Assembly (NCBI GenBank): GCA_000505065.1
Contig: AWSN01000001.1
Location: 132,247-196,246 of the forward strand
DNA: 64,000 nucleotides
Direction of reading: 5' to 3'
Origin: Parcubacteria bacterium RAAC4_OD1_1
Lineage (GTDB): Bacteria > Patescibacteriota > Minisyncoccia > Phycocordibacterales > UBA9973
Positions 1 through 64,000 of this stretch are shown piece after piece. The position numbers and the translations under genes were made by a program. How positions within the stretch are numbered: position 1 is the first letter of the stretch; each line of letters opens with the position of its first letter. The notes under the pieces are model-generated. The model was not told where the DNA came from. It made no database searches and saw only the letters and a list, made by a program, of their open reading frames with translations.

Positions 1-742
1 TAGCCACGGAATGATTCTTGCAGAAGAAGGGGAGAAAATGTCTAAATCTCGTGGTAATGTCATAAATCCAGATGAAATAATAAAATTATATGGAGCAGAC
101 ACACTTCGTCTTTATGAAATGTTTATTGGTCCTTTTGATCAAGCTGTCTCTTGGAGTACTGAGAGTATTATTGGGCCAAGAAGATTTTTGGAAAAAGTTT
201 GGAAAATAGGAGAAAAAATTGGCTCCTCGAGGTCGAACCTCGGGATCACTAGAGGTTCGACCTCTTCCCGCCAATCATATTCTGCTACATTTCAAACCTT
301 ACTTCATAAAACTATCAAAAAAGTAAGTGAAGATATTGAAAATATGAATTTTAATACAGCTGTTTCTTCTATGATGATACTTGTAAATGAAATGGAAAAA
401 CAAGATGTGGCAAAAAAAGATTTTGAAATGTTCTTACAAATATTATCTCCATTTTCTCCACATATAGCAGAAGAATTGTGGTATTTATTAGGGAATAAAA
501 AATCAATACATACTTCTTCTTGGCCTAAATGGGATAAATCTAAAATCAAAGAAGATAAAATAAAGATAGCGGTACAAGTAAATGGTAAGGTTAGGTCTGA
601 GGTAATCATAGATAAGGATTCTGATGAAAATTTGGTTAAAAATCTTGTCTTAAATCTTGTATCATTAAAACCTTGGATAGAAAATAAACAAATAAAAAAG
701 TTTATATATGTCCCAGGTAGGATTGTGAATATTGTGGTCTAG
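1..742 (+). CDS. leuS: Leucyl-tRNA synthetase, C-terminal part (5' end lies outside window; frame starts at nt 2)
   Basis: Class I KMSKS motif ([10 protein letters not shown]) and anticodon-binding/C-terminal region; TAG stop at 740-742. Confidence 0.85.
221..272. repeat. GC-rich in-frame hairpin insertion in leuS; arms gaggtcgaacctc (229-241) and gaggttcgacctc (252-264) are reverse complements
   Basis: ~65% GC block in a ~30% GC gene; encodes [19 protein letters not shown] just upstream of the conserved HKTIKKV motif; spawns spurious antisense ORF 86..274. Confidence 0.6.
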
Positions 743-807
743 TATTATTAAATTTAATTAGGTATAATGTATTTGTTGAGTTTTATTATTCATTAATAAA
801 AAATAAA

Positions 808-3171
808 ATGGAATCAAAAAAATTAAAATTCTTTAATAATCTTTCTTTTGGAATATTATTGTTTACAATATTTGCATCTTTTATCTTTTTTATGCCGTAT
901 TTGCCTGTTACACTAGAGGCAAGTAAAGGCTTTCTTGTTTCAATAGGGGCAACTTTATCTATCTTCTTTTGGTTTGTAGTTAGACTAGGTGAAGGTAAAT
1001 TTGTTATTCCTAAAGATAGGCTTATTATTTTAGGAGCAGTTATTCCATTTATATTTCTAATTTCTTCTTTCTTTTCTTCTTCTTTATATGTATCTTTGTT
1101 TGGTAATGGTTTTGAAGTTGGAACATTTGGTTCAATGTTGATTCTATATATAATCTTTTTTTTATCAGCAGTCCATTTCCAAACAGAAAATAAATTAAAA
1201 ACATTTTTTAAGTTTCTAATGATTACAGCTTTTGTTATAACAATCTTTCAATTAATTAATTTTACTATTGGGTTCGGAAGATTTTTACCAGGCTTGTTAC
1301 AAGGTGTATCATCTGGAAATCTTTTAGGTAGCTGGAATGATTTTGCTTTAATGTTTGGTTTATTTGTATTACTTTCAATTTTTTCTATTGATTTATTAAA
1401 ATCTAAATTAATATATCGTATAATTCAATATTTTGTTTTAGTTTTAGGTATTTTATTTTTAATTATAATAAATATGCCTTTAGTTTGGCTTTTGGTTGGT
1501 CTTTTTGGTGTCATACTTTTTGTATATAACATTTCAGCTGGGCATTCTCATTCTTCTTCAGAGCAAGAATCTAATGAAAAACCTCACGCGAATGGTTTTC
1601 CGGTGGCCTCTCTTGTTTTAGTTATTATTTCTTTTATTTTTATTATTGGTAGCAATTCTATTGGTAATCTTATATCAAATTACATAAGTCTTTCTAGTCC
1701 AGATGTAAGACCTTCTTTTATAACAACATCACAGATTGCATATAAAGCAATAAAGCATAATCCATTTTTGGGTACAGGTCCTAATACTTTTGTTATCGAT
1801 TGGACAATGTGGAAACCTGCTCAAATATCCAATACCTTATTTTGGGATATTGATTTTAACAGTGGTTTTAGTATGTTTACAACATTATTTGCTACTGTTG
1901 GAGTCTTGGGAGCACTTTCTATTTTAGCTTTTCTTTTTGTATTTATTATTAGAATAATTCAATCTTTAAAAATTGCATTTAAGGATGGTGTTCTCAATTA
2001 TTTTATAATGACAACTCTTATGGTTTCATTATATTCATGGATTATTTTTATAATTTATAATCCAAATATTTTGATGCTCATACTTGCTTTTTCTTCAAGT
2101 GGTATTTTAATAGGAATACTTATATATAAAAGGGTAATTCCTACAAATGAAGCATCATTTTTGAATGACCCAAGAAATAGCTTCTTCTCAATTCTTTTCT
2201 TGGTTGTACTTATGATGTCATCTATCTCTCTAACTTATGTTTATGTAGAAAAATTTGTTTCTCTTATATATTATTCTAAAGGTGTTGTAGCAAATGTTAA
2301 TGATATAGATTCTCTTTCTAAATCTGAAGTAATGATCTCAAACGCAATAACTTTAGATAAAAATGATAGTTACTATAGGTCATTATCACAAGTTTATGTA
2401 AATGAGATATCTTTGGTGGCAAATAACAAAAATTTATCAGAAGATACCTTGAAATCTTCTTTACAACAGCTAGTAAATCTTTCTCAAGAGTCAGCTACTT
2501 TAGCTGTTAGTAGGAATCCAAAAAATTATTTAAATTATATAAATTTAGGAGATGTATATACTTCACTTGTTGTTTTTGGTGTTGAAAATAGTTACGAAAA
2601 TGCATTGTCTTCATACAATAAAGCCTTAGAACTTGCCCCAAATAACCCAAGTATAATTCTTTCTATGGCTAATCTTGAATTTATAAATAAAAATAATGAT
2701 AAGGCAAAAGAATATATTAAAAATGCTTTAACTTTAAAATCAAATTATATAGATGCTATATTTTTGATGGCTCAAATCGAAACAGCAGAAGGAAATTTGG
2801 GTGAGGCTATTAAACAAGCTGAATATGCTTCTCAGATTAACCCAAATGATTCTACTATATTCTTTAGATTAGGTTTACTTAGATATAATAATTCTGATTA
2901 TTCAGGAGCTGTTAGTGCTTTTGAAAGAGCTGTAATCTTGAATAATAATTATCTTAATGCTAGATATTTCCTTGGTTTATCTTATCAAAAAGTTGGACGA
3001 AAAAGTGATGCCCTAACTCAGTTTGAGATATTAAATAAATTAGTACCAGAAAATGAAGAAATTAAAAATGCTTTAAATTCTGTAAACAATAATACTATTA
3101 CAGAAACAGAAGAAAACGAAGATACTAATAAAAATACTGAAAATAAGCCCCCATTAAAAGAAAATCAATAA
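808..3171 (+). CDS. Polytopic membrane protein (O-antigen ligase/Wzy-like N-terminal ~440 aa) fused to C-terminal TPR repeats
   Basis: About 10 predicted TM helices then TPR-like repeats (YENALSSYNKALELAPNN, AKEYIKNALTLKSNY, AIKQAEYASQINPND, AVSAFERAVILNNNY). Confidence 0.5.
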   Translation: MESKKLKFFNNLSFGILLFTIFASFIFFMPYLPVTLEASKGFLVSIGATLSIFFWFVVRLGEGKFVIPKDRLIILGAVIPFIFLISSFFSSSLYVSLFGNGFEVGTFGSMLILYIIFFLSAVHFQTENKLKTFFKFLMITAFVITIFQLINFTIGFGRFLPGLLQGVSSGNLLGSWNDFALMFGLFVLLSIFSIDLLKSKLIYRIIQYFVLVLGILFLIIINMPLVWLLVGLFGVILFVYNISAGHSHSSSEQESNEKPHANGFPVASLVLVIISFIFIIGSNSIGNLISNYISLSSPDVRPSFITTSQIAYKAIKHNPFLGTGPNTFVIDWTMWKPAQISNTLFWDIDFNSGFSMFTTLFATVGVLGALSILAFLFVFIIRIIQSLKIAFKDGVLNYFIMTTLMVSLYSWIIFIIYNPNILMLILAFSSSGILIGILIYKRVIPTNEASFLNDPRNSFFSILFLVVLMMSSISLTYVYVEKFVSLIYYSKGVVANVNDIDSLSKSEVMISNAITLDKNDSYYRSLSQVYVNEISLVANNKNLSEDTLKSSLQQLVNLSQESATLAVSRNPKNYLNYINLGDVYTSLVVFGVENSYENALSSYNKALELAPNNPSIILSMANLEFINKNNDKAKEYIKNALTLKSNYIDAIFLMAQIETAEGNLGEAIKQAEYASQINPNDSTIFFRLGLLRYNNSDYSGAVSAFERAVILNNNYLNARYFLGLSYQKVGRKSDALTQFEILNKLVPENEEIKNALNSVNNNTITETEENEDTNKNTENKPPLKENQ

Positions 3172-3182
3172 TTAATTTATAG

Positions 3183-4871
3183 ATGACGAATCGTGTTTTA
3201 AAATTTCTCAATAGAGAATTTAAGGGAATTAACGAAGCCGCCTTATTACTTGGCGGTTTCGCTTTTCTCTCTCAAATATTAGGTTTGATAAGAGATAGAA
3301 TGCTTGCACAAATTGTTGGAGTTGGGGAGACTCTTGATGTTTATTATGCTGCCTTTAGAATTCCAGATTTCCTTTACATATCAATAGCATCTTTAGCTTC
3401 TGTTACTGTCCTTATGCCGTTTTTAATAGAGAAAATTGGTTATGGTGGTAATAATATTGAAGCAAAAAAATTTTTAAATAATATTTTTACAGCTTATGTT
3501 GTTTTTATGGTTGGAATAAGTCTAATTATATTTTTATTAATGCCATATTTAGCTAATATTATAGCTCCAGGATTTAATGATGTTCAAATTAAAATGCTTA
3601 TAAATATAAGTAGAATAATGCTTCTTTCTCCAATTTTTATTGGTTTATCAAATCTTATAGGTACTGTTACTCAAATTTTTAAAAATTTTTTAGTTTTTTC
3701 ACTTTCCCCAGTCTTTTATAATTTAGGAATAATTTTAGGAATAATTTTTCTTTATAGATTTTTAGGAATTTATGGATTAGGGATTGGTGTTATTGTTGGA
3801 GCTTTTCTTCATTTTATTATTCAAGTTCCTGTTGTTCTTAAACATGGATTTTTCCCTAGATTTATTTCAAACATAGATTGGAAAGAGGTTTTGAAGGTGG
3901 TAAAGACATCTTTACCAAGGACTCTTACTTTATCTTCAAATAGCTTAGCTTTTTTGGTTCTTATTGCTATTGCATCATCTTTTGAAAAAGGAGCAATATC
4001 CCTTTTTACTTTTTCTTATAATTTACAATCTGTTCCTGTTGGGATAATAGGTATTTCTTATTCTGTAGCAGCTTTCCCAATTCTTGTAAAATCATTTTCA
4101 ATAAAAGATATGGATAATTTTATTAAACATATTATTATTGCATCAAAACAAATTATCTTTTGGTCTTTACCTGTTATGTTTTTGTTTATTGTATTACGTG
4201 CACAAATTGTTCGTGTTGTTTTAGGGACCAATTCTTTTTCTTGGGCTGATACTAGACTTACATCAGCATCTGTAGCAATTTTTGTAATATCTCTTATTAC
4301 TCAGAGTTTGGTACTTTTATTTGTAAGAGGTTATTATGCGACAGGAAATACTAAAAAACCACTTTTCATAAATATGTTTTCGTCTCTAATTATTATAATA
4401 TTTGCTTATTTTTTAATGTGGTTATTTAGTTCAAATCCTTATTTGCTTGAAGTTTTAGAGAATTTACTTAGAGTAGAAAATGTTTCAGGAACAATAATGT
4501 TCATACTTCCTATTTCTTATGTATTAGGATCAATAATAAATTTAATTTTAATCTGGATTTCATTTAAAAAAGATTTTCTAAAAGATTATAATTTTAAAGT
4601 TATATCAAAAACTTTTTTTGATAGCTTACTCGGATCTATTGTTATTGGTGTTGTTTCTTATCTGTCCCTTGGTATTTTTGATGATATTTTTGATGTTACT
4701 ACTGGCTATGGAATATTTTTGCAAGGTTTTGTTTCTGGTAGTATAGGAATACTTTATGGAATTTTTGTTCTTTATTTGATAAAGAACAGAGAAATTAGAG
4801 ATCTGTTTGTAGCTATAAAGAATAAATTTTGGAAAAATCGAATTGTTGCTCCAGAACAGATTGATTTGTAA
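3183..4871 (+). CDS. murJ: Lipid II flippase MurJ/MviN
   Basis: N-terminal LLGGFAFLSQILGLIRDRMLAQIVGVGETLDVYYAAFRIPDFLY matches the MurJ signature region; 14-TM architecture. Confidence 0.8.
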   Translation: MTNRVLKFLNREFKGINEAALLLGGFAFLSQILGLIRDRMLAQIVGVGETLDVYYAAFRIPDFLYISIASLASVTVLMPFLIEKIGYGGNNIEAKKFLNNIFTAYVVFMVGISLIIFLLMPYLANIIAPGFNDVQIKMLINISRIMLLSPIFIGLSNLIGTVTQIFKNFLVFSLSPVFYNLGIILGIIFLYRFLGIYGLGIGVIVGAFLHFIIQVPVVLKHGFFPRFISNIDWKEVLKVVKTSLPRTLTLSSNSLAFLVLIAIASSFEKGAISLFTFSYNLQSVPVGIIGISYSVAAFPILVKSFSIKDMDNFIKHIIIASKQIIFWSLPVMFLFIVLRAQIVRVVLGTNSFSWADTRLTSASVAIFVISLITQSLVLLFVRGYYATGNTKKPLFINMFSSLIIIIFAYFLMWLFSSNPYLLEVLENLLRVENVSGTIMFILPISYVLGSIINLILIWISFKKDFLKDYNFKVISKTFFDSLLGSIVIGVVSYLSLGIFDDIFDVTTGYGIFLQGFVSGSIGILYGIFVLYLIKNREIRDLFVAIKNKFWKNRIVAPEQIDL

Positions 4872-4910
4872 AACCTTTGATTTTTAAGGATTTTTTGCTA
4901 ATATAAAGAT

Positions 4911-6722
4911 ATGAAATCTAATAACATTAGAAATTTTTCTATCATTGCCCACATAGATCATGGTAAGAGTACTTTGGCTGATAGAATGATAGAAATAACT
5001 AATACAATAGAAAAAAGAAAAATGAAAGATCAGGTCCTTGATTCAATGGAACTTGAACGGGAAAGAGGAATAACTATAAAGATGCAACCTGTAAGAATGG
5101 GGTATGAGGTTGATGGAAATGATTATATTTTAAATCTTATTGATACTCCAGGACATATAGATTTTTCTTATGAAGTTTCTCGAGCTCTTAAGGCTGTTGA
5201 GGGGTCTATACTTTTGGTTGATGCAACTCAAGGGGTACAAGCTCAAACTCTAACCACTCTTCAAATGGCTCGTGATTTGGGGCTTGTTATTATTCCAGTG
5301 TTGTCAAAAGTAGATTCACCATTAGCAAGAGTAGATGAAATAAAAATGGAAGTCGCGATCCTTTTAAATATAGATCCCGATACAGTTATGATTGTTTCAG
5401 GTAAAACTGGTTATGGTGTGTCAGAATTACTTAATGAAATAGTAAAAAAAATTCCTCCACCCAAAATGAATACAATAGATTCTTCTGGGCGTGCTCTTGT
5501 TTTTGATTTTAAATATGATAATCATCGAGGGGTGATAGTTTATGTAAGAGTAGTAGAAGGAGAGTTTAAAAAAGGTGAATCACTTATGTTTGCTGTCTCT
5601 TTAGAAAAGTTTATCTGTCTTGAGGTTGGGATATTTTCTCCTTGGGAAGAATCAAAAGATTCTATAAAAGAAGGTGAGATTGGATATATTATTACAGGGA
5701 TTAAAAAGCCTGGTATAGCTTCTGTGGGTGACACAATAACTTCTACTAAGAGACCAATGCAGGCTCTTTCTGGTTATATGAACCCTAGGCCTGTGGTTTG
5801 GGCTTCTGTCTATCCTGAGAGTCAAGATGATTTTCCTAATCTTAAACTAGCACTAGGAAGACTTAAATTATCCGACTCCTCTTTCTCTTATGAGGAAGAA
5901 TCATCAGGTACTTTGGGGCGAGGCTTTCGTTGTGGTTTCTTGGGAATGCTTCATTTAGAAATTATTACCGAAAGATTAAATAGAGAATTTAATTTAGAGC
6001 TTATTGTTACAATGCCTTCTATTACTTACAAAGTAATTACTAAAAATGGGAAAGAAGAAATAATTTATTCACCCCATCTTTTCCCAGACGATGGATCTAT
6101 AACTAAAGTGTATGAACCTTGGGTAAATGTTAAAATAATTGCTCCATCTATATATCTTAGTTATTTGATGCCATTTTTGTTTGACCATGAAGCTATTGTG
6201 GGGGCAACAGAAAATTTTGGAGACAATAGATCTTCTGTCGATCTTGAAATGCCACTTCGAGAACTTATGAGGAATTTTTTTGATGATTTAAAGAGTTTAA
6301 CTTCTGGCTATGCTTCTATTTCTTACGAAATAGGAGATTATAGAGAAGCAGATGTTGTAAGGATGGATATTTTAGTCGGAGGTGATCCTATTCCTGCTTT
6401 TTGTAGGGTTATATCAAGAAGAAGGGTAGAAGAAGAAGCTAAGTCTCAAGTAGAAAAATTACAAAAAATAATACCAAGACAGCAATTCGCTTTTAAGATT
6501 CAAGCTAAAGCATTAGGTAGAATAATTTCATCCGAGTCAGTTTCAGCATTTAGGAAAGATGTTCTTATGCATGGAAGTAAAGTAGTAGGGGGTGGTGATG
6601 TGAGTAGAAAAAAGAAATTACTTGAAAAACAGAAAAAGGGTAAAAAGAGAATGCAATCAAGTGCAAAAATAAACATCTCTCATGACGTTTTTTTAAAGAT
6701 GATGCGGGGTAAAGATAAATAG
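4911..6722 (+). CDS. lepA: Elongation factor 4 (LepA)
   Basis: G-domain motifs IIAHIDHGKSTL, DTPGH, SKVD; LepA-specific C-terminal domain. Confidence 0.9.
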   Translation: MKSNNIRNFSIIAHIDHGKSTLADRMIEITNTIEKRKMKDQVLDSMELERERGITIKMQPVRMGYEVDGNDYILNLIDTPGHIDFSYEVSRALKAVEGSILLVDATQGVQAQTLTTLQMARDLGLVIIPVLSKVDSPLARVDEIKMEVAILLNIDPDTVMIVSGKTGYGVSELLNEIVKKIPPPKMNTIDSSGRALVFDFKYDNHRGVIVYVRVVEGEFKKGESLMFAVSLEKFICLEVGIFSPWEESKDSIKEGEIGYIITGIKKPGIASVGDTITSTKRPMQALSGYMNPRPVVWASVYPESQDDFPNLKLALGRLKLSDSSFSYEEESSGTLGRGFRCGFLGMLHLEIITERLNREFNLELIVTMPSITYKVITKNGKEEIIYSPHLFPDDGSITKVYEPWVNVKIIAPSIYLSYLMPFLFDHEAIVGATENFGDNRSSVDLEMPLRELMRNFFDDLKSLTSGYASISYEIGDYREADVVRMDILVGGDPIPAFCRVISRRRVEEEAKSQVEKLQKIIPRQQFAFKIQAKALGRIISSESVSAFRKDVLMHGSKVVGGGDVSRKKKLLEKQKKGKKRMQSSAKINISHDVFLKMMRGKDK

Positions 6723-6855
6723 ATTAGCTAAATAAAACTGGTATATAAAGCAATATCATACTTATAATTACAAGTATTGAAATTACCCCAAAAAGCCTCG
6801 ATATTCTTTTTTTATTTTTTGGGTCGAAAAACATGCTATAATACTATCATTATTT

Positions 6856-7236
6856 ATGAAAGAATTCAAGAAAGGAAATAATATATTTTATCACAACCCA
6901 ATATTTTTATTTGTATTGTTTTTGTTTTTATTATTACTCTTTTATAAAGTTTTTGGTTTGATTCAAAAAGAAAAAGAGAGTAGTAAGAATAAAGAATTGT
7001 TGTTGTCTCAGGTAGAAGATTTAAAAAAAAGAGAAAATAATCTTTCTTTAGAAATTTCTAGTTTAGAGACAGAAGAGGGGGTTGAAAAACTTATTAGGGA
7101 TAAATATCAAGTTGCCAAAGAGGGGGAAAAAATGGTAATAATAGTAGGGGAAGATAATATAGAAAAAGAGAGTAAAAATAAAAACAATAATGGTTTTTTA
7201 TTTTGGGTTAGAAATATTTTTGATTTTAATAAATAA
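6856..7236 (+). CDS. FtsB/DivIC-like septum formation initiator (single TM + coiled coil)
   Basis: N-terminal TM followed by LLLSQVEDLKKRENNLSLEISSLETEEGVEKLIRDKYQVAKEGEKMVIIV, typical of FtsB/DivIC. Confidence 0.5.
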   Translation: MKEFKKGNNIFYHNPIFLFVLFLFLLLLFYKVFGLIQKEKESSKNKELLLSQVEDLKKRENNLSLEISSLETEEGVEKLIRDKYQVAKEGEKMVIIVGEDNIEKESKNKNNNGFLFWVRNIFDFNK

Positions 7237-7243
7237 TATATTT

Positions 7244-7314
7244 GCGGGATTAGTTTAGTGGTATGATGCGTCCTTCCCAAGGATGAGACACGGGTTCGAT
7301 TCCCGTATCCCGCA
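7244..7314 (+). tRNA. tRNA-Gly (anticodon CCC)
   Basis: Hand-folded cloverleaf: acceptor gcgggat/atcccgc, anticodon stem cgtcc/ggatg, loop ttCCCaa, T-arm acggg-ttcgatt-cccgt; weak D-stem; no encoded CCA. Confidence 0.8.
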
Positions 7315-7430
7315 CACTTGACATAATTTATTTTTTATGTTTTTTAATTTAATTTGTCAATATTTTCTTATTTTATAACTATGCTATACTGTAGCAGTGA
7401 GTTAATTATTAATTAATTTTTTAAAATTTT

Positions 7431-7670
7431 ATGAGTAAAGTAACAGTATATAGTACACCTACATGTCATTTTTGCCACATGGCTAAAGATTTTTTTAAGG
7501 AAAAAGGGGTTGAGTTTGAAGATTTTAATGTTGCTACAGATCTTGAAAAAAGAAAAGAAATGTTTGACAAAAGTGGTCAGATGGGTGTGCCTGTGATAAT
7601 TATTGAAAATAATCTTATTGTTGGTTTCAATAAACCAAAAATAGTAGAATTATTGGGTATAAAAGAGTAG
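7431..7670 (+). CDS. Glutaredoxin-like protein (NrdH/YruB family)
   Basis: CxxC active site (TPTCHFCHMAK) in thioredoxin fold; 79 aa. Confidence 0.7.
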   Translation: MSKVTVYSTPTCHFCHMAKDFFKEKGVEFEDFNVATDLEKRKEMFDKSGQMGVPVIIIENNLIVGFNKPKIVELLGIKE

Positions 7671-7699
7671 TATTTTTTTTAAAAATATCGTATTATAAA

Positions 7700-7727
7700 A
7701 GCATCCTAATGTAAAAAGGATGTTTTT
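7700..7727 (+). terminator. Hairpin gcatcct-...-aggatgt + T-run after glutaredoxin gene
   Basis: 7 bp stem, then ttttt; TATAAT box 7726-7731 follows. Confidence 0.4.
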
Positions 7728-7735
7728 ATAATTTT

Positions 7736-7996
7736 GCCCTCGTAGTTCAATGGACCCCATCATAATGCTTCTGTAGTTCAATGGATAGAACAGTCCCGTC
7801 CTAAGGGATAGATGTCAGTTCGATTCTGGCCAGAAGCACAAATAAGCATTATGAGGGGCATGTGCCATAGTTCCGTCCTGAGGTGAGAAATGGGTAGGGA
7901 CCCATTTCGCAAGACCTTGAGCGTTTTGTAATCAAAATGCGAAAGGTATACCGCTTTTGTAAGAAGTAGATGCACGTTCGATTCGTACCGAGGGCA
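7736..7996 (+). ncRNA. Composite tRNA-like locus: outer 5' acceptor/D-arm (7736-7754) and T-arm/3' acceptor (7972-7996) enclosing a helix-clamped tRNA-Arg and about 113 nt of hairpin-rich RNA
   Basis: gccctcg (7736-7742) is the perfect complement of cgagggc (7989-7995); T-arm gcacg-ttcgatt-cgtac precedes the latter; see findings. Confidence 0.4.
7767..7838 (+). tRNA. tRNA-Arg (anticodon CCT), canonical 72 nt
   Basis: Acceptor gcttctg/cagaagc, D-arm gttc-aatggata-gaac, anticodon stem gtccc/gggat, loop gtCCTaa, T-arm gtcag-ttcgatt-ctggc, discriminator A. Confidence 0.8.
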
Positions 7997-8032
7997 CTTT
8001 TATTTTTAACCTATTTATGCTATAATATACTT

Positions 8033-8320
8033 ATGGATCAAGAGATTAAGAATCTTTTAGAAGAAAATTTGAGATTATCTAAAGAGAATAATGAATTACT
8101 TATAAAGGTAAGAAATTTTCAACGTTGGTCCCAAATAAGTAAAGCTTTATATTGGCTTGTAATAATAGGTGTAGCTTTGGGTGCATTTTATTTTATAAAG
8201 CCGTATTTTGATAATGTTTTAAATATTTATACAGGTGGAGTTTCTGATATAAATATGATAAAAGATTTAGGTGGAAAGGTTGATATAAATTCTATAAATG
8301 AATTATTAAAACAGTATTAA
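8033..8320 (+). CDS. Small coiled-coil/TM protein; start moved from 7970 to internal ATG 8033 (upstream part overlaps tRNA-like T-arm)
   Basis: TATAAT at 8021-8026 lies 7 nt before ATG (possible leaderless mRNA); one central TM helix. Confidence 0.4.
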   Translation: MDQEIKNLLEENLRLSKENNELLIKVRNFQRWSQISKALYWLVIIGVALGAFYFIKPYFDNVLNIYTGGVSDINMIKDLGGKVDINSINELLKQY

Positions 8321-8332
8321 TAGTTTACATAT

Positions 8333-8405
8333 GCCGAGATAGCTCAGTTGGTAGAGCGCTCCCCTGAAGAGGGATAGGTCCCCAGTTCGAGCCTGGGTCT
8401 CGGCA
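8333..8405 (+). tRNA. tRNA-Phe (anticodon GAA)
   Basis: Acceptor gccgaga/tctcggc, D-arm gctc-agttggta-gagc, anticodon loop ctGAAga, T-arm cccag-ttcgagc-ctggg. Confidence 0.85.
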
Positions 8406-8502
8406 CACAACATATGAACTACTTCATATGTGTCCAGGCGAGAAAGATTTTTCGTTATTTAATGTAATCATTAAATCGAAAAATACCTGGCTATGTAATA
8501 GC

Positions 8503-8522
8503 CGAGCCTGGGTCTCGGCACA
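8503..8522 (+). repeat. Exact 20 nt direct repeat of the tRNA-Phe 3' end (cgagcctgggtctcggcaca; first copy 8388-8407)
   Basis: Identical string 115 nt downstream; second copy preceded by gccgag, forming an acceptor/T-arm-like minihelix. Confidence 0.6.
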
Positions 8523-8527
8523 AAACA

Positions 8528-8556
8528 AAAAAATACCCTAACGGGTATTTTTTTTG
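8528..8556. terminator. Rho-independent terminator (taccc-taac-gggta + T9), probably bidirectional (also ends hsp20 on minus strand)
   Basis: Stem-loop 8534-8547 flanked by A-run and T-run. Confidence 0.6.
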
Positions 8557-9087
8557 TTATATTGATTTAATTTTTAATTTTGTTTCTCGGTGTTTATCTA
8601 TTTTTGGAAGTCTTATAATTAAAAGACCATGTTTTTCTATAGCCTCTGCTTCTTCTGGGTTTATTTCTTCTGGTAAAGATATTGTTCTTGAAAATGATCC
8701 CCAATATAATTCTTGCACAAAATAATCATCTTTATTAACAGATTGATTTTCTTCTCTTTTCCCTTTGATTGTTATTAAATCACGAGTGATTATAATGTTT
8801 AGATTGTCAGGTTGTACTCCAGCTACCATGGTTTGGACTATAATATCAGATGGAGTTTGATATAAATCAATAGTAAGTTCTGCTTCCACTTCTTCTTCCC
8901 ATCTAGATTCTTTTTCTATTTCTATTTTTTCTTCATTTTCTTCATTATTAATTTTTAACCTACGATTGTCTTTTTCTTCTAAAAAATCCCCTTCGTTTTC
9001 CTCGAAACGAATTCCACCTGTAAGGCGTTCCAAAAATGATTTCTTTTTAAACATATATTTATTGTATAGAAGGTGATAACCTTCCAA
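8557..9087 (-). CDS. Small heat-shock protein, Hsp20/alpha-crystallin family
   Basis: Alpha-crystallin domain (DLYQTPSDIIVQTMVAGVQPDNLNIIITRDLITIKGKRE...SFSRTISLP...LLIIRLPK). Confidence 0.75.
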   Translation of the reverse strand: MEGYHLLYNKYMFKKKSFLERLTGGIRFEENEGDFLEEKDNRRLKINNEENEEKIEIEKESRWEEEVEAELTIDLYQTPSDIIVQTMVAGVQPDNLNIIITRDLITIKGKREENQSVNKDDYFVQELYWGSFSRTISLPEEINPEEAEAIEKHGLLIIRLPKIDKHRETKLKIKSI

Positions 9088-9763
9088 TACGTTTTAATTT
9101 CTCAAAAATAAGAATATTAATAATCGTGACGACCCAAAGAAAACCAAAAACAGAAAGGAAATTATCGCCACTTCCTTTCATTATAAAAAAATTAAAGACA
9201 CTATGCAATAGTATTGCGAGTAAAATTCCAACAATAAGATAAAATCCTCTAAATTGTTTTATATAAAAAGATAAACCAAGAGCACTTCCAATTATTGCGC
9301 TTGATATTGCATGAAGAAGGGTTGATCCAAGAAAACGAAGATTTCCAGTTATCATACCGACTATTGCCCCATCTACTTTAATTGGGTTCATTAAATACAT
9401 TACGTTTTCCATAGCTGCAAAACCAAGAGCGACGGCTATAAAATACATAGGATAGTCTATTGGTTCATCGACATGTTTATTTCCAATTATTATTATAGCT
9501 ACTCCTAAAAGTTTTATTAACTCTTCTATGCTTGCCCAAATTATTATTTTAGTTCTTTCGTTAGATATAAAATTGAGAGAATATCTTTCAAGCCATATTG
9601 CAATAAAAACAAGAAAACTTCCAATAAAAAAAGAAAGGATTATAAGTCCTACTGGTTCTGGTTTTTCATCATCTTCTTGTTTAAGCCAAAACCAAAGCCA
9701 AAAAATAGCAGGGATTGCTCCACTTAATATTGCTATGAGTAATGTTTTTGGGTCTGACATCAT
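9059..9763 (-). CDS. PrsW-like intramembrane protease family protein
   Basis: Multi-TM protein with EExxK (ASIEELIKL) and FxxxE (GFAAMENVMY) motifs and a conserved His region. Confidence 0.5.
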   Translation of the reverse strand: MMSDPKTLLIAILSGAIPAIFWLWFWLKQEDDEKPEPVGLIILSFFIGSFLVFIAIWLERYSLNFISNERTKIIIWASIEELIKLLGVAIIIIGNKHVDEPIDYPMYFIAVALGFAAMENVMYLMNPIKVDGAIVGMITGNLRFLGSTLLHAISSAIIGSALGLSFYIKQFRGFYLIVGILLAILLHSVFNFFIMKGSGDNFLSVFGFLWVVTIINILIFEKLKRIGRLSPSIQ

Positions 9764-9770
9764 TATTTAA

Positions 9771-11981
9771 TTAAACTGGCTCGCCTTGGCTCGTATCAGG
9801 TGAGACAGGCCATTTTTCTATCATTAATAATTTTTTATTTTCCTTAAGAAACATACCCCATAATTCTTCTGTGACGAAAGGCATAAATGGATGGAGGATT
9901 TTTAATATTTTTTCTAGTGTGTATAGAAGAAAATGTTTTCTAGATAATATTTCTTTTTCTGCACCATTCTCGAAAATATTTTTACTTTCTTCAAGTATTA
10001 TATCAGCAAAACGTGCCCATGTATATTGATATATTTTTTCTCCAACCAAATAGAACTTATATTCATCCATTTCTTTTGTGATTTCTATTATTAATTTATC
10101 AATTTCATCTATTAATTTTTTATCTACATCTACATAATTATTAAAATTTTCATTTTTTATATTTTCAGTATTTGAAAGTACAAAACGAGTTATATTCCAG
10201 AGTTTATTTGCATAGTTTTTATATGCTCTTATTTTATCTTCTGACATTTTGCTGTCATTTCCGGGTCCTGTCCCTATGATGAGTGACATACGGACAGCAT
10301 CTGCTCCATATTTTGCTGTAAGCTCTAGTGGGTCAAGTGAATTTCCTAGAGACTTACTCATTTTTCTTCCTTGCGCATCTCTTACTATTCCATGTAAATA
10401 AACATTTTTAAAAGGAACTTCTCCAAGTAGATATGTACTCATAAGTATCATTCGAGCAATCCAAAAGAAAAGAATATCATACCCAGTTTCAAGCATATTG
10501 GTAGGGTGGTAAGTTTTAAAGTCAGATGCATTTAAATCTGGCCAGCCTAGGGTCGAGAATGTCCAAAGTCCTGAAGAGAACCAAGTGTCTAGAGTGTCCG
10601 AGTCTTGTTCCCACCCATTACCATTTGGTGTTTCTACTCCACAATATATTTCTTCACCCTTATACCAGACAGGGATACGATGTCCGTACCATATCTGGCG
10701 GGAAATACACCAATCACGTAGATTTTCTATCCAATTATAATAAACTTTTTCAAAACGATTTGGAATGATATTTACCTCTTTACTCCTTACAGCTTCAAGC
10801 ATTAATTCTTTTAAGCTTTTATTATCTCTCTCTTTTATTGGTTTGTTTACATCTATAAACCATTGAAGTTTTGGTAATGGTTCTATTATTCCACCAGTTC
10901 TTTCTGCAGTAGAAATATTTTGTGTTACTTCCTCTTCTTTTTCTAAAAGATTATTTTCTCTCAAAAAATTTACGATTACCTCTCTTGCTTCAATTGTTTT
11001 TTTGTTAAGAATCCTTTCATCTCCTACTGTCATTTTCGCAAATTCATTTATAACTTGTTTTGTATCTAATTTATGTCTTGTTGCAATATCAGCATCTATT
11101 TGTGAGTGAGCGGGGGTGACTCCGAGTGCCCCTGTTCCAAATTCTTTTTCCACAGATTCATCTGCTACTATTTTAATATTTAAAGATACTCCACAAAAAT
11201 CTTTAATTTCATAAGTTTTACCAATATATTTTTTATATCTTTCATCATTAGGGTGTACAGCAACAGCTGTATCTCCAACTTTTGTTTCTGGTCTGGTTGT
11301 AGAAATATAGATAGGGAAGTCATTACTATATTTAAATGTATATAGTTTTGCTTTTCTTTCTTCGTAAACTATTTCATCATCAGAAATTACGGTTTGACCT
11401 TTTGGATCCCAGTTTACGATTCTGTGCCCTCTATAAATAAGTCCATCATCATACATTTTCTTAAATGCAGTTCGGACTGCTAAATTTCTTTTTTCATCCA
11501 AAGTAAAAGCTTCACGAGACCAATCAAGGGATGCTCCCATTTTTTTAGATTGATTTATGATTGTATCATGACTTTCTTGTGCAAATTGATTTACTCTTTT
11601 TAGAAATTCTTCACGACCCAAATCTCCTTTTCTTTTACCTTCTTCTTTCTCTAATATTTTTTCAACTTTTGATTGAGTAGCAATTGCTGCATGATCTGTA
11701 CCTGGAAGCCAAAGCGTCTTATATCCTTTCATACGAGCAAATCTTGTCATAATATCTTCTATTGTAAGAGTCGCAGCGTGACCCAAATGCAGTGTCCCTG
11801 TCACATTTGGAGGAGGGAGAACCATAGAAAAAGTTTCTGCATCTTTATCCGTCATTCCTTTTTCTATACAAACATCTGGATTAAAAAATCCTGATTCTTC
11901 CCACATTTTATAAATACGATCCTCTGTCTCTTTAGGGTCGTATGGCTTCAATAATTTAGGATCTATATTTGACTCATTCAT
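9771..11981 (-). CDS. valS: Valyl-tRNA synthetase (start taken at MNESNID; lacks long C-terminal coiled-coil)
   Basis: HIGH-type motif PPPNVTGTLHLGHA, KMSKSLGN, editing and anticodon-binding domains. Confidence 0.85.
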   Translation of the reverse strand: MNESNIDPKLLKPYDPKETEDRIYKMWEESGFFNPDVCIEKGMTDKDAETFSMVLPPPNVTGTLHLGHAATLTIEDIMTRFARMKGYKTLWLPGTDHAAIATQSKVEKILEKEEGKRKGDLGREEFLKRVNQFAQESHDTIINQSKKMGASLDWSREAFTLDEKRNLAVRTAFKKMYDDGLIYRGHRIVNWDPKGQTVISDDEIVYEERKAKLYTFKYSNDFPIYISTTRPETKVGDTAVAVHPNDERYKKYIGKTYEIKDFCGVSLNIKIVADESVEKEFGTGALGVTPAHSQIDADIATRHKLDTKQVINEFAKMTVGDERILNKKTIEAREVIVNFLRENNLLEKEEEVTQNISTAERTGGIIEPLPKLQWFIDVNKPIKERDNKSLKELMLEAVRSKEVNIIPNRFEKVYYNWIENLRDWCISRQIWYGHRIPVWYKGEEIYCGVETPNGNGWEQDSDTLDTWFSSGLWTFSTLGWPDLNASDFKTYHPTNMLETGYDILFFWIARMILMSTYLLGEVPFKNVYLHGIVRDAQGRKMSKSLGNSLDPLELTAKYGADAVRMSLIIGTGPGNDSKMSEDKIRAYKNYANKLWNITRFVLSNTENIKNENFNNYVDVDKKLIDEIDKLIIEITKEMDEYKFYLVGEKIYQYTWARFADIILEESKNIFENGAEKEILSRKHFLLYTLEKILKILHPFMPFVTEELWGMFLKENKKLLMIEKWPVSPDTSQGEPV

Positions 11982-12003
11982 AAGTAAAATATAGCATATT
12001 TTA

Positions 12004-13188
12004 CTATAAAGATAAATTCCCATTGGCTTTGATGGAGCCCAGTTTTGTTGTATATTTTTTATTTTTATATTGGTAGTATCCTGCGATGGCGATCATAAGA
12101 GCATTGTCTCCTGTGTGGCCACGGCCCGGGAAGTGGGCTTTGATCTTTAGGAAGTCCGACTTCCTAACTTTTTTAATTTCATTAGTTATAACTTTTTTAA
12201 GTTGAGGAGAAGCAGAGACTCCACCTCCCACTATTAGGGTTTTGATTTTATATTCCCTTATTGCTTTCATTGTTTTATAAGAAAGCACTTCAAATGCTGC
12301 ATCTTCAAATTCTTTGGCAATTTTTCTTTTTATATCATCTGTAAGTTCTCCGATATCTCGTATCATATAAAGCACAGCAGTTTTAAGTCCTGAAAAAGAA
12401 AAATCATAATCTTTTGAATACATCATCGGACGGGGGAGTTTTATTTCTAGTATTTCACTCGAAATGTTATTCCCGTCAGCACGCAATAAATTTCTGCTGA
12501 AATTTTTGCTCGTGCTCGGCCCGTCGGCCTGCGCAAGGCTTTCTGGAACAACATTCTCTCGTTCCATACTAGCTAATTTTCCAATCTCTGGTCCGCCCGG
12601 GTAAGGGAGCCCCATCATACGAGCGACTTTGTCGAAAGCTTCTCCAACGGCATCATCGCGAGTTTGCCCAATTTTTTTGTATTTCATCCAATTTTTTATA
12701 AAAACAAGTTCCGTGTGTCCACCAGAAACAAGAAGTGTAAGCATTGGGAACAGTTCTTTGGTGTTTTTAATTGTGAAATTTTTTCCTTTTTTAGGAAATA
12801 TAGAAAATATATGTCCCTCCATATGGTTTACGGGTACTATTGGTAATTTATATTTTGAGGATAATTCTTTTGCAAAGACTATTCCAGTCCAAAGTGCAGG
12901 CTCAAGCCCTGGTCCAGTAGTGACAGCGATTGCATTTATTTTTTTATTAATATCTTTTTCTCTAATTTTTGCTTTTCTTAAAACTTTTTCAAATACAAGT
13001 GGCAGATTTTTTATATGCTCTCTTTTAGCAAGAGCAGGATAGACACCACCATATTCTTTATGGATATCTATCTGTGAAGAAACTTCATTTCCAAGTATTT
13101 TAAATTTTGTAGTTTTACCCTGTTGTTTAATCTCCACTATTGCTATGGCAGTCTCATCACAAGATGTTTCTATGGCTAATATTTTCAT
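12004..13188 (-). CDS. tsaD: tRNA N6-adenosine threonylcarbamoyltransferase TsaD (Kae1/Gcp), with ~30 aa GC-rich insertion
   Basis: MKILAIETSCDETAIAIV start, HMEGH metal site, C-terminal GDNALMIAIAG; insertion PESLAQADGPSTSKNFSRNLLRADGNNISSEI encoded by GC-rich DNA 12463-12560. Confidence 0.85.
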   Translation of the reverse strand: MKILAIETSCDETAIAIVEIKQQGKTTKFKILGNEVSSQIDIHKEYGGVYPALAKREHIKNLPLVFEKVLRKAKIREKDINKKINAIAVTTGPGLEPALWTGIVFAKELSSKYKLPIVPVNHMEGHIFSIFPKKGKNFTIKNTKELFPMLTLLVSGGHTELVFIKNWMKYKKIGQTRDDAVGEAFDKVARMMGLPYPGGPEIGKLASMERENVVPESLAQADGPSTSKNFSRNLLRADGNNISSEILEIKLPRPMMYSKDYDFSFSGLKTAVLYMIRDIGELTDDIKRKIAKEFEDAAFEVLSYKTMKAIREYKIKTLIVGGGVSASPQLKKVITNEIKKVRKSDFLKIKAHFPGRGHTGDNALMIAIAGYYQYKNKKYTTKLGSIKANGNLSL

Positions 13189-13245
13189 GAAAATACTATA
13201 ACATAAGGGTTTTTATTTGGCTATTATTTGTGGTAGAATTGAAAT

Positions 13246-13824
13246 ATGGAAAAGAAACATATTATAACTATCGCAGGTAAGCTTGGAAGTGGTAAATCTT
13301 CTACTGCTAAAAAGGTTGCAGAGATTTTGGGATATGAACATAAATCCACAGGAGATTTTATGAGAGAGATAGCAATAAATAGGGGTGTTTCTTTAGGAGA
13401 TTTAAGTGTAATAGCTGAAAATGATCCTTCTATTGATAAAGAGCTTGATGATCATAATTTAAATATTGGGACAAAAGATAATGTTGTTTTAGATTCAAGA
13501 CTTGGTTTTCATTTTATTCCCAATTCCTTTAAAGTTTTTTTAGAATTAGATGAAGCTACTTCAGCAGAAAGAATTTTAAAAGATAAACTCAGTAATCCAA
13601 ATAGAAATACAGAAGCTACTGGAGGTTTTGATACAATTAAAAATATTAAAGAAAAAATAAAACTAAGATTAGAAAGTGAAAAGAAGAGATATAAAGATTT
13701 ATATAATATAAAAGATCATACCATTCATTCTAATTTTGATTTAGTTATAAATACAAAAGAGGTTTCACTTGAAGAAGTTTCAAAAAGAGTCATAGAAGAA
13801 TATAATAATTGGCTTAATAAATAA
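13246..13824 (+). CDS. Cytidylate kinase-like P-loop nucleotide kinase
   Basis: Walker A IAGKLGSGKSSTAK, then STGDFMREIA (CMP-kinase-like). Confidence 0.5.
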   Translation: MEKKHIITIAGKLGSGKSSTAKKVAEILGYEHKSTGDFMREIAINRGVSLGDLSVIAENDPSIDKELDDHNLNIGTKDNVVLDSRLGFHFIPNSFKVFLELDEATSAERILKDKLSNPNRNTEATGGFDTIKNIKEKIKLRLESEKKRYKDLYNIKDHTIHSNFDLVINTKEVSLEEVSKRVIEEYNNWLNK

Positions 13825-13830
13825 AACGAG

Positions 13831-15285
13831 ATGAAAATACTAAATGAAATTTTAAAAGATATCATAATTTTAGAGTCAAAGGGAAACGTTGATACCCCTG
13901 TTTCTTCTGTGTCTTTAGATTCGAGAGATATAGAGCCCCATTCTTTGTTTGTTGCACTTATTGGTAATGTTTTAGACGGGCATTCTTTTATAGATGAAGT
14001 TGTTGAAAAAGGGGCCAAAGTTATAGTTCATGAGAAGGATTTAAGTGAATATAAATCTGGCGTGACTTATATTAAAGTAAAAGATACTCATGAAGCAGTT
14101 GGTATTATTGCAAGTAATTTTTATGGCAATCCGTCCAAGCATTTAAAGCTTGTTGGTGTGACAGGGACAAATGGTAAAACGACAACTGCAACACTTCTTC
14201 ATCAATTATTTAGAAATCTTGGTTATAAAGCTGGGATGATCGGCACAATAGTAAATAAAGTAAATGATGAATCTTATGAAGCTAAACGTACGACCCCAGA
14301 TCCTATTTCTCTAAATAAAATTCTTGCTGAAATGGTGGATAAAGGTTGCGAATATGTATTTATGGAAGTATCTTCTCATTCTATTTCAGAAAAAAGAGTT
14401 TCGGGTCTTTCTTTTGTAGGTGGAATATTTACAAACCTTACCCTTGATCATTTGGATTATCACAAGACTATAGAAAGTTATGCTGAAGCGAAAAAAGGTT
14501 TCTTTGATATGATTCCTAGTTCTGGTTTTGCAATTGCAAATATAGATGATGATATGGGGGAATATATGCTTTCTACTACTAAAGCAAAAAAATATGTATT
14601 TGGGTTAAAAAATGCAGAGGTCAGACCTATGCAAATTTTGCAGAGGTCAGACCTCTGCGGATCAGACCTCTGCGGATATTTTAATGAAAGATTAGAAACA
14701 AAATTAATTGGTGAATTTAATGCTTACAATATTTTAGGAATTTATGCTGTAGCGGTTTTGCTTGGACAAGATAAAGAAAAAATAAAAGAAATTATTAAAG
14801 ACTTAGATGGAGCTCCTGGCAGATTTCAAGCGATAAAAAATAACGATGGAATTATTGGAATTGTAGATTATGCTCATACTCCAGATGCATTAGAGAATGT
14901 TTTAAAAACTGCTAATGGTATAAAAAAAGATGGCAGGCTTATTGCTTTGGTTGGTTGTGGTGGAGATAGAGATAGAAGTAAAAGGCCGATAATGGCTCGT
15001 ATCGGATATGATTTAGCAGATATACTTATCCTTACATCTGATAATCCTCGCACCGAGAAGCCAGAAGATATTCTTATGGAAATGCAGAAAGGTTTACCTC
15101 TTGAAGCATTAGACAAAGTGGAAATAATTGTAGATAGGCATATGGCAATAGAAAAAGCATGCTCCATAGCAAAATCTGGAGATATCATTTTGGTTGCAGG
15201 AAAAGGTCACGAGAATTATCAAGAGGTCAATGGAGTTAAACACCATTTTGATGATTTGGAAGAGTTAGAAAAATATTTAAAATAA
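13831..15285 (+). CDS. murE: UDP-MurNAc-L-Ala-D-Glu:meso-DAP ligase MurE
   Basis: VGVTGTNGKTTT P-loop, DNPRTE MurE signature, Mur ligase C-terminal domain. Confidence 0.85.
   Translation: MKILNEILKDIIILESKGNVDTPVSSVSLDSRDIEPHSLFVALIGNVLDGHSFIDEVVEKGAKVIVHEKDLSEYKSGVTYIKVKDTHEAVGIIASNFYGNPSKHLKLVGVTGTNGKTTTATLLHQLFRNLGYKAGMIGTIVNKVNDESYEAKRTTPDPISLNKILAEMVDKGCEYVFMEVSSHSISEKRVSGLSFVGGIFTNLTLDHLDYHKTIESYAEAKKGFFDMIPSSGFAIANIDDDMGEYMLSTTKAKKYVFGLKNAEVRPMQILQRSDLCGSDLCGYFNERLETKLIGEFNAYNILGIYAVAVLLGQDKEKIKEIIKDLDGAPGRFQAIKNNDGIIGIVDYAHTPDALENVLKTANGIKKDGRLIALVGCGGDRDRSKRPIMARIGYDLADILILTSDNPRTEKPEDILMEMQKGLPLEALDKVEIIVDRHMAIEKACSIAKSGDIILVAGKGHENYQEVNGVKHHFDDLEELEKYLK
14613..14675. repeat. In-frame tandem GC-rich palindromic units (cagaggtcagacctctgcgg x about 2.5) inside murE
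   Basis: Unit is self-complementary (cagaggt-c-agacctctg); encodes AEVRPMQILQRSDLCGSDLCG in a variable loop of MurE. Confidence 0.6.
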
Positions 15286-16680
15286 ATGCAAAATTATAAA
15301 CAATTTTTTAAAGGGAAGAAGATTACAGTCATGGGGCTTGGGATACTTGGGCGTGGGGTAGGGTATACTAAGTTCTTGGCAGAGTGTGGTGCGGATTTAA
15401 TAGTGACAGACCTAAAGACTAAAGAACAACTCGCTATTTCAATTAAAGCTTTAGAAAAATTCTCCAGTCCTAAGCAAGGCTTGGGACCGATAAAATTTAT
15501 ATTAGGGGAACATAGGTTAGAAGATTTCAAGGGTAGGGATATGATTATAAAAGCTGCTGGGGTACCGTTTGATTCTATTTACATAAAAGAAGCTAAGAAA
15601 AATAATATTCCTATCGAGATGGATGTCTCACTGTTTGCTAAACTTGCGAGAGATGTAAAGATAGTAGGTGTGACAGGGACTCGTGGAAAAAGTATGACAA
15701 CAACTTTGATATATGAAATTCTATCAAAGAATATTAAAGATCAAAAAGTTTATATTGGTGGCAATCTTCGAGGAGTTGCCACATTGCCATTACTCAAAAA
15801 AGTAAAAGATGGAGATATTTTAATTTGTGAGCTAGATTCTTGGCAACTTCAAGGGTTTGGAGATAGTAAAATATCTCCAAACATTTCCGTCTTTACTTCT
15901 TTTATGCCTGATCATATGAATTATTATAAAAATAGTATGGAAAAGTATTTTGATGATAAGGCAAATATTTTTAAATATCAAAAAAAAGATGATGTTCTAA
16001 TAATTCGTCCAGGGATGAAAAGTTTTATAAAGAAATCTAATGTTAAAGGAAAATTAATTGTAATTAATCCAAACGATGTTATAGCTTGGAAATTTAATGT
16101 ATTAGGAGCTCACCATAGAGAGAATTTAGCATGTGCGGTAGAAGTAGCGAAGCAATTTGATATACCAATTTCTAAAATCAAAAAAACTGTAGCAGATTTT
16201 AAAGACTTAGAAGGTAGAATGCAATTACTTAGAGTTTATAAGGGGATAAAGATTTATAATGACAACAATGCCACAACCCCCGAAGCAACGATTGCAGGGC
16301 TTGAAGCCTTAAGTGATCAGCCAAAGGCCTTGCCTATGGCTAGCCATAGGCAAGGCCTTTGGCAAAAAAACATTATTCTTATTTGTGGTGGTGCTGATAA
16401 AAATTTACCACTTGAGAATCTTGTAAAAGTTGTAAATAAGAATTGTAAATTTATTTCTTTGATTCCTGGAGGCGGAACTGATAGGTTGTTGTCTAATAAA
16501 AATTTAAAAGTAAAAAGTTATAAAGGAACTGATTTTAAAGATATAATAATTACAGCAATTAATAATGCAAAAAGGGGAGATATCGTGATTCTTTCTCCAT
16601 CATTTGCTTCGTTTGGGATGTTTAATAATGAGTATGAAAGAAATGATTTATTTATGAAAATAGTCAAAAATTTAAAATGA
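15286..16680 (+). CDS. murD: UDP-MurNAc-L-Ala:D-Glu ligase MurD
   Basis: N-terminal GLGxxGRG Rossmann motif, VGVTGTRGKSMTTT P-loop, Mur ligase C-terminal domain. Confidence 0.85.
   Translation: MQNYKQFFKGKKITVMGLGILGRGVGYTKFLAECGADLIVTDLKTKEQLAISIKALEKFSSPKQGLGPIKFILGEHRLEDFKGRDMIIKAAGVPFDSIYIKEAKKNNIPIEMDVSLFAKLARDVKIVGVTGTRGKSMTTTLIYEILSKNIKDQKVYIGGNLRGVATLPLLKKVKDGDILICELDSWQLQGFGDSKISPNISVFTSFMPDHMNYYKNSMEKYFDDKANIFKYQKKDDVLIIRPGMKSFIKKSNVKGKLIVINPNDVIAWKFNVLGAHHRENLACAVEVAKQFDIPISKIKKTVADFKDLEGRMQLLRVYKGIKIYNDNNATTPEATIAGLEALSDQPKALPMASHRQGLWQKNIILICGGADKNLPLENLVKVVNKNCKFISLIPGGGTDRLLSNKNLKVKSYKGTDFKDIIITAINNAKRGDIVILSPSFASFGMFNNEYERNDLFMKIVKNLK
16320..16363. repeat. Perfect 44 nt palindrome (gccaaaggccttgcctatggc|tagccataggcaaggcctttggc) inserted in-frame in murD
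   Basis: Self-complementary over its full length; encodes QPKALPMASHRQGLW, absent from the conserved MurD core alignment. Confidence 0.65.
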
Positions 16681-16681
16681 T

Positions 16682-17257
16682 ATGGATGAAATTAAGATTT
16701 TAAATTCTAAAATATTTATATATAAAAATTATGAAAATGATTTTAAAGATGTTGTTACTCCTAATTTAATCCATTCTGATAATATTTTGGAAGTAAAAGA
16801 TGGAAAAGAAAAAATGGATAATTTAGATGGTATTTTTACTTCAAACAAAGAAATAAAAATAGGAATTAAAACAGCAGATTGTGCGCCTGTATGTTATTTC
16901 GATGGAGAGAAAATAGGAATTGCTCATATAGGGTGGCCAGGTTTATGTACTGAACTTAATAAAAAAATGCTTTCAAATTTTAATACAAAAAACCTTAAAA
17001 TATTTATTGGCCCATTTATACATAGATTTGAAATAAAAAAAGATTTTTGTTTTGATAAACTAAAAGGTGATTTTAGTATGTTTATGGATTATGAAGGTGA
17101 TAAAATATTTTTTAATTTTAAAGATGCATTATTGTCTCAATTTAAAAGTCTTAATGTTATAATAGATGGAAGAGATACATTTATGGATTTATCTTTGCCA
17201 AGTTATCGTAGAGATAAAACAAAAGATAGATTATTAACAGTTATAAGTTTTAATTAA
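16682..17257 (+). CDS. YfiH/PgeF (DUF152, LACC1-like) family protein, short form
   Basis: Conserved TADCAPVCYF...IAHIGWPGL motif block. Confidence 0.5.
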   Translation: MDEIKILNSKIFIYKNYENDFKDVVTPNLIHSDNILEVKDGKEKMDNLDGIFTSNKEIKIGIKTADCAPVCYFDGEKIGIAHIGWPGLCTELNKKMLSNFNTKNLKIFIGPFIHRFEIKKDFCFDKLKGDFSMFMDYEGDKIFFNFKDALLSQFKSLNVIIDGRDTFMDLSLPSYRRDKTKDRLLTVISFN

Positions 17258-17258
17258 T

Positions 17259-17498
17259 ATGAAAAAATTAGAAATTGGGGAGATATATAAACATTATAAG
17301 GGGACGAAGGTGAAGGTCCTCGGGGAGTGTCTACATAGTGAGACTCTGGAGTGTATGGTTATTTATATACACTTAGAAGATGGGGCGACTTGGGTAAGAC
17401 CAAAGAAAATGTTTCTAGAAAATATAAAGGTTGGGAATAAAAAGGTTGAAAGATTTAAAAAGATTAAATCAAGAATTTTAATTAAGCCCGGGAAATAA
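17259..17498 (+). CDS. DUF1653-like small protein
   Basis: Pattern YKHYKG...HSETLE..VIY..L.DG..WVRP..MF matches DUF1653 consensus. Confidence 0.5.
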   Translation: MKKLEIGEIYKHYKGTKVKVLGECLHSETLECMVIYIHLEDGATWVRPKKMFLENIKVGNKKVERFKKIKSRILIKPGK

Positions 17499-17501
17499 AA
17501 T

Positions 17502-18182
17502 ATGCATAAAATTTCTGTAATTATACCTGCTCATAATGAAGAGGGGTATATAGGAAAAACTATTGAAGTATTAAATAAAAATAATGTTTCTTTTGAGCTG
17601 ATTGTTGTATGTGATTCTTGTAAAGACAATACAGGAGAAATTGCTAAGCAATATACCGATATGGTTTTTAATGTGGATTTTCAGACTGTTTCAAAAAATA
17701 GAAACTTTGGAGTCAGTAAATCCTCGGGAGATGTTTTGGTATTTTTAGATGCAGATACTATTGTTTCAGATAATTATTTGAGTGAGATTTCTAAAATGAT
17801 TGAAACTTACGATATGGGTTGTGCAAAATGGAAAAGTGAGAGCAATACAATATTAGGTAATTATATAGTGTGGCTTACAAATAGATATAATAGAAAAAAT
17901 ATTGGTGGTAATTTTTTTATAAAGAAAGATTTATTTAATAAACTTGGGGGATTTAATGAGAGTATGAAAAGAGGTGAGGACACAGACCTTGGGGAGAGGG
18001 CAAGAAAGATAGGAACTCATTATGTATTTATGGAGAATTGTTTTATAATTCCAAGTGAGAGGAGATATAGGGAGAATGGGTATTTAAAGATGATCATTAA
18101 ATCAGGGGTTTGGGGTTTCTTTTATAAAAATTTTAGAAATTATTATAATAAAAAGATAGGGAGTAAATTTTATGAGCAATAA
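17502..18182 (+). CDS. Family 2 glycosyltransferase
   Basis: ISVIIPAHNEE start, DxD-type motif (FLDADT), GT-A fold length. Confidence 0.7.
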   Translation: MHKISVIIPAHNEEGYIGKTIEVLNKNNVSFELIVVCDSCKDNTGEIAKQYTDMVFNVDFQTVSKNRNFGVSKSSGDVLVFLDADTIVSDNYLSEISKMIETYDMGCAKWKSESNTILGNYIVWLTNRYNRKNIGGNFFIKKDLFNKLGGFNESMKRGEDTDLGERARKIGTHYVFMENCFIIPSERRYRENGYLKMIIKSGVWGFFYKNFRNYYNKKIGSKFYEQ

Positions 18183-18789
18183 AAAACAAATTATATATGT
18201 TGGTGGGGGAAATGCTTTTGAAAAAAAAGAAGATTTTTATGAATATCTTAAAGAATATGAATTAGACCCTTATGATAAAAATAAAAGATGGACCAGAGAA
18301 TTGCCTGTTATTTTGGAAGATAAATTTGATTATTTTAAAATTGAAATGCCCTCAAAAGATGAGGCTGATTATATAGCTTGGAAAATTTGGTTTGAAAAAT
18401 ATTTGAAATTTTTAAATGACAAAGAAACAATTTTGATGGGATATTCGCAAGGTGGTACTTTTTTGTTAAAATACTTATCAGAAAATTTATTTCCAAAAAG
18501 AGTTAAGCAAATTCATTTAATTGCACCATTTGTTAAAGAAAACAATTTTGAAAAATATAAGTTAATGAATTTTAAATTTGATTTATCTAAAATTAATAGA
18601 ATTAATGAAATTTGTGATGATGTTCATATATGGTATTCATCGGATGATTTTCTTGTTTTACCAGATAATTCTGAAATTGTTATAAAAAACATACCAAAAA
18701 TCGTTATTCATAAATTTGATGACAGAAATCATTTTTTTCAAGAAGCTTTCCCAGAATTATTAGAAGTAATAAATAAGTCAATTTTATGA
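18172..18789 (+). CDS. Alpha/beta hydrolase fold protein (YdeN/RBBP9-like serine hydrolase)
   Basis: GYSQGG nucleophile elbow, D and H downstream; 4 nt overlaps both neighbours; TGA stop. Confidence 0.45.
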   Translation: MSNKKQIIYVGGGNAFEKKEDFYEYLKEYELDPYDKNKRWTRELPVILEDKFDYFKIEMPSKDEADYIAWKIWFEKYLKFLNDKETILMGYSQGGTFLLKYLSENLFPKRVKQIHLIAPFVKENNFEKYKLMNFKFDLSKINRINEICDDVHIWYSSDDFLVLPDNSEIVIKNIPKIVIHKFDDRNHFFQEAFPELLEVINKSIL

Positions 18790-19739
18790 TTAAGCCCATT
18801 TTAGTAACTGGTTATGTAAATCCTGACTTAGATGCTGTGGCTGGGTCTATGGCTTATTCGGAGTTTTTAATAAAAAAAGGTATTGAGTGCATTGTTGGTT
18901 TTTTGGGTGAACCTCATGAAGAAGCAAAATATATTTTAAATAGATTTAATATTAAATATCCAGAGCAAATCGAGAATGATGCTAATTTTGAAAAAGTAAT
19001 ATTAGTTGACGCAAGTGATTTAACTGGGTTGGAGAATAGAATTAATCCAGATAAGGTAATTGAGATAATAGACCATAGAAAGGTAAATGAAGCTGATAAA
19101 TTTACTAATGCAAAGGTTCAGATTGAATTAGTTGGCTCTGCTTGCACACTCGTTGCAGAAAAATTTATAGAAAATAAGGTAAATATTTCAAAAGATAGTG
19201 CTATTCTTTTATGTGGAGCTATAATATCTAATACCTTGAATTTTAAAAATAAAGGTGTTACTACGGAAAGAGATATAAAAGCTTTTAAATATTTAAATGA
19301 GATAGCTCTATTGCCTATAGATTTTAAAAAAGACCTTTTTGAATCAAAGTCCGACTTATCTGGAGATAAATTAAAAGAAAGAATTATGGGTGATTTAGCT
19401 TGGTTTAATTTAAGTGGTAAAAGAGTAAGTATTGCTCAATTAGAAATAGTAAATTCCAATAAGATAATTAGTAATAGAGTAGATGAAATTATTGATATAT
19501 TTAATGAAATAAAGAAAGATTTAAAACTTGATTATATATTTTTAAATTTAATAGAGTTAGAAGATGAAAAAAATTTCATCATAACAGATGATATTGAACT
19601 ACAGTCAATTTTGGAAAAAATTTTAAATATAAAATTTGAGTCTAATCTGGCTATAAGAAATGAATTAATAATGAGAAAGCAAATAGTCCCTTTATTTAAA
19701 GATGAATTAGAGAAAATTATAAATAAAGACATAAAATAA
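18786..19739 (+). CDS. DHH/DHHA2 phosphoesterase, family II inorganic pyrophosphatase (PpaC)-like paralog with altered metal ligands
   Basis: Collinear with PpaC: GYVNPDLDAVAGSMAY (vs GHQNPDTD), VILVDASD, IIDHRK (vs DHH), AIISNTLNFK (vs SDSLLF), C-terminal RKQIVPLF. Confidence 0.6.
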   Translation: MIKPILVTGYVNPDLDAVAGSMAYSEFLIKKGIECIVGFLGEPHEEAKYILNRFNIKYPEQIENDANFEKVILVDASDLTGLENRINPDKVIEIIDHRKVNEADKFTNAKVQIELVGSACTLVAEKFIENKVNISKDSAILLCGAIISNTLNFKNKGVTTERDIKAFKYLNEIALLPIDFKKDLFESKSDLSGDKLKERIMGDLAWFNLSGKRVSIAQLEIVNSNKIISNRVDEIIDIFNEIKKDLKLDYIFLNLIELEDEKNFIITDDIELQSILEKILNIKFESNLAIRNELIMRKQIVPLFKDELEKIINKDIK

Positions 19740-19743
19740 ACTT

Positions 19744-20190
19744 ATGAATACACATACTGATAGTTTAAAAACAATAAAATGTAGAGGAATTATTTTTAAT
19801 AATGATAAAATTCTTGTAGTGAAGCATAGTATAAATCATGATTTTTATGCTTTACCAGGTGGACATTTAGAGGGTCAAGAAGATGCAAAAGAATGTGTAG
19901 AAAGAGAAATTTTTGAGGAGTTTGGTATTAAACCAGAGGTTGGAAAGCTTTTGTATATAAATCAATATAAATATTTTGAGAATGATAATTTTCTAGAATT
20001 CTTTTTTGAAATAAAAAATAGTCAGGATTATTTAGATATAGGTAAATTAAAAGGTAGTCATTCTTATGAATTAGTAGATGTATTATGGGTTTCAAAAGAA
20101 GATGATATTAATATCTTGCCTAAAAAATTAAATGAAGATTTTAAAAATGGTTCGGTTTTACACGATGAAGTGATTTTTATAAAGGTTTAA
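19744..20190 (+). CDS. Nudix hydrolase
   Basis: Nudix box GGHLEGQEDAKECVEREIFEEFGI. Confidence 0.75.
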   Translation: MNTHTDSLKTIKCRGIIFNNDKILVVKHSINHDFYALPGGHLEGQEDAKECVEREIFEEFGIKPEVGKLLYINQYKYFENDNFLEFFFEIKNSQDYLDIGKLKGSHSYELVDVLWVSKEDDINILPKKLNEDFKNGSVLHDEVIFIKV

Positions 20191-20206
20191 TTAATAAAAA
20201 TATAAT

Positions 20207-20725
20207 ATGTCAATAAATAAAATTTGTGGGGGAGATAATTATACGTTTAATGATAAATCAATGACTATATCAATGCCAATTTCTGTCCCTCGATTTCCAG
20301 AAAAAATAATTTTCAATGATTATGATTTATCTTTAAAAATGACTTTCCATGTAACTCTCGTTCCCATTGGTGAATTAATAAAGAAACATAAGATTGAAAT
20401 TCCTAATTTTAATGATTTAATCTTAGAAGATTTTTGTAGTTTTGTTAATTCAAATAAAATTGAATTAATTAAATACAGAAATGAGTTTCGTTTTGTTGAA
20501 GAGAATGATCTAAGATCAGTAGTCATTATGTGTGATGTAACTAATTTAGATATTTTTTTCAAATTAATAAATGAAAAATATAATTTAAATTTAGAAACTT
20601 CACCAACTCACGTCACTTTATATATACTACCTGATAAGGGTGGAATATTTATACTTGATTCAGAAGATTTAAAAAATAAAACAGAATTAATAGAAATACC
20701 AGAATTAAGTAATTATTTAAAATAA
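20207..20725 (+). CDS. 2H phosphoesterase superfamily protein (LigT/ThpR-like)
   Basis: Two H-x-T-x motifs (FHVTLV and THVTLY) about 90 residues apart. Confidence 0.55.
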   Translation: MSINKICGGDNYTFNDKSMTISMPISVPRFPEKIIFNDYDLSLKMTFHVTLVPIGELIKKHKIEIPNFNDLILEDFCSFVNSNKIELIKYRNEFRFVEENDLRSVVIMCDVTNLDIFFKLINEKYNLNLETSPTHVTLYILPDKGGIFILDSEDLKNKTELIEIPELSNYLK

Positions 20726-20726
20726 T

Positions 20727-21509
20727 ATGGAAAAATTTGAGATAAAAAACAGAAAAGGATTGAAGATTGTTGGAAATATTTTAAAACCCAATAATCCAAT
20801 TGGATTATCTTTTGTAATGCATGGATTAGGTGGATACAAAGAAGAACATCACATAGATTTAATGGCTAATACTTTATTTGAAAACAATTATACTGTTATA
20901 AATTTTGATGCAACAAATTCTAGGGGGGAAAGTGAGGGGAAATACGAAGATGCAACAATGCAAATACATTATGAAGATTTAGTTGATGTTATAAATTGGG
21001 TAAAGACACAAACTTGGTATAAAGAACCGTTTATTTTAGCTGGTCATAGTATGGGTGGATATGCTGTCGCAAGATATGCAGAAGAATTCCCTCTAGAAGT
21101 AAAGGGCGTATTCCCGTTTGGTGCAGTTTTTTCTGGTAAAGATTGTTTTGAAACATATAAAAAACTAAGAACAGAAGAACTTAATGATTGGAAAGAAACG
21201 GGTTGGACTTATAGAACTAGTAAATCAAAACCAGAATTTGAGATGAAGCTTCCTTGGTCTCATATGGAAGAAAGATTAAAACATGATTTAAAACCAATGG
21301 TAGATAAAATCATTATGCCTATATTATTTGTTGCAGGAGAAAATGATACAAGTTGTCCCCCTGAAGATCAAAAAAAGTTTTATGATTTATTATCAGAAAA
21401 AACAAAAAAAGAATTTCATATTGTAAAAGGGGTTGGGCATGTATTTCGTGAATCAGAGCATTTAAATCAATTAAAAGAAATATTTAATAATTGGTTAAAT
21501 AGTTTATAA
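20727..21509 (+). CDS. Alpha/beta hydrolase
   Basis: GHSMGG nucleophile motif, HG oxyanion region, C-terminal GVGH. Confidence 0.6.
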   Translation: MEKFEIKNRKGLKIVGNILKPNNPIGLSFVMHGLGGYKEEHHIDLMANTLFENNYTVINFDATNSRGESEGKYEDATMQIHYEDLVDVINWVKTQTWYKEPFILAGHSMGGYAVARYAEEFPLEVKGVFPFGAVFSGKDCFETYKKLRTEELNDWKETGWTYRTSKSKPEFEMKLPWSHMEERLKHDLKPMVDKIIMPILFVAGENDTSCPPEDQKKFYDLLSEKTKKEFHIVKGVGHVFRESEHLNQLKEIFNNWLNSL

Positions 21510-21516
21510 TAAATTT

Positions 21517-22848
21517 ATGAATTTAGAATTATCAAAAATAAATAACGTTCACTTTATTGGTATTGGGGGTATCGGTATTTCGGCTGTGGCGAGAATGATG
21601 AAAGTAATGGGAAAGAATGTCACAGGGCAAGATATGCAAGATGGGGAGATTGTTAAGGAGTTAAAAAAGTTGAATATTGAAATAAACATCGGCCATCAAT
21701 CATATGAGAATATATCGGATGATACAGAGCTTGTTATTTATACTGTGGCAATTGAGACTTATGATAAAGAACTTTTTGAGAAATTAAAATCGCAAGATAA
21801 GTTTATTATTAAATCATATCCAGAAATGCTCGGAGTTATAAGTGAAGATAAATATACCATTGCTGTTTGTGGGACTCACGGCAAGACGACGACGACAGGA
21901 ATGCTCAAAGAGATATTTGTAGATAATGGGAGTGATCCAACAGTTATAGTGGGGAGTTTACTTAAAGATAAAGATGGATCTCGGACCAATTTTATTCATG
22001 GTACGGGCTCTCATTTTATAGTGGAAGCTTGCGAATATAGAAGGTCATTTTTAAATATCAATCCAGACATTGTAGTTATTACAAACATAGACAATGATCA
22101 TTTGGATTATTATAAAGATATAGAAGATATAAAAAGTGCTTTTCGTGCCTTTGTAGAAAAATTACCTGAAGATGGATATGTAGTTTGTAATATAGATGAT
22201 GAAAATATAAAGGATGTAGTAAATGGAATAAAAGCAAAGGTAATAAACTGGGGTGAGTATTTTGATGGAGAATTAAAACTTAAAATTCCAGGGATACATA
22301 ATAAGAAAAATGCGGCCGCTGCCACGGCTGTCGCCCTCACTTGTGGTATCTCAAAAGAAAAATCCCAGGAATATGTAAAAAATTTCCCTGGTACATGGAA
22401 GCGTTTTGAATTTAAGGGCAAGCTTCCAAATGGAGTGTTGGTCTATGATGACTATGCTCATCATCCTACAGAAATTACTTCAACCTTAGAGGGTTTTAGA
22501 GAAATTTATCCTAAAAGTAAAGGTTGGAATATCACAGTAATATTCCAACCACATCTTTTCTCTCGGACCAAGCTACTTCTTAATGATTTTGCACAGAGCT
22601 TTTATGATGCTGATCAAGTAATAATATTGCCTATATATTATGCTCGTGAAGTTGATGATGGTAGTATCTCATCTTTAATTTTATCAGACGAAATAAACAA
22701 ATTTACCCATAATTCTAAAGTCTTCCTTGATTTTAAATCATCCGAAAATTACTTGGGAGCTGAGCTCCCAAGTATGGGGGAGAAAAATATTATAGTTACA
22801 ATGGGGGCTGGGGAAGCCTCTAAAATAGGAGATATTATACTTAAATAG
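21517..22848 (+). CDS. murC: UDP-N-acetylmuramate:L-alanine ligase MurC
   Basis: HFIGIGGIGISAVA N-terminus, VCGTHGKTTTT P-loop, HNKKNAAAATAVAL region. Confidence 0.85.
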   Translation: MNLELSKINNVHFIGIGGIGISAVARMMKVMGKNVTGQDMQDGEIVKELKKLNIEINIGHQSYENISDDTELVIYTVAIETYDKELFEKLKSQDKFIIKSYPEMLGVISEDKYTIAVCGTHGKTTTTGMLKEIFVDNGSDPTVIVGSLLKDKDGSRTNFIHGTGSHFIVEACEYRRSFLNINPDIVVITNIDNDHLDYYKDIEDIKSAFRAFVEKLPEDGYVVCNIDDENIKDVVNGIKAKVINWGEYFDGELKLKIPGIHNKKNAAAATAVALTCGISKEKSQEYVKNFPGTWKRFEFKGKLPNGVLVYDDYAHHPTEITSTLEGFREIYPKSKGWNITVIFQPHLFSRTKLLLNDFAQSFYDADQVIILPIYYAREVDDGSISSLILSDEINKFTHNSKVFLDFKSSENYLGAELPSMGEKNIIVTMGAGEASKIGDIILK

Positions 22849-22870
22849 TTTATGGTATAATAAAAATAGT

Positions 22871-23665
22871 ATGAAGAATTTTTTTATTTATTTTATAATT
22901 ATCTCATCAATTTTTACTTCCAATTTAGCATTTGGAGCTGTTAATGAAAGTACAGGTCTTATTACAAAATCAGTTTGGTTTTCGAATGAATCTTTTAAAG
23001 ATGGAGATGATATAAAGATTTATACAGCTATATGGAATGGTGAAAGCTCAAAAATATTTGTTAAAGTAGAATTCTATGATAAGAGTGTAGTTTTAGGTAA
23101 TAGAGAAATAGAAGTACTTCCAGAGGAAATAAAAGAAGTTTCTATTCCTTTTAATGTTAAAAATGGGGATCATAGTATATATGCTAAAATTGTTTCATCT
23201 CAAATATTAAATTCAAAAGGAATTAAAGAAAAAATATCTTTGCCAATATCTAAAACAGAATGGAATAATATTACTGTCTCTTTTGGAGTGGAAGATGAAG
23301 CCACGGGGGAGGTAAAAACAAGTCAAGATTTTATTAAAGATGAATTATACAAAGCAAATAAAAGTTTTATTAATATTATTCCTGAGTCTATTCGTACTCC
23401 TATTTCAAATTCATTAAATAATATAGAGAATATTAGAAAAGAAAAATTAGAAGAAGTTTCTATTTCGAAGGAAAAAGCCAAAGAGAATGTTTTAAAATTG
23501 GAAAATAGTGAAATAGGTGAGGGAACAGAGAAACCCATAGCATTACTTCGTCACATTTTTCTATCCGCATTAGAGTTTATTTTAAATAATAAAATTATAT
23601 TTTATGGACTCATAATCTTTATAGTTTTTTATCTAATAAGGTTAATTTTTAAGAAAATATTGTAA
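22871..23665 (+). CDS. Hypothetical secreted protein with C-terminal TM anchor
   Basis: Signal peptide-like N-terminus, hydrophobic C-terminus. Confidence 0.35.
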   Translation: MKNFFIYFIIISSIFTSNLAFGAVNESTGLITKSVWFSNESFKDGDDIKIYTAIWNGESSKIFVKVEFYDKSVVLGNREIEVLPEEIKEVSIPFNVKNGDHSIYAKIVSSQILNSKGIKEKISLPISKTEWNNITVSFGVEDEATGEVKTSQDFIKDELYKANKSFINIIPESIRTPISNSLNNIENIRKEKLEEVSISKEKAKENVLKLENSEIGEGTEKPIALLRHIFLSALEFILNNKIIFYGLIIFIVFYLIRLIFKKIL

Positions 23666-23713
23666 TAAAATAAATATTTGTCAAATAAAGACTTTATAAG
23701 ATATAATTAATTT

Positions 23714-23980
23714 ATGGTTAATAGAGTAGTTTTTGATATGGTTTTTTTTATATCGATTTTCATTTTACCTTGGTGGATTACTTTACCTATTGCTATTTTA
23801 GGTTTATTTATATTTAATAACTTTTATGAGTTTGTAATATATGGGATGATAACATTTAGTATATATTCTTATGAAGGTGATAGGATGATTACTTCTAAAA
23901 TTTTGTTTCCGATTATTATTTTATTGTGTTATTTTATTATTCAAACCCTAAAACATTATATTATTTTATATAGAAAATAA
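23714..23980 (+). CDS. Small multi-TM protein just upstream of PBP2 (MreD-like position)
   Basis: Three hydrophobic segments; position only. Confidence 0.3.
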   Translation: MVNRVVFDMVFFISIFILPWWITLPIAILGLFIFNNFYEFVIYGMITFSIYSYEGDRMITSKILFPIIILLCYFIIQTLKHYIILYRK

Positions 23981-23982
23981 TT

Positions 23983-25680
23983 ATGATATTTAAAAGAAAA
24001 AAAAGAAGAATTAAAAGTGAGATTGATCCAGATGAGATTTTTCTTGATTCAAAAAATTTACCGAATTTCAATACTCAGCAATTTGAAGGTAGATTAGAAA
24101 AGCCAATACCCAAGAGAACTATATCTATTTTAAGTATTATTTTTATATTTTTCTTTTTGATTTTCGTGGGTAAATTAGGATATTTACAGATAGTTAAAGG
24201 TGAGGCATATCTTTCAAAAAGCGAAAACAATACCTTAAGAAATGAGCCGATTATTGCATCACGTGGACTTTTATATGATAGGAATAATGTACTTCTTGCT
24301 TGGAATTCTTGGCATGAAGAAGATGTAGAAAAACTTTCTATTCCAGAAAGAATTTATACAGATAAAGGAGGTTTTAGTTTGCTTTTGGGTTATACTAGTG
24401 GTCCAGCAAAAGATAAAGATGGGCATTTTTGGCAAGATACTTTTATTGGTAAGGATGGGATAGAAGAATATTACGATGATGTTTTAAAGGGTGAAAATGG
24501 AGTTCGAATTACAGAAACAAATGTGAAAGGAGAAATTCAATCAGAAAATATTATTAATCCACCGAAAGATGGTAAAGATTTGAGATTATCCATCGATTCA
24601 AGAATTCAAGAAAAACTTTATCAATCTATTTCTTTAATGGCAGAAAATGCTCATTTTATAGGTGGGGCAGGAGTAATAATGGATATTAAAACTGGTGAAG
24701 TGATAGCGATGACAAGCTATCCAGAATATGATAGTACTATTATATCAGATGGTAATGATGTAAAAATTATTAGTAATTATTTTGTGGACAAAAGAAAAGT
24801 TTTTTTGAATAGAGCTATTTCTGGACTTTATGCACCAGGGTCTATTGTAAAGCCATTTTTTGCATATGGCGCATTGAGTGAAAATATAATAAATCCACTC
24901 AAACTTATTCTTTCTAATGGTTCTATTTCTATTCCAAATCCATATTTCCCCGGACAATTTTCAGTATTTAAAGATCATGATTCATTTGGTTATGTAGATA
25001 TGAGAAAGGCTATTGCTGTCTCATCCGATGTTTATTTTTATGTCATTGGTGGAGGTTTTCAAGATCAAAAAGGTATGGGAATTGTAAATATTGATAAGTA
25101 TGCCCAACTTTTTGGTATTTCTAGTAAGACTGGAGTAGATCTTTTGGGTGAAAAAGGTGGAACTATACCAACTCCGGAATGGAAATCCAAAACTTTTAAA
25201 GGTGAAATGTGGCGAGTGGGAGATACTTACAATACTTCGATTGGTCAGTATGGATTTCAAGTCACTCCACTTTCTATGGCGAGAGCTGTTGCTGGTATCG
25301 CAAATTATGGAGAAATACCCACCCCACATCTTTTATTAAATGATAATAAATTTAATAATCAAAAAACTATTTTAGATATTGATAAAGATAAAATGAAGGT
25401 TGTTCACGAAGGTATGAGAATGGCAGTCACTGAAGGGACTGCGACAGCTCTTAATATTCCCACTTTGGAAGTTGCAGCAAAAACAGGAACAGCCCAGGTA
25501 GGCTTGGGTAATACAAATACTAATTCGTGGGTTGTTGGATTTTTCCCTTACGATAATCCAAGATACTCTTTTGCTGTGATGATGGAGCGTGGACCCAAAG
25601 AAGCTTCTGGAAATGCAACTCGTGTTATGAGAGAAGTTGTTGAATATATAAGTATTTATCTAAAGGAATACATAGACTGA
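23983..25680 (+). CDS. Penicillin-binding protein 2-type peptidoglycan transpeptidase
   Basis: N-terminal TM, SxxK (GSIVKP), SxN (SSDVYF), KTGT motifs. Confidence 0.75.
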   Translation: MIFKRKKRRIKSEIDPDEIFLDSKNLPNFNTQQFEGRLEKPIPKRTISILSIIFIFFFLIFVGKLGYLQIVKGEAYLSKSENNTLRNEPIIASRGLLYDRNNVLLAWNSWHEEDVEKLSIPERIYTDKGGFSLLLGYTSGPAKDKDGHFWQDTFIGKDGIEEYYDDVLKGENGVRITETNVKGEIQSENIINPPKDGKDLRLSIDSRIQEKLYQSISLMAENAHFIGGAGVIMDIKTGEVIAMTSYPEYDSTIISDGNDVKIISNYFVDKRKVFLNRAISGLYAPGSIVKPFFAYGALSENIINPLKLILSNGSISIPNPYFPGQFSVFKDHDSFGYVDMRKAIAVSSDVYFYVIGGGFQDQKGMGIVNIDKYAQLFGISSKTGVDLLGEKGGTIPTPEWKSKTFKGEMWRVGDTYNTSIGQYGFQVTPLSMARAVAGIANYGEIPTPHLLLNDNKFNNQKTILDIDKDKMKVVHEGMRMAVTEGTATALNIPTLEVAAKTGTAQVGLGNTNTNSWVVGFFPYDNPRYSFAVMMERGPKEASGNATRVMREVVEYISIYLKEYID

Positions 25681-25721
25681 GCATTGACTTTTAAGCTTAA
25701 ATAAGTTAAAATTGTAAAATT

Positions 25722-26186
25722 ATGGATGAAAAAAATTACATAACAGAAGAGAAAAAACAAGATTTAATAAAAGAATTAGATTATCTAAAGAATACTAAAA
25801 GAAAGGAAATTCAGGAGGCTTTACAAGCGGCTAAGGCACTTGGAGATCTTTCTGAAAATGCTGAATATCATCAAGCAAGAGAAGATCAAGGAAAAACAGA
25901 AGATCGTATAAATCAAATCGATCATATGCTTAAATCTGCTATTGTGGTTAAGAAGCATTCAAGTAATAAGGTTGAAATTGGGACAACTGTGCACATAAAA
26001 AAGGAAAGTTCAAAAGATGTCATTGTTTATAGTATAGTTGGAGCTGAAGAAGCAGATATGGCAAGTAATAAAATTTCAAACAAATCACCACTTGGAGAAG
26101 CATTGTTTGGAAAATCAAAAGGGGATACTTTTTCTATCTCCACACCTAAAGGACTAGTCAAATACACCCTAATTGATATACAATAG
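25722..26186 (+). CDS. greA: Transcription elongation factor GreA
   Basis: GDLSENAEYHQARE acidic finger tip, FKBP-like C-terminal domain. Confidence 0.85.
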   Translation: MDEKNYITEEKKQDLIKELDYLKNTKRKEIQEALQAAKALGDLSENAEYHQAREDQGKTEDRINQIDHMLKSAIVVKKHSSNKVEIGTTVHIKKESSKDVIVYSIVGAEEADMASNKISNKSPLGEALFGKSKGDTFSISTPKGLVKYTLIDIQ

Positions 26187-27672
26187 GGCTATGGCATCTA
26201 TTATAGAATTACGCGATACGCGTTTACAAAAAATTAATAAACTTAAAGAGGTAGGGATGGATCCGTATCCTACATCTATTTCTCGTGATTACTCTTTTAA
26301 GGAATTAAAAAATTCATTTGAAGAATTATCAAAATCAGAAAAGAATATTTCTATTGCAGGTAGAGTAATGATAATTCGTGGACAAGGGGCTATCCTTTTT
26401 GTCGTCTTACAAGATGAAGGGGAAAGATTCCAGGCTGTACTTAAAAAAGATGAACTTAAAGAAGAGATTTTTAATCTATTTGTTAATACAGTTGATAATG
26501 GAGATTTTTTATCTATCTCAGGTACACTTTTTGTTACACAAAGAGGAGAACAGAGTATCCTTATAAAAGATTGGCAGATGGCTTCTAAAGCACTTCTTCC
26601 TCTTCCTGATAAATGGCATGGACTTCAAGATGTTGAAGAGACTTATAGGAAAAGATATTTAGATATGATAATGGATAAGGAAGTTTATGATAGATTTATA
26701 ATCCGCAACAGGATAGTTAAATATATTCGTGAATTTTTTGACAAGAAAGATTTTATCGAAGTTGAAACTCCAATACTTCAAACACAAGCAGGGGGTGCAA
26801 TGGCTAGGACTTTTGATACACACCATAATGATTATGATATGGATATGGTCCTTCGTATTTCTCTTGAAATTGAGCACAAAATGATAATGGCTGGTGGGTA
26901 TAATAAAGTTTACGAAATAGGTAAAACTTTTAGAAATGAAGGTTCTGATCCTACTCATATGCAAGAATTTAGTTTACTAGAGTGGTATGCAGCTTATGAG
27001 ACACTAGAAACAAATATGTCTTGGACTGAAGAACTCATTAAATCTATTGCTAAAGATATAATGAATAAAAATAATTTTATTGTTTATGATAATTTTGGTA
27101 ATGGAGTAGAAGTAGATATTGTTTCTCCTTGGGTTCGTGTTTCATTTAGAGAACTTTTAAAAAAAGATGCAAATATTGATATACAAAGTATTACTCTAGA
27201 AGAAGCAAGAGTTCAGGCTCTTAAATGGGGAGTAAAAGAAGAAGAAGTTAAAAAACTTGGCCTTGGTAATCTTTTAGATAAGATTTATAAAAAATCTTCT
27301 AGGGATAAAATCATTAATCCAACTTTTGTGATTGATTTTCCGGGAGATTTAAAACCTCTTGCTCAACAAAACGAAGATGGTACTGCAAAGGTTGCCCAGC
27401 TCATAATTGCTGGTGCAGAGATTACAAATCAATATGCAGAGCTAGTAGATCCAGTAAAGCAGAGAATACTTCTCGAAGATCAATCAAAAGCAAAAACAGC
27501 TGGTGACGATGAGGCTATGGATGTTGATGAGAGATTTCTAACTTCTATGGAGCATGGCATGCCACCAATGACAGGATTTGGAATGGGGATAGACAGATTA
27601 GTGGCAATTTTTACAGAACAAAAAAATCTTCGAGATACAATCTTTTTCCCACTAATGAAGCCGAGAGAATAA
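26173..27672 (+). CDS. lysS: Lysyl-tRNA synthetase, class II
   Basis: OB anticodon-binding N-domain, class II motifs (FRNEG; GFGMGIDRL). Confidence 0.85.
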   Translation: MIYNRAMASIIELRDTRLQKINKLKEVGMDPYPTSISRDYSFKELKNSFEELSKSEKNISIAGRVMIIRGQGAILFVVLQDEGERFQAVLKKDELKEEIFNLFVNTVDNGDFLSISGTLFVTQRGEQSILIKDWQMASKALLPLPDKWHGLQDVEETYRKRYLDMIMDKEVYDRFIIRNRIVKYIREFFDKKDFIEVETPILQTQAGGAMARTFDTHHNDYDMDMVLRISLEIEHKMIMAGGYNKVYEIGKTFRNEGSDPTHMQEFSLLEWYAAYETLETNMSWTEELIKSIAKDIMNKNNFIVYDNFGNGVEVDIVSPWVRVSFRELLKKDANIDIQSITLEEARVQALKWGVKEEEVKKLGLGNLLDKIYKKSSRDKIINPTFVIDFPGDLKPLAQQNEDGTAKVAQLIIAGAEITNQYAELVDPVKQRILLEDQSKAKTAGDDEAMDVDERFLTSMEHGMPPMTGFGMGIDRLVAIFTEQKNLRDTIFFPLMKPRE

Positions 27673-27701
27673 GTAGAAAGTAGAAAGGGAATACAAAAAA
27701 G

Positions 27702-27745
27702 AAACGGGCGAATCACTAAGGTGATCCGTCCGTTTTTTTGTTTTC
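27702..27745. terminator. Rho-independent terminator after lysS (aacgggcgaatcac-taag-gtgatccgtccgtt + T7)
   Basis: Near-perfect 13-14 bp stem followed by T-run. Confidence 0.55.
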
Positions 27746-28004
27746 CAAAACAAAATTTTTTGACACAATTCCTGTGTCCGAAAATACTTCCCCAGAAATA
27801 AATTCTTCTGGTACAGGAAATGATTTCCAAAGAAGGTATATTTTACCTTCTGAAATACCATAAAATCCAGCAGGGGGTGGCGGAAAGTTTGTTTCTTTTT
27901 TCATTTGATTTAAATTATTTGTTCATGTTCAATTTTGTGTATATTATATCACAAAAATAACTAGATGTCTATTAATAGATTTTTATACTTATCCACAGTT
28001 TTAG

Positions 28005-28070
28005 GTGGGGTATTGTGTTTGTTTTGTGGGATAAAGTGGTGTATAATATAAGAAGGTGGGATAAAGTGGG
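28005..28070 (+). promoter_or_regulatory. mraZ promoter with iterated GTGGG boxes (candidate MraZ autoregulatory operator)
   Basis: GTGGG at 28005, 28026, 28056, 28066 (+ gtggt 28037); 14 bp direct repeat gtgggataaagtgg x2; TATAAT 28042-28047; about 100 nt upstream of mraZ. Confidence 0.5.
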
Positions 28071-28169
28071 ACTAAAACATTTTTGCTATAAAAAAATGTT
28101 CGTCCGAACAAATTTTATTAAAATTTGTTTTAGGGAATATTAAAAATAACCTTATTTCACAATATTATT

Positions 28170-28604
28170 ATGCTTATCGGAGAATACACACATACACTTG
28201 ATGAAAAAAATAGAATGTCTCTACCTGTAAAGTTCCGTAAAGAAATGGGGAAGAGCGTTGTTGTGGCACCTGGGCTTGATAATTGTCTTGCTATTTATAC
28301 TGCAAAAGAATGGCAAAAGATTTCTAGTAAATTATCTGACTCTTCAATGCTAGCAAGTGATAATAGAAGTTTCTCGAGATTTATGTTTGGTCAAGCTGTT
28401 GTGGTAGATGTAGATACCAATGGCCGAATACTAATCCCGGAAAATTTAAAAAATCGTTCAGGCCTTACTTCAAAAGTTGTGGTGATTGGAGTACAAAATC
28501 GTGCTGAAATCTGGAATGAAAAAGCTTGGTCAGATTATAAAGGAGTGGTTGAAAAACAAGCTGATACATTAGCGGACAAGCTTGGGCAAATAGGAGTTCT
28601 TTAA
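28170..28604 (+). CDS. mraZ: Division/cell wall cluster transcriptional regulator MraZ
   Basis: Tandem MraZ domains (LDEKNRMSLP ... TNGRILIP). Confidence 0.85.
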   Translation: MLIGEYTHTLDEKNRMSLPVKFRKEMGKSVVVAPGLDNCLAIYTAKEWQKISSKLSDSSMLASDNRSFSRFMFGQAVVVDVDTNGRILIPENLKNRSGLTSKVVVIGVQNRAEIWNEKAWSDYKGVVEKQADTLADKLGQIGVL

Positions 28605-28605
28605 T

Positions 28606-29499
28606 ATGACACATATACCTGTTCTAAAAGATGAATTAATACAAAGTCTAAACATAAAAGAAGGCGATATCATTGTTGATGGTACATTGGGTGGCGGAGG
28701 TCACACCAGTGAAATCATAAAAATCTTTAAAGATAAAGTTAAAATTATTGGACTCGATCTTGATTTTGATGCAAAAGCAAGAACTCTTAAATCTATCGGT
28801 AATTTAAAAAATAATTTTACTTTTGTTAATCGAGGATTTCAAGAAATATCTGAGATTTTGAGAGAGATGGATATAAATGAAGTAAATAGTGTAATGCTTG
28901 ATCTTGGGATAAGTTCTTTCCAACTTGAAGTTTCAGAAAGGGGATTTAGTTTTAAAAAAGATGAACCACTACTGATGACAATGAAGAAAGACCCAAATGA
29001 AAATGATATTACGGCTTATGACATTGTGAATACTTGGGGGGAAAAAACTTTAGCAGATATTATTTACGGATTTGGTGAAGAACAATTTTCAAGGAGAATT
29101 GCTAAGGCGATAGTTCTAAGAAGGAAAGAAAAAGAAATTAAAACTACTTTTGATTTAGTGGAAATTATCGAAAATGCCGTTCCGTTATTTTACAAGAAAG
29201 GTAAAATACATCCCGCCACAAAGACTTTCCAAGCACTTAGGATAGCCGTAAACAGTGAACTTACAAATTTAGAACAAGTTATAGAAAAAGGTTTTAAAAG
29301 TTTGAAGAATAAAGGGAGAATGTCCATCATAACTTTCCATAGCTTAGAAGACAGGATAGTGAAAAGAGCATTTATAAATTTAAAAGATAAAGGAGTCGCA
29401 AATATTATTAACAAAAAGCCGATTTCGCCAAGTGAAATTGAATTAAAAGAAAACCCAAGATCACGAAGTGCAAAATTAAGGATAATAGAAAAAATATGA
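28606..29499 (+). CDS. rsmH: 16S rRNA m4C1402 methyltransferase RsmH
   Basis: HIPVL start, DGTLGGGGH SAM-binding motif. Confidence 0.85.
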   Translation: MTHIPVLKDELIQSLNIKEGDIIVDGTLGGGGHTSEIIKIFKDKVKIIGLDLDFDAKARTLKSIGNLKNNFTFVNRGFQEISEILREMDINEVNSVMLDLGISSFQLEVSERGFSFKKDEPLLMTMKKDPNENDITAYDIVNTWGEKTLADIIYGFGEEQFSRRIAKAIVLRRKEKEIKTTFDLVEIIENAVPLFYKKGKIHPATKTFQALRIAVNSELTNLEQVIEKGFKSLKNKGRMSIITFHSLEDRIVKRAFINLKDKGVANIINKKPISPSEIELKENPRSRSAKLRIIEKI

Positions 29500-29819
29500 C
29501 AAAAACAAAAATAGTAGCACAAACAATTACAAATGATATATATGTTCAAAAAATAATTTTTAAGTCATTGATTTTTTCTGTTGTTCTTATGTTTGTGGTG
29601 TATCTTTATCTTGTTGGGTCTATAACCTTTAATGTTCTTGCTCGTAAATCTTTAGAAAATACAGTAAAAATTTTAAATAATAATATAAGTCAGCTAGAAA
29701 TAGATTATTTTAATAAATCAAATGAAATAAATAAAGAATTTGCTACATCGCGTGGATTTGTTGATGTCTCAAATAGTATTTTTGCTTCTAGAAATATTAA
29801 TCAAGTTGCTGTTAGATAA
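29496..29819 (+). CDS. FtsL-like cell division protein (single TM + coiled coil)
   Basis: Position between rsmH and ftsI; 4 nt overlap with rsmH. Confidence 0.45.
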   Translation: MTKTKIVAQTITNDIYVQKIIFKSLIFSVVLMFVVYLYLVGSITFNVLARKSLENTVKILNNNISQLEIDYFNKSNEINKEFATSRGFVDVSNSIFASRNINQVAVR

Positions 29820-29827
29820 AAAAGTTT

Positions 29828-31543
29828 ATGGCAAAGACTTCACCTTTTATAATTCGAATAAGGATAGTCTCTGTCTTTGTACTTTTTGTTGCTTTTGTGC
29901 TTGTCACAAGGTTATTTTTTGTTCAAGTTATACATAAAAATTATTATGAAGAAAAAGCTGATAGGCAATTTGCTACACCTTCAGGAAATATTTTTGATAG
30001 AGGTAATATATTTTTTACAAAGAAAGATGGCTCACTTATTACTGCGGCTACTGTGTCTACTGGATTTAAAATTGCATTAAATACAAATAAACTTGAAGAT
30101 AAAGAAAATGCTTATACAAAACTATCACCATATTTAGAAATAGAAGAGAGTGTGTTTATGGAAAGAGCCAGCAAGATAAATGATCCATATGAAGAAGTTG
30201 CTATAAATCTAACTAAAGAACAAGCCGATGAGATAGAGAAAATGAAAATTCCTGGGGTTTCTATATTTAAAGATAATTGGAGATTTTATCCTGGAGAGAA
30301 TTTAGCTTCGCATACTCTTGGATTTATAGCTTATAAAGGAAATGATCGTGTGGGTCAATATGGACTTGAAAGATATTATAATGATGTTCTTTCCAAATCC
30401 AAAGATGAAATGTATGTAAATTTTTTTGCTGAGATTTTTTCAAACATAGAGGATTCTTTTAGTAGAGAAGAAAAAATAGAAGGTGATATAGTGACCACCA
30501 TTGAACCTCAAGTTGAATACATGCTTGAGTCAGAGCTCCGTTCTTCTTTAGATAAATGGGACGCAGAACTTGCAGGGGGGATAATTATGGACCCTATTAC
30601 AGGTGAGATATATGCGATGGCTGGAATGCCAGATTTTGATTTGAATAATTTTAAAGAAGTAAATAATATATCTATATACAGAAATCCTTTAGTTGAGAAT
30701 GTTTTTGAATTTGGTTCTGTTATTAAGCCTTTAGTTGTGGCCACAGGACTTGATCTTGGTGTTATAACTCCAGAGACTAATTATTATGATAGTGGGAGTG
30801 TGATAGTAAATAAAAAAGAAATAAAAAATTTTGATGATAAAGGTAGAGGAAATGTCACTGTTCAAGATATTCTTGATCAGTCTTTAAATACTGGGATGGT
30901 CTACATCGAATCTAAAATCGGCCACAGTAATTTTAGAAATTATATGAAATCATATGGTATCGGGGAACGTACGGGAATAGATTTACCAAATGAAACATAT
31001 GGTCTTATAAAAAATTTAGAAAGTCCTAGGGATATAGAATATGCTAATGCTGCTTTTGGGCAAGGTATTGCTCTCACTCCAATTGGGGCAGTACGAGCAT
31101 TCTCGTCTTTGGCAAACGGTGGTAACCTCGTCACTCCTCATATTATTAAAGAAATAAAATATGAAAATGGGGCTTCAGAGATTTTAGAATATCCTTACGT
31201 GAAAGAAAATTTAATAAAGAAAGAATCTGCTGATACCATTACTCGAATGCTTGTTCATGTTTTTGAATCATATAATAATGGGTCTTATAAAATAAATAGC
31301 CATAGTATCGCCACAAAAACAGGAACCGCACAAGTTGCAATGGAAGGAGGTGGAGGGTATTATCCTGATAAGCATATGCATTCATTTTTTGGATATTTTC
31401 CAGCTTACAATCCTAGATTTATAGTTTTTTTATTCTTAAAAGATCCAAAAGGAATTAGATATGCTTCAGAAACTCTTATTCCTCCATTTTTAAATATTAC
31501 AAAATTTTTACTTAATTATTATAATGTTCCGCCAGATAGATAA
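29828..31543 (+). CDS. ftsI: Peptidoglycan D,D-transpeptidase FtsI (PBP3-type)
   Basis: SxxK (GSVIKP), SxN (SLNTG), KTGTA motifs; dcw cluster position. Confidence 0.8.
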   Translation: MAKTSPFIIRIRIVSVFVLFVAFVLVTRLFFVQVIHKNYYEEKADRQFATPSGNIFDRGNIFFTKKDGSLITAATVSTGFKIALNTNKLEDKENAYTKLSPYLEIEESVFMERASKINDPYEEVAINLTKEQADEIEKMKIPGVSIFKDNWRFYPGENLASHTLGFIAYKGNDRVGQYGLERYYNDVLSKSKDEMYVNFFAEIFSNIEDSFSREEKIEGDIVTTIEPQVEYMLESELRSSLDKWDAELAGGIIMDPITGEIYAMAGMPDFDLNNFKEVNNISIYRNPLVENVFEFGSVIKPLVVATGLDLGVITPETNYYDSGSVIVNKKEIKNFDDKGRGNVTVQDILDQSLNTGMVYIESKIGHSNFRNYMKSYGIGERTGIDLPNETYGLIKNLESPRDIEYANAAFGQGIALTPIGAVRAFSSLANGGNLVTPHIIKEIKYENGASEILEYPYVKENLIKKESADTITRMLVHVFESYNNGSYKINSHSIATKTGTAQVAMEGGGGYYPDKHMHSFFGYFPAYNPRFIVFLFLKDPKGIRYASETLIPPFLNITKFLLNYYNVPPDR

Positions 31544-32849
31544 AAATATGAAGAAAATATTAAAAAAAATTATAGTTTATATTATTACACTTGAAGCTAA
31601 ACTGGTTATTAAAAGATATAAGCCTAAAATTATTGCCATTACAGGTTCAGTAGGGAAGACTTCTACTAAAGATGCCGTTTTTACTGTTTTGTCTAAATTT
31701 AAATTTGTAAGGAAAAGTGAAAAGAGTTTCAATAGTGAAATTGGCCTTCCCCTTACTATACTTGGTCTTCCAAATGGTTGGGATGATGTTTTTACTTGGA
31801 TTGAAAATATTTTTCGTGGCTTATTAATTATAATATTAAAAAGACCATATCCAGAATATCTTGTCCTTGAAGTAGGAGTAGGTAAGCCGGGCGATATAAA
31901 GAAAAATGTTGCTCCTTGGCTTTCCCCTGATATCGTTATTATTACTCGTTTTCCAGACAAGCCAGTACACGTAGAATTCTTTGGTTCAGTTGAAAAGGTA
32001 ATAGAAGAAAAAAGCGCTCTTGCTTATTGTTTAAAAAAAGATGGACTTTTAATACTTAATCATGATGATGAAAAGGTTTATTCTTTACACGAAAAGGCGA
32101 ATAGACGAACTGTTTCTTTTGGAGAAAATGAAAAAGCCACTTATCGTGCCACTTATCCTATTTATACTTATAAAAATGTAGGGAATACAAGTATACCCAA
32201 TGGGATAAATTTTAAATTAGAATATAATGGTAATACTTTTCCAGTTTATATGCCAGAAGTTTTGGGTATGCATTATATAGGGCAAGCTCTATCAGCTATT
32301 ATTTGTGCGAATGAGCTTGGTTGTGATTTGCTAAAATCAATATCTTTTATAGGGGAGTATCGTACTCCACCAGGGAGATTGTCTCTTATAGATGGGATAA
32401 ATGATTCTTATATTATTGATGACACTTATAATTCTTCTCCAGTAGCCGTAGGTGTGGCTCTTGGTTTACTTAAAGAAGTAAAAACAAAAAGGAAGATTGC
32501 TATCCTTGGAGATATGCTTGAGCTTGGTAAGTGGACAGAGGAAGAACATAGAGAGGTAGGATATAAAGTAAAAGATATTGCTGATATTATCATTACCGTC
32601 GGAATAAGATCAAAATTTATAAAAGACGGAGCAATAGAAAAAGGATTTAAAGAAAATAGTATTTATAGTTTTGACGATGCTTTATCTTGTGCTTCTTTTG
32701 TTAAAGATTTTGTAAAAAGTGGTGATGTCATTTTGGTGAAGGGATCACAAGGAGTTAGACTTGAGAGAGTGGTAGAAATCCTTATGAAAGATAAAGATAA
32801 TAAAAAGAAACTATTATGTAGACAAGATAGAGAATGGAAGAATAGATAA
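31524..32849 (+). CDS. murF: UDP-MurNAc-tripeptide:D-Ala-D-Ala ligase MurF
   Basis: ITGSVGKTSTKD P-loop, Mur ligase central and C domains. Confidence 0.8.
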   Translation: MFRQIDKNMKKILKKIIVYIITLEAKLVIKRYKPKIIAITGSVGKTSTKDAVFTVLSKFKFVRKSEKSFNSEIGLPLTILGLPNGWDDVFTWIENIFRGLLIIILKRPYPEYLVLEVGVGKPGDIKKNVAPWLSPDIVIITRFPDKPVHVEFFGSVEKVIEEKSALAYCLKKDGLLILNHDDEKVYSLHEKANRRTVSFGENEKATYRATYPIYTYKNVGNTSIPNGINFKLEYNGNTFPVYMPEVLGMHYIGQALSAIICANELGCDLLKSISFIGEYRTPPGRLSLIDGINDSYIIDDTYNSSPVAVGVALGLLKEVKTKRKIAILGDMLELGKWTEEEHREVGYKVKDIADIIITVGIRSKFIKDGAIEKGFKENSIYSFDDALSCASFVKDFVKSGDVILVKGSQGVRLERVVEILMKDKDNKKKLLCRQDREWKNR

Positions 32850-32977
32850 ATCCCCACACCTATATTTTTATTAATTTCATTATTTTTCTTTAAAATGAAG
32901 ATAATATTTAAATGATTGAATTTTGTAAAAGTAATACTGTCCGTTTTTTAAAACAATAAAAATATAGGTGTGGGGAT
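32849..32977. repeat. Perfect 21 bp inverted repeat (atccccacacctatattttta / taaaaatataggtgtggggat) flanking an 86 nt AT-rich loop, immediately after murF stop
   Basis: Exact reverse-complementary arms at 32849-32869 and 32957-32977. Confidence 0.5.
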
Positions 32978-33229
32978 AAATTTGACTTTATGTACTCAAT
33001 ATAATAATATAAAAATATGGTTAGTATTATCACAAAATCAAATAACAGTTTCTTCTTTTGGGGAAATTTTTATTATACTTTCGTTTGAAAGTTGATTTTT
33101 GATAATAATTAAATTCTCTAATATATTTATTCACAAAAACCAGCTTTCAAACGAAAACTGGTTTTTGTTCTTTTCTGTTGTTCTTTGAGAGTTAATAAAA
33201 TAAATATAAACAATTTAAAAATTTAAGTT

Positions 33230-33547
33230 ATGGGAAATAATGGATATTTTGTTGATGTTGTTGTAGGTTTTGAAGATACCTCAATTAATGATTCAAGTAA
33301 TATTACTTGTCGTGAGTTCTACAGGCAAATTCATGTTGCCGATAGGCCAAAAGGACATTCTGCGAATAGAATCATCATAAATAAATTTGATGAGATTATT
33401 GCAGTAAAATGCAGTTGTAGTTCTACTCACCCCGTACTTAAAAACGGGAAGTATTCTGTACTTTGGGATATGATAATAATTCCCAAATATATTGTGATCT
33501 ATAAAAATATGACACACAATAATTTTTTAAATTGTCTTAATTTATAA
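33230..33547 (+). CDS. Hypothetical protein (orphan, Cys-containing)
   Basis: ORF only; preceded by structured leader, followed by terminator. Confidence 0.35.
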   Translation: MGNNGYFVDVVVGFEDTSINDSSNITCREFYRQIHVADRPKGHSANRIIINKFDEIIAVKCSCSSTHPVLKNGKYSVLWDMIIIPKYIVIYKNMTHNNFLNCLNL

Positions 33548-33552
33548 AAATT

Positions 33553-33596
33553 AAAAAATCCGCTAGAGCTTTTTTGGGCCAGCGGATTTTTTTTAC
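33553..33596. terminator. Bidirectional terminator hairpin (aatccgct...agcggatt, T-run)
   Basis: 8 bp stem flanked by A-run upstream and T-run downstream. Confidence 0.5.
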
Positions 33597-33604
33597 CTCA
33601 AATT

Positions 33605-33970
33605 TTATTCGAGAATTAGTTCTTTCGAGAAAGGGAATTGTGTGACTTGAAAGTCAAACTTTTCTTTTTTCTTGAAATTAAAAAAATGTGATCTGTCAGT
33701 TTTTATCTTAACAAAATCACCATCATCAGTTTCAATAGTTACGAAATAGTTTGTAATTTTTATCACTTCCGGTATGGAAGTCGCAAAGTCTACAGGGGAT
33801 AAATCTCCTGCAAGAGTTTCTGATTGTTCTTGAGTTAGATCAAAAACAATACCACGGATTTCTTTCTTTTCTGGTATAAACATAAGAAAAAAATTCAATA
33901 AATTTTTCCAGAAAAGACTTGTGATAATTACTATCACAAAAGCAACGGATAAAAGAATTTTTGCTTCCAT
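33605..33970 (-). CDS. Hypothetical membrane-anchored protein
   Basis: N-terminal TM helix; no recognisable motif. Confidence 0.35.
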   Translation of the reverse strand: MEAKILLSVAFVIVIITSLFWKNLLNFFLMFIPEKKEIRGIVFDLTQEQSETLAGDLSPVDFATSIPEVIKITNYFVTIETDDGDFVKIKTDRSHFFNFKKKEKFDFQVTQFPFSKELILE

Positions 33971-34256
33971 AATTTTAGTTTTAAAGTTTATTTATTTTTT
34001 TTATACCATTTTTGTCATAAAAAGTCTAGGTAATGATTTTTTTGTAGCTATAGATAATTTTCTGCTGAGAATTTTCGCGACCTCATCTCGGCTCGTTAGC
34101 CTCCGACTGTCACAAATTAAAAAAGTGCTACTTAAATTTTTTTAATTTGTGAACCCATTGCGTGGCTTTCAGAACTAAGTAGGGACAGAGAATGGATTGA
34201 ATTAGGGATTAAGGAGTTGAGTTTGATACTTAAATAAGGTTCACGAAGTTCACACA

Positions 34257-34760
34257 TTAACCAATTTTATTTAATATCAAATCGGTAATCTCTTCAGGAT
34301 TAAATTTAGTAGTATCAATCTCTGTAAATTCTGAAAAATCTTTAGCTTGTTGCATACCATGTGTGTAATCAAATCTTTCTCTATCAGGCATCCTTTTTCT
34401 TTCTTCGCCTCTTTTTTGTATTCTTTCCCATAAAACTTCTTTTGGAGCAGAAAGATAAAACATATAAATATCTGTATTGTTCTTAATGGCAATATCTTTT
34501 AATTTGTTATCACGCTCTTTTGTAATTCCACTATCAATAACAACGTTCACGTTATTTGAAAGGAAAGAGTTAGTTAATGAAAATATTGCATCAAATGCTA
34601 CTGCGTTAAAATCATCAGTCGCTTTTGATTTAGTGATTAAATTTCTTATCATATCAAGCCCAACAAAAACAGTATTTTCCATTTTTTCTTTTAAGATTGC
34701 ACTAACTGTTGATTTTCCAGCACCCCTTGCCCCATCTAAAATTATAAGTTTTGCTTTCAT
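34257..34760 (-). CDS. P-loop kinase family protein (AAA_33/zeta-toxin-like fold)
   Basis: Walker A LDGARGAGKST; small kinase length. Confidence 0.45.
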   Translation of the reverse strand: MKAKLIILDGARGAGKSTVSAILKEKMENTVFVGLDMIRNLITKSKATDDFNAVAFDAIFSLTNSFLSNNVNVVIDSGITKERDNKLKDIAIKNNTDIYMFYLSAPKEVLWERIQKRGEERKRMPDRERFDYTHGMQQAKDFSEFTEIDTTKFNPEEITDLILNKIG

Positions 34761-35362
34761 ATTTTTATGTTAAATTTTAATAATTCATCATTAAGTTGTT
34801 CAACTGACTTAAATACAATTCCATTTAATCCATACTCTCTAGCTTTAAGAATATTTTTTTTACCATCATCTATAAACACAGTTTCTTCTGGTTTAACTCC
34901 AAGTTTTTGTAATGTAATATCAAATATTTCTTTATTAGGTTTCTTTATCCCTAGTTCCCAAGAGAATGATTTTATTTCAAATAAGTCTCTTATATACCAT
35001 TTATTCAATACATTTGCTTCAAACACTGTAGTATTTGATATAAAACCAAGTTTATAATTTTCCTTAAGTTTTAGTAGTAATTCCTTCATTCCAATAAACA
35101 TTGTTGCTTTTTCAATTCCTTCTCTGAATAAATTTATTATAAATTCTTCGTTTTCATTATTATGTTCAATATTAAATTCCTTAAGAAAATTTATTGCCAT
35201 TTCTTTTTCTGAACTCCAATTATTTAACTGAACAGAAGTCTCATATAGATGCATAAATTCGGATGATTTTTCAATTCCAAATTTGTCTTGCAATGATTTT
35301 GATATACCTACATTCTTAGTTCCAAGAGTTTCCCATAAATCAAAAATAATTGCTTTTATCAT
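34757..35362 (-). CDS. HAD-superfamily hydrolase
   Basis: N-terminal IIFDLWETLG (motif I-like), C-terminal VFIDDGKKN (motif IV-like). Confidence 0.6.
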   Translation of the reverse strand: MIKAIIFDLWETLGTKNVGISKSLQDKFGIEKSSEFMHLYETSVQLNNWSSEKEMAINFLKEFNIEHNNENEEFIINLFREGIEKATMFIGMKELLLKLKENYKLGFISNTTVFEANVLNKWYIRDLFEIKSFSWELGIKKPNKEIFDITLQKLGVKPEETVFIDDGKKNILKAREYGLNGIVFKSVEQLNDELLKFNIKI

Positions 35363-35449
35363 TACATTATTATATCAGATACTTGAAAAAGTTCTAAACT
35401 CTTAAAATGGTGTAAAAAACTACTTTAATAAATAAGGCTAAAAACGTTG

Positions 35450-35521
35450 TGACCTCACGGAGAATCGAACTCCGATTAGCGGATTGAGAACCCGCTGTCC
35501 TAACCGTTAGACGATGAGGCC
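35450..35521 (-). tRNA. tRNA-Glu (anticodon CTC)
   Basis: Reverse complement folds as acceptor ggcctca/tgaggtc, D-arm gtct-aacggtta-ggac, anticodon loop ttCTCaa, T-arm cggag-ttcgatt-ctccg. Confidence 0.8.
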
Positions 35522-35751
35522 AGTTAGATACATATAAAATACCAGAAAAATAGTCTTTTTACAAGAAGATAAAAATTCTTGTTTTTAATTAAAAAAATAG
35601 TTATTATATATAGAAATTTATGTAATTTTTACATATTGACAAATATCCCCAAATATGATACAATATAACAGAAGGTGGTTAGGGATGGTTAAATTGAATA
35701 GTTGATTTAATAAGTCATTTATTCAATTTAACCATTTTAAAATCAACCATT

Positions 35752-35952
35752 ATGAAAACAAAAATTAATTTTAAAAAAATTGCAAATAATTTTGCAATAG
35801 TGTACATTTTACTTTCAATAATTGATGCTGGTATTGGCGGTTTGTTGTCACCCATATTGTTTTGTATTCCAGTTTTAATTACGGGAGTTGTGAGTTCTGC
35901 AATATTGTTTGCGGGGCTTGAAAAAAAATATTTTTCCGGGACAGGATCGTAA
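35752..35952 (+). CDS. Small two-TM membrane protein
   Basis: Hydrophobic 66 aa ORF followed by terminator hairpin about 35975-36015. Confidence 0.3.
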   Translation: MKTKINFKKIANNFAIVYILLSIIDAGIGGLLSPILFCIPVLITGVVSSAILFAGLEKKYFSGTGS

Positions 35953-36042
35953 CCGGAACGAAGAGGGGGGATCTGAAGCGTATGAAGTTTAACTTCTGCG
36001 CTTCTTTTTTATATTCATATTTATTTATGCTATAATTTATTT

Positions 36043-36732
36043 ATGGAAGATTTAGGGAATTTGTATATAGTAGCAACACCAATAGGTAACTTAGAAGATA
36101 TAACTCTTCGGGCTATTCGAATACTCAAAGAAGTGGACTATATACTTTGTGAAGACACTAGGACGACAGAAAATTTACTCAGGCATTATGATATAAAAGC
36201 CAAAACGATGAGCTATCATGCTCATAGTTCAATGGGTAAAGAAAATACAATAATAAACCTTTTAAAAAATGGCAAGAACCTAGCTCTTGTTTCTGACGCC
36301 GGGACACCTTGTATTTCTGACCCAGGAGTAATGCTTGTTTCTTCTATTTATAAAGAATTTGGAAATGATGCAAAGGTAATTCCCATTCCAGGACCGAGTG
36401 CTCTTATTTCTGCACTTTCTTCTTCTGGTGTATCTGTAGCCGAATTCACATTTCTTGGTTTTTTACCACACAAAAAAGGTAGAGAAACTATTTTTAAAGA
36501 AATTTCAAATTCAAAAAGAGTCATTGTTTTTTATGAATCAGTTCATCGTATTTTAAAGACTTTGGCTTCACTTATAAAACATACTCCAAATGGAAAGGTG
36601 ACAATAGGACGTGAACTTACAAAACAATTTGAGCAATTTGTAAAAGGTAATCCAGAAGAGATACTTAAATATTTTGAATTAAATAAAGACAAAATAAAAG
36701 GGGAATTTGTGGTTATTGTAGAGCCAAAGTAA
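36043..36732 (+). CDS. rsmI: 16S rRNA 2'-O-ribose C1402 methyltransferase RsmI (tetrapyrrole-methylase fold)
   Basis: LYIVATPIGNLEDITLRAIRILKEVDYILCEDTR N-terminus. Confidence 0.8.
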   Translation: MEDLGNLYIVATPIGNLEDITLRAIRILKEVDYILCEDTRTTENLLRHYDIKAKTMSYHAHSSMGKENTIINLLKNGKNLALVSDAGTPCISDPGVMLVSSIYKEFGNDAKVIPIPGPSALISALSSSGVSVAEFTFLGFLPHKKGRETIFKEISNSKRVIVFYESVHRILKTLASLIKHTPNGKVTIGRELTKQFEQFVKGNPEEILKYFELNKDKIKGEFVVIVEPK

Positions 36733-36750
36733 ATAGGGTATAATAGAGGG

Positions 36751-36966
36751 ATGAGAAAAGAAAGAACTTTATTTATTATGGGTTTTTGGGTGGCACTCTT
36801 GCCATTCCTTGGTTTTCCAAATAATTGGAGAAAAATATTATTCATTATTACTGGGCTTTTATTAATTTATTTATCTTATCTTTTTTATTTAGAAACAAAA
36901 AGAAGAATCAAAAAAACAAGAGAGGATACAGAGAATTTTGTGGACAATATAGGTAGTAGTGAATAA
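36751..36966 (+). CDS. Small two-TM membrane protein
   Basis: ORF/hydrophobicity only. Confidence 0.3.
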   Translation: MRKERTLFIMGFWVALLPFLGFPNNWRKILFIITGLLLIYLSYLFYLETKRRIKKTREDTENFVDNIGSSE

Positions 36967-36969
36967 TCT

Positions 36970-38178
36970 ATGTCTTTTTTGCAAAATAGAAAAATTAAAA
37001 TAGTCTTTATTGTTATCATTTTTATATTGATTGTTTTTTTTGTTTGGTATCATTTTACAAATAGTGATATAGAATATAATAGAAATTTAGTAGATAATAC
37101 AGAAGAAAAAATCCTTAACGATAACATTAAAAGTGAAAATTTAAATGAGAATGAAATTATCTCTGAAGTTGTATTACCAGCTTCTCATATAGAAACTCCA
37201 AATGAAGTCAAGGCCATATATATGTCTTCTTGGGTCGCAAGTGGTTCAAAATATCGTGACCCACTTGTAAAAATGATAGATGAGACAGAGCTTAATGCAG
37301 TGGTAATAGATATTAAAGATTCAACAGGTAAAATTTCATTCTTAATAAATGATGAGAATATAAAAAATCTAGGCGGAGCAGAAAATAGAATTAGAGATAT
37401 AAGAGAATTTATTGAAGAGCTTCACAGAAAAAATATATATGTAATTGGTAGAATTTCTGTCTTTCAAGATCCATATTTAACAAAAGTAAAGCCGGAGTGG
37501 GCTATTAAGAAAAAGAGTGATGGAACTGTTTGGAAAGATAGAAAGGGTTTATCTTTTCTTGATCCAACAAAAAAAGAAGTTATGGACTACACTTTGTCTA
37601 TTGCTCTTCACTCATATGAAATAGGTTTTGATGAAATAAATTTTGATTATATCAGATATCCTTCAGATGGAAATATGAAAGATATAAATTATAATTTAAA
37701 AGAAGGTGAGACAAGAGCGGACAATATAGAGAAATTTTTTAAATATTTAAATGAAGGTATGAAGAAAGAAACAAACATTCCTATTTCGGGAGATTTGTTT
37801 GGTCTTACAACCGAAGCGATGGATGATATGGGTATTGGGCAAGTTTGGGAAAAGGCTATACCTTATTTCGATTATCTTTGCCCTATGGTCTATCCATCTC
37901 ACTATCCAAGTTTGCATATGGGCTATAAAAACCCTTCTTTGTATCCCTATGAAGTCATAAATCAAGCTTTGACTAAAGGAATAGTAAAAACAGAATCTAT
38001 AGGCCAAAATAGAGCTAAGATAAGGCCATGGCTTCAAGATTTTGACCTAGGGACTACTTATACCAAAGATCTTATACGAGCTCAAATGAAGGCCACTTAT
38101 GACAATAATTTAACTTCTTGGATGCTTTGGGATCCTTCAAATAAATATACAAAAGATGCTCTTTTAATAGAAAATTAA
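36970..38178 (+). CDS. Membrane-anchored putative glycoside-hydrolase-like TIM-barrel protein (DUF4015/GHL-type)
   Basis: N-terminal TM; VKAIYMSSW...LNAVVIDIKDSTGKISF pattern typical of DUF4015-like predicted glycosidases. Confidence 0.4.
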   Translation: MSFLQNRKIKIVFIVIIFILIVFFVWYHFTNSDIEYNRNLVDNTEEKILNDNIKSENLNENEIISEVVLPASHIETPNEVKAIYMSSWVASGSKYRDPLVKMIDETELNAVVIDIKDSTGKISFLINDENIKNLGGAENRIRDIREFIEELHRKNIYVIGRISVFQDPYLTKVKPEWAIKKKSDGTVWKDRKGLSFLDPTKKEVMDYTLSIALHSYEIGFDEINFDYIRYPSDGNMKDINYNLKEGETRADNIEKFFKYLNEGMKKETNIPISGDLFGLTTEAMDDMGIGQVWEKAIPYFDYLCPMVYPSHYPSLHMGYKNPSLYPYEVINQALTKGIVKTESIGQNRAKIRPWLQDFDLGTTYTKDLIRAQMKATYDNNLTSWMLWDPSNKYTKDALLIEN

Positions 38179-38199
38179 ATTTAATTAAAAAATATAAAT

Positions 38200-39417
38200 A
38201 TGAGGAAAAATATTAGAACAATAGTTTACATAATAATTTCCATTATTCTCTTGGGGGGAGTGTTTTTTGTCGGAGTTTATATTGGACAAAGTAGAATTCC
38301 TGAAATAGAAAAAGTTTTTTCTATTACCAATAAAATACCAAAAGTAGAAACTACGGTAGACTTTGATCCATTTTGGAAAGCCTGGAATATTTTAAATGAG
38401 AAATCTATTAATGGTAAAGAAGTGACAGATCAAGAAAAAGTTTGGGGGGCGATTGCTGGACTTGCTTCATCTATGGGGGATCCATACACTACATTTTTCC
38501 CCCCAGAAGAAAATAAAGAATTTACAGAAGAGATTAAGGGAACTTTTACAGGGATAGGAGCAGAAATTGGAAAGAAAGATGATATCCTCACTATTGTCGC
38601 CCCACTCAAAGATACTCCTGCGTGGAATGCTGGACTTAAAGCTGGAGATAAAATATTTAAGATAAACAACGAAAGTGCAATGGATATTTCTGTTGATAAG
38701 GCTATTAGTCTTATAAGAGGTGAAAAGGGTACAGAAGTCACTCTTACCATACTTAGAGAAGGAGAGAAGACAACCAGAGATATAAAAATAATTCGTGACA
38801 ATATAAATATCCCTATCATAGATACAGAGATAAAAGATAATAATATTTTTGTGATAAGTTTGTATAGTTTTTCTGAAAATTCTGCAAATTTGTTTAGAGA
38901 TGCTCTAATAGAATTTTCAAAAGCGAAAACAAATAAATTAATTTTAGATTTAAGAGGTAATCCGGGTGGGTACTTAGACTCAGCTGTCGATATGGCTTCT
39001 TGGTTTGTAGATGAAGGTAAAGTTATAGTTAGTGAAAATAGAGAAGGAACTTCAGGTAAAGAAAAATCTTATAGAAGTCACGGTCCTAGAGTTTTTGCTG
39101 ATAATTTGAAAATGATTATACTTGTAGATGGTGGTTCTGCTTCTGCTTCTGAAATCTTAGCTGGGGCCTTAAATGAATATGGTGTCGCTAAATTGGTGGG
39201 GGAAAAGACTTTTGGTAAAGGTTCTGTTCAGGAACTTGTAAAGATTACAGACGAGACTTCACTCAAAGTTACTGTCGCAAATTGGCTTACCCCAAATGGT
39301 AAATCAATCTCCAAAGAAGGTTTGACCCCAGATTATATAGTACCACTTAAATTATCTGATGTAGAAAAAGATATCGATCCACAGATGAATAAAGCAGTCG
39401 AATTATTAAATAAATAA
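38200..39417 (+). CDS. C-terminal processing peptidase, S41 family
   Basis: N-terminal TM, PDZ domain (GLKAGDKIFKINN), catalytic region LDLRGNPGGYLDSAV ... K. Confidence 0.75.
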   Translation: MRKNIRTIVYIIISIILLGGVFFVGVYIGQSRIPEIEKVFSITNKIPKVETTVDFDPFWKAWNILNEKSINGKEVTDQEKVWGAIAGLASSMGDPYTTFFPPEENKEFTEEIKGTFTGIGAEIGKKDDILTIVAPLKDTPAWNAGLKAGDKIFKINNESAMDISVDKAISLIRGEKGTEVTLTILREGEKTTRDIKIIRDNINIPIIDTEIKDNNIFVISLYSFSENSANLFRDALIEFSKAKTNKLILDLRGNPGGYLDSAVDMASWFVDEGKVIVSENREGTSGKEKSYRSHGPRVFADNLKMIILVDGGSASASEILAGALNEYGVAKLVGEKTFGKGSVQELVKITDETSLKVTVANWLTPNGKSISKEGLTPDYIVPLKLSDVEKDIDPQMNKAVELLNK

Positions 39418-39514
39418 TTAAATTAAAAATATACTTGTCCCGTAGGAAATACGGGATTAAAATTATAAAATTAATAGTTTTTTCAAAAAAAATAATGAAA
39501 GAATTTCGTACGGG

Positions 39515-39952
39515 ATGAAAATAATTTTAATAACAGATGTGCCAAAAGTTGGAAATAGAAATGAAATAAAAGATTTGAAAGATGGATACGCAAATACTCT
39601 TATTCGTAATGGGGTAGCTTTACTTGCGACTCCTAAATCTATAGCAGATCTAAAAGCCAAGCAGGCTCAGAGTGAAAAGAAGAAACAAGAAGAGATGAAG
39701 ATATTTGAGTCTATGATTGCTTCTATAGATAATAAAAAGATTGAGATTAAGGCCAAAGCCAATGAAAAAGGCCACCTTTTCAAATCGATAAATGAGAAAG
39801 ATGTATCTAAGGCCATCAAAGATATTACTGGCATAGAAGTAGATCCAAATACTATTGTAATGAATAATATAAAAGAACTTGGGTCTCATACTGTAAAAAT
39901 CAAAAAAGGGGATAAAGTAGGGAATTGTGAGATAATAATAACAAAAGCATAA
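39515..39952 (+). CDS. rplI: 50S ribosomal protein L9
   Basis: MKIILITDVPKVGNRNEIKDLKDGYANTLIRNGVAL matches bL9 N-domain. Confidence 0.8.
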   Translation: MKIILITDVPKVGNRNEIKDLKDGYANTLIRNGVALLATPKSIADLKAKQAQSEKKKQEEMKIFESMIASIDNKKIEIKAKANEKGHLFKSINEKDVSKAIKDITGIEVDPNTIVMNNIKELGSHTVKIKKGDKVGNCEIIITKA

Positions 39953-39955
39953 TCC

Positions 39956-40000
39956 TCCCCAGATAGTGGTTAAACCACTATCTGGGGGATTGTATTGTTA
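39956..40000 (+). terminator. Rho-independent terminator after rplI (ccccagatagtggtt-a-aaccactatctgggg)
   Basis: 15 bp perfect stem followed by T-rich tract. Confidence 0.6.
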
Positions 40001-40020
40001 TTGTTATATAATGTAATATT

Positions 40021-41754
40021 ATGGATTATCAATCAGAAAACAAGGTGTGTCAGAATTGCAAAAATGACTTTACTGTCGAGCCAGAGGATTTTTTGTTCTA
40101 TAAGAAAATCAAAGTCCCAGCACCGACTTTTTGCCCGGATTGTAGAAGATCCCGAAGATGGTTATGGAGAAATGAAAGAACTTATTATAGAAGAAAATGT
40201 AATGCTCCAGGTCATGAGGAATTTATAATTAGTCTATATTCTCCAGAAGAAAAGAGAAAAATTTATTGTCAGGATTATTGGTGGAGTGATAAATGGGATA
40301 AGATGAATTATGGACAAAAATATGATTTTTCAAAACCCTTTTTTGAGCAGTATAATAATTTATTGCATAATATTCCTATAATTTCTTTATCCAATACACA
40401 ATCAGTAAATAGTGATTATTGTAGCTCTGCGGCTTGGAATAAGGATTGTTATTTATTAAGTGCTGCTGGTTGGAATGAAAATGTATTATATTCTAATCGT
40501 ACTTTTCATAATAAAAATTCTTTTGATTTATATTCAGTAGATAATAGTGAATTTTGTTATGATATTTCTTTTTGTAATAAATGTTATAAAATATTCTTTT
40601 CTTATAATTGTAATGGATGTGTTGAATCATATTTTTTATATAATTGTAGAAATTGTCAAAATTGTTTTGGTTGTGTGAATTTAAGAAATAAACAATATTG
40701 TATTTTAAATGAACAATATACAAAAGAAGAATATGAAAAAAGAATAAAAGAATTAAATTTAAATAATTATTCAAATTTAAAAAATATTAAAGATACTATT
40801 TATAAAAATGTTTATCTTAAAAATATACATAAATTTGCAGAAATAATAAATTGTCAAAATTCGACGGGAGATTATCTACAAAATTCTAATAATTGTAAAG
40901 AATGTTTTGATTTTAGTGGTGATAATAATGAAAACTGTAAATATGTTAATCTGAGTGGTTTTAATGCTAAAGATCTTTATGATACTGGCCCTGGGGCTGG
41001 CTGGGGATCATCTTTACTTTATGAAGGAGTTGATATAAACGATTCGGCAAATATCTTGAGTACTGTAGTTTGTTATAATTCAAATAATTGTTTTTACTGT
41101 TTTAATATTCAAAATTCGAGTAATTTATTTGGTTGTTATGGTTTACATTCCAAACAATACTGCATCCTAAACCACCAATACACCAAAGAACAATACGAAG
41201 AATTAGTCCCTAAAATAATAAAGCATATGAACGATATGCCATATATAGATAGTAAGAGTAGAGTATACAAATACGGAGAATTCTTCCCATCCGAACTCTC
41301 TCCCTTTGCCTATAATGAAACCATAGCTCAAGAATACTATCCTTTAACTAAAGAAGAAGCTTTAGAGCAAGGATATAAATGGAAAGATAAAGAAGAAAGA
41401 AATTACAATATAGATATTAAAAATAACGATATCCCAGATGATATTAATAACACAGATGAATCTATAGTAGGTAAAGTCATAGAATGCTCACATAAAGACT
41501 GTAATCATCAATGCACTGAAGCATTTAAGATAATCCCCGAAGAATACCAATTCTACCGCCGTATAAACCTTCCTCTCCCAAGACTCTGCCCTAACTGTAG
41601 GCACTACGAAAGACTCTCTCAAAGAAACCCTCTTAAACTCTGGCATAGATCCTGTATGAAAGAAGGATGCACCAATACTTTCGAGACATCATATGCACCA
41701 GATAGACCTGAAATAATTTATTGTGAGAAATGCTATCAGCAGGAGGTGTATTAA
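40021..41754 (+). CDS. Cysteine-rich repeat protein with duplicated N- and C-terminal zinc-ribbon modules; function unknown
   Basis: N-module CQNCK..F..EPEDFLFYKKIKVPAPTFCPDCRRSRR and C-module CTEAFKIIPEEYQFYRRINLPLPRLCPNCRHYER are homologous; internal repeats ...KQYCILNxQYTKExYE x2; about 50 Cys. Confidence 0.6.
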   Translation: MDYQSENKVCQNCKNDFTVEPEDFLFYKKIKVPAPTFCPDCRRSRRWLWRNERTYYRRKCNAPGHEEFIISLYSPEEKRKIYCQDYWWSDKWDKMNYGQKYDFSKPFFEQYNNLLHNIPIISLSNTQSVNSDYCSSAAWNKDCYLLSAAGWNENVLYSNRTFHNKNSFDLYSVDNSEFCYDISFCNKCYKIFFSYNCNGCVESYFLYNCRNCQNCFGCVNLRNKQYCILNEQYTKEEYEKRIKELNLNNYSNLKNIKDTIYKNVYLKNIHKFAEIINCQNSTGDYLQNSNNCKECFDFSGDNNENCKYVNLSGFNAKDLYDTGPGAGWGSSLLYEGVDINDSANILSTVVCYNSNNCFYCFNIQNSSNLFGCYGLHSKQYCILNHQYTKEQYEELVPKIIKHMNDMPYIDSKSRVYKYGEFFPSELSPFAYNETIAQEYYPLTKEEALEQGYKWKDKEERNYNIDIKNNDIPDDINNTDESIVGKVIECSHKDCNHQCTEAFKIIPEEYQFYRRINLPLPRLCPNCRHYERLSQRNPLKLWHRSCMKEGCTNTFETSYAPDRPEIIYCEKCYQQEVY

Positions 41755-41794
41755 TAATTACTAATTACAAATTAATAATTTGAAATAAAATTAA

Positions 41795-41823
41795 AAAAAC
41801 CTAGCACAGCTAGGTTTTTTTAA
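41795..41823. terminator. Bidirectional terminator (aaacctagc-aca-gctaggttt + T-run)
   Basis: 9 bp stem, A-run and T-run on either side. Confidence 0.6.
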
Positions 41824-41837
41824 TTAGTAATCATTAA

Positions 41838-42110
41838 TTAGATCACATTAACTACTTTTTTGACTGAAGTGGTTCTGTTAAAGTTTTGTTTTCTTTTTGT
41901 TCCAAATTTAACCTTACCTTCTTTTAAAGCAAAAATTGTGTGGTCTTTACCTATACGAGTATTCTTACCTGCGAGAATTTTGGTTCCACGCTGTCTTATT
42001 ATTATTCCACCTGCTTTTGCAGTTTGTCCATCATAAAGCTTTGTACCTAGATACTTTGGTTGTGAATCTCTTAAATTTTTCGCCGTTCCGCCGGCCTTCC
42101 TATGTGCCAT
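41838..42110 (-). CDS. rpmA: 50S ribosomal protein L27
   Basis: [29 protein letters not shown]...IIRQRGTK matches bL27. Confidence 0.85.
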
Positions 42111-42183
42111 ATTTTATGTTTGAAGGGGTAACTGTTGATAAAAAGCCTTACAAATTAACCCTAAATGATTTATAATAACTTAT

Positions 42184-42567
42184 ATGAGTATAAATCATTT
42201 TTTAAATAAAATCAAGAGTTATCTAGGTATTGACAATTTTCATCTTGTGTTCTTTTTAGTTATTGTTGGTGTGTCTCTCAGTTCTTTTGCTTTAGGGCGA
42301 ATTTCTATTTCAAAAACAGATAACAATAATCAAATTGAAGAAAATAATTTTTATTTAAAAAATGAAAATGAAAAGGGGATAGAAGGGGAAGACTTTTCCA
42401 CAAACAACAAAGAAGAAAAGAAGTATGTTGCTTCAAAAAATGGTAAACTATATTATAGTCTTAATTGTAGTGGAGCAAATAGAATCAAAGAAGAAAATAA
42501 AATTTTCTTTGCTTCAAAAGAAGAAGCAGAGAAATCGGGGTATGGTTTTGCTACTTCTTGCAATTAA
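42184..42567 (+). CDS. Secreted/anchored small protein with C-terminal Ada-like Zn-binding-type domain
   Basis: N-terminal TM; C-terminal KLYYSLNCSGANRIKEENKIFFASKEEAEKSGYGFATSC resembles Ada metal-binding pattern. Confidence 0.35.
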   Translation: MSINHFLNKIKSYLGIDNFHLVFFLVIVGVSLSSFALGRISISKTDNNNQIEENNFYLKNENEKGIEGEDFSTNNKEEKKYVASKNGKLYYSLNCSGANRIKEENKIFFASKEEAEKSGYGFATSCN

Positions 42568-42573
42568 TTAATT

Positions 42574-43509
42574 ATGAGATTATTTTATCAAATTTTTATA
42601 ATAATGTTTGTGGTCATTTCTCTTTTTATTATAAGAGAAGATCTTGTTACTGTATACGGAGAGTTTGTCACATATTTTAAAAATGGTAATAATTTAACTA
42701 CAGATTTAGGTAAAAGTATTGGTATAAAAATAAAAGAAAATACTGAGGATATAAATAAACCTTTAAATAAAATAGACACCCCAGGAGCTCTCGTTGTTAC
42801 AGATAAAATATTTAACCGAGAGAATAGTGTGGGTGGTGATACTCTTTCTTCTGTGGGGGTAATTAAGCTCACCAATGAAATTAGAGTATTTGAACAAGGA
42901 CTTGGTTATCTTAAGGTAAATGATAAATTAAATAAGTCTGCTCAAATAAAGGTGGACGATATGTTTGATCAGGGATATTTTGACCACATCTCTCCATCTG
43001 GTCTTGATGTTAGTGATCTTGGTAGTAAGGCTTCCTATGAATATATTTTGATGGGAGAAAATTTGGCTATGGGGTCTTTTCAAACAAATGAAGAATTGAT
43101 TAAAGCTTGGATGAATAGTGAAGGACATAGAGCTAATATTATTAATAAAAATTATACAGAAATTGGAGTTGCTGTTAAATATGGTAAGTATGATGGGCAT
43201 AATGTCTGGATGGCAGTACAACATTTTGGATTACCAAAGGATGCTTGTCCAGTAGTAGATGAAGTTTTAAAAAATTCAATAAATTTTTTGAATGAAAAGA
43301 TTACTGAAATAGGTCAAGATCTCATAGAAAGAAAAGAAAGGATTGATAATGGGGGATTATATGAGGGAATGACGACAACTGAACAGATAATTAAGTATAA
43401 TTCTATTGTGAATGATTTTAATGATAATTTAAAAGATATTAAAGAAAAAATAGATAAATATAATGAACAAGTTAAATCTTTTAATGAGTGTTTAGCTAAT
43501 ATACAATAG
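42574..43509 (+). CDS. CAP (SCP/PR-1-like) domain secreted protein with C-terminal coiled coil
   Basis: CAP motifs GYFDHISPSG, GENLAMG, AWMNSEGHRANIIN, EIGVAV. Confidence 0.65.
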   Translation: MRLFYQIFIIMFVVISLFIIREDLVTVYGEFVTYFKNGNNLTTDLGKSIGIKIKENTEDINKPLNKIDTPGALVVTDKIFNRENSVGGDTLSSVGVIKLTNEIRVFEQGLGYLKVNDKLNKSAQIKVDDMFDQGYFDHISPSGLDVSDLGSKASYEYILMGENLAMGSFQTNEELIKAWMNSEGHRANIINKNYTEIGVAVKYGKYDGHNVWMAVQHFGLPKDACPVVDEVLKNSINFLNEKITEIGQDLIERKERIDNGGLYEGMTTTEQIIKYNSIVNDFNDNLKDIKEKIDKYNEQVKSFNECLANIQ

Positions 43510-43802
43510 GTCTATTTATATAAAGGGGATTTTAATATCCTTTTATTTGAAAGATATGATAATGTCGCACAATATATCTTTTACGACATTAAATAAGTAA
43601 AATTATGGGGGTTGGCTTTGAGTTTATGTTTATTCTTACCAACCCCAAAACTCTTTAAAAATGGTCACAATTTAATTTTTTAATGACCAACGACCACGAC
43701 CTCTTGGGACCTTCCCCCGAGGATGTTTTTTGTTTTTAATCATAAATAAAGAAATATTAGTTCATATATATTATATATAATAGAAAATTTTTAGCAATAC
43801 CT

Positions 43803-44963
43803 TTATACCTTTTTGGTCTTTAGATACCTCTTATTTTTTAATTTATCGGGCATTAGGTCTTCTTTTGTATACTTTTCATAACCTTTACCATATCCTAGGC
43901 CTTCTAGGAGCTTTGTGGAAGGATTTCTGAGATTGAGTGGTATATTTAGGTTTCCATAGGTTTTTACGTCATTTTGGGCCATTCTAAAGGATTCATAAAT
44001 ACTTCGATCTTTCTTGGCTTGTGCTAGATAAACTGCTCCATTGGCCAAGTTTATCGCACATTCTGGGTATCCTATAGTTTCTACAGCACGAAAAACTTCA
44101 TTAGCGACAACAAGTGCTGTTGGCTGTGCAAGACCTATGTCTTCACTTGCAAAAATCACCATTCTTCTAGCAATAAATTTTGGATCTTCTCCTGCTTCTA
44201 TCATTCTTGACAAATAATATAATGTGGGGTCTGGTTGGGATGCTCTCATACTCTTTATAAATGCACTTATGAGATTATGATGTTCGTCTCCCCTCTTATC
44301 ATATCTTATAAATTTTGACTGAACTGTATTTTTTAAATTTTCGAGTGTTAATTCTTTATAAAGATTTATTGTATTTTCAATAGTTGTGATAGCTTGCCTT
44401 GCATCTCCATTTGAGAATGATGTAAGCCATTTAATGGCATCTTTCTTTATTTTATATCCAGTTCTTTTTATTATTTTTTCTATATTTTCATCTTTGAGTT
44501 CTTCGAGTACAAATACCTTACACCTTGAAAGTAATGCAGGTATTACTTCAAAGCTTGGGTTTTCTGTAGTTGCTCCGATTAAAGTAAGCTTGCCACTTTC
44601 TACATAAGGAAGAAGGAAGTCTTGCTGGGCTTTATTGAATCTATGTATTTCATCTAGAAAAAGAATTTTTGGTCCAAATAAATTTCCTCCAGATTTTTTT
44701 TCGTCAATGATAGCTCTTATATCATCTTTACCAGCAGAGACAGCTGATAATTCAAAGAATTCTGCATTTAAAGATTTGGCATAAATTCTGGCCAGAGTCG
44801 TCTTTCCTGTTCCTGGTGGCCCCCAGAGAATGAAAGAAAAAAGGTGTTTTTTGTTTATAGCAATATAAAGTGGTTTGTTTTTATCTATAAGATGTTCTTG
44901 CCCTACAAATTCATTTAGATTTTGAGGTCTTATTTTTGATGCTAATGGTTCCATAATTAACAT
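43803..44963 (-). CDS. rarA: Replication-associated recombination protein A (AAA+)
   Basis: Walker A GPPGTGKTTLARI, Walker B FLDEIHRFNK, RarA/MgsA C-terminal domain. Confidence 0.8.
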   Translation of the reverse strand: MLIMEPLASKIRPQNLNEFVGQEHLIDKNKPLYIAINKKHLFSFILWGPPGTGKTTLARIYAKSLNAEFFELSAVSAGKDDIRAIIDEKKSGGNLFGPKILFLDEIHRFNKAQQDFLLPYVESGKLTLIGATTENPSFEVIPALLSRCKVFVLEELKDENIEKIIKRTGYKIKKDAIKWLTSFSNGDARQAITTIENTINLYKELTLENLKNTVQSKFIRYDKRGDEHHNLISAFIKSMRASQPDPTLYYLSRMIEAGEDPKFIARRMVIFASEDIGLAQPTALVVANEVFRAVETIGYPECAINLANGAVYLAQAKKDRSIYESFRMAQNDVKTYGNLNIPLNLRNPSTKLLEGLGYGKGYEKYTKEDLMPDKLKNKRYLKTKKV

Positions 44964-44986
44964 TTTACCATTAAAAATAATTATTT

Positions 44987-45031
44987 TAAAACAAACAAAA
45001 CCCCGATTATTTCGGGGTTTTGTTTGTTTTA
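44987..45031. terminator. Perfect palindromic terminator (aaaacaaacaaaaccccg-attatt-cggggttttgtttgtttt)
   Basis: 18 bp stem, symmetric A/T runs. Confidence 0.6.
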
Positions 45032-45035
45032 AAAA

Positions 45036-45287
45036 CTATAGATTATTTAGTTCTTCATCAATTGATTTTAGATCTTCATCTGTTGTATCTGTTATATCAA
45101 TTTGATTTAAATTTTCATTGATAATCTTTGTTGTGTCGTTTTTCATTGCTTCGTTTAATTCTATTTCAGTTTCGTTCGGAATAATTTCTTTATTTTTATT
45201 AGGATTTTTTACAATAATTAAGATTATCAAAACTAAAACTATAACTATTATTCCAATTATTATTGGTGTTGTTTTTTTATTTTCCAT
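45036..45287 (-). CDS. Small membrane protein
   Basis: ORF with one TM; acidic C-terminus. Confidence 0.3.
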   Translation of the reverse strand: MENKKTTPIIIGIIVIVLVLIILIIVKNPNKNKEIIPNETEIELNEAMKNDTTKIINENLNQIDITDTTDEDLKSIDEELNNL

Positions 45288-45292
45288 ACATA

Positions 45293-46204
45293 TTATTGGT
45301 TAGTTGTACTTTTTGTTGCATCTTCGACCTCTTGTTCATCCTCTGTTTCTGTTTCATCTTCTATTTCTATCTCATCAATTTTAGGTATTTGAGCAAGAGC
45401 AACCGCAGCCTTTCTTACTGCATCATGAGTAGCTTTAATTTCTTCATATAAAGATTTAATATCAGCTCTAAATGTATCTCTAACAGCTTGCGTTGTTGTT
45501 TTTAGTGTTGATTCTTCTCCCACTTTTATTTCATATATTTTTTCTGATTGCTTAAGTAATGATTCTCTTGTGGTCGTTATTTTTGTTTTTGCAAGAGAAA
45601 TAGCATCTTCAACAGTTTTTACATCCAATCCTTTTTCTTTTGCCTTAGTTGTTCTTGACTCCACTCCAACAAGTACTGTTTCTATTTGATTTACTCTTTC
45701 TCCTAATTTTTCTACTATTTTAACATTTAATTCATCTAATTTATTATCAATTTTTATAAGTGCTTCTTTTTTCTTTTCATCTTTTATTTTAGCAAGACCT
45801 TCTTCAAATCTATTTTTTATTTCTTCTCTTTTTGCTTCCCATTCTTCTTTTGAAGCTTCAAATCTTGTTTTGAATTCTTCTCTTTTTTGTGTTATTTCTT
45901 TTATGACAGCTTCACGTTTTTCTTTAATATTATTTATTATGTCATCGTCTGTTATGTCATCATCCAAATCCTCTCTTGCTTTTGAAGCTTCTTCTCTAAA
46001 AGTTTCTCTTTCTTTTTCCATTTTTTCTTTTGTTTCTTCTCTTAGATTTTTAGCTTCTTCTCTTCTTTGTTCAAATCTATTTTCAACCTCTTCCATTTCT
46101 TCATTTTCACTAGAATCATCTTCAGCATAAACATAAAAACCCCCTAAGGCCAAAATAAGGCCAAAGAACACAATAAAACCATTTTTTAAATATTTTCTAA
46201 TCAT
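45293..46204 (-). CDS. Secreted/anchored Glu/Lys-rich coiled-coil protein
   Basis: N-terminal hydrophobic segment, then about 250 aa of charged heptad-like sequence. Confidence 0.4.
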   Translation of the reverse strand: MIRKYLKNGFIVFFGLILALGGFYVYAEDDSSENEEMEEVENRFEQRREEAKNLREETKEKMEKERETFREEASKAREDLDDDITDDDIINNIKEKREAVIKEITQKREEFKTRFEASKEEWEAKREEIKNRFEEGLAKIKDEKKKEALIKIDNKLDELNVKIVEKLGERVNQIETVLVGVESRTTKAKEKGLDVKTVEDAISLAKTKITTTRESLLKQSEKIYEIKVGEESTLKTTTQAVRDTFRADIKSLYEEIKATHDAVRKAAVALAQIPKIDEIEIEDETETEDEQEVEDATKSTTNQ

Positions 46205-46326
46205 ATATTATTCAAATTAATAAATTAATAAAATGTAATATTATTTTAATATTACATTTTAATTATAACTCTATGATAAATAAATACAAAGGTAAAATAA
46301 ATTTATTTTACCTTTGTATTATATGA

Positions 46327-47292
46327 TTATTTTATGACACTGTTGATAACTTTTCCTTCTTTTAGTACTGAAACCACATTTTTTACCACTATTTCCGCCA
46401 TCTGGTTTCTTGCCGATGCTCTTGAAGATGCTATGTGGGGTGTGAGTATTACATTTGACAATTTATTTAATCCACTACATAGTTTAGGTTCATACTCAAA
46501 GACATCAAGAGCAGCACCTCTTATTATTTTATTTTTTAATGCATTTACAAGATCTTTTTCGTTGATAACTCCCCCTCTAGATGTGTTTATAAGAAAAGCT
46601 GAACTTTTCATTGTAGATAATGTGTCTTTGTTTATTAGATGTGTAGTAGAAGGTAGTAGTGGAACATGAAGAGAAATAATATCTGCAGTTTTAAATATTT
46701 CATCTATCTCTTTTAATTCTGCTTTTGTTTCTTCTTCTATTTTATTATTTTTTACTATATCATAATATAATATTTTTGAACCAAAACCCTTGTTTAGTAT
46801 TTTAGCGACCTCTGTACCAATTTCACCACATCCAATAAGACCAATTATTTTACCTTTCATATCAGTTCCAACAAGTAATTCTGGATCCCAGCCTTTATAT
46901 TTACCACTCCTTACAAACCTATCCCCTTCTACAAGTCTTGTGGTTAAAGACATCATAAGGGCTACTGTATGTTCTGCGACAGCAATGGATGAAGTTCCTG
47001 GAGTATTTGAAGTCATTATTCCTCTTTTTTTTAACTCTTCTATGTCGAGATTATTAAATCCAACAGAAAAATTAGCTATAATTTTTATATTTGGGCATAC
47101 ATCAAGTATTTCTTTATCTATTGTATCTGTTAGAAAAGTTATAATTCCATCATAATTTTTTTTCTTTAAAGATTTTATTAAATCTTTTTTTGTTGGGGGT
47201 TTTTTAAAATTACCTATATCATAAGAGATGTTATTTTCATCAAGTATCTTAAGTCCGACATCTGGGATTTTTCTTGTTATAAAAATATGCAT
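46327..47292 (-). CDS. D-isomer-specific 2-hydroxyacid dehydrogenase (D-lactate/glycerate dehydrogenase-like)
   Basis: NAD-binding GLIGCGEIG, catalytic region with R, E, H (TPHIAS). Confidence 0.7.
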   Translation of the reverse strand: MHIFITRKIPDVGLKILDENNISYDIGNFKKPPTKKDLIKSLKKKNYDGIITFLTDTIDKEILDVCPNIKIIANFSVGFNNLDIEELKKRGIMTSNTPGTSSIAVAEHTVALMMSLTTRLVEGDRFVRSGKYKGWDPELLVGTDMKGKIIGLIGCGEIGTEVAKILNKGFGSKILYYDIVKNNKIEEETKAELKEIDEIFKTADIISLHVPLLPSTTHLINKDTLSTMKSSAFLINTSRGGVINEKDLVNALKNKIIRGAALDVFEYEPKLCSGLNKLSNVILTPHIASSRASARNQMAEIVVKNVVSVLKEGKVINSVIK

Positions 47293-47298
47293 AAATAA

Positions 47299-48096
47299 TT
47301 ATCCTATTGTTATTTTATTTTTTCTATTTTTCTCTGCGACTAAAGAAATTTTTTCCATCATATAAATAGCTTCTTTGGGGTGTTTACCTATGGCAGATTC
47401 TTCTGAAAGCATAACTCCATCCGCACCATCTAGTATTGCATAGGCAACATCTGAAACTTCAGCTCTAGTAGGAATAGGGTTCTCTACCATAGAAAGCATC
47501 ATTTGAGTAGCGACTATTACCATTTTGCCAACCTCATTGCATTTTTCTATTATATTGTGCTGGATAAAAGGAATTTCTTCTAATGGAAATTCATTACCCA
47601 AATCACCTCTCGCCACCATAATAGCATCTGCTTCTTTGATAATTTCTTCTAAATTATCATAAGCTACTTTTCTTTCTATTTTAGCTATAACCTTTTGATT
47701 ACCACCTCTTTCTTTAATTAATTCTTTTATTTTTTTTACATCTTTAGCATTCCCTACATAAGACATAGCAATGTATTCTATATTTTCTTCTACTCCAAAA
47801 GTTAAGTCAGAAATATCTTTTTCGGTTATTGCACTTTGTTCTTCTTCTCCTCCAAATTTATGACCCTCACCTTCTTTAACCCTGGGCCCTGATAAATCTT
47901 GAATCATAGGAATGTTTTTTCCACATTCACTAGCTGATTCTCTCACATTTTTTATTACCTCTCTGTGCCAATCGTGAGTATTCCAAGAAAAGTTTAAACG
48001 AGCGATATCCATATGATGATTAATCATTTCTTTAATCATTTCTTTATTATTACTTACTGGCCCTATTGTAGCTATTATTTTTGTTGTAGATTCCAT
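47299..48096 (-). CDS. pyk: Pyruvate kinase-like, minimal form (A-domain barrel only; B and C domains absent)
   Basis: [10 protein letters not shown]...ARLNFSW, VIAKIE...[54 protein letters not shown] all align with PK A-domain; only 265 aa. Confidence 0.65.
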
Positions 48097-48100
48097 ATTT

Positions 48101-49324
48101 TTATTTTGCTATATTTATAAGTCTGTTATATTTTATATCTCTTTCTTTTGGTCCCAAGGCTCCCGATTTGAGACCAAAGCATCCAAATGCATAAGATAAG
48201 TCCCCAATAAAATCATCCATTGTTTCTCCACTTCTGTGGCTAATAATGCAATCAATATCATTTTTTCTTGCAAGCTCTATTGTGTTTAATGTTTCTGTTA
48301 ATGTTCCTATTTGATTTGGTTTGATGATTATGCCCTTGATACTTTTTTCTCTTATTGCTCTATCTAATCTATTTATATTTGTAACAGTAAGATCATCCCC
48401 TATAAGTTTTACTTCTGGAATTATTGCTTGAAGAGTTGTAAAGCTTTCAAAATCTTCTTCTTCAAATGGATCTTCTATTGATATAATAGGAAATTCTTCA
48501 CACATTTTTACATAAAGATCTTTCATTTCTTCTTTAGAAAAAGATTTTGACATAAATTTATAAACTTCTTCTCCTTCATCATAAAAAGATGAAGATGCTA
48601 CATCGAGTGCATATTTAATTTTATTCTCATATCCTAATTCATCTACTGCTTGTTTTATGAGTCTAAGGGGGACAAAGACATCTTCTTCTTCGAGAGCTAC
48701 TCCACCCTCATCTCCTTTTACAAGAGGACCTCCATATTTAGAAATTAATATTTCATCTAATTTATTTTGTATTGCTTTACTTATTTCTACACTTTCTGTA
48801 ACTTTATCTACTTGTGGAACAATATGATATTCTTGGAAAGCTAATTTGGTTTTTGCGTGCTTCCCTCCATTTATAAGATTAAAATATAGATATGGTTCTT
48901 TTTTTGATGGATTTATATCTCTTAAATTTTTTAAATATTCATAAACTTCTTTACCTAGAATTGCTCCTGCTGTTTTAGCACAAGCAATACTTACTCCTAT
49001 CATGCTATTCCCCCCTAGTTTTGTTTTTTGTTGGGTTCCATCTAGATTAAGCATTGTTTCGTCTATTATTTTTTGATCTGTTATATTTATACCAAGAAGA
49101 GCTGGTTTTATTATTTCTTCTATTTGTTTAATTGCTGTAAGTACACCACTTTTACCATTCTCTCCATCACGTAATTCACAAGCTTCATACTTACCAGTAC
49201 TAGCTCCTGATGGAACTTCAAAACTTTTAAAAATATCCCCCACATAAACTGAGACTTTAAGTGTAGGATTCCCGCGAGAGTCAAGTATTTGCTCTGCTTT
49301 TATATCTGTTATTTTTTTATCCAT
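48101..49324 (-). CDS. eno: Enolase
   Basis: [18 protein letters not shown]-terminus, enolase catalytic motifs (SHRSGETMD). Confidence 0.9.
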
Positions 49325-49389
49325 ATATGCTTATTATAACATTTTTATTTATTTTAAAAAACATATTAGTGTGGTATAATATATATGTT

Positions 49390-49572
49390 ATGGAAGAAGA
49401 TGATTATTATAATTTAAATGGAGATCAAGAAGAATCTAAGCCAAATGATCCTGTTTGTCCTCGTTGTGGGCTTAGGACTTATGATGATTCTTGCCAGGTA
49501 TGTGGAACTCCCATCATAGATAAAGCTGACGATGAGGAGGAGGAATATGATTGGAGAGAACACAAAAGGTAA
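49390..49572 (+). CDS. Small acidic zinc-ribbon protein (start moved to ATG 49390)
   Basis: CPRCG...CQVCG two CxxC pairs; TATAAT 49374-49379 just upstream. Confidence 0.4.
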   Translation: MEEDDYYNLNGDQEESKPNDPVCPRCGLRTYDDSCQVCGTPIIDKADDEEEEYDWREHKR

Positions 49573-49632
49573 AAGGTAAATTACTAAACACTTACCGGAA
49601 GGTTTTGCTTTCCGAATTAACTTTAGTTATTA

Positions 49633-50379
49633 CTATTTATTCAAATAATAAAGTCTTTTTGTTTCGGGGAGTCTTTCGATAGCATAACGAAGCATAGTGC
49701 GGGGCATTTTGTTTGAATTTTGATCTAAGTATGAAAGTAACTCCTTCTCATCCACCCTTTTACCCACCTCTCGGAGCATCCACCCACAAGCTTTATGAAT
49801 AAGATCATGTTTATCTTTCATAAGCATATCTGTGATTTTGAAAGTCCAATCTGCTTCTTTTTTATAAATAAAAGCGAAAGTAGAAATAATTGCAATACGT
49901 CTTTCCCATAAATTCTTCGATTTAGCTAACCTAGCAAGGACGGTCCTTGCTAGGTTTTTATTTTTATATAAATAGTCACCCAATATATAATGAGCAGATA
50001 AATCTACTAAATCCCAGTTATTTATATATTTGGTATTTTTCAAATAAAATTTTACAATTTTACTTTTTTCCCCTAGGTCCGACCTAGGGGAACTCGCTCC
50101 TAAGCCTTGCTTAGGAGCGGTTAATTTTTGATATTTTTGAACTAAAATCAAAAGGGCAACAAGACGGGCTTCATGATATTTATTATTTAATAATTCTTGT
50201 ATTTCTTTGAAGTCTATATGAGTATATTTCTTTGCGATACTTCTAGATACTGGAACGGTAATACCGAGGAATACATCTCCTTCCCCATATTCTCCTTTTC
50301 CAGTTTTGAAAAATCTAGTTAAGATTTTAGATTTATCTTTATTTTTTAATTTTAATAATTCATTGATAACCTTTGACAT
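49633..50379 (-). CDS. AlkD/AlkC-like HEAT-repeat DNA alkylation repair protein
   Basis: DNA_alkylation motifs (KTGKGEYGEGDVFLGITVP; NWDLVDLSA; HKACGWMLREVGKR); contains GC-rich in-frame palindromic segment. Confidence 0.6.
   Translation of the reverse strand: MSKVINELLKLKNKDKSKILTRFFKTGKGEYGEGDVFLGITVPVSRSIAKKYTHIDFKEIQELLNNKYHEARLVALLILVQKYQKLTAPKQGLGASSPRSDLGEKSKIVKFYLKNTKYINNWDLVDLSAHYILGDYLYKNKNLARTVLARLAKSKNLWERRIAIISTFAFIYKKEADWTFKITDMLMKDKHDLIHKACGWMLREVGKRVDEKELLSYLDQNSNKMPRTMLRYAIERLPETKRLYYLNK
50070..50119. repeat. Two adjacent GC-rich palindromes (cccctaggtc-c-gacctagggg; cgctcctaagc-ctt-gcttaggagcg) in-frame in the alkD-like gene; insertion status unresolved
   Basis: Self-complementary; encode ...KQGLGASSPRSDLGEK... 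Confidence 0.6.
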
Positions 50380-50584
50380 ATATATGATTATATTATAGTA
50401 TTAAAATAAATTTTAAATCCAATAATCATGGAAATAGTAAAGTTTTTTAATGAATTTTCACCAAGCAATTTTTTGGTCTTTTCAATAATTGTTGTAATTT
50501 TGTCTCTCATACTGTATTTAATATTACCTAAAAGAGATAAAAAACCTCCCAGTTCTTCTTGAAAAAGAAGACTGGGAATTTTTG

Positions 50585-52315
50585 TTATATGAACAATCTC
50601 GCTATTCTTATATCTTCAAAACTCAGACTGTGTCCTTCTTTTTCTAATATTAATTTTATTGGATTTAATTTCCCCACTTCTTCCCCTTTCAATTTTTTAT
50701 TTACTTTTTTTACTAAGTCTATATTTTTCTGCGAAGGTTTAATATGAGAAATAATTGTTTCCGGATATTCTTTCATTATTTCTTCTATGTGGTGAGTGAT
50801 AGTACCTTGGGTAAGATTTCTTTCTTTTGCTATTTGTTTTATATTTTTTCCACTTTCCAATAATTCTTTGGTTACTAAAATGGTTGGGATTTTGGTGTCT
50901 ATAATTTTTCTTTTGCTTTTTCGGTGAGTTTTTGATGATGTGTCTAAAGTCCCACCCATTCTTTTTATAAAATCACTTTCCATTTTTTGTTGATCAGATT
51001 TATTTAGTTTACTAAAAACAATTTCATTTTCAGCACTTTCATTTTTTAATTCTTGATCAAATTTTAAAACTTCCGGATCTACTTTTAAAGCATTTTTATT
51101 TAAGCCTATCAATTTTATACCAGAAAGGGTCCGAACTCGAGAAAGAGCAACATACCCCATCCCATAAGCAAAGGTGCTTCTAAGGTCGATTTCTGCGTTA
51201 TCTAGGGACATTCCTTGGCTTTTGTGTATTGTTATGGCCCAGGCGAGGCGAAGTGGAAGCTGTGTTATGGAGGCTTTTATTTTGCCGTCTTCTTCTATAG
51301 CCCAAAGCATTGGGGTTATGGTCACAGTCTTACCGTTATATAGTTTTATTATTGGGTTATGGGTTTCAGGATCAAAATCTACCACTTTGCCTCGAGAGCC
51401 ATTTACATAACCACTTTCCATATTATTTTTAATACACATAATCTCGGCACCAATTTTTAGGCGAAGTTCTTCGTGGGCTAAACAACTTTTTTTCAAAATA
51501 TCAACAATGATATCATTTCCTTTAGAAGTCATATAATATATTTTTTCTTCAGCATCTATTTTTGAAAGTTCGGTGTGATTTTCATTGTCTACATTTACAT
51601 TGTGAGTATATAATTTTGTTGCTTTTTCATTATTATTTAATTTTGCGTCAATTCGTTTTTCTAAATATTTATAATGTTTATCTTCTGTATTATTGTCACG
51701 AATTGTATTTAATATTTCTGTTAAAATATTGTCTTCTTGTCTATGTTGCTCTGTTAAATAGCAAATTGCAGGATTTAATATTTTCCAAGCATCGCTTATA
51801 TAGACCATTTTTGTCCCACCAGTCGGACTGGTGGGATTACCCACTAGTCCGACTGGTGACTCTTCATATATTCGTTTTTCTACTGGTGGAAGCTGAAAGA
51901 AATCTCCAGAGAGTATTACTTGTAATCCACCAAAAGGTTTCTCTACTCTTTTAAATTTTCGGCAAACTTTTTCTATCATATCAAGTTGGTATCCATGAAG
52001 CATCGATATCTCATCTATTATTAGGACTCTGGCTTTCTCGAATCTGTTCCAGAGATATTTTTTCTCTTCGAGTTGATCAAGATCCCTTTCATCCATTTTG
52101 TTTTTAACACCTATCCCAGACCAGCCGTGTATAGTCATACCGTTCATATGAGTAGCGGCAATACCAGTCGAGGCCGTCACTGCGACAGCGATGTCGTGAT
52201 CTTGTAAATATGAAATGTATTGATTGAGTAAATATGTCTTACCAGAGCCTGCACTACCTGTCAGATAAATATTCACCCCAGTTTTCATAATTTTCAAAGC
52301 TTGTTCTTGGGTCAT
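50585..52315 (-). CDS. RecD/Pif1-like SF1 DNA helicase with C-terminal HTH
   Basis: Walker A GSAGSGKTY, Walker B LIIDEISM, SF1 motifs; C-terminal helix-turn-helix region. Confidence 0.7.
   Translation of the reverse strand: MTQEQALKIMKTGVNIYLTGSAGSGKTYLLNQYISYLQDHDIAVAVTASTGIAATHMNGMTIHGWSGIGVKNKMDERDLDQLEEKKYLWNRFEKARVLIIDEISMLHGYQLDMIEKVCRKFKRVEKPFGGLQVILSGDFFQLPPVEKRIYEESPVGLVGNPTSPTGGTKMVYISDAWKILNPAICYLTEQHRQEDNILTEILNTIRDNNTEDKHYKYLEKRIDAKLNNNEKATKLYTHNVNVDNENHTELSKIDAEEKIYYMTSKGNDIIVDILKKSCLAHEELRLKIGAEIMCIKNNMESGYVNGSRGKVVDFDPETHNPIIKLYNGKTVTITPMLWAIEEDGKIKASITQLPLRLAWAITIHKSQGMSLDNAEIDLRSTFAYGMGYVALSRVRTLSGIKLIGLNKNALKVDPEVLKFDQELKNESAENEIVFSKLNKSDQQKMESDFIKRMGGTLDTSSKTHRKSKRKIIDTKIPTILVTKELLESGKNIKQIAKERNLTQGTITHHIEEIMKEYPETIISHIKPSQKNIDLVKKVNKKLKGEEVGKLNPIKLILEKEGHSLSFEDIRIARLFI
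51815..51857. repeat. GC-rich palindrome pair (cccaccagtc-g-gactggtggg; cccactagtc-c-gactggtg) inserted in-frame in helicase
   Basis: Self-complementary; encode PVGLVGNPTSPTGG. Confidence 0.6.
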
Positions 52316-52333
52316 GTTTTTATTATATCAAAA

Positions 52334-53809
52334 TTATTTAGAATCTAAATCAAGAACTTCATCTATTCGAATTTGTTTTACAAATTCAGGAACATGGGAG
52401 ACTAGGATCATCGCTCCTTGATATTCGTCGAGCGCTTTGGCGATCACTGGTAAGTGACGGAAATTTATATGGTTTGTAGGTTCATCTAGAATAAGAAGAC
52501 CTGGCTTTTCAATCACTAGCTTTGCAAAAGAAACCAATCCTTTTTGACCTTCAGATAAACTTTCTATTTTTGTATTTATTATATCTCCGGTTATTAGAAA
52601 TGATGCAGCGATTGCTCTTACTTTTTCCTCTTCTATTTTCCCCGAGACACTCATCATTGCATTTTCGAGAGTTTCTAATACTGTTTCTTTAAAATTAAGA
52701 GTAGAGAAATCTTGCCTGTAATACCCTACTCGGATACCTTTGGCTATTTCACCTCCTATTGCTCTGTTGTTTGCTAAGGATTCAAGTAATGTACTTTTAC
52801 CAATACCATTAGGTCCTGAAAGTAATAAATGTTTATTTTTACGAAGCTTAATTTTAACTTTTTTTATAACTGGTTCGTGATTTTTTAATACAGAAACACT
52901 TGTTAGATTTAAAATATCCCCTATTAGATTTTCTTGAAATGGTATAATAAAATTTTTAATAGTTCTATCTTCTTTTCGAACATCAATTTTTTCTTCCTCT
53001 AATTCACTTGCGAGATCTCGCATTCTTTTAGCGACAGCTCGAAGATTTCCACCTTTCATTGCAAAAGCATTGGCTTGTTCTTTTTTTGCTTTTATTTCTT
53101 TTGAAAGTAATGCATTTTTTCTATTCTCGCGATCCATTCGGGCTGTGATTTGGTCTCTCACATCGGTATAATCCCCTACATATTGTTCTATTTTTTTAGT
53201 ATAAACATCAAGGTATAAGACTGCATCAGTAAAAGCATTCAAGAAATGAGCATCATGAGAAATTACAATAACCGTTTTTTTGTATTTAATTAAAAAGTCT
53301 GTTAGGTGCCTGATCCCCTCTTTGTCTAGATTATTTGTCGGCTCATCAAGCATTAGTATATCTGGCTCTATAATAAGAGCCGAAGCAAGTAATAGTCGTG
53401 CTTGTTGGCCACCAGAAAATGATCTTACAATTCTGTCATGTATTTTTTCGTGACCTTTTAGGTTTACAACTTCTAAAATATTATCAATCTTAGGATCTAT
53501 ATCGTAAACTTTTTCTTTAAAGCATTTCTGAAAAAAATCACGAACAGTTAAATCGAGTTCATTTTTAGGTATTACTTGTCTAGAAAGAGCAATAGTTGTT
53601 TTTTGGGCTAAGTGAATATCCCCTTCTTCTGGTTCTAATGTCCCATTTATAAGATTGAAAATTGTGCTTTTTCCTGCGCCATTTTGACCCATAATGGTGA
53701 CTTTCATACCACGACGAACAGAAAAGCTAACCTCATCTAAGATGGGTTTATTGTGACCATATAAAAACGAAACTTTTTCAAATCGTATTACTACTTCATT
53801 TGAGCTCAT
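52334..53809 (-). CDS. ABC-F family ATPase (tandem ABC domains; EttA/Uup-like translation factor)
   Basis: Two Walker A (GQNGAGKST; GPNGIGKST), two signature LSGGQ-type motifs (FSGGQQ; LSEGQK), charged linker. Confidence 0.8.
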   Translation of the reverse strand: MSSNEVVIRFEKVSFLYGHNKPILDEVSFSVRRGMKVTIMGQNGAGKSTIFNLINGTLEPEEGDIHLAQKTTIALSRQVIPKNELDLTVRDFFQKCFKEKVYDIDPKIDNILEVVNLKGHEKIHDRIVRSFSGGQQARLLLASALIIEPDILMLDEPTNNLDKEGIRHLTDFLIKYKKTVIVISHDAHFLNAFTDAVLYLDVYTKKIEQYVGDYTDVRDQITARMDRENRKNALLSKEIKAKKEQANAFAMKGGNLRAVAKRMRDLASELEEEKIDVRKEDRTIKNFIIPFQENLIGDILNLTSVSVLKNHEPVIKKVKIKLRKNKHLLLSGPNGIGKSTLLESLANNRAIGGEIAKGIRVGYYRQDFSTLNFKETVLETLENAMMSVSGKIEEEKVRAIAASFLITGDIINTKIESLSEGQKGLVSFAKLVIEKPGLLILDEPTNHINFRHLPVIAKALDEYQGAMILVSHVPEFVKQIRIDEVLDLDSK

Positions 53810-54026
53810 ATAGATGTATATACTACCTTAAATAAATTAAAAATCCAAACATTTTGTTTGGATTTTTAATTTATTACTTCTTTGCCTTTTTTGGTTTCTT
53901 TGTTTCTTTTTTGTGAGTTACTCCTTTTGCCATATTTATTATTTATTTCGCCATAATTTTAATGACGATAAATTAATTTATTAATAATTTTTTAATTATA
54001 ACATTCTTAAGATAAAAAATAAATTT

Positions 54027-54407
54027 TTATTCTATGATTGTCCCCTGGAATATTATTGCATCATTTTGATATACTATAGCTTCGTTACCTTTATTCCAAA
54101 ATACGATACTTTCATTATAGTTTGTATATTTCGAACCATTAGTAGATAGAGATAGTGTTAATTTTTCTTCAATTATATTTCCATAATTTAAAGTCAATAT
54201 TTTTCCATCTCTAGAGACTTTTACTGTCAATTCTTTATCTGTTAATTCTTCTTTGAAAGTAAAAATGAATTCTTCTAATAATTGATTTTTTGTATTATTT
54301 AAATTATTTGTTTGAAGATTTTCACCTCTTTTAATAAAATATATAAGTCCTAAAACAAGAAGGACAACAACAAATACTGATATTATAGTTTTTTTATTTA
54401 TATTCAT
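54027..54407 (-). CDS. Hypothetical membrane-anchored protein
   Basis: N-terminal TM; no motif. Confidence 0.3.
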   Translation of the reverse strand: MNINKKTIISVFVVVLLVLGLIYFIKRGENLQTNNLNNTKNQLLEEFIFTFKEELTDKELTVKVSRDGKILTLNYGNIIEEKLTLSLSTNGSKYTNYNESIVFWNKGNEAIVYQNDAIIFQGTIIE

Positions 54408-54497
54408 ATTTATTTTTTTAAATTATTTTTATATTTAAATGATAACTCATATAATTAAATAAAACAAATCCCTGATCAAAGCCAGGGATTTATTTTA

Positions 54498-54944
54498 TTA
54501 TTTTTGATATTTTTTATTCTTCCATTTATCAGCAATTTTTACACGAGTAAGAGATCTTTCTAATTCTGTTTCAAAATGCTCATAGTCAACGACTTCTTTA
54601 TTAAGAGCTTGTTTTCTTAACTCCTCTGCTTTTTGTTTAGCTTTTTCAATCATTTCTTCGGTTATTTCTCCGACATTTTCTGCAAAATCTGCTAAAATAG
54701 CAACTTCTGTTTCTTTGTTTTCGTTATTTTTAACTTCTACGAACCCACCAACCAAAGCTATTGGAATCTCTCCTTCTTTATTTCTAGCAACAATATCTCC
54801 TGAAGCTAATCCTGATACTAGAGGAATGTGATCTGGGAGAATAGTTATCTCCCCTTCTGTGGTCGGAACGGTTACAGAAAAAACATCTTCTTCTAAAATA
54901 AGTTTTTCTGGGGTGACTATTTTTAATTTTAATTGTTTTGACAT
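54498..54944 (-). CDS. atpC: F1 ATP synthase epsilon subunit
   Basis: Beta-sandwich N-domain and C-terminal helical hairpin; operon position. Confidence 0.8.
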   Translation of the reverse strand: MSKQLKLKIVTPEKLILEEDVFSVTVPTTEGEITILPDHIPLVSGLASGDIVARNKEGEIPIALVGGFVEVKNNENKETEVAILADFAENVGEITEEMIEKAKQKAEELRKQALNKEVVDYEHFETELERSLTRVKIADKWKNKKYQK

Positions 54945-54956
54945 AATGTTTGATTT

Positions 54957-56357
<1,401 letters not shown>

Positions 56358-56460
56358 TTATGAAAAAATGTCTGACACCGGTTTCTATTCCCACACGCCC
56401 CTAGACTTTTTTCAGAATATAATTTGTGTAGCCTTTTCTAATAATTTTTTAATAATAATT

Positions 56461-57369
56461 TTATTCGATTGACGTCATCCCCGCACTAATCTCAGATATT
56501 TCCTGAGTGATGCCTGCTTGACGAGCCTTGTTAAACATTAATGTTAACCCCCCTATCATTTCACCTGCTGCTTCACTTGCATTTTTCATTGCCATCATTC
56601 TGCTTGATTGTTCACTAGCACTTGATTCAAGTATCATTTGGTATATTTGCATTTTTGTCAATTTCTCTGCTAATGATTCAATTAATTTACCAGTATCTCC
56701 TTCAAATAAATATGGAATTATTTCTTTTTTATCTTCTAAATTTTTTTGTTTATCTTTATTTTCTCCTACGCTATCTATAAATTCTTTTATTTCTGTTTTT
56801 GAGATTGGTAAAAGTTTTTTTATTTGAGCTTTTTGAGTTAGAGCTGAAACAAAGTCTGTGTAAGCGATATAAATATTTTTGTAATTTTCTTTTTTATATT
56901 CGTCTATTATTAGTTTGGATACTGGATTTATATCAGATAAATTACTATTGTCTGGTAGATCTATGAATGAAGCTATAACATTTTGGCCTATTCTTCTCAT
57001 TGCATTATCTCCTTTTTTTCCAATTGTTATTATGTCTAAATTATTTCCACTTCTTTCTTTTATCATTAAAAGTGTCTTTTTTATAACTTGAGAATTATAT
57101 GCTCCACAAAGTCCACCATTTGAGGTTATAAGTATAAGTAAATCTTTATCTTTATTATTTTCAATAAAAAATGGATGTGTTATTTCTTCTAATCTGCCTG
57201 ATAACGAAACAAGAAGATCCCAAGAATAACCCGCATACAAACGAGAAGAAAGAGCTCTAGAAACGGATCTTTTCATCTTAGAAGCAGCCACAAGCTCCAT
57301 CGCTTTCGTGATTTTCTTTGTGTTTTTCACACTTCTTATTCTTTGTTTTATTTCTTTTGTTCCTGCCAT
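56461..57369 (-). CDS. atpG: F1 ATP synthase gamma subunit
   Basis: MAGTKEIKQRIRSVKNTKKITKAMELVAASK N-terminus. Confidence 0.85.
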   Translation of the reverse strand: MAGTKEIKQRIRSVKNTKKITKAMELVAASKMKRSVSRALSSRLYAGYSWDLLVSLSGRLEEITHPFFIENNKDKDLLILITSNGGLCGAYNSQVIKKTLLMIKERSGNNLDIITIGKKGDNAMRRIGQNVIASFIDLPDNSNLSDINPVSKLIIDEYKKENYKNIYIAYTDFVSALTQKAQIKKLLPISKTEIKEFIDSVGENKDKQKNLEDKKEIIPYLFEGDTGKLIESLAEKLTKMQIYQMILESSASEQSSRMMAMKNASEAAGEMIGGLTLMFNKARQAGITQEISEISAGMTSIE

Positions 57370-57371
57370 AT

Positions 57372-58874
57372 TTATTTATTAAAACTTGCAATATATTCTT
57401 CTATTACTTTTTTAATTTCTGCTTCACCAGCATCGGTCCACATTTTACTTTCAGTAATTTCTTTCATAAACACTTTTGCATTTCTTTCTGCATATTCAAT
57501 AAGTCCACTTTCAAATTCTTTTATTTTATCAAGCGGAATGTTGTCTGTGTAGCCTCTTGTTAAAGCATAAAGAATCACAACTTGTTTTTCTGTGGCAACA
57601 GGAGAATATTGAGGTTGCTTTAAGATTTCTACAGCTCTTTTACCACGCTCGAGTTGCTTTTTTGTTCCTTCGTCTAAATCAGAACCGAATTGGGAGAAGG
57701 CTTCAAGCTCACGGAATGATGCAAGGTCAAGCTTCAAAGTCCCAGCCACTTTTTTCATAGCTTTAATTTGAGCAGAAGACCCCACACGAGAAACTGAAAG
57801 TCCTACGTTTACTGCAGGGCGGATTCCTTTATAAAACAAATCAGTTTCTAAAAATATTTGACCATCAGTAATAGAAATAACATTTGTAGGAATATATGCA
57901 GACACATCACCAGCTTGAGTCTCAATTATTGGAAGAGCTGTGATTGATCCACCACCATATTCTTTATTTCTTCTACAAGCTCTTTCTAGAAGTCTTGAGT
58001 GTAAATAGAAAACATCTCCAGGAAAGGCTTCACGACCTGGTGGACGACGAAGTAGAAGTGATATTTCACGATAAGCAACTGCGTGCTTTGAAAGATCATC
58101 ATAAATTATAAGTACATCTTTACCTTGATCCATAAAATATTCAGCAATAGAAACTCCTGTATAAGGAGCAATGTATGCAAGAGGTGCTGGTTCTCCAGCT
58201 CCAGCTGATACAATAATTGTATAATCCATCGCCCCACCTTCTTCTAAACGAGTTTGCAATTTACGAAGCTTAGAATCTTTTTGACCAATCGATACATAAA
58301 CACATATCATATTCTGCCCTTTTTGATTAAGTATTGTGTCAATTGCGATAGCGGTCTTACCTGTCTGACGGTCACCAATTATAAGCTCACGTTGTCCACG
58401 TCCAATTGGAATAAGAGCATCAATTGCTTTAATACCTGTTTGGACTGGCTGATCCACTGAAAGACGGGTCACAACCCCAGGGGCAACTTTTTCTATAGGA
58501 TTTCTTGTTTCAGTTTTAATATCACCTTTTCCATCTATTGGTTCCCCAAGTGCATTTAATACTCTACCTATTTGTTTATCTGAAACTGGAACAGAAAGAA
58601 TTTGCCCTGTAGCACGAACTTCTTCTCCTTCTTTAATTTTTGAAAATTCACCTAAAATAATAACTCCAACTGAATCTTCTTCTAGGTTTAGAGCCACACC
58701 CATAGCCCCACTTTCAAACGTCACCATTTCTGATGCTTTCAACTCTGAAAGACCAGAAACTTTGGAAATTCCATCAAAAACTTCAATAACGTGACCAATT
58801 TTTTCTGTTTTTGTGTCTGCTTGAAACTTTTCTATTTGTTTTCTTAAATTTTCTACAATGTAATTCTTTGTCAT
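57372..58874 (-). CDS. atpA: F1 ATP synthase alpha subunit
   Basis: GDRQTGKT P-loop, alpha-specific C-terminal domain. Confidence 0.9.
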
Positions 58875-58878
58875 AAAG

Positions 58879-59286
58879 TTAATTTGTTATTAAATAATTT
58901 TGTAATTGATGCAATTTATTTTTTAAAGTTAAGTCTATTATTTCATCACCTATTTCTATTCTAATTCCTCCTAAAATATTCTTTTCCTCTAATTTTTCTA
59001 TTTGTATATCTTTTGCTCTGTATTTTTCTTTAATATATTTTTCTAATTCTTTTTCTTCTTTGTCTCCTAATTTATCTCTTGTATAAACTTTCATTTTGAT
59101 AATTCCTTCTTCTTTATCTTTTATTTCCTCTAATTTTTTTAAGATATCTTCTTTTTTACTGAGCAGATTTTTATTTTTTAAAAATTCTACAATATTTTTG
59201 ATGGCTAAATCTAAATCATTTCCATTTTTATCTTTGATGGATTCATAAATTGCGTTTGATATATTGTTAATGGAAATTTTAGCCAT
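58879..59286 (-). CDS. atpH: F1 ATP synthase delta (OSCP) subunit, short form
   Basis: C-terminal [22 protein letters not shown] matches OSCP C-terminus; operon position. Confidence 0.55.
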
Positions 59287-59291
59287 ATAAT

Positions 59292-59816
59292 TTATATTTT
59301 CTTTATTTGTTCTAATGTTTTTTCGTCAAAATTTTTAGTATTTGTAGATTCTAATAATTTCTCTGTTGAGAGTACTACAAGAGAAACTATTTCTTTTTTG
59401 GCCTCCTCAATCATTTTTGTTTTTTCTGATTCTAATAATTTCTTACCACTTGTGATTATCTGTTCTACTTCTTTACCAGCTTCCTCTAACATTTCCTTCT
59501 TTTTAGTCATTGCTTCTTCTTTTCCTTCCTTAAATATTATATGAGCTTCTTCTTTAGCTTTTGATATTATTGCCTCATATTCTTTTTGAGTATTTTTAAT
59601 TAATTCAGCATTTTTGTTTGCATTTTCTATGCCACCTTCTATTTTTTCTGTTCTTTCTTTCATAACCTTTTTTAAGGGCTTAAGTGCTAAGAAATACAAA
59701 ACAAAAAGTACAACAATAAAGTTAATCGCTTGAGCGATTATAATCTGCCAATCTATGTGAAATGTAGTAATAAATGAATCCATGTTTTTAAGATTACTAA
59801 TTAATAATTTATCCAA
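59292..59816 (-). CDS. atpF: Fo ATP synthase subunit b
   Basis: N-terminal TM + long charged helix; operon position. Confidence 0.7.
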   Translation of the reverse strand: MDKLLISNLKNMDSFITTFHIDWQIIIAQAINFIVVLFVLYFLALKPLKKVMKERTEKIEGGIENANKNAELIKNTQKEYEAIISKAKEEAHIIFKEGKEEAMTKKKEMLEEAGKEVEQIITSGKKLLESEKTKMIEEAKKEIVSLVVLSTEKLLESTNTKNFDEKTLEQIKKI

Positions 59817-59898
59817 TAACTAATTTTATTTTAAAGAAGCTTTTGCTCCTTACTCCTAGTCATTTGTTTTGCAACTGACTAGATGTAAATAGCAAAGA

Positions 59899-60117
<219 letters not shown>

Positions 60118-60150
60118 TTATTTTTTAACTAATAATGTTTGACCTTTAAA

Positions 60151-61113
60151 TTAATGTGCACCTTCTAATTCGTGTTTATTTTCTTGGTGCTTTTCTTGGT
60201 GTTCTTCATGCTCATGATCTTGACTAGCAATAGTATAATAAACCAATGTAAGTATAGCAAATATAAATGCTTGTATTACTCCTACAAAAACTTCAAGTAG
60301 TAAAAATGGTGTAGGTAGTATATAAGCGAGCATTGCTCCCATAGACGCAAGTAGAACTTCTCCTGCAAAAACATTACCAAAAAGACGAAATGAAAGTGAT
60401 GCTATTTTTGCAAACTCTCCAATTAGCTCCAAAAATCCAACAGCAAACATTATGGGAGCTGTCATTAAAATCATTGGATCTTTTTTAATTTTAGTAAAAA
60501 TACTACCAAGTGCATTTAAATTTATAAATTTATTTATAGTTTTCCATAGTCCTATTGAGAGTATACCAAATATATTTGCTCCAAGAACAGAAAGGATTGC
60601 AAGAGGAAGTGTACCATTTATGTCTGCTGTCCCACTTCTTATAATGGGAATAAACATTTTACCGTGTTCTCCATTTTCTATAAGACCAAAACCTCCAAAA
60701 GGAAACATTCCAAGCCAATTGTTTAAAAGAACAAAAAGAAATATTGTAAAAACAATCGGAAAAGCTTTGTTTGTTATTTTTCTATCCCCTGTCACCTGAT
60801 CACAAAGTGATTCTGCTCCTTCTATGACAAATTCAAAGAAATTTTGTATCCCTTTTGGTATTTGTTTAATTTTAATTTTTATTATTATGGAAATAATTAT
60901 TAAAATAGCAACAACTATCCAACTTGTAAAAAGTGCATTTGTAACAGTAAAATTACCTATATGAAATATTGGTTCTGCATAAAGTGTTGCTTCATGACTT
61001 ATTTCTTCATTAGAAGAATTGGTTTCAATTTCTAAATTATACTCATTTGATATAACATCTTTATGAGTTTCAATATTTTTTTCTGTATTTTGTGTTTCGT
61101 ATTCTGTTGTCAT
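60151..61113 (-). CDS. atpB: Fo ATP synthase subunit a, with about 100 aa N-terminal extension and His/Glu-rich C-terminal tail
   Basis: Conserved R in LSFRLFGN, C-terminal helices; tail DHEHEEHQEKHQENKHELEGAH. Confidence 0.8.
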   Translation of the reverse strand: MTTEYETQNTEKNIETHKDVISNEYNLEIETNSSNEEISHEATLYAEPIFHIGNFTVTNALFTSWIVVAILIIISIIIKIKIKQIPKGIQNFFEFVIEGAESLCDQVTGDRKITNKAFPIVFTIFLFVLLNNWLGMFPFGGFGLIENGEHGKMFIPIIRSGTADINGTLPLAILSVLGANIFGILSIGLWKTINKFINLNALGSIFTKIKKDPMILMTAPIMFAVGFLELIGEFAKIASLSFRLFGNVFAGEVLLASMGAMLAYILPTPFLLLEVFVGVIQAFIFAILTLVYYTIASQDHEHEEHQEKHQENKHELEGAH

Positions 61114-61114
61114 T

Positions 61115-61387
61115 TTATTTTTCTTTAAATTTTTCTTCTATTTTTGAAGATATATCCAATTTCTTTTTATAAATTTTCATTTCTTTCCAAATTAAATAAA
61201 TAGTTACAAAGAATGATATTCCTATACAAATAAAAAAGAATAAATTACCAGTGTTTCTTTTTTCATCTAAATATTTACCTAAAAATGAAGCTAAAATAAC
61301 AGGGACTGATATATAGGCAGATACTCTACCAAACACCAAGACCCCATCTCTCCACCAAGGTTTATTGTTTTCTTGTAAAGGATTCAT
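61115..61387 (-). CDS. AtpI/AtpZ-like small membrane protein preceding atpB
   Basis: Two TM helices; operon position only. Confidence 0.4.
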   Translation of the reverse strand: MNPLQENNKPWWRDGVLVFGRVSAYISVPVILASFLGKYLDEKRNTGNLFFFICIGISFFVTIYLIWKEMKIYKKKLDISSKIEEKFKEK

Positions 61388-61488
61388 AAAAAGAAAATGG
61401 CTGAAAGCCAGTTATAATATATCAAATTATTGCGATATTTTCAAGTTTTTGCTATATTTATATTATTCTCAATTTTTTGAGTATATAT

Positions 61489-61560
61489 GCGTGTGTAGTT
61501 CAGTGGTAGAACGCTGTCCTGATAAGACAGAGGTCCTTGGTCCGATTCCAAGCACACGCA
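61489..61560 (+). tRNA. tRNA-Ile (anticodon GAT)
   Basis: Acceptor gcgtgtg/cacacgc, D-arm gttc-agtggta-gaac, anticodon stem ctgtc/gacag loop ctGATaa, T-arm cttgg-tccgatt-ccaag. Confidence 0.85.
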
Positions 61561-61567
61561 CAAAAAT

Positions 61568-61602
61568 AAAACACTCAGTATAACTGAGTGTTTTATTTTT
61601 TA
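61568..61602. terminator. Bidirectional terminator (aaacactcagt-ataa-ctgagtgtttt + T-run)
   Basis: 11 bp stem, flanking A/T runs. Confidence 0.6.
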
Positions 61603-61613
61603 AAGATGTATTA

Positions 61614-61913
61614 TTATCTTCGTGGTTCCATTGGACGAGCTTCGTTGACTGTAAGATTACGTCCTTCGAAGTCTTTACCGTTGAACATAGAGATAGCATT
61701 GTCTGCATCTGTGTCATTGTCGAATTCTACGAATCCGAAACCTTTTGAACGGTTGGTCATCTTATCCATGATAATAGTTGCTGATGAGACCTCACCTGCA
61801 GCACTAAAATGAGCTTTTAACTCATCGTTAGTAGTCTTATAAGGAAGACCACCAACATATAACTTTTTTGCCATATATGACAATGTGCTTCTTGTAAATG
61901 TACATTCATACAA
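61614..61913 (-). CDS. RRM-domain RNA-binding protein
   Basis: RNP2 LYVGGL and RNP1 KGFGFVEF motifs; noticeably higher GC than neighbours. Confidence 0.75.
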   Translation of the reverse strand: MYECTFTRSTLSYMAKKLYVGGLPYKTTNDELKAHFSAAGEVSSATIIMDKMTNRSKGFGFVEFDNDTDADNAISMFNGKDFEGRNLTVNEARPMEPRR

Positions 61914-62093
61914 TTACTCGAAGAAAACTAATTTATAAATGTAATCGTATTATCTCGATTTCATTTACATACCTCAATGTTTTAAATACACGAAGAATGC
62001 AACTAACCAAAACACTTAACAACTACTTAATATATTATATCACACATTCAAATAAAAAACAAACCCCTTAAACAAGTTTAAGGGGTTATATTT

Positions 62094-62324
62094 TTAAGCG
62101 CATATTTTCTCGTTATTTTTCCTTTTTTCTGGAGGAAATAATGAAAAAAGATTTATGAATGTGTAGAACATTGATACCAAAATTCCCATTATGGAAACAA
62201 CCGGAATCCAATCGCTTTCCAGTAATTTGATATCAATAACATTTGTTTCGTTATTAAACATTAAAACAATGAATAATACTAAACAAAATAAACTTAAAAT
62301 AAAAAGTAAAATTTTTTTTATCAT
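62094..62324 (-). CDS. Small membrane protein
   Basis: ORF/hydrophobicity; terminator hairpin 62058-62096 overlaps its 3' end region. Confidence 0.3.
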   Translation of the reverse strand: MIKKILLFILSLFCLVLFIVLMFNNETNVIDIKLLESDWIPVVSIMGILVSMFYTFINLFSLFPPEKRKNNEKICA

Positions 62325-62423
62325 ATCTTTAATTTTTAAATTAATATTTCAAAATTTCATTTATATTATATTATAAAAACAAAAAACAGGGTAGCCTTTC
62401 GACCACCCCAATTTCTTTTTGCT

Positions 62424-62636
62424 CTATATCAATTTATTTTTTGTTAATGATATAGAGATCAGCATGATTCCCAACAGCAAACCTCCAACACTAATTAGCA
62501 TCGGTATGTTATTGGGAAGTTTCTCTACAATTTCAAGGGTTTTTAATACCCCAAAATCTTGGAGTAAAACATATCCCCCACAGATTAAAAACAGGACTCC
62601 AATAACAAACAGGAGCCACAATAGTTTTGTTTTCAT
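62424..62636 (-). CDS. Small two-TM membrane protein
   Basis: ORF/hydrophobicity only. Confidence 0.3.
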   Translation of the reverse strand: MKTKLLWLLFVIGVLFLICGGYVLLQDFGVLKTLEIVEKLPNNIPMLISVGGLLLGIMLISISLTKNKLI

Positions 62637-62692
62637 GATTACTATTTTTAAATTTCAATTTTATATTACCACTAAGAGATTTTATGTCAAGA

Positions 62693-63661
62693 TTATTCTT
62701 CTTCTGAATCCCCTACTTCACCAGAAGCTAGAGCGCTGATTATTTTATCTATGTTTCCATCCATAACCCCCTCTATGTTTGACCAAGATTGCTTAATCCG
62801 ATGATCTGTAATTCTGTCTTGTGGAAAATTATAAGTTCGGATTTTCTCACTTCTATCGGCTGTGCCTATTTGGTTCTTTCTTTCACCTGAGTACTTTTTA
62901 GCTTCTTCTTCATCTTTAAGAAGTTGAAGTTTAGACATTAAAATTTCCATTGCTTTTTCTCTGTTTGCAAGTTGTTTCCTTTCTGTAGTGCATCTCACAT
63001 CTATTCCTGTGGGCTTGTGTATGAGACGAACTGCTGTTTCAACTTTGTTCACATTTTGCCCTCCTGCTCCACCTGATCTTGAATACTCCATTTCAATATC
63101 TCCTGGATTTATTATTACAGTAGTTTTCTTTTTCATTGGAAGAATAGCCACAGATGCTGTTGAAGTGTGTATTCTACCATTTTTTTCTGTAGCTGGGACA
63201 CGTTGCACTCTATGAACTCCAGTTTCAAAGCGGAGTAATTTATAACAATCCTTACCTTTTATTTCAAAAGAAGCTTCTTTATATCCCCCAGCATCGCTTG
63301 ATGATTCATTTAATATTTTCCAACTCCAACCTTTTTCTTCTGTCCATCTTTCGTACATATGAGCTAGTTCCCAAGCAAAAAGAGAAGCTTCATCCCCCCC
63401 TGCTCCAGCACGTACTTCTAATATTAATTCATTTGGGAATTCTTCTTCTTCTTTGTTAGATTTCATTATTTCCTCGATTTGTCTTTCTATTGCTTCTTTT
63501 TGAAAAATAAGATTTTGTAATTCTTCATCAACTAAATCTTTTAAAGATTCATCTTCTTTAAGCATTTCTTTTATTTTATCTTCTTCATTCAAAAGTCGCT
63601 CGTATTCTCCTGCGAAATAACTTGTTTTGTGATCTTTTTTTAGTTCTTCTAGATTTTCCAT
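62693..63661 (-). CDS. prfA: Peptide chain release factor 1 (PxT-type)
   Basis: GGQ motif ([11 protein letters not shown]) and RF1-type tripeptide in [16 protein letters not shown] (PAT rather than RF2 SPF). Confidence 0.7.
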
Positions 63662-63797
63662 AGTATTTACATTATAACAAAAAAATCATAAATAGTCTTA
63701 TCAAAGGGGCTTTAGAACTCGACGGAGCGAGAACCGCGTAAATTTTTTACTAAAAATTTACGCGCCCTTTGAGAAGAGCTATTTATGATTTTAGTAT

Positions 63798-64000
63798 CTA
63801 TTTCTTTGATTTTGTTTTTGCTACAGCTACACGCTTTTTGAAGCGGTCTACACGTCCAGCTGTGTCTATAACCTTTTCATTCCCTGTAAAGAAAGGATGG
63901 CATTTACTACAAATTTCAACATCTATTTTATCCATAGTAGAACCAACATTAAAGACTGCTCCACATGCACATGTGACTTCTGATTTGCTATTATATTTTG
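63798..64000 (-). CDS. rpmE: 50S ribosomal protein L31 (3' part in window; 5' end beyond 64000)
   Basis: Minus-strand translation ...[62 protein letters not shown] with CxxC...CxxC and HPFFTG motif. Confidence 0.75.

Follow-up and report, generated by a model that had tools for sequence, protein, structure and literature searches.

A perfect 44-nt palindrome inside murD of a Parcubacteria bacterium belongs to a diverse population of intragenic GC-rich hairpins

Introduction

How does a perfect 44-nt palindrome come to lie in the middle of murD, and what becomes of it when the gene is expressed? The element occupies positions 16320-16363 of a 64,000-nt stretch of the genome of Parcubacteria bacterium RAAC4_OD1_1 (hereafter the window, i.e., the whole stretch of DNA that was analyzed, ~9% of the 693-kb genome). 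An earlier note on this DNA had described it as a very stable hairpin, devoid of a GTCnGAC core and hence of a second element type or a highly diverged one, and placed between two conserved blocks of MurD. Here, we characterize this palindrome, its distribution at the same site in orthologues and its relationship to other hairpins.

Results

The palindrome and its host gene

The murD gene (15286-16680, plus strand) is an intact ORF of 464 aa, and its product is 100% identical to the NCBI entry UDP-N-acetylmuramoyl-L-alanine--D-glutamate ligase of Candidatus Nomurabacteria bacterium. Sequence and ORF both bear out the palindrome: GCCAAAGGCCTTGCCTATGGCTAGCCATAGGCAAGGCCTTTGGC is identical to its reverse complement from end to end (44 nt). 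Its GC content is 59%, compared with 25-34% across the window and ~30% in the genome. Based on base composition (per-pair match ~0.26; 0.26^22 x 64,000 centres), a chance palindrome has an expectation of ~6e-9, and a search for the 22-nt arm with up to 3 mismatches returned only the element's own two arms (0.00 expected, 100 shuffles). A chance origin is excluded.

The 44-mer consists of two hairpin units joined head to head as a dimer. The left 21-nt unit (16320-16340), GCCAaAGGC-CTT-GCCTaTGGC, has a 9-bp stem with an A.A mismatch at stem position 5 and a CTT triloop; the right unit (16343-16363), GCCAtAGGC-AAG-GCCTtTGGC, is its exact reverse complement. They are separated by a TA spacer (16341-16342) at the symmetry axis, which reads GCTAGC when flanking bases are counted. 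The element has the apical core AGGC-CTT/AAG-GCCT and no GTCnGAC core; it represents a second sequence type within one architectural class that also includes the GTCnGAC palindromes. Flanking sequences are ...GTGATCA on the left and AAAAAAAC on the right.

As had been proposed, the predicted hairpin is very stable: 20 bp and about -41 kcal/mol as RNA (z = -7.1), and -25 kcal/mol as DNA (z = -9). A search of the window against Rfam 15 at gathering score returned five tRNAs only, with no RNA family match at the palindrome. No terminator-like site was detected between 15200 and 17400, the hairpin being followed by AAAAAAA and not by a U-tract.

In frame, the 44-mer encodes QPKALPMASHRQGLW, located between ...TIAGLEALSD and (QKN)IILICGGADKN, the two blocks named in the earlier note; the in-frame peptide is (Q)PKALPMASHRQGLW(Q). 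The insert corresponds to residues ~345-359, between a helix (332-342) and a strand (363-369). In the AlphaFold model of MurD (mean pLDDT 85.2), no stretch other than residues 346-358 falls below 50; these form a coil that links the helix to the strand, and the encoded residues are predicted to lie in a disordered surface loop. No signature of translational bypass was found in murD; the reading frame runs uninterrupted through the 44-mer, and preservation of the frame suggests that the element is translated. A second, smaller hairpin in murD (15467-15487), GTCCTAAGC-AAG-GCTTGGGAC, contains one T.G pair, encodes PKQGLGP and is missing from many orthologues in the alignment.

A recurrent insertion site in MurD orthologues

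Alignment with MurD orthologues, which the earlier note had suggested, showed the 44-mer to be an insertion. Among 74 readable orthologous sites, half (37) had a loop of 4-8 aa without a palindrome, typically EAL-KxxKKN-IIL. Palindromes with 8 or more net bp were present at 28 sites, 13 of which carried long dimers, and the remaining nine had extended loops that were degenerate or palindrome-free. The palindromes at this site represent at least nine unrelated sequence families, including GTCnGAC-type palindromes at the identical position in L016, L009, L050, L010 and L026. Their stems vary by paired changes among orthologues, with stabilities ranging from 8 to 26 bp. Degenerate hairpins were found in L078, L047, L044, L024 and L021 and agree with a cycle in which inserted copies later erode.

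In the MurD tree, the different states were interspersed: L009, with a double hairpin, is a sister of the empty L018, L079 (single) is a sister of the empty L063, and the sisters L032 and L041 carry different palindrome families. Across the lineage, the MurD site has gained and lost palindromes many times and constitutes a recurrent hotspot. No target-site duplication or conserved flanking motif was observed in a flank comparison of element boundaries.

The 44-mer itself was found in two other independent assemblies, each time in frame and at the same MurD position. An identical copy is present in a JGI metagenome contig from a 98.9%-identical strain (L082), and a copy with 43/44 identities in a Logan assembly from a different species (L081). 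The murD of the latter is only 72% identical to that of the window at the nucleotide level; the flanks diverge directly at both edges of the palindrome, and no recombination tract was detected around it in this comparison. A compensatory GCTAGC-to-GCATGC change was rejected as the cause of the S-to-C replacement in P0008, as the DNA of L081 differs at the axis by one substitution only, TT in place of TA. In L001, the nearest species representative, a 10-N scaffold gap coincides precisely with the MurD site and is flanked by CTGTCGG...CCGACAG.

Other hairpins in the window

Additional hairpins were detected in several genes of the window, with GTCnGAC-type palindromes in the genes for MurE, TsaD, an AlkD-like protein and a PIF1 helicase. 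In murE, a pair of GTCAGAC-type hairpins is accompanied by a 15-nt tandem duplication (14614-14675; AEVRPMQILQRSDLCGSDLCG). This hotspot is equivalent to that of MurD and holds other palindrome families in eight orthologues (L030, L040, L016, L071, L070, L042, L077 and L039). Single hairpins are present in tsaD on the minus strand (12147-12167, TTAGGAAGTCCGACTTCCTAA, GTCCGAC-type) and in murC (22750-22774, TACTTGGGAGCTGAGCTCCCAAGTA), the latter encoding YLGAELPSM and sharing its family with L013:1921 and L023:1788. The part of the gene encoding the C-terminal portion of LeuRS contains an imperfect GC-rich palindrome in frame (221-272; GAGGTCGAACCTC ... GAGGTTCGACCTC).

Three inserts occur in the gene for an AlkD-like DNA alkylation repair protein on the minus strand (49928-50119; individually 49928-49956, 50068-50092 and 50095-50119), where they encode NLARTVLARL, SSPRSDLGE and TAPKQGLGA. 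In addition, a 42-nt GTCGGAC/GTCCGAC double hairpin (SPVGLVGNPTSPTGG) lies inside the PIF1-like helicase gene, also on the minus strand (51817-51858). A Pfam scan of 40 ORFs in the window detected no transposase, HUH protein, recombinase or RAYT, and the remaining ORFs of the window appear by eye to be housekeeping genes.

A large population of in-frame hairpins

The 44-mer belongs to a large and diverse population of intragenic hairpins. In 622 kb of related DNA, we detected 87 GC-rich hairpins, compared with 2 in block-shuffled controls; for those with a score of at least 10, the numbers were 56 and 0. Members of the population as a whole ranged in size from 19 to 61 nt, and the inserts had a GC content of 45-60% within DNA of 30% GC. 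The majority (72/87) were located within long ORFs, and all 72 kept the host frame open and contained no stop codon. Arms were perfect, with spacers of 0-5 nt, and a common codon phase was shared by 21 of 23 long intragenic palindromes. None of 72 hairpins had a GTAG, CTAC, CGTC or GACG tag within 8 nt.

Mismatches within units were related to stop codons. In 11 of ~17 dimers with a unit mismatch, restoration of the perfect unit would generate TAG, TAA or TGA in the host frame. In the left unit of the 44-mer, returning position 5 to T changes CCA AAG to CCA TAG, an in-frame stop. The mismatch is mirrored on the opposite arm, so that the long palindrome stays perfect. Stop avoidance as the full cause of the unit mismatch was rejected, because changing the partner base instead is also stop-free.

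Occurrence of the unit family at other loci

When metagenomes were scanned with a degenerate 21-mer, 87 loci matched. Over half of these were set aside as chance matches in contigs of 45-70% GC or as an unrelated ATT-loop hairpin of a gut organism, and only ~30 AAG/CTT-loop matches in AT-rich contigs were informative. At these ~30 loci, perfect units of the form GCC[AT][AT]AGGC-AAG/CTT-GCCT[AT][AT]GGC were found in contigs of 29-41% GC. The loci, which share the AGGC-AAG-GCCT core, were intergenic or within ORFs, where the core was read in three frames (AIGKAYG, SHRQGLW and PKALPLA). Two to three copies of the unit occurred within 3-9 kb in L100, L107, L122 and L163. The exact 44-mer dimer had no further occurrence in the metagenome scan, and the window contained no second copy of its 21-nt unit. 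A scan of viral contigs gave a single match, and a phage vector was without support.

Other families showed a similar distribution. The 25-mer TTTCGCAAGGACAGTCCTTGCGAAA occurs in identical form in MurD of L033, where it encodes DFARTVLAK, and in a different gene of L060, where it encodes ISQGQSLRK. CCTGCCTGCGCAGGCAGG was found at no fewer than five MurD positions. Constant cores were also combined with perfect arms specific to individual loci, extending to 61 nt in L140, 55 nt in L124, 49 nt in L087 and 43 nt in L151 (within an ORF). Moreover, identical units of 21-25 nt and an identical 42/42-nt arm pair were present in unrelated genes and in distant genomes.

Discussion

A probable translated and tolerated insert

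The 44-mer is probably, though far from certainly, a non-autonomous selfish insert similar to REPs and RPEs, which belongs to an AGGC-AAG/CTT-GCCT family and is translated and tolerated without a role in MurD chemistry. It would be transcribed and read straight through, adding ~14-15 disordered residues to a permissive surface loop. According to this model, GC-rich hairpins with fast turnover in Paceibacteria/Nomurabacteria land both between and inside genes, and the intragenic survivors would be only those copies that have a length of 3n and are free of stops, which would lead to their accumulation at a few tolerant loops, i.e., hotspots. Units may spread by copy-paste of single-stranded hairpins, either by an HUH/Y1-type enzyme acting in trans or by copy-choice at the replication fork. 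The stable apical hairpin may seed inverted duplication or fold-back template switching, which would produce dimers and long perfect arms, and the same process could maintain arm perfection. The single mismatch in each unit might be what remains of stop-codon purging (TAG to AAG), copied to the opposite arm.

Such short hairpin insertions in housekeeping genes of this lineage apparently constitute an undescribed population; a search of the available literature turned up no account of comparable elements in CPR/Patescibacteria. In architecture, they resemble REPs, which have units of 20-40 nt, stems of 5-13 bp and short loops, are mobilized by RAYTs (IS200/IS605-type Y1) and occur predominantly as head-to-head dimers, known as REPINs or BIMEs (PMC3733652). 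Some REP families have an unpaired base at stem position 5, and REPs are occasionally intragenic, with different REPs near one recB site in two Xanthomonas species (PMC3733652). Likewise, the unit of the 44-mer is a short imperfect palindrome (9-bp stem, one mismatch, 3-nt loop), and two units joined head to head across the TA spacer form a larger perfect hairpin. However, our hairpins lack the GTAG/CGTC tag and are mainly intragenic, the 44-mer lying mid-murD, whereas REPs are mostly extragenic and downstream of genes. Many stem variants were observed here in contrast to the one abundant, near-identical family per genome that characterizes REPs, the host is an AT-rich CPR bacterium outside the phyla listed for REPs, and no RAYT gene was seen in the window, which covers ~9% of the genome.

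Rickettsia palindromic elements (RPEs) are selfish palindromic repeats that, in a reduced genome, lie in frame within housekeeping ORFs unrelated to one another, and their presence is considered compatible with the folding and function of the proteins (PMC10969869); identity of their repeats fades with time (PMC6649704). In-frame palindromic inserts in housekeeping ORFs and degenerate copies are common to both systems. RPEs, however, are ~150 bp long (~100-150), encode a conserved peptide, are Rickettsia-specific and are CGTC-tagged, whereas the elements described here are 19-61 nt long (44 nt for the 44-mer), are read in several frames and are untagged.

An analogy of form only, given that our host is a bacterium, is provided by GC clusters of yeast mitochondria, which are likewise GC-rich palindromes of ~30-60 nt in an AT-rich genome with a sporadic distribution in relatives. 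The GC42 element, for instance, is rich in GC and ~42 nt long, whereas the genome around its palindrome is very AT-rich; it shows rapid turnover, horizontal exchange and fast diversification, with merger or shuffling giving rise to new elements (PMC4478555). Unlike our elements, GC clusters are organellar and mainly intergenic, and putative target-site duplications have been reported for them. Mitochondrial genes of Nematomorpha contain translated perfect inverted repeats with scattered gains and losses between species, and the 'binary' identity of their arms suggests active conversion or template switching (PMC6649704). In that case, both arms encode conserved protein parts and repeats reach 284 bp, whereas the palindrome in murD is an extra, non-conserved GC-rich loop insert. 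A MITE is not indicated, the boundaries of the 44-mer being without target-site duplication, direct repeats or conserved bases, and the A-tract that follows the hairpin also distinguishes it from an intrinsic terminator.

Several observations count against a selfish insert. No mobilizing gene was seen among the 40 scanned ORFs of a window that makes up only ~9% of the genome, neither target-site duplication nor a conserved flanking motif was found, and the unit of the 44-mer is single-copy in the window. Diversity of stems is difficult to reconcile with sequence-specific transposases, and the near-identity of the palindrome, at precisely the same nucleotide position, in the 72%-identical orthologue could also mean selection on its sequence. 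Nor does the model account for the shared codon phase of 21 of the 23 long palindromes.

A bolder reading, which we put forward tentatively, is that Paceibacteria (CPR) may hold a new class of ultra-short 'palindrome seeds', stable GC-rich apical mini-hairpins (e.g., AGGC-AAG-GCCT or GTC-N-GAC) that would spread with no dedicated sequence-specific transposase and then grow by fold-back template switching into perfect coding palindromes of 40-60 nt. Surface loops of essential proteins would then be continually remodelled at recurrent hotspots. If true, this would represent a distinct, structure-driven mode of DNA mobility or mutation and a source of novelty in protein loops, which the limited set of repair functions and nucleases in these bacteria might make possible.

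Alternative explanations

It is unlikely that the 44-mer is a functional structure under selection, such as a site in the RNA where translation pauses between MurD sub-domains, an element for RNase III or mRNA stability, a protein-binding site or a DNA cruciform. Maintenance of hairpin potential at 28 of 74 MurD sites with paired stem changes is consistent with such a function, as are the 43/44 identity of the palindrome in a much more divergent gene, the very stable predicted hairpin and the strong codon-phase bias. On the other hand, half of the orthologues are hairpin-free, sister taxa differ in both state and family, stabilities vary widely and degenerate copies exist at the site. In addition, members of these families turn up at unrelated sites of many genes, where different frames are used, and also between genes, and the 44-mer has neither an Rfam family nor a terminator-like context.

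A purely local origin, in which a quasi-palindrome gave rise to the 44-mer in place through replication template switching or through fold-back synthesis, with no mobile family or copy-paste, is similarly improbable. Quasipalindrome template-switch mutagenesis, according to work cited in PMC6649704, converts imperfect inverted repeats into perfect ones and makes inverted duplications, and template switching has been proposed for the coding palindromes of Nematomorpha mitochondria (PMC6649704). This process fits perfect arms, base changes that are mirrored between arms and the outer arms that are specific to individual loci in many cases, and it agrees with the short spacers and the lack of target duplications. 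It does not account for identical GC-rich units and the 42/42-nt arm pair at unrelated loci and in distant genomes, and inserts of such elevated GC content in 30% GC DNA cannot be copies of local sequence.

Translational bypassing is exemplified by the 'byp' elements of Magnusiomyces mitochondria and by T4 gene 60. That the 44-mer is untranslated, being removed from the message, bypassed by the ribosome or excised by an unknown RNA mechanism, is very unlikely, even though a predicted hairpin as stable as -41 kcal/mol could plausibly act as a signal for bypass or processing. Elements of the byp/gene 60 type interrupt the frame and have take-off and landing codons that match; the 44-mer leaves the frame open, with no stop or frameshift, as is the case for all 72 intragenic hairpins, and the 11 unit mismatches that coincide with would-be stops would matter only if translated. 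Moreover, as 44 is not divisible by 3, excising the element cleanly would put the gene out of frame. Bypassed palindromic inserts are known in yeast mitochondria, as mentioned among the works that PMC6649704 cites. Finally, an artefact of assembly or sequencing (a chimeric junction or adapter palindrome), a concern raised in the earlier note, is effectively refuted: palindromes do disturb assemblies, as the gap of L001 illustrates, but the 44-mer recurs in frame in the JGI and Logan contigs, preserves the ORF and has dozens of analogues in independent assemblies.

Implications

If the 44-mer and its relatives are indeed selfish inserts, a major uncultivated bacterial lineage would carry approximately one selfish hairpin per 7 kb, mostly in housekeeping genes; host genes in the window include the cell-wall ligases MurC, MurD and MurE as well as LeuRS, TsaD and the PIF1 helicase. 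This would raise the question of how perfect palindromes of 40-60 bp persist and spread in a 0.7-Mb genome, and the presence of many young copies and many empty sites would make the long-standing question of the origin of REP-like elements testable. These elements inflate and fragment alignments of CPR proteins, break assemblies (as in L001) and can be mistaken for lineage-specific protein motifs. Under the selfish reading, recurrent, frame-independent insertions of 7-18 residues into the same loops would amount to a natural experiment on loop tolerance, and every ribosome would have to unwind hairpins of about -40 kcal/mol midway through essential mRNAs.

Results

Anatomy of the palindrome in murD

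The sequence at 16320-16363 (GCCAAAGGCCTTGCCTATGGCTAGCCATAGGCAAGGCCTTTGGC) is identical to its reverse complement across all 44 nt, which confirms the perfect palindrome described in the earlier note. It lies in the ORF at 15286-16680(+), whose 464-aa product matches an NCBI MurD of Candidatus Nomurabacteria bacterium (693,530-bp contig) at 100% identity, and its in-frame translation is QPKALPMASHRQGLW. GC content is 59% in the 44-mer and 25-34% in the surrounding window. By our own calculation from base composition, ~6e-9 perfect 22-pair palindromes are expected per 64 kb. The exact unit occurs once in the 64-kb window, and a search there with the 22-nt arm (up to 3 mismatches) matched only the 44-mer's own two arms (0.00 expected from shuffles).

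The element is laid out as a head-to-head dimer, GCCAaAGGC-CTT-GCCTaTGGC + TA + GCCAtAGGC-AAG-GCCTtTGGC. The 21-nt units each have a 9-bp stem capped by a triloop, with a single mismatch at stem position 5; the long dimeric form pairs perfectly. That this form would make a very stable hairpin is borne out by folding predictions, both as RNA (~-41 kcal/mol, z = -7.1) and as single-stranded DNA (-25 kcal/mol, z = -9). No T/U tract follows the 44-mer on its 3' side, a terminator scan found it not terminator-like, and an Rfam search gave no family match.

Three independent assemblies contain the 44-mer or a near-identical copy: that of the window, a metagenome contig (JGI) of a strain that is 98.9% identical (L082), and a Logan assembly (L081) representing another species, whose MurD is 73% identical at the amino acid and 72% at the nucleotide level. 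The L082 copy is identical, and the L081 copy matches at 43 of 44 positions, the axis dinucleotide TA being replaced by TT. Both occupy the same codon position as in the window, and this preservation of frame suggests that the 44-mer is translated. The AlphaFold2 model of the window MurD (mean pLDDT 85.2) has a single segment with pLDDT below 50, residues 346-358, which are exactly the palindrome-encoded residues. They are modelled as coil between a helix (332-342) and a strand (363-369), and may form a disordered loop.

Insertion hotspots in murD and murE

The MurD segment that joins the helix ...EATIAGLEAL to the strand IILICGG was compared in a protein alignment of 40 relatives and in DNA of 80 species representatives, with 74 sites readable. 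This orthologue alignment, which the earlier note had proposed as a check, revealed an insertion hotspot. Half of the sites (37/74) have no palindrome and a short loop of 4-8 residues, typically K-x-x-K-K-N; 28 carry a palindrome with 8 or more net base pairs, 13 of these being long dimers (37-53 nt); and in the other 9 the loop is extended and either degenerate or palindrome-free. At least nine unrelated sequence families are represented among the long palindromes, for example GCCCGAAGTCAGACTTAGGGC-TA-GCCCTAAGTCTGACTTCGGGC in L016, GCCCCGAACCCGGTTCAGGGC-TA-GCCCTGAACCGGGTTCGGGGC in L002, TCCCGGACACCTGGTGTCCGGGA-A-CCCGGACACCAGGTGTCCGGGA in L039 and a 53-mer in L059. The three states (empty, single and double) and the families are intermingled on a neighbour-joining MurD tree, implying many gains, losses or replacements. 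Copies also decay, since degenerate hairpins were seen at this site in five loci (L078, L047, L044, L024 and L021). Judged from these sequence comparisons, the 44-mer is an insertion at the MurD hotspot.

In L001 (CAZUAA010000003.1), which is the closest species representative, a scaffold gap of 10 Ns (L001:4085-4094) falls exactly at the hotspot, flanked by CTGTCGG...CCGACAG and preceded by low-complexity C-rich sequence. This assembly appears to have been broken by a palindrome, and palindromes at this site can break assemblies.

A conserved-looking insert, ENPPS(H/R)KA(T/I)AG(Q/R)R(K/N), was also observed at the hotspot in L006, L028 and the proteins P0018, P0020 and P0025. No palindrome is detectable in it (score 4-5), and an old element may have eroded there and become fixed as a peptide. 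At least ten further positions in MurD of this lineage have short inserts in some species (alignment columns ~176-200, 230-260, 340-363 and 546-562). Some are palindromic, such as LPAQAG, encoded by CCTGCCTGCGCAGGCAGG, a sequence found at five or more MurD positions; others are apparently non-palindromic (e.g., SSSAKATAGRG, NPVKSRSPQGDRSTRFARAASNGV) and may represent decayed elements or be of another kind.

A corresponding hotspot exists in MurE; it is occupied at 14614-14675 in the window and by other families in eight other loci. Adjoining the window MurE palindrome is a 15-nt direct tandem duplication (14644-14675; GGTCAGACCTCTGCG / GATCAGACCTCTGCG) encoding RSDLCGSDLCG. The murE hairpin units are direct rather than inverted copies, because GTCAGAC is present in both, and thus both modes of duplication occur.

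Abundance and shared families

In 622 kb comprising the window and 81 loci of related DNA, we counted 87 GC-rich hairpins with a net score of at least 8, versus 2 in block-shuffled controls; at a score of at least 10 the counts were 56 and 0. Long ORFs contain 72 of the 87 (coding fraction 93%), and the frame is open in all 72. Host genes in the window encode LeuRS, TsaD, MurE, MurD (two hairpins), MurC, an AlkD-like repair protein (three) and a PIF1-like helicase.

The apical core AGGC-AAG/CTT-GCCT of the 44-mer recurs in MurD-site palindromes of L013, L032 and L060 and in single hairpins of L007, L030, L046 and L062 (peptide ...RQGL...). A metagenome scan with the degenerate unit returned 87 loci, among which matches on GC-rich contigs were at chance level. 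About 30 lie on contigs of 29-41% GC and have perfect units, GCC[AT][AT]AGGC-AAG/CTT-GCCT[AT][AT]GGC, either intergenic or within ORFs in three frames (AIGKAYG/AIGLAYG, SHRQGLW and PKALPLA); L100, L107, L122 and L163 contain 2-3 copies within a few kb. One 25-mer, TTTCGCAAGGACAGTCCTTGCGAAA, encodes DFARTVLAK in MurD of L033 and, in identical form, ISQGQSLRK in another gene of L060, and dimers of CCCCGAAACCNGGTTTAGGGG occur in MurE of L016 and in MurD of L008 and L041. The same hairpin DNA is thus found in several frames and genes, so that what is inherited is the hairpin as DNA rather than the peptide it encodes.

Signs of purging and of palindrome formation

Among ~17 dimers whose units have a single mismatch, 11 would gain an in-frame stop (TAG, TAA or TGA) if the perfect unit were restored; in the window 44-mer, CCA AAG would turn into CCA TAG. 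The opposite arm of these dimers carries the mirrored base change and the long palindrome remains perfect, as expected if perfect units landed in ORFs and were purged of stops, and the dimer then arose by inverted duplication of the purged unit or was corrected by templated repair. Stop purging was rejected as a full account of the unit mismatch; it explains it only in part, the alternative repair being equally stop-free.

Many single units are nested in larger, perfect palindromes, each with AT-rich outer arms not shared with other loci. Such 21-nt GC-rich cores were found on metagenome contigs within palindromes of 61 nt (L140:2574-2634), 55 nt (L124:48-102), 49 nt (L087:1022-1070) and, inside an ORF, 43 nt (L151:1871-1913). 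The locus-specific arms point to copying of the flank in inverted form across the core, by fold-back or template switch seeded by the stable apical hairpin.

Among long intragenic palindromes of the window and L002-L081, 21 of 23 are in codon-antiparallel phase (position 1 pairing with 3, and 2 with 2), in which the codons of one arm are reverse complements of those of the other; this bias may partly reflect non-independence, as many of the 23 share two hotspots. Short single hairpins favour the phase pairing position 1 with 2 and 3 with 3 (29/72).

Other features of the window

The last ~18 nt of tRNA-Phe (8333-8406), GAGCCTGGGTCTCGGCAC, are repeated ~100 nt downstream within ...ATAGCCGAGCCTGGGTCTCGGCACAAAAC (8488-8524), which looks like an att-type scar left by an integrative element at the 3' end of the tRNA or a tRNA-derived mini-hairpin. 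Cumulative GC skew peaks at ~44 kb, and at ~42000-46000 gene orientation flips from the + to the - strand, making transcription convergent, a pattern that would fit a replication terminus within the window. A perfect inverted repeat with 23-nt arms (44984-45034) lies in the same region. The ORF at 40021-41751(+) encodes 577 aa, cysteine-rich with many CxxC pairs; neither it nor the ORFs at 20207-20722, 22871-23662 and 45296-46204 had a Pfam match.

Discussion

By architecture, the closest known systems are REPINs, which are head-to-head dimers of REPs. REPs are occasionally intragenic, and different REPs share one recB site in Xanthomonas (PMC3733652); however, when the GTAG/CGTC tag and extragenic location that define REPs were tested, the elements described here had neither. 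By biology, Rickettsia RPEs are closest, as in-frame insertions in the housekeeping genes of an organism with a reduced genome (PMC10969869), but they are ~150 bp long with a conserved coding frame, whereas the present element has 44 nt. RPE copies are reported to decay (PMC6649704), and in this the MurD-site hairpins resemble them. Yeast mitochondrial GC clusters such as GC42 are closest in form (PMC4478555). For perfect palindromes in coding genes the closest case is that of Nematomorpha mitochondria, where template switching or conversion has been put forward (PMC6649704). No account of such elements in CPR/Patescibacteria came up in a full-text literature search, whose incomplete coverage makes this absence of evidence only.

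Flanking sequences lack both a target-site duplication and a conserved motif, GTAG and CGTC tags adjoin 0 of 72 hairpins, and no co-converted stretch can be made out when the window is compared with L081, as identity collapses at either edge of the 44-mer. A Pfam scan of 40 ORFs in the window, which is ~9% of the genome, turned up no RAYT or other transposase, no HUH protein and no recombinase; the remaining ORFs look housekeeping-like. Together with the single copy in the window, these results argue against a classical transposon.

A selected regulatory structure is unlikely, as many orthologues are empty, families are mixed among sister taxa, hairpins are scattered over genes and frames, and decayed copies exist. 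We similarly doubt a purely local origin through template switching, since identical GC-rich units occur at unrelated loci and in unrelated genomes. Bypass or excision of the insert seems very improbable, and an assembly artefact, a source considered in the earlier note, is scarcely credible given the recurrence in L082 and L081.

The earlier interpretation is supported overall. The 44-mer probably belongs to the intragenic selfish palindromes, as a REP/RPE-like insert that is translated and tolerated in a disordered loop. The population of hairpin inserts to which it belongs would turn over fast, with intragenic survivors concentrated at few permissive loops, and inverted duplication or template switching would generate or maintain dimers and perfect arms. 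The 44-mer looks like a clean, young example of a seemingly pervasive, undescribed feature of Paceibacteria genomes.

Follow-up and report, generated by a model that had tools for sequence, protein, structure and literature searches.

Zinc-finger proteins with predicted paired β-solenoids are encoded in arrays beside VirD4-like ATPases in the dnaK-dnaJ locus of Parcubacteria

What is the role of a 577-residue, cysteine-rich protein of no recognised family in a Parcubacteria genome, and with which partners might it act? The question is raised by a single gene in a stretch of 64,000 nucleotides from Parcubacteria bacterium RAAC4_OD1_1, here called the window. A preliminary description had placed a cysteine-rich ORF of 577 aa at positions 40021-41754, in exact agreement with our reading, and the start codon is backed by the alignment of homologs. 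The protein contains 36 Cys, 66 Asn and 50 Tyr. All peptides named earlier are found in the translation, with the N module at residues 10-60, the C module at residues 498-572, and the two repeat copies at residues 220-239 (NLRNKQYCILNEQYTKEEYE) and 374-393 (GLHSKQYCILNHQYTKEQYE). Terminators had been claimed on both sides of the gene, and a terminator-like hairpin was found on each, the upstream one setting it apart from the preceding operon. The gene and its borders are as follows.

39956..39988, forward strand: terminator-like hairpin 3' of rplI, with a 15-bp stem and 8 GC pairs
40021..41754, forward strand: complete ORF of 577 aa with an ATG start, solo copy of family X
41789..41825, no strand assigned: bidirectional terminator-like hairpin, common to the X gene and the convergent rpmA

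The gene had been called stand-alone, which is correct for the window copy but not for its family, whose members usually lie in tandem arrays. Within the 64-kb window there is no gene for the ATPase described below, nor for dnaK or dnaJ. The window copy's close orthologs are likewise solo, with genes for tRNA synthetases and ribosomal proteins beside them. In many other genomes the nearest relatives of this gene sit in a dnaK-dnaJ/ATPase cluster, and the window copy is probably a dispersed solo member with terminators of its own. The context of tandem arrays, ATPases and the Hsp70 operon could not be visible to a reader of the window.

We use X as the name of the zinc-finger/β-solenoid family to which the 577-aa protein belongs. 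At 50% identity the family comprises 4,952 representative clusters with E<=1e-3, 3,675 with E<=1e-10 and 2,174 with E<=1e-30, and GTDB species representatives contain it in no fewer than 584 places. In the best 150 clusters all matches are full-length in a single stretch, and the length is uniform. Inteins or insertions were rejected as the source of matches of 2.0-2.5 kb, which are neighbouring paralog copies merged by the search tool. X is found exclusively in Patescibacteria, and every named lineage is within the Parcubacteria group. A wider taxonomic range, read from MAG titles (Burkholderiales and others), was rejected because the GC content of 29-35% and the synteny are typical of Parcubacteria. 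Identity between species is ~50% for X, 57% for CysS and 34% for GrpE, and some Parcubacteria give at least 17 kb to the family although their genomes measure about 1 Mb at most. Since X is kept at housekeeping-like constraint in genomes this small, a central function is suggested.

That the family is unrecognised still stands, since neither a full-length nor a core profile match was found in Pfam, NCBIfam or PDB. Searches with the whole protein and with its separate domains gave nothing beyond sub-threshold zinc-finger matches in Pfam, NCBIfam, PHROGs, PADLOC and PDB sequences, the PHROG and PADLOC models gave noise, and literature searches returned no description of the family. Two roles proposed earlier find no support. 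For a virion-like protein, tblastn gave no match to X in 50,697 phage and 72,556 plasmid records; for a classical extracellular protein, none of 183 members shows a signal peptide or TM segment. Hydrophobic runs within the first 40 residues of these 183 members do not exceed 7, and the first Cys of finger 1 stands at median position 7.

The protein can be divided into the following parts, the solenoids being predicted and the metal ligands putative.

40033..40170, forward strand: N finger 1 (residues 5-50), a basic, zf_Tbcl-like treble clef with ligands C10, C13, C38 and C41
40171..40314, forward strand: N finger 2 (residues 51-98), a decayed CxxC-x17-CxxC-like finger, followed by a WWSDxWD motif
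40315..40377, forward strand: conserved helix/cap YDFSKPFFxQF...VP (residues 99-119)
40378..40716, forward strand: β-solenoid 1 (residues 120-232), 12-residue coils with a Cys/Ser ladder, C-terminal end KQYCILNEQY
40717..40824, forward strand: helical hairpin linking the solenoids (residues 233-268), starting with a TKEEYE cap helix
40825..41178, forward strand: β-solenoid 2 (residues 269-386), homolog of solenoid 1, C-terminal end KQYCILNHQY
41179..41475, forward strand: cap helix and strongly conserved acidic subdomain (residues 387-485), motif YGEFFPxELSPFxYNETxAQEY
41476..41625, forward strand: C finger 1 (residues 486-535), basic homolog of N finger 1, C489/C494/C498, C523 and C526
41626..41751, forward strand: C finger 2 (residues 536-577), CxxC-x17-CxxC-like, C545, C550-x17-C568 and C571

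The N- and C-terminal modules are homologous as proposed (BLASTP, E=2e-15). Zinc modules are present at both ends, though each consists of a treble clef and a second finger and not of a single zinc ribbon. In profile-profile comparison, finger N1 matches C1 (probability 99.2%, E=6e-20) and finger N2 matches C2 (97.2%, E=4e-11). Core halves A and B are also related (BLASTP, E=5e-15), and the duplications of the terminal modules and of the core halves are far above chance. N finger 1 has zf_Tbcl-type CxxC pairs ~24 residues apart, a possible Cys4 zinc site, and its Cys site is intact in 96% of 184 paralogs. The isolated N module matches PF13451 at E=6e-4 with 20.2 bits, under the 24-bit gathering threshold of Pfam. 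The model found nothing in the full-length 577-aa protein; among 62 family members it hits 21 at E<=1, the best at 9e-5. N finger 2 of the window copy keeps only C60, H65 and C83; a complete CxxC...CxxC occurs in 76 of the 184 paralogs, the window copy not among them. C finger 2 is complete in 97% of paralogs and has the 17-residue spacing in 169 of 180, while the first Cys pair of the window copy is Cx4C. A weak LIM-like pattern is seen in C finger 2 (E=0.02-0.025), but the match to LIM (PF00412) covers the second half only and scores 15.6 bits (E=0.02) against a cutoff of 22.9. PDB LIM proteins match X at E=0.025-0.8. Antibody and LIM matches in the library searches were dismissed as compositional or pattern noise, and BFVD matches are limited to a ~45-residue zinc ribbon. 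Zinc binding by CxxC-x17-CxxC domains has been demonstrated by ICP-MS in M. mazei (PMC12704099), and the X proteins themselves probably bind zinc.

The internal repeat core is duplicated as described and can now be refined. An AlphaFold2 model from 147 diverse sequences (pLDDT 95.9, pTM 0.92) predicts that it folds as a pair of narrow β-solenoids whose coils are 12 residues long; an earlier model from 62 close homologs, with a core pLDDT of 60-75 and zero PDB matches, is superseded. Strand periodicity in the model is 6 residues within residues 120-232 and 269-386, and the sequence periodicity of the core is 12 residues, with Cys/Ser at each third position. The ladder of solenoid 1 includes the coil C209-C212-C215-C218. 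In solenoid 2 the ladder Cys are mostly replaced by Ser, with C372 and C381 conserved. Both solenoids are capped by a CILNxQY(T/S)KEEYE strand-helix, and the helices of the hairpin in the model are H235-245 and H250-265 (DSSP). The core is indeed Cys-rich, but because most of its Cys exchange with Ser they are non-obligatory metal ligands. Foldseek retrieved β-helix proteins alone with the model. Residues ~100-485 have zero matches in Pfam, NCBIfam and PDB, and the subdomain at residues 387-485 has no match in the libraries. The building blocks of X, zinc fingers and a β-solenoid, belong to known fold classes, but it is unusual that four terminal zinc fingers are combined, in the modelled fold, with two 12-residue-coil solenoids that bear a Cys/Ser ladder.

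Gene context points to possible partners. We compared 81 X loci, and since these were picked by query similarity via two peptide patterns and their ORF calling was crude, the frequencies of arrays and linkage are estimates. Multiple copies are present in 47 of the 81 loci, with a maximum of 10 copies in 21.7 kb, and all copies share one strand in 46 of these 47. For 96% of X paralogs, a sequence from another species is more closely related (median 58%) than any copy from the same array (median 45%), and the array paralogs are anciently diverged. Recent amplification and antigenic-variation-like arrays were rejected, because the paralogs are ancient and kept between species.

The new observation is that X tandem arrays are bracketed by two VirD4/TraD-like ATPases in the dnaK-dnaJ locus. 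The two ATPase genes are paralogous, belong to the FtsK-HerA superfamily and flank the arrays inside the dnaK-dnaJ operon, in the recurring order dnaK-A-X(n)-A-dnaJ-X-M, where A is the VirD4-like ATPase. An ATPase is present in 37 of the 81 loci (62 copies, 35 directly adjacent to X), and chaperones accompany X in 14; no ATPase was found within 10 kb at the window copy or at 34 of the 81 loci. The reciprocal check from ATPase homologs found two X genes in each of 4 out of 4 loci, in one of which 1 nt separates the ATPase stop from the X start. The ATPases are 84-94% conserved between species, are without an N-terminal TM domain and are not near virB4. The long ATPase carries a TIGR04272/zf_Tbcl_2 finger above cutoff (40.8 bits against 36), and hhalign shows it to be a homolog of X finger 2 (probability 95.6%, E~1e-8), whether N finger 2 (95.6%, E=1.1e-8) or C finger 2 (95.6%, E=1.3e-8) is compared. 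Because hmmscan of isolated X modules did not place them in TIGR04272 (cutoff 36 bits; E=1.9 and 5.7, not significant), the relationship of the X fingers to TIGR04272 is drawn from profile-profile comparison only. X also recurs beside secD/secF and small membrane proteins, and CutA1 adjoins it in 7 loci. A 428-aa protein encoded upstream in one locus (L085) was considered as an ATPase and rejected, having no tblastn match. In CPR genomes, 5,713 VirD4-like T4CPs have been counted in 2,918 genomes, 148 of them near virB4, and were called 'possibly exapted' (preprint 10.1101/2025.01.22.634366).

We suggest, with a probability of roughly 40%, that X is a cytoplasmic zinc-stabilised scaffold which serves the orphan coupling-protein-like ATPases as adaptor or substrate. 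This function is inferred from gene context, and the X-ATPase linkage may stem from co-regulation alone. X would be a soluble cytoplasmic protein, made rigid through zinc, that partners the orphan ATPases as a specificity adaptor or a handled substrate. Its constant zinc-finger ends would dock at a common site, the long ATPase bearing a homologous CxxC-x17-CxxC finger, and the specificity of each paralog would come from its variable solenoid faces. A shared transcript with Hsp70/DnaJ/GrpE would tie this activity to chaperone-assisted folding or unfolding. A wider proposal, which we consider doubtful though worth stating, is that X arrays, two soluble VirD4-like ATPases, small membrane proteins and Hsp70 form an unrecognised Parcubacteria-wide machine, a relaxase- and virB4-independent coupling-protein pathway that handles or translocates X, possibly hostward. 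If true, such a machine would explain why CPR genomes carry orphan T4CP genes by the thousand.

The basic charge of fingers N1 and C1 (family medians +2 and +5) could also mean that X is an autonomous DNA or RNA binder that grips nucleic acid from both ends, its linkage to the ATPase reflecting a shared substrate or regulation. Treble-clef and CxxC-x17-CxxC fingers frequently bind nucleic acid, and DNA is translocated by ATPases of the VirD4/TraD/CedD type. A role in transcription has been speculated for the M. mazei CxxC-x17-CxxC proteins (PMC12704099). Translation genes surround the solo copies as well, though this is weak evidence because CPR genomes are dense in such genes. We think this explanation unlikely, since X matches no characterised DNA- or RNA-binding family and the solenoids and the acidic subdomain (charge -6) are left unexplained. 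Another possibility is that X is exported cargo, effectors or surface proteins sent to the host or cell surface via the VirD4-like ATPase pathway, with the Cys ladder forming disulfides outside the cell like that of narrow antifreeze-type β-helices. Cys-ladder solenoids are typical of extracellular proteins, the diverged arrays adjoin coupling-protein-like ATPases, and the second context lies beside secD/secF and small membrane proteins. VirB2 pilin arrays also occur in CPR genomes (10.1101/2025.01.22.634366). However, X has neither a signal peptide nor a TM segment, and at each terminus it carries invariant Cys4 fingers of a kind usual in intracellular proteins. Its housekeeping-like divergence rate and uniform length are unlike those of effectors, its extreme C-terminus is a folded finger and not a flexible secretion signal, and just 148 of the 5,713 CPR T4CPs are near virB4. 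Export is thus quite unlikely.

The position of X genes within grpE/dnaK/dnaJ, the CutA1 neighbour in 7 loci and the several putative metal sites of a Cys-rich protein would suit a stress, redox or metal protein of the Hsp70 network, for example a holdase that depends on zinc, an escort of Hsp70 on the model of Hsp33, Hep1 or the zinc domain of DnaJ, or a buffer for metal. But X is unlike Hsp33, DnaJ-CR and zf-DNL, such a role hardly explains as many as 10 conserved paralogs, and Ser can take the place of most core Cys. X genes are also associated more strongly with the ATPase (37 loci) than with chaperones (14), and we regard this role as improbable. Least probable by far is a left-handed β-helix enzyme of the hexapeptide acyltransferase or gamma-carbonic anhydrase type. 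Though the significant Foldseek PDB matches are all LpxD, GlmU, LpxA and gamma-CA (E down to 3.5e-4), their TM-scores are at most 0.2 with rmsd >10 Å, a Hexapep Pfam match is absent even at E<=10, the repeat period is 12 and not 18, and the universally conserved residues show no evident catalytic His/Asp set.

Preferring the ATPase-partner reading, we note that over 5,000 orphan coupling-protein homologs have been reported in CPR genomes, and that the tight, reciprocal linkage to X supplies their first concrete candidate partners. What these homologs are exapted for becomes experimentally testable through it.

Known systems resemble X in part. zf_Tbcl (PF13451, 'probable treble clef domain') shares two CxxC pairs and the F-x-I...(D/E)xxFY...P..CxxCR pattern, the N finger of X aligning to profile positions 5-44 of 48 (E=6e-4, a score under threshold); in X, however, the finger occurs twice within a multidomain protein of 577 aa. 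The CxxC-x17-CxxC domain (TIGR04272 / zf_Tbcl_2, PF23477), known from the long ATPase and the small proteins of M. mazei, has the same 17-residue spacing and a common ...P...R..(V/I)YCxxC pattern, but the first pair of the window copy is Cx4C and hmmscan gives E=1.9. The left-handed β-helix proteins (LpxD, GlmU, LpxA, gamma-carbonic anhydrase) are the only PDB fold matches and also stack short β-strands that recur every 6 residues. Their global superposition is poor (TM<=0.2), and X is without the hexapeptide signature, has coils of 12 and not 18 residues, and gives no evidence of a trimeric active site. The beetle antifreeze protein TmAFP is a narrow β-helix with 12-residue coils, TCTxSxxCxxAx. 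Like it, X would have a 12-residue coil with inward small Cys/Ser/Ala at each third residue, but X is cytoplasmic, its solenoids are flanked by zinc fingers, and it lacks the Thr ice-binding face, detectable homology and disulfide evidence. X is unlike any known adaptor, relaxase or effector of the T4CP systems (VirD4/TraD/DotL with adaptors and substrates), and the ATPases at X differ in having no N-terminal TM domain and in lying in the dnaK-dnaJ operon, away from virB4. The likeness to these systems is that X paralog arrays are encoded beside a VirD4-like ATPase. A zinc-binding T4CP partner has a precedent in Legionella DotN. Paralog arrays have theirs in CPR T4SS loci (10.1101/2025.01.22.634366).

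The 577-aa open reading frame at 40021-41754 (+) is real, and its product, a member of the family we call X, contains every peptide quoted in the preliminary description. Its ATG start is backed by homolog alignment, most members beginning with M-x(2-4)-SE(T/N)K-x-CQNC. The protein holds 36 Cys, 66 Asn and 50 Tyr.

Gene X of the window and its flanking hairpins
39956-39988, 15-bp hairpin, downstream of rplI and upstream of X
40021-41754 (+), X, 577 aa
41789-41825, bidirectional hairpin with T-runs on both sides, between X and the convergent rpmA

Because of the hairpins on either side of X, the window copy is a stand-alone unit, as had been proposed. A TATAAT box is found 8 nt before the ATG (40007-40020), there is no Shine-Dalgarno-like purine run from the terminator hairpin to the start, and the transcript may lack a leader or carry a very short one. 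Upstream of rplI are a DUF4015 protein (36970-38178) and a PDZ/S41 C-terminal processing peptidase (38200-39417). The context is ordinary housekeeping: pilus, T4SS and defence genes are absent near X in the window, and VirD4-like ATPase, dnaK, dnaJ and grpE genes are absent from all 64 kb. The nearest orthologs, at 67-73% identity, likewise stand alone, with other housekeeping genes on either side (argS|X|ileS and mnmA|X|thrS). Many other genomes have their best match to the window protein, at 51-59% identity, in or beside a dnaK-A-X-A-dnaJ cluster, where A is a VirD4-like ATPase.

The family had been called unrecognised, and full-length X indeed has no match in Pfam, NCBIfam or PDB sequences. 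By a word-indexed search the family numbers at least 8,000 clusters (90% identity); the top 120 are full-length, 52-76% identical and all named 'hypothetical'. Searching 1.84 billion representatives exhaustively with an HMM gave 4,952, 3,675 and 2,174 clusters at E<=1e-3, 1e-10 and 1e-30, respectively. Since the best 150 of these matches are single-stretch proteins of about 545-610 aa, or truncated fragments, the architecture is uniform and fusions are not seen. The taxonomic range, drawn from best-scoring matches, takes in Nomura-, Lipton-, Staskawicz-, Sung-, Giovannoni-, Jorgensen- and Kaiserbacteria, Paceibacterota and Minisyncoccia; two lineages looked up both fall in the Parcubacteria group of the NCBI Patescibacteria group. 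A few contigs labelled Burkholderiales, Gammaproteobacteria or Bacteroidales combine 29-35% GC with Parcubacteria-typical synteny and thus are probably misbinned or mislabelled. Oddly titled contigs include L022, L062, L078 and many 'uncultured Candidatus Saccharibacteria' TPA MAG loci. Phage and plasmid collections gave no X match.

X has a rigid multidomain architecture with conserved Cys4 sites at both ends. The preliminary description had duplicated zinc ribbons at the two termini. Homology of the modules holds (BLASTP E=2e-15), but each is two fingers in tandem (N1 and N2, C1 and C2), not one ribbon. This follows from two matches. The isolated N module resembles zf_Tbcl (PF13451, 'probable treble clef') over residues 8-46 at E=6e-4 and 20.2 bits, under the 24-bit cutoff, and 21 of 62 close homologs match this model. 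C2 and N2 each align with the genuine TIGR04272 finger that the neighbouring ATPases carry (hhalign probability 95.6%, E~1e-8), whereas TIGR04272 was not significant on the X fingers by hmmscan (E=1.9). Profile-profile comparison over 184 family members pairs N1 with C1 (probability 99.2%, E=6e-20) and N2 with C2 (97.2%, E=4e-11).

Conservation of the terminal finger sites among 184 paralogs
N finger 1, site complete in 96%
N finger 2, site complete in 41%
C finger 1, ligands 89-98% conserved per position
C finger 2, site complete in 97%

In the window copy, N finger 2 is decayed and retains C60, H65 and C83 alone. At the very C-terminus, C545, C550-x17-C568 and C571 are spaced as in the CxxC-x17-CxxC domain, and such domains in M. 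mazei small proteins bind zinc by ICP-MS (PMC12704099). X would likewise bind zinc.

The repeated core noted previously is borne out by the match of half A (residues ~120-270) to half B (~270-420; E=5e-15). Homologous parts of X (40021-41754) stand in mirror-like order (zinc module, solenoid, solenoid, zinc module), which a simple tandem duplication would not yield. A first AlphaFold2 run with 62 close homologs gave the core a pLDDT of 60-75; a second, with 147 diverse members, reached a mean pLDDT of 95.9 and a pTM of 0.92. In the second model, residues 120-232 and 269-386 form regular short strands every 6 residues. Cys or Ser occupies every third core position (autocorrelation at lag 3 and its multiples), hydrophobic and Asn/Asp positions recur every 12 residues, and residues 183-230 align cleanly as 12-residue rows. 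Foldseek against the PDB found left-handed beta-helix proteins only (LpxD, GlmU, LpxA, gamma-carbonic anhydrase, YdcK; best E=3.5e-4). These matches favour the beta-solenoid fold class for the core. They do not support placing X among the hexapeptide transferases, the Foldseek matches having TM-scores <=0.2 and rmsd >10 Å and X carrying no Hexapep sequence signal. The 12-residue small-residue-ladder geometry recalls what we take to be that of the TmAFP antifreeze helix. Because Ser can stand in for most ladder Cys across the family, these Cys are small residues of the interior and need not be ligands. A possible lumenal metal site is the coil C209/C212/C215/C218, which 66% of paralogs have in full. 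Each solenoid closes with a capping motif, KxYCI(L/F)NxQY(T/S)KEEY, that runs into a helix; this is the internal repeat described before. An acidic, strongly conserved subdomain (family median charge -6; motif YGEFFPxELSPFxYNETxAQEY) spans residues 387-485 and matched nothing in our searches, and no characterised family covers residues ~100-485. Conservation is lowest in the solenoid segments 120-200 and 240-360.

Loci were picked via two C-terminal peptide patterns and similarity to the window protein, and neighbour ORFs were called by a simple longest-ORF rule. The 81 loci from species-representative genomes hold 198 X ORFs (183 full-length); 47 are multi-copy, with all copies on the same strand in 46.

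Largest X arrays
L005, 10 copies in 21.7 kb
L011, 9 copies, filling 17 kb of sequence
L026, L052 and L075, 7 copies each

Adjacent copies have a median identity of 41%. For 96% of copies, the nearest relative comes from another species (median 58%) and not from the same array (median 45%). Array copies are ancient paralogs. Between species, identity is about 50% for X, 57% for CysS and 34% for GrpE; X thus diverges nearly as CysS does and more slowly than GrpE, a housekeeping-like rather than effector-like pattern.

X genes are tightly and reciprocally linked to two VirD4-like ATPases and Hsp70. Clustering of neighbour ORFs gave one dominant neighbour, a soluble ATPase of ~500-700 aa with P-loop, T4SS-DNA_transf, DUF87, TrwB_AAD_bind and TraG-D_C domains, which assign it to the VirD4/TraD-like ATPases of the FtsK-HerA superfamily. 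Of the 81 loci, 37 carry it (62 copies, 35 directly adjoining X). The genes recur in the order PaaX-like< dnaK> A(long)> X(n)> A(short)> dnaJ> X> M(6-TM)> arginase-like< cysS<, and grpE-X lies immediately upstream; A(long) and A(short) are ATPase paralogs of about 45% identity. A second recurring block runs secD-secF, a sigma-r4/HARE-HTH protein, A, a small TM protein, A, then X. Starting reciprocally from four A(short) homologs on long contigs, we found dnaK - A(long, zf_Tbcl_2) - ... - A(short) - dnaJ at all four loci, with two X genes each and intergenic gaps down to 1 nt. A(short) is extremely conserved (84-94% identity among the best 120 clusters). By sequence, X and A(long) have a finger type in common.

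A(long) has a long Pro/Lys-rich low-complexity tail (L004 1314-3458; also L016, L032, L037, L039, L052, L060), ending in a conserved C-terminal ...(R/K)EVPEDxLRKILE that looks like a docking peptide. A ~196-aa, ~six-TM protein without any Pfam match (M) regularly follows dnaJ(-X) (L004 9797-10375 and equivalents, at least 10 loci), and a ~170-aa single-TM protein lies between the two ATPase genes of the secDF-linked block; both are possible membrane partners of the ATPases. CutA1 ('divalent ion tolerance') directly adjoins X in 7 of 81 loci (L005, L011, L020, L038, L053, L076, L082), and a class II ribonucleotide reductase neighbours X in 5 loci.

We suggest, tentatively (probability about 0.4), that X is a partner of VirD4-like ATPases, as adaptor or as substrate/cargo. 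X would be a cytoplasmic zinc-stabilised scaffold acting together with them. Its constant finger ends would dock to a common partner and its paralog-specific solenoid faces would give specificity. X would either present something to the ATPase or be handled by it, and chaperones may help in the process.

That X is instead an autonomous nucleic-acid binder is unlikely, its basic fingers (family median charge +2 for N1, +5 for C1) and the translation-gene neighbourhood being all that speaks for it. We regard an exported effector or surface protein as quite improbable, since X is conserved, carries zinc sites of intracellular type at both termini and has no signal peptide; signal peptides and TM segments were found in 0 of 183 members. 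The chances of an Hsp70-linked stress or metal protein are slim. An LbH-type enzyme is highly improbable, given the 12-residue period and absent Hexapep signal.

Our literature searches turned up neither the family nor its ATPase linkage. A CPR preprint counts 5,713 VirD4-like T4CPs in 2,918 genomes, just 148 lying close to virB4, and suggests that they were exapted (10.1101/2025.01.22.634366); the ATPases beside X appear to belong to this orphan population. The function proposed for X is read from gene context. Its component folds are of known types, and its terminal fingers are distantly related to two known finger families, both functionally uncharacterised.
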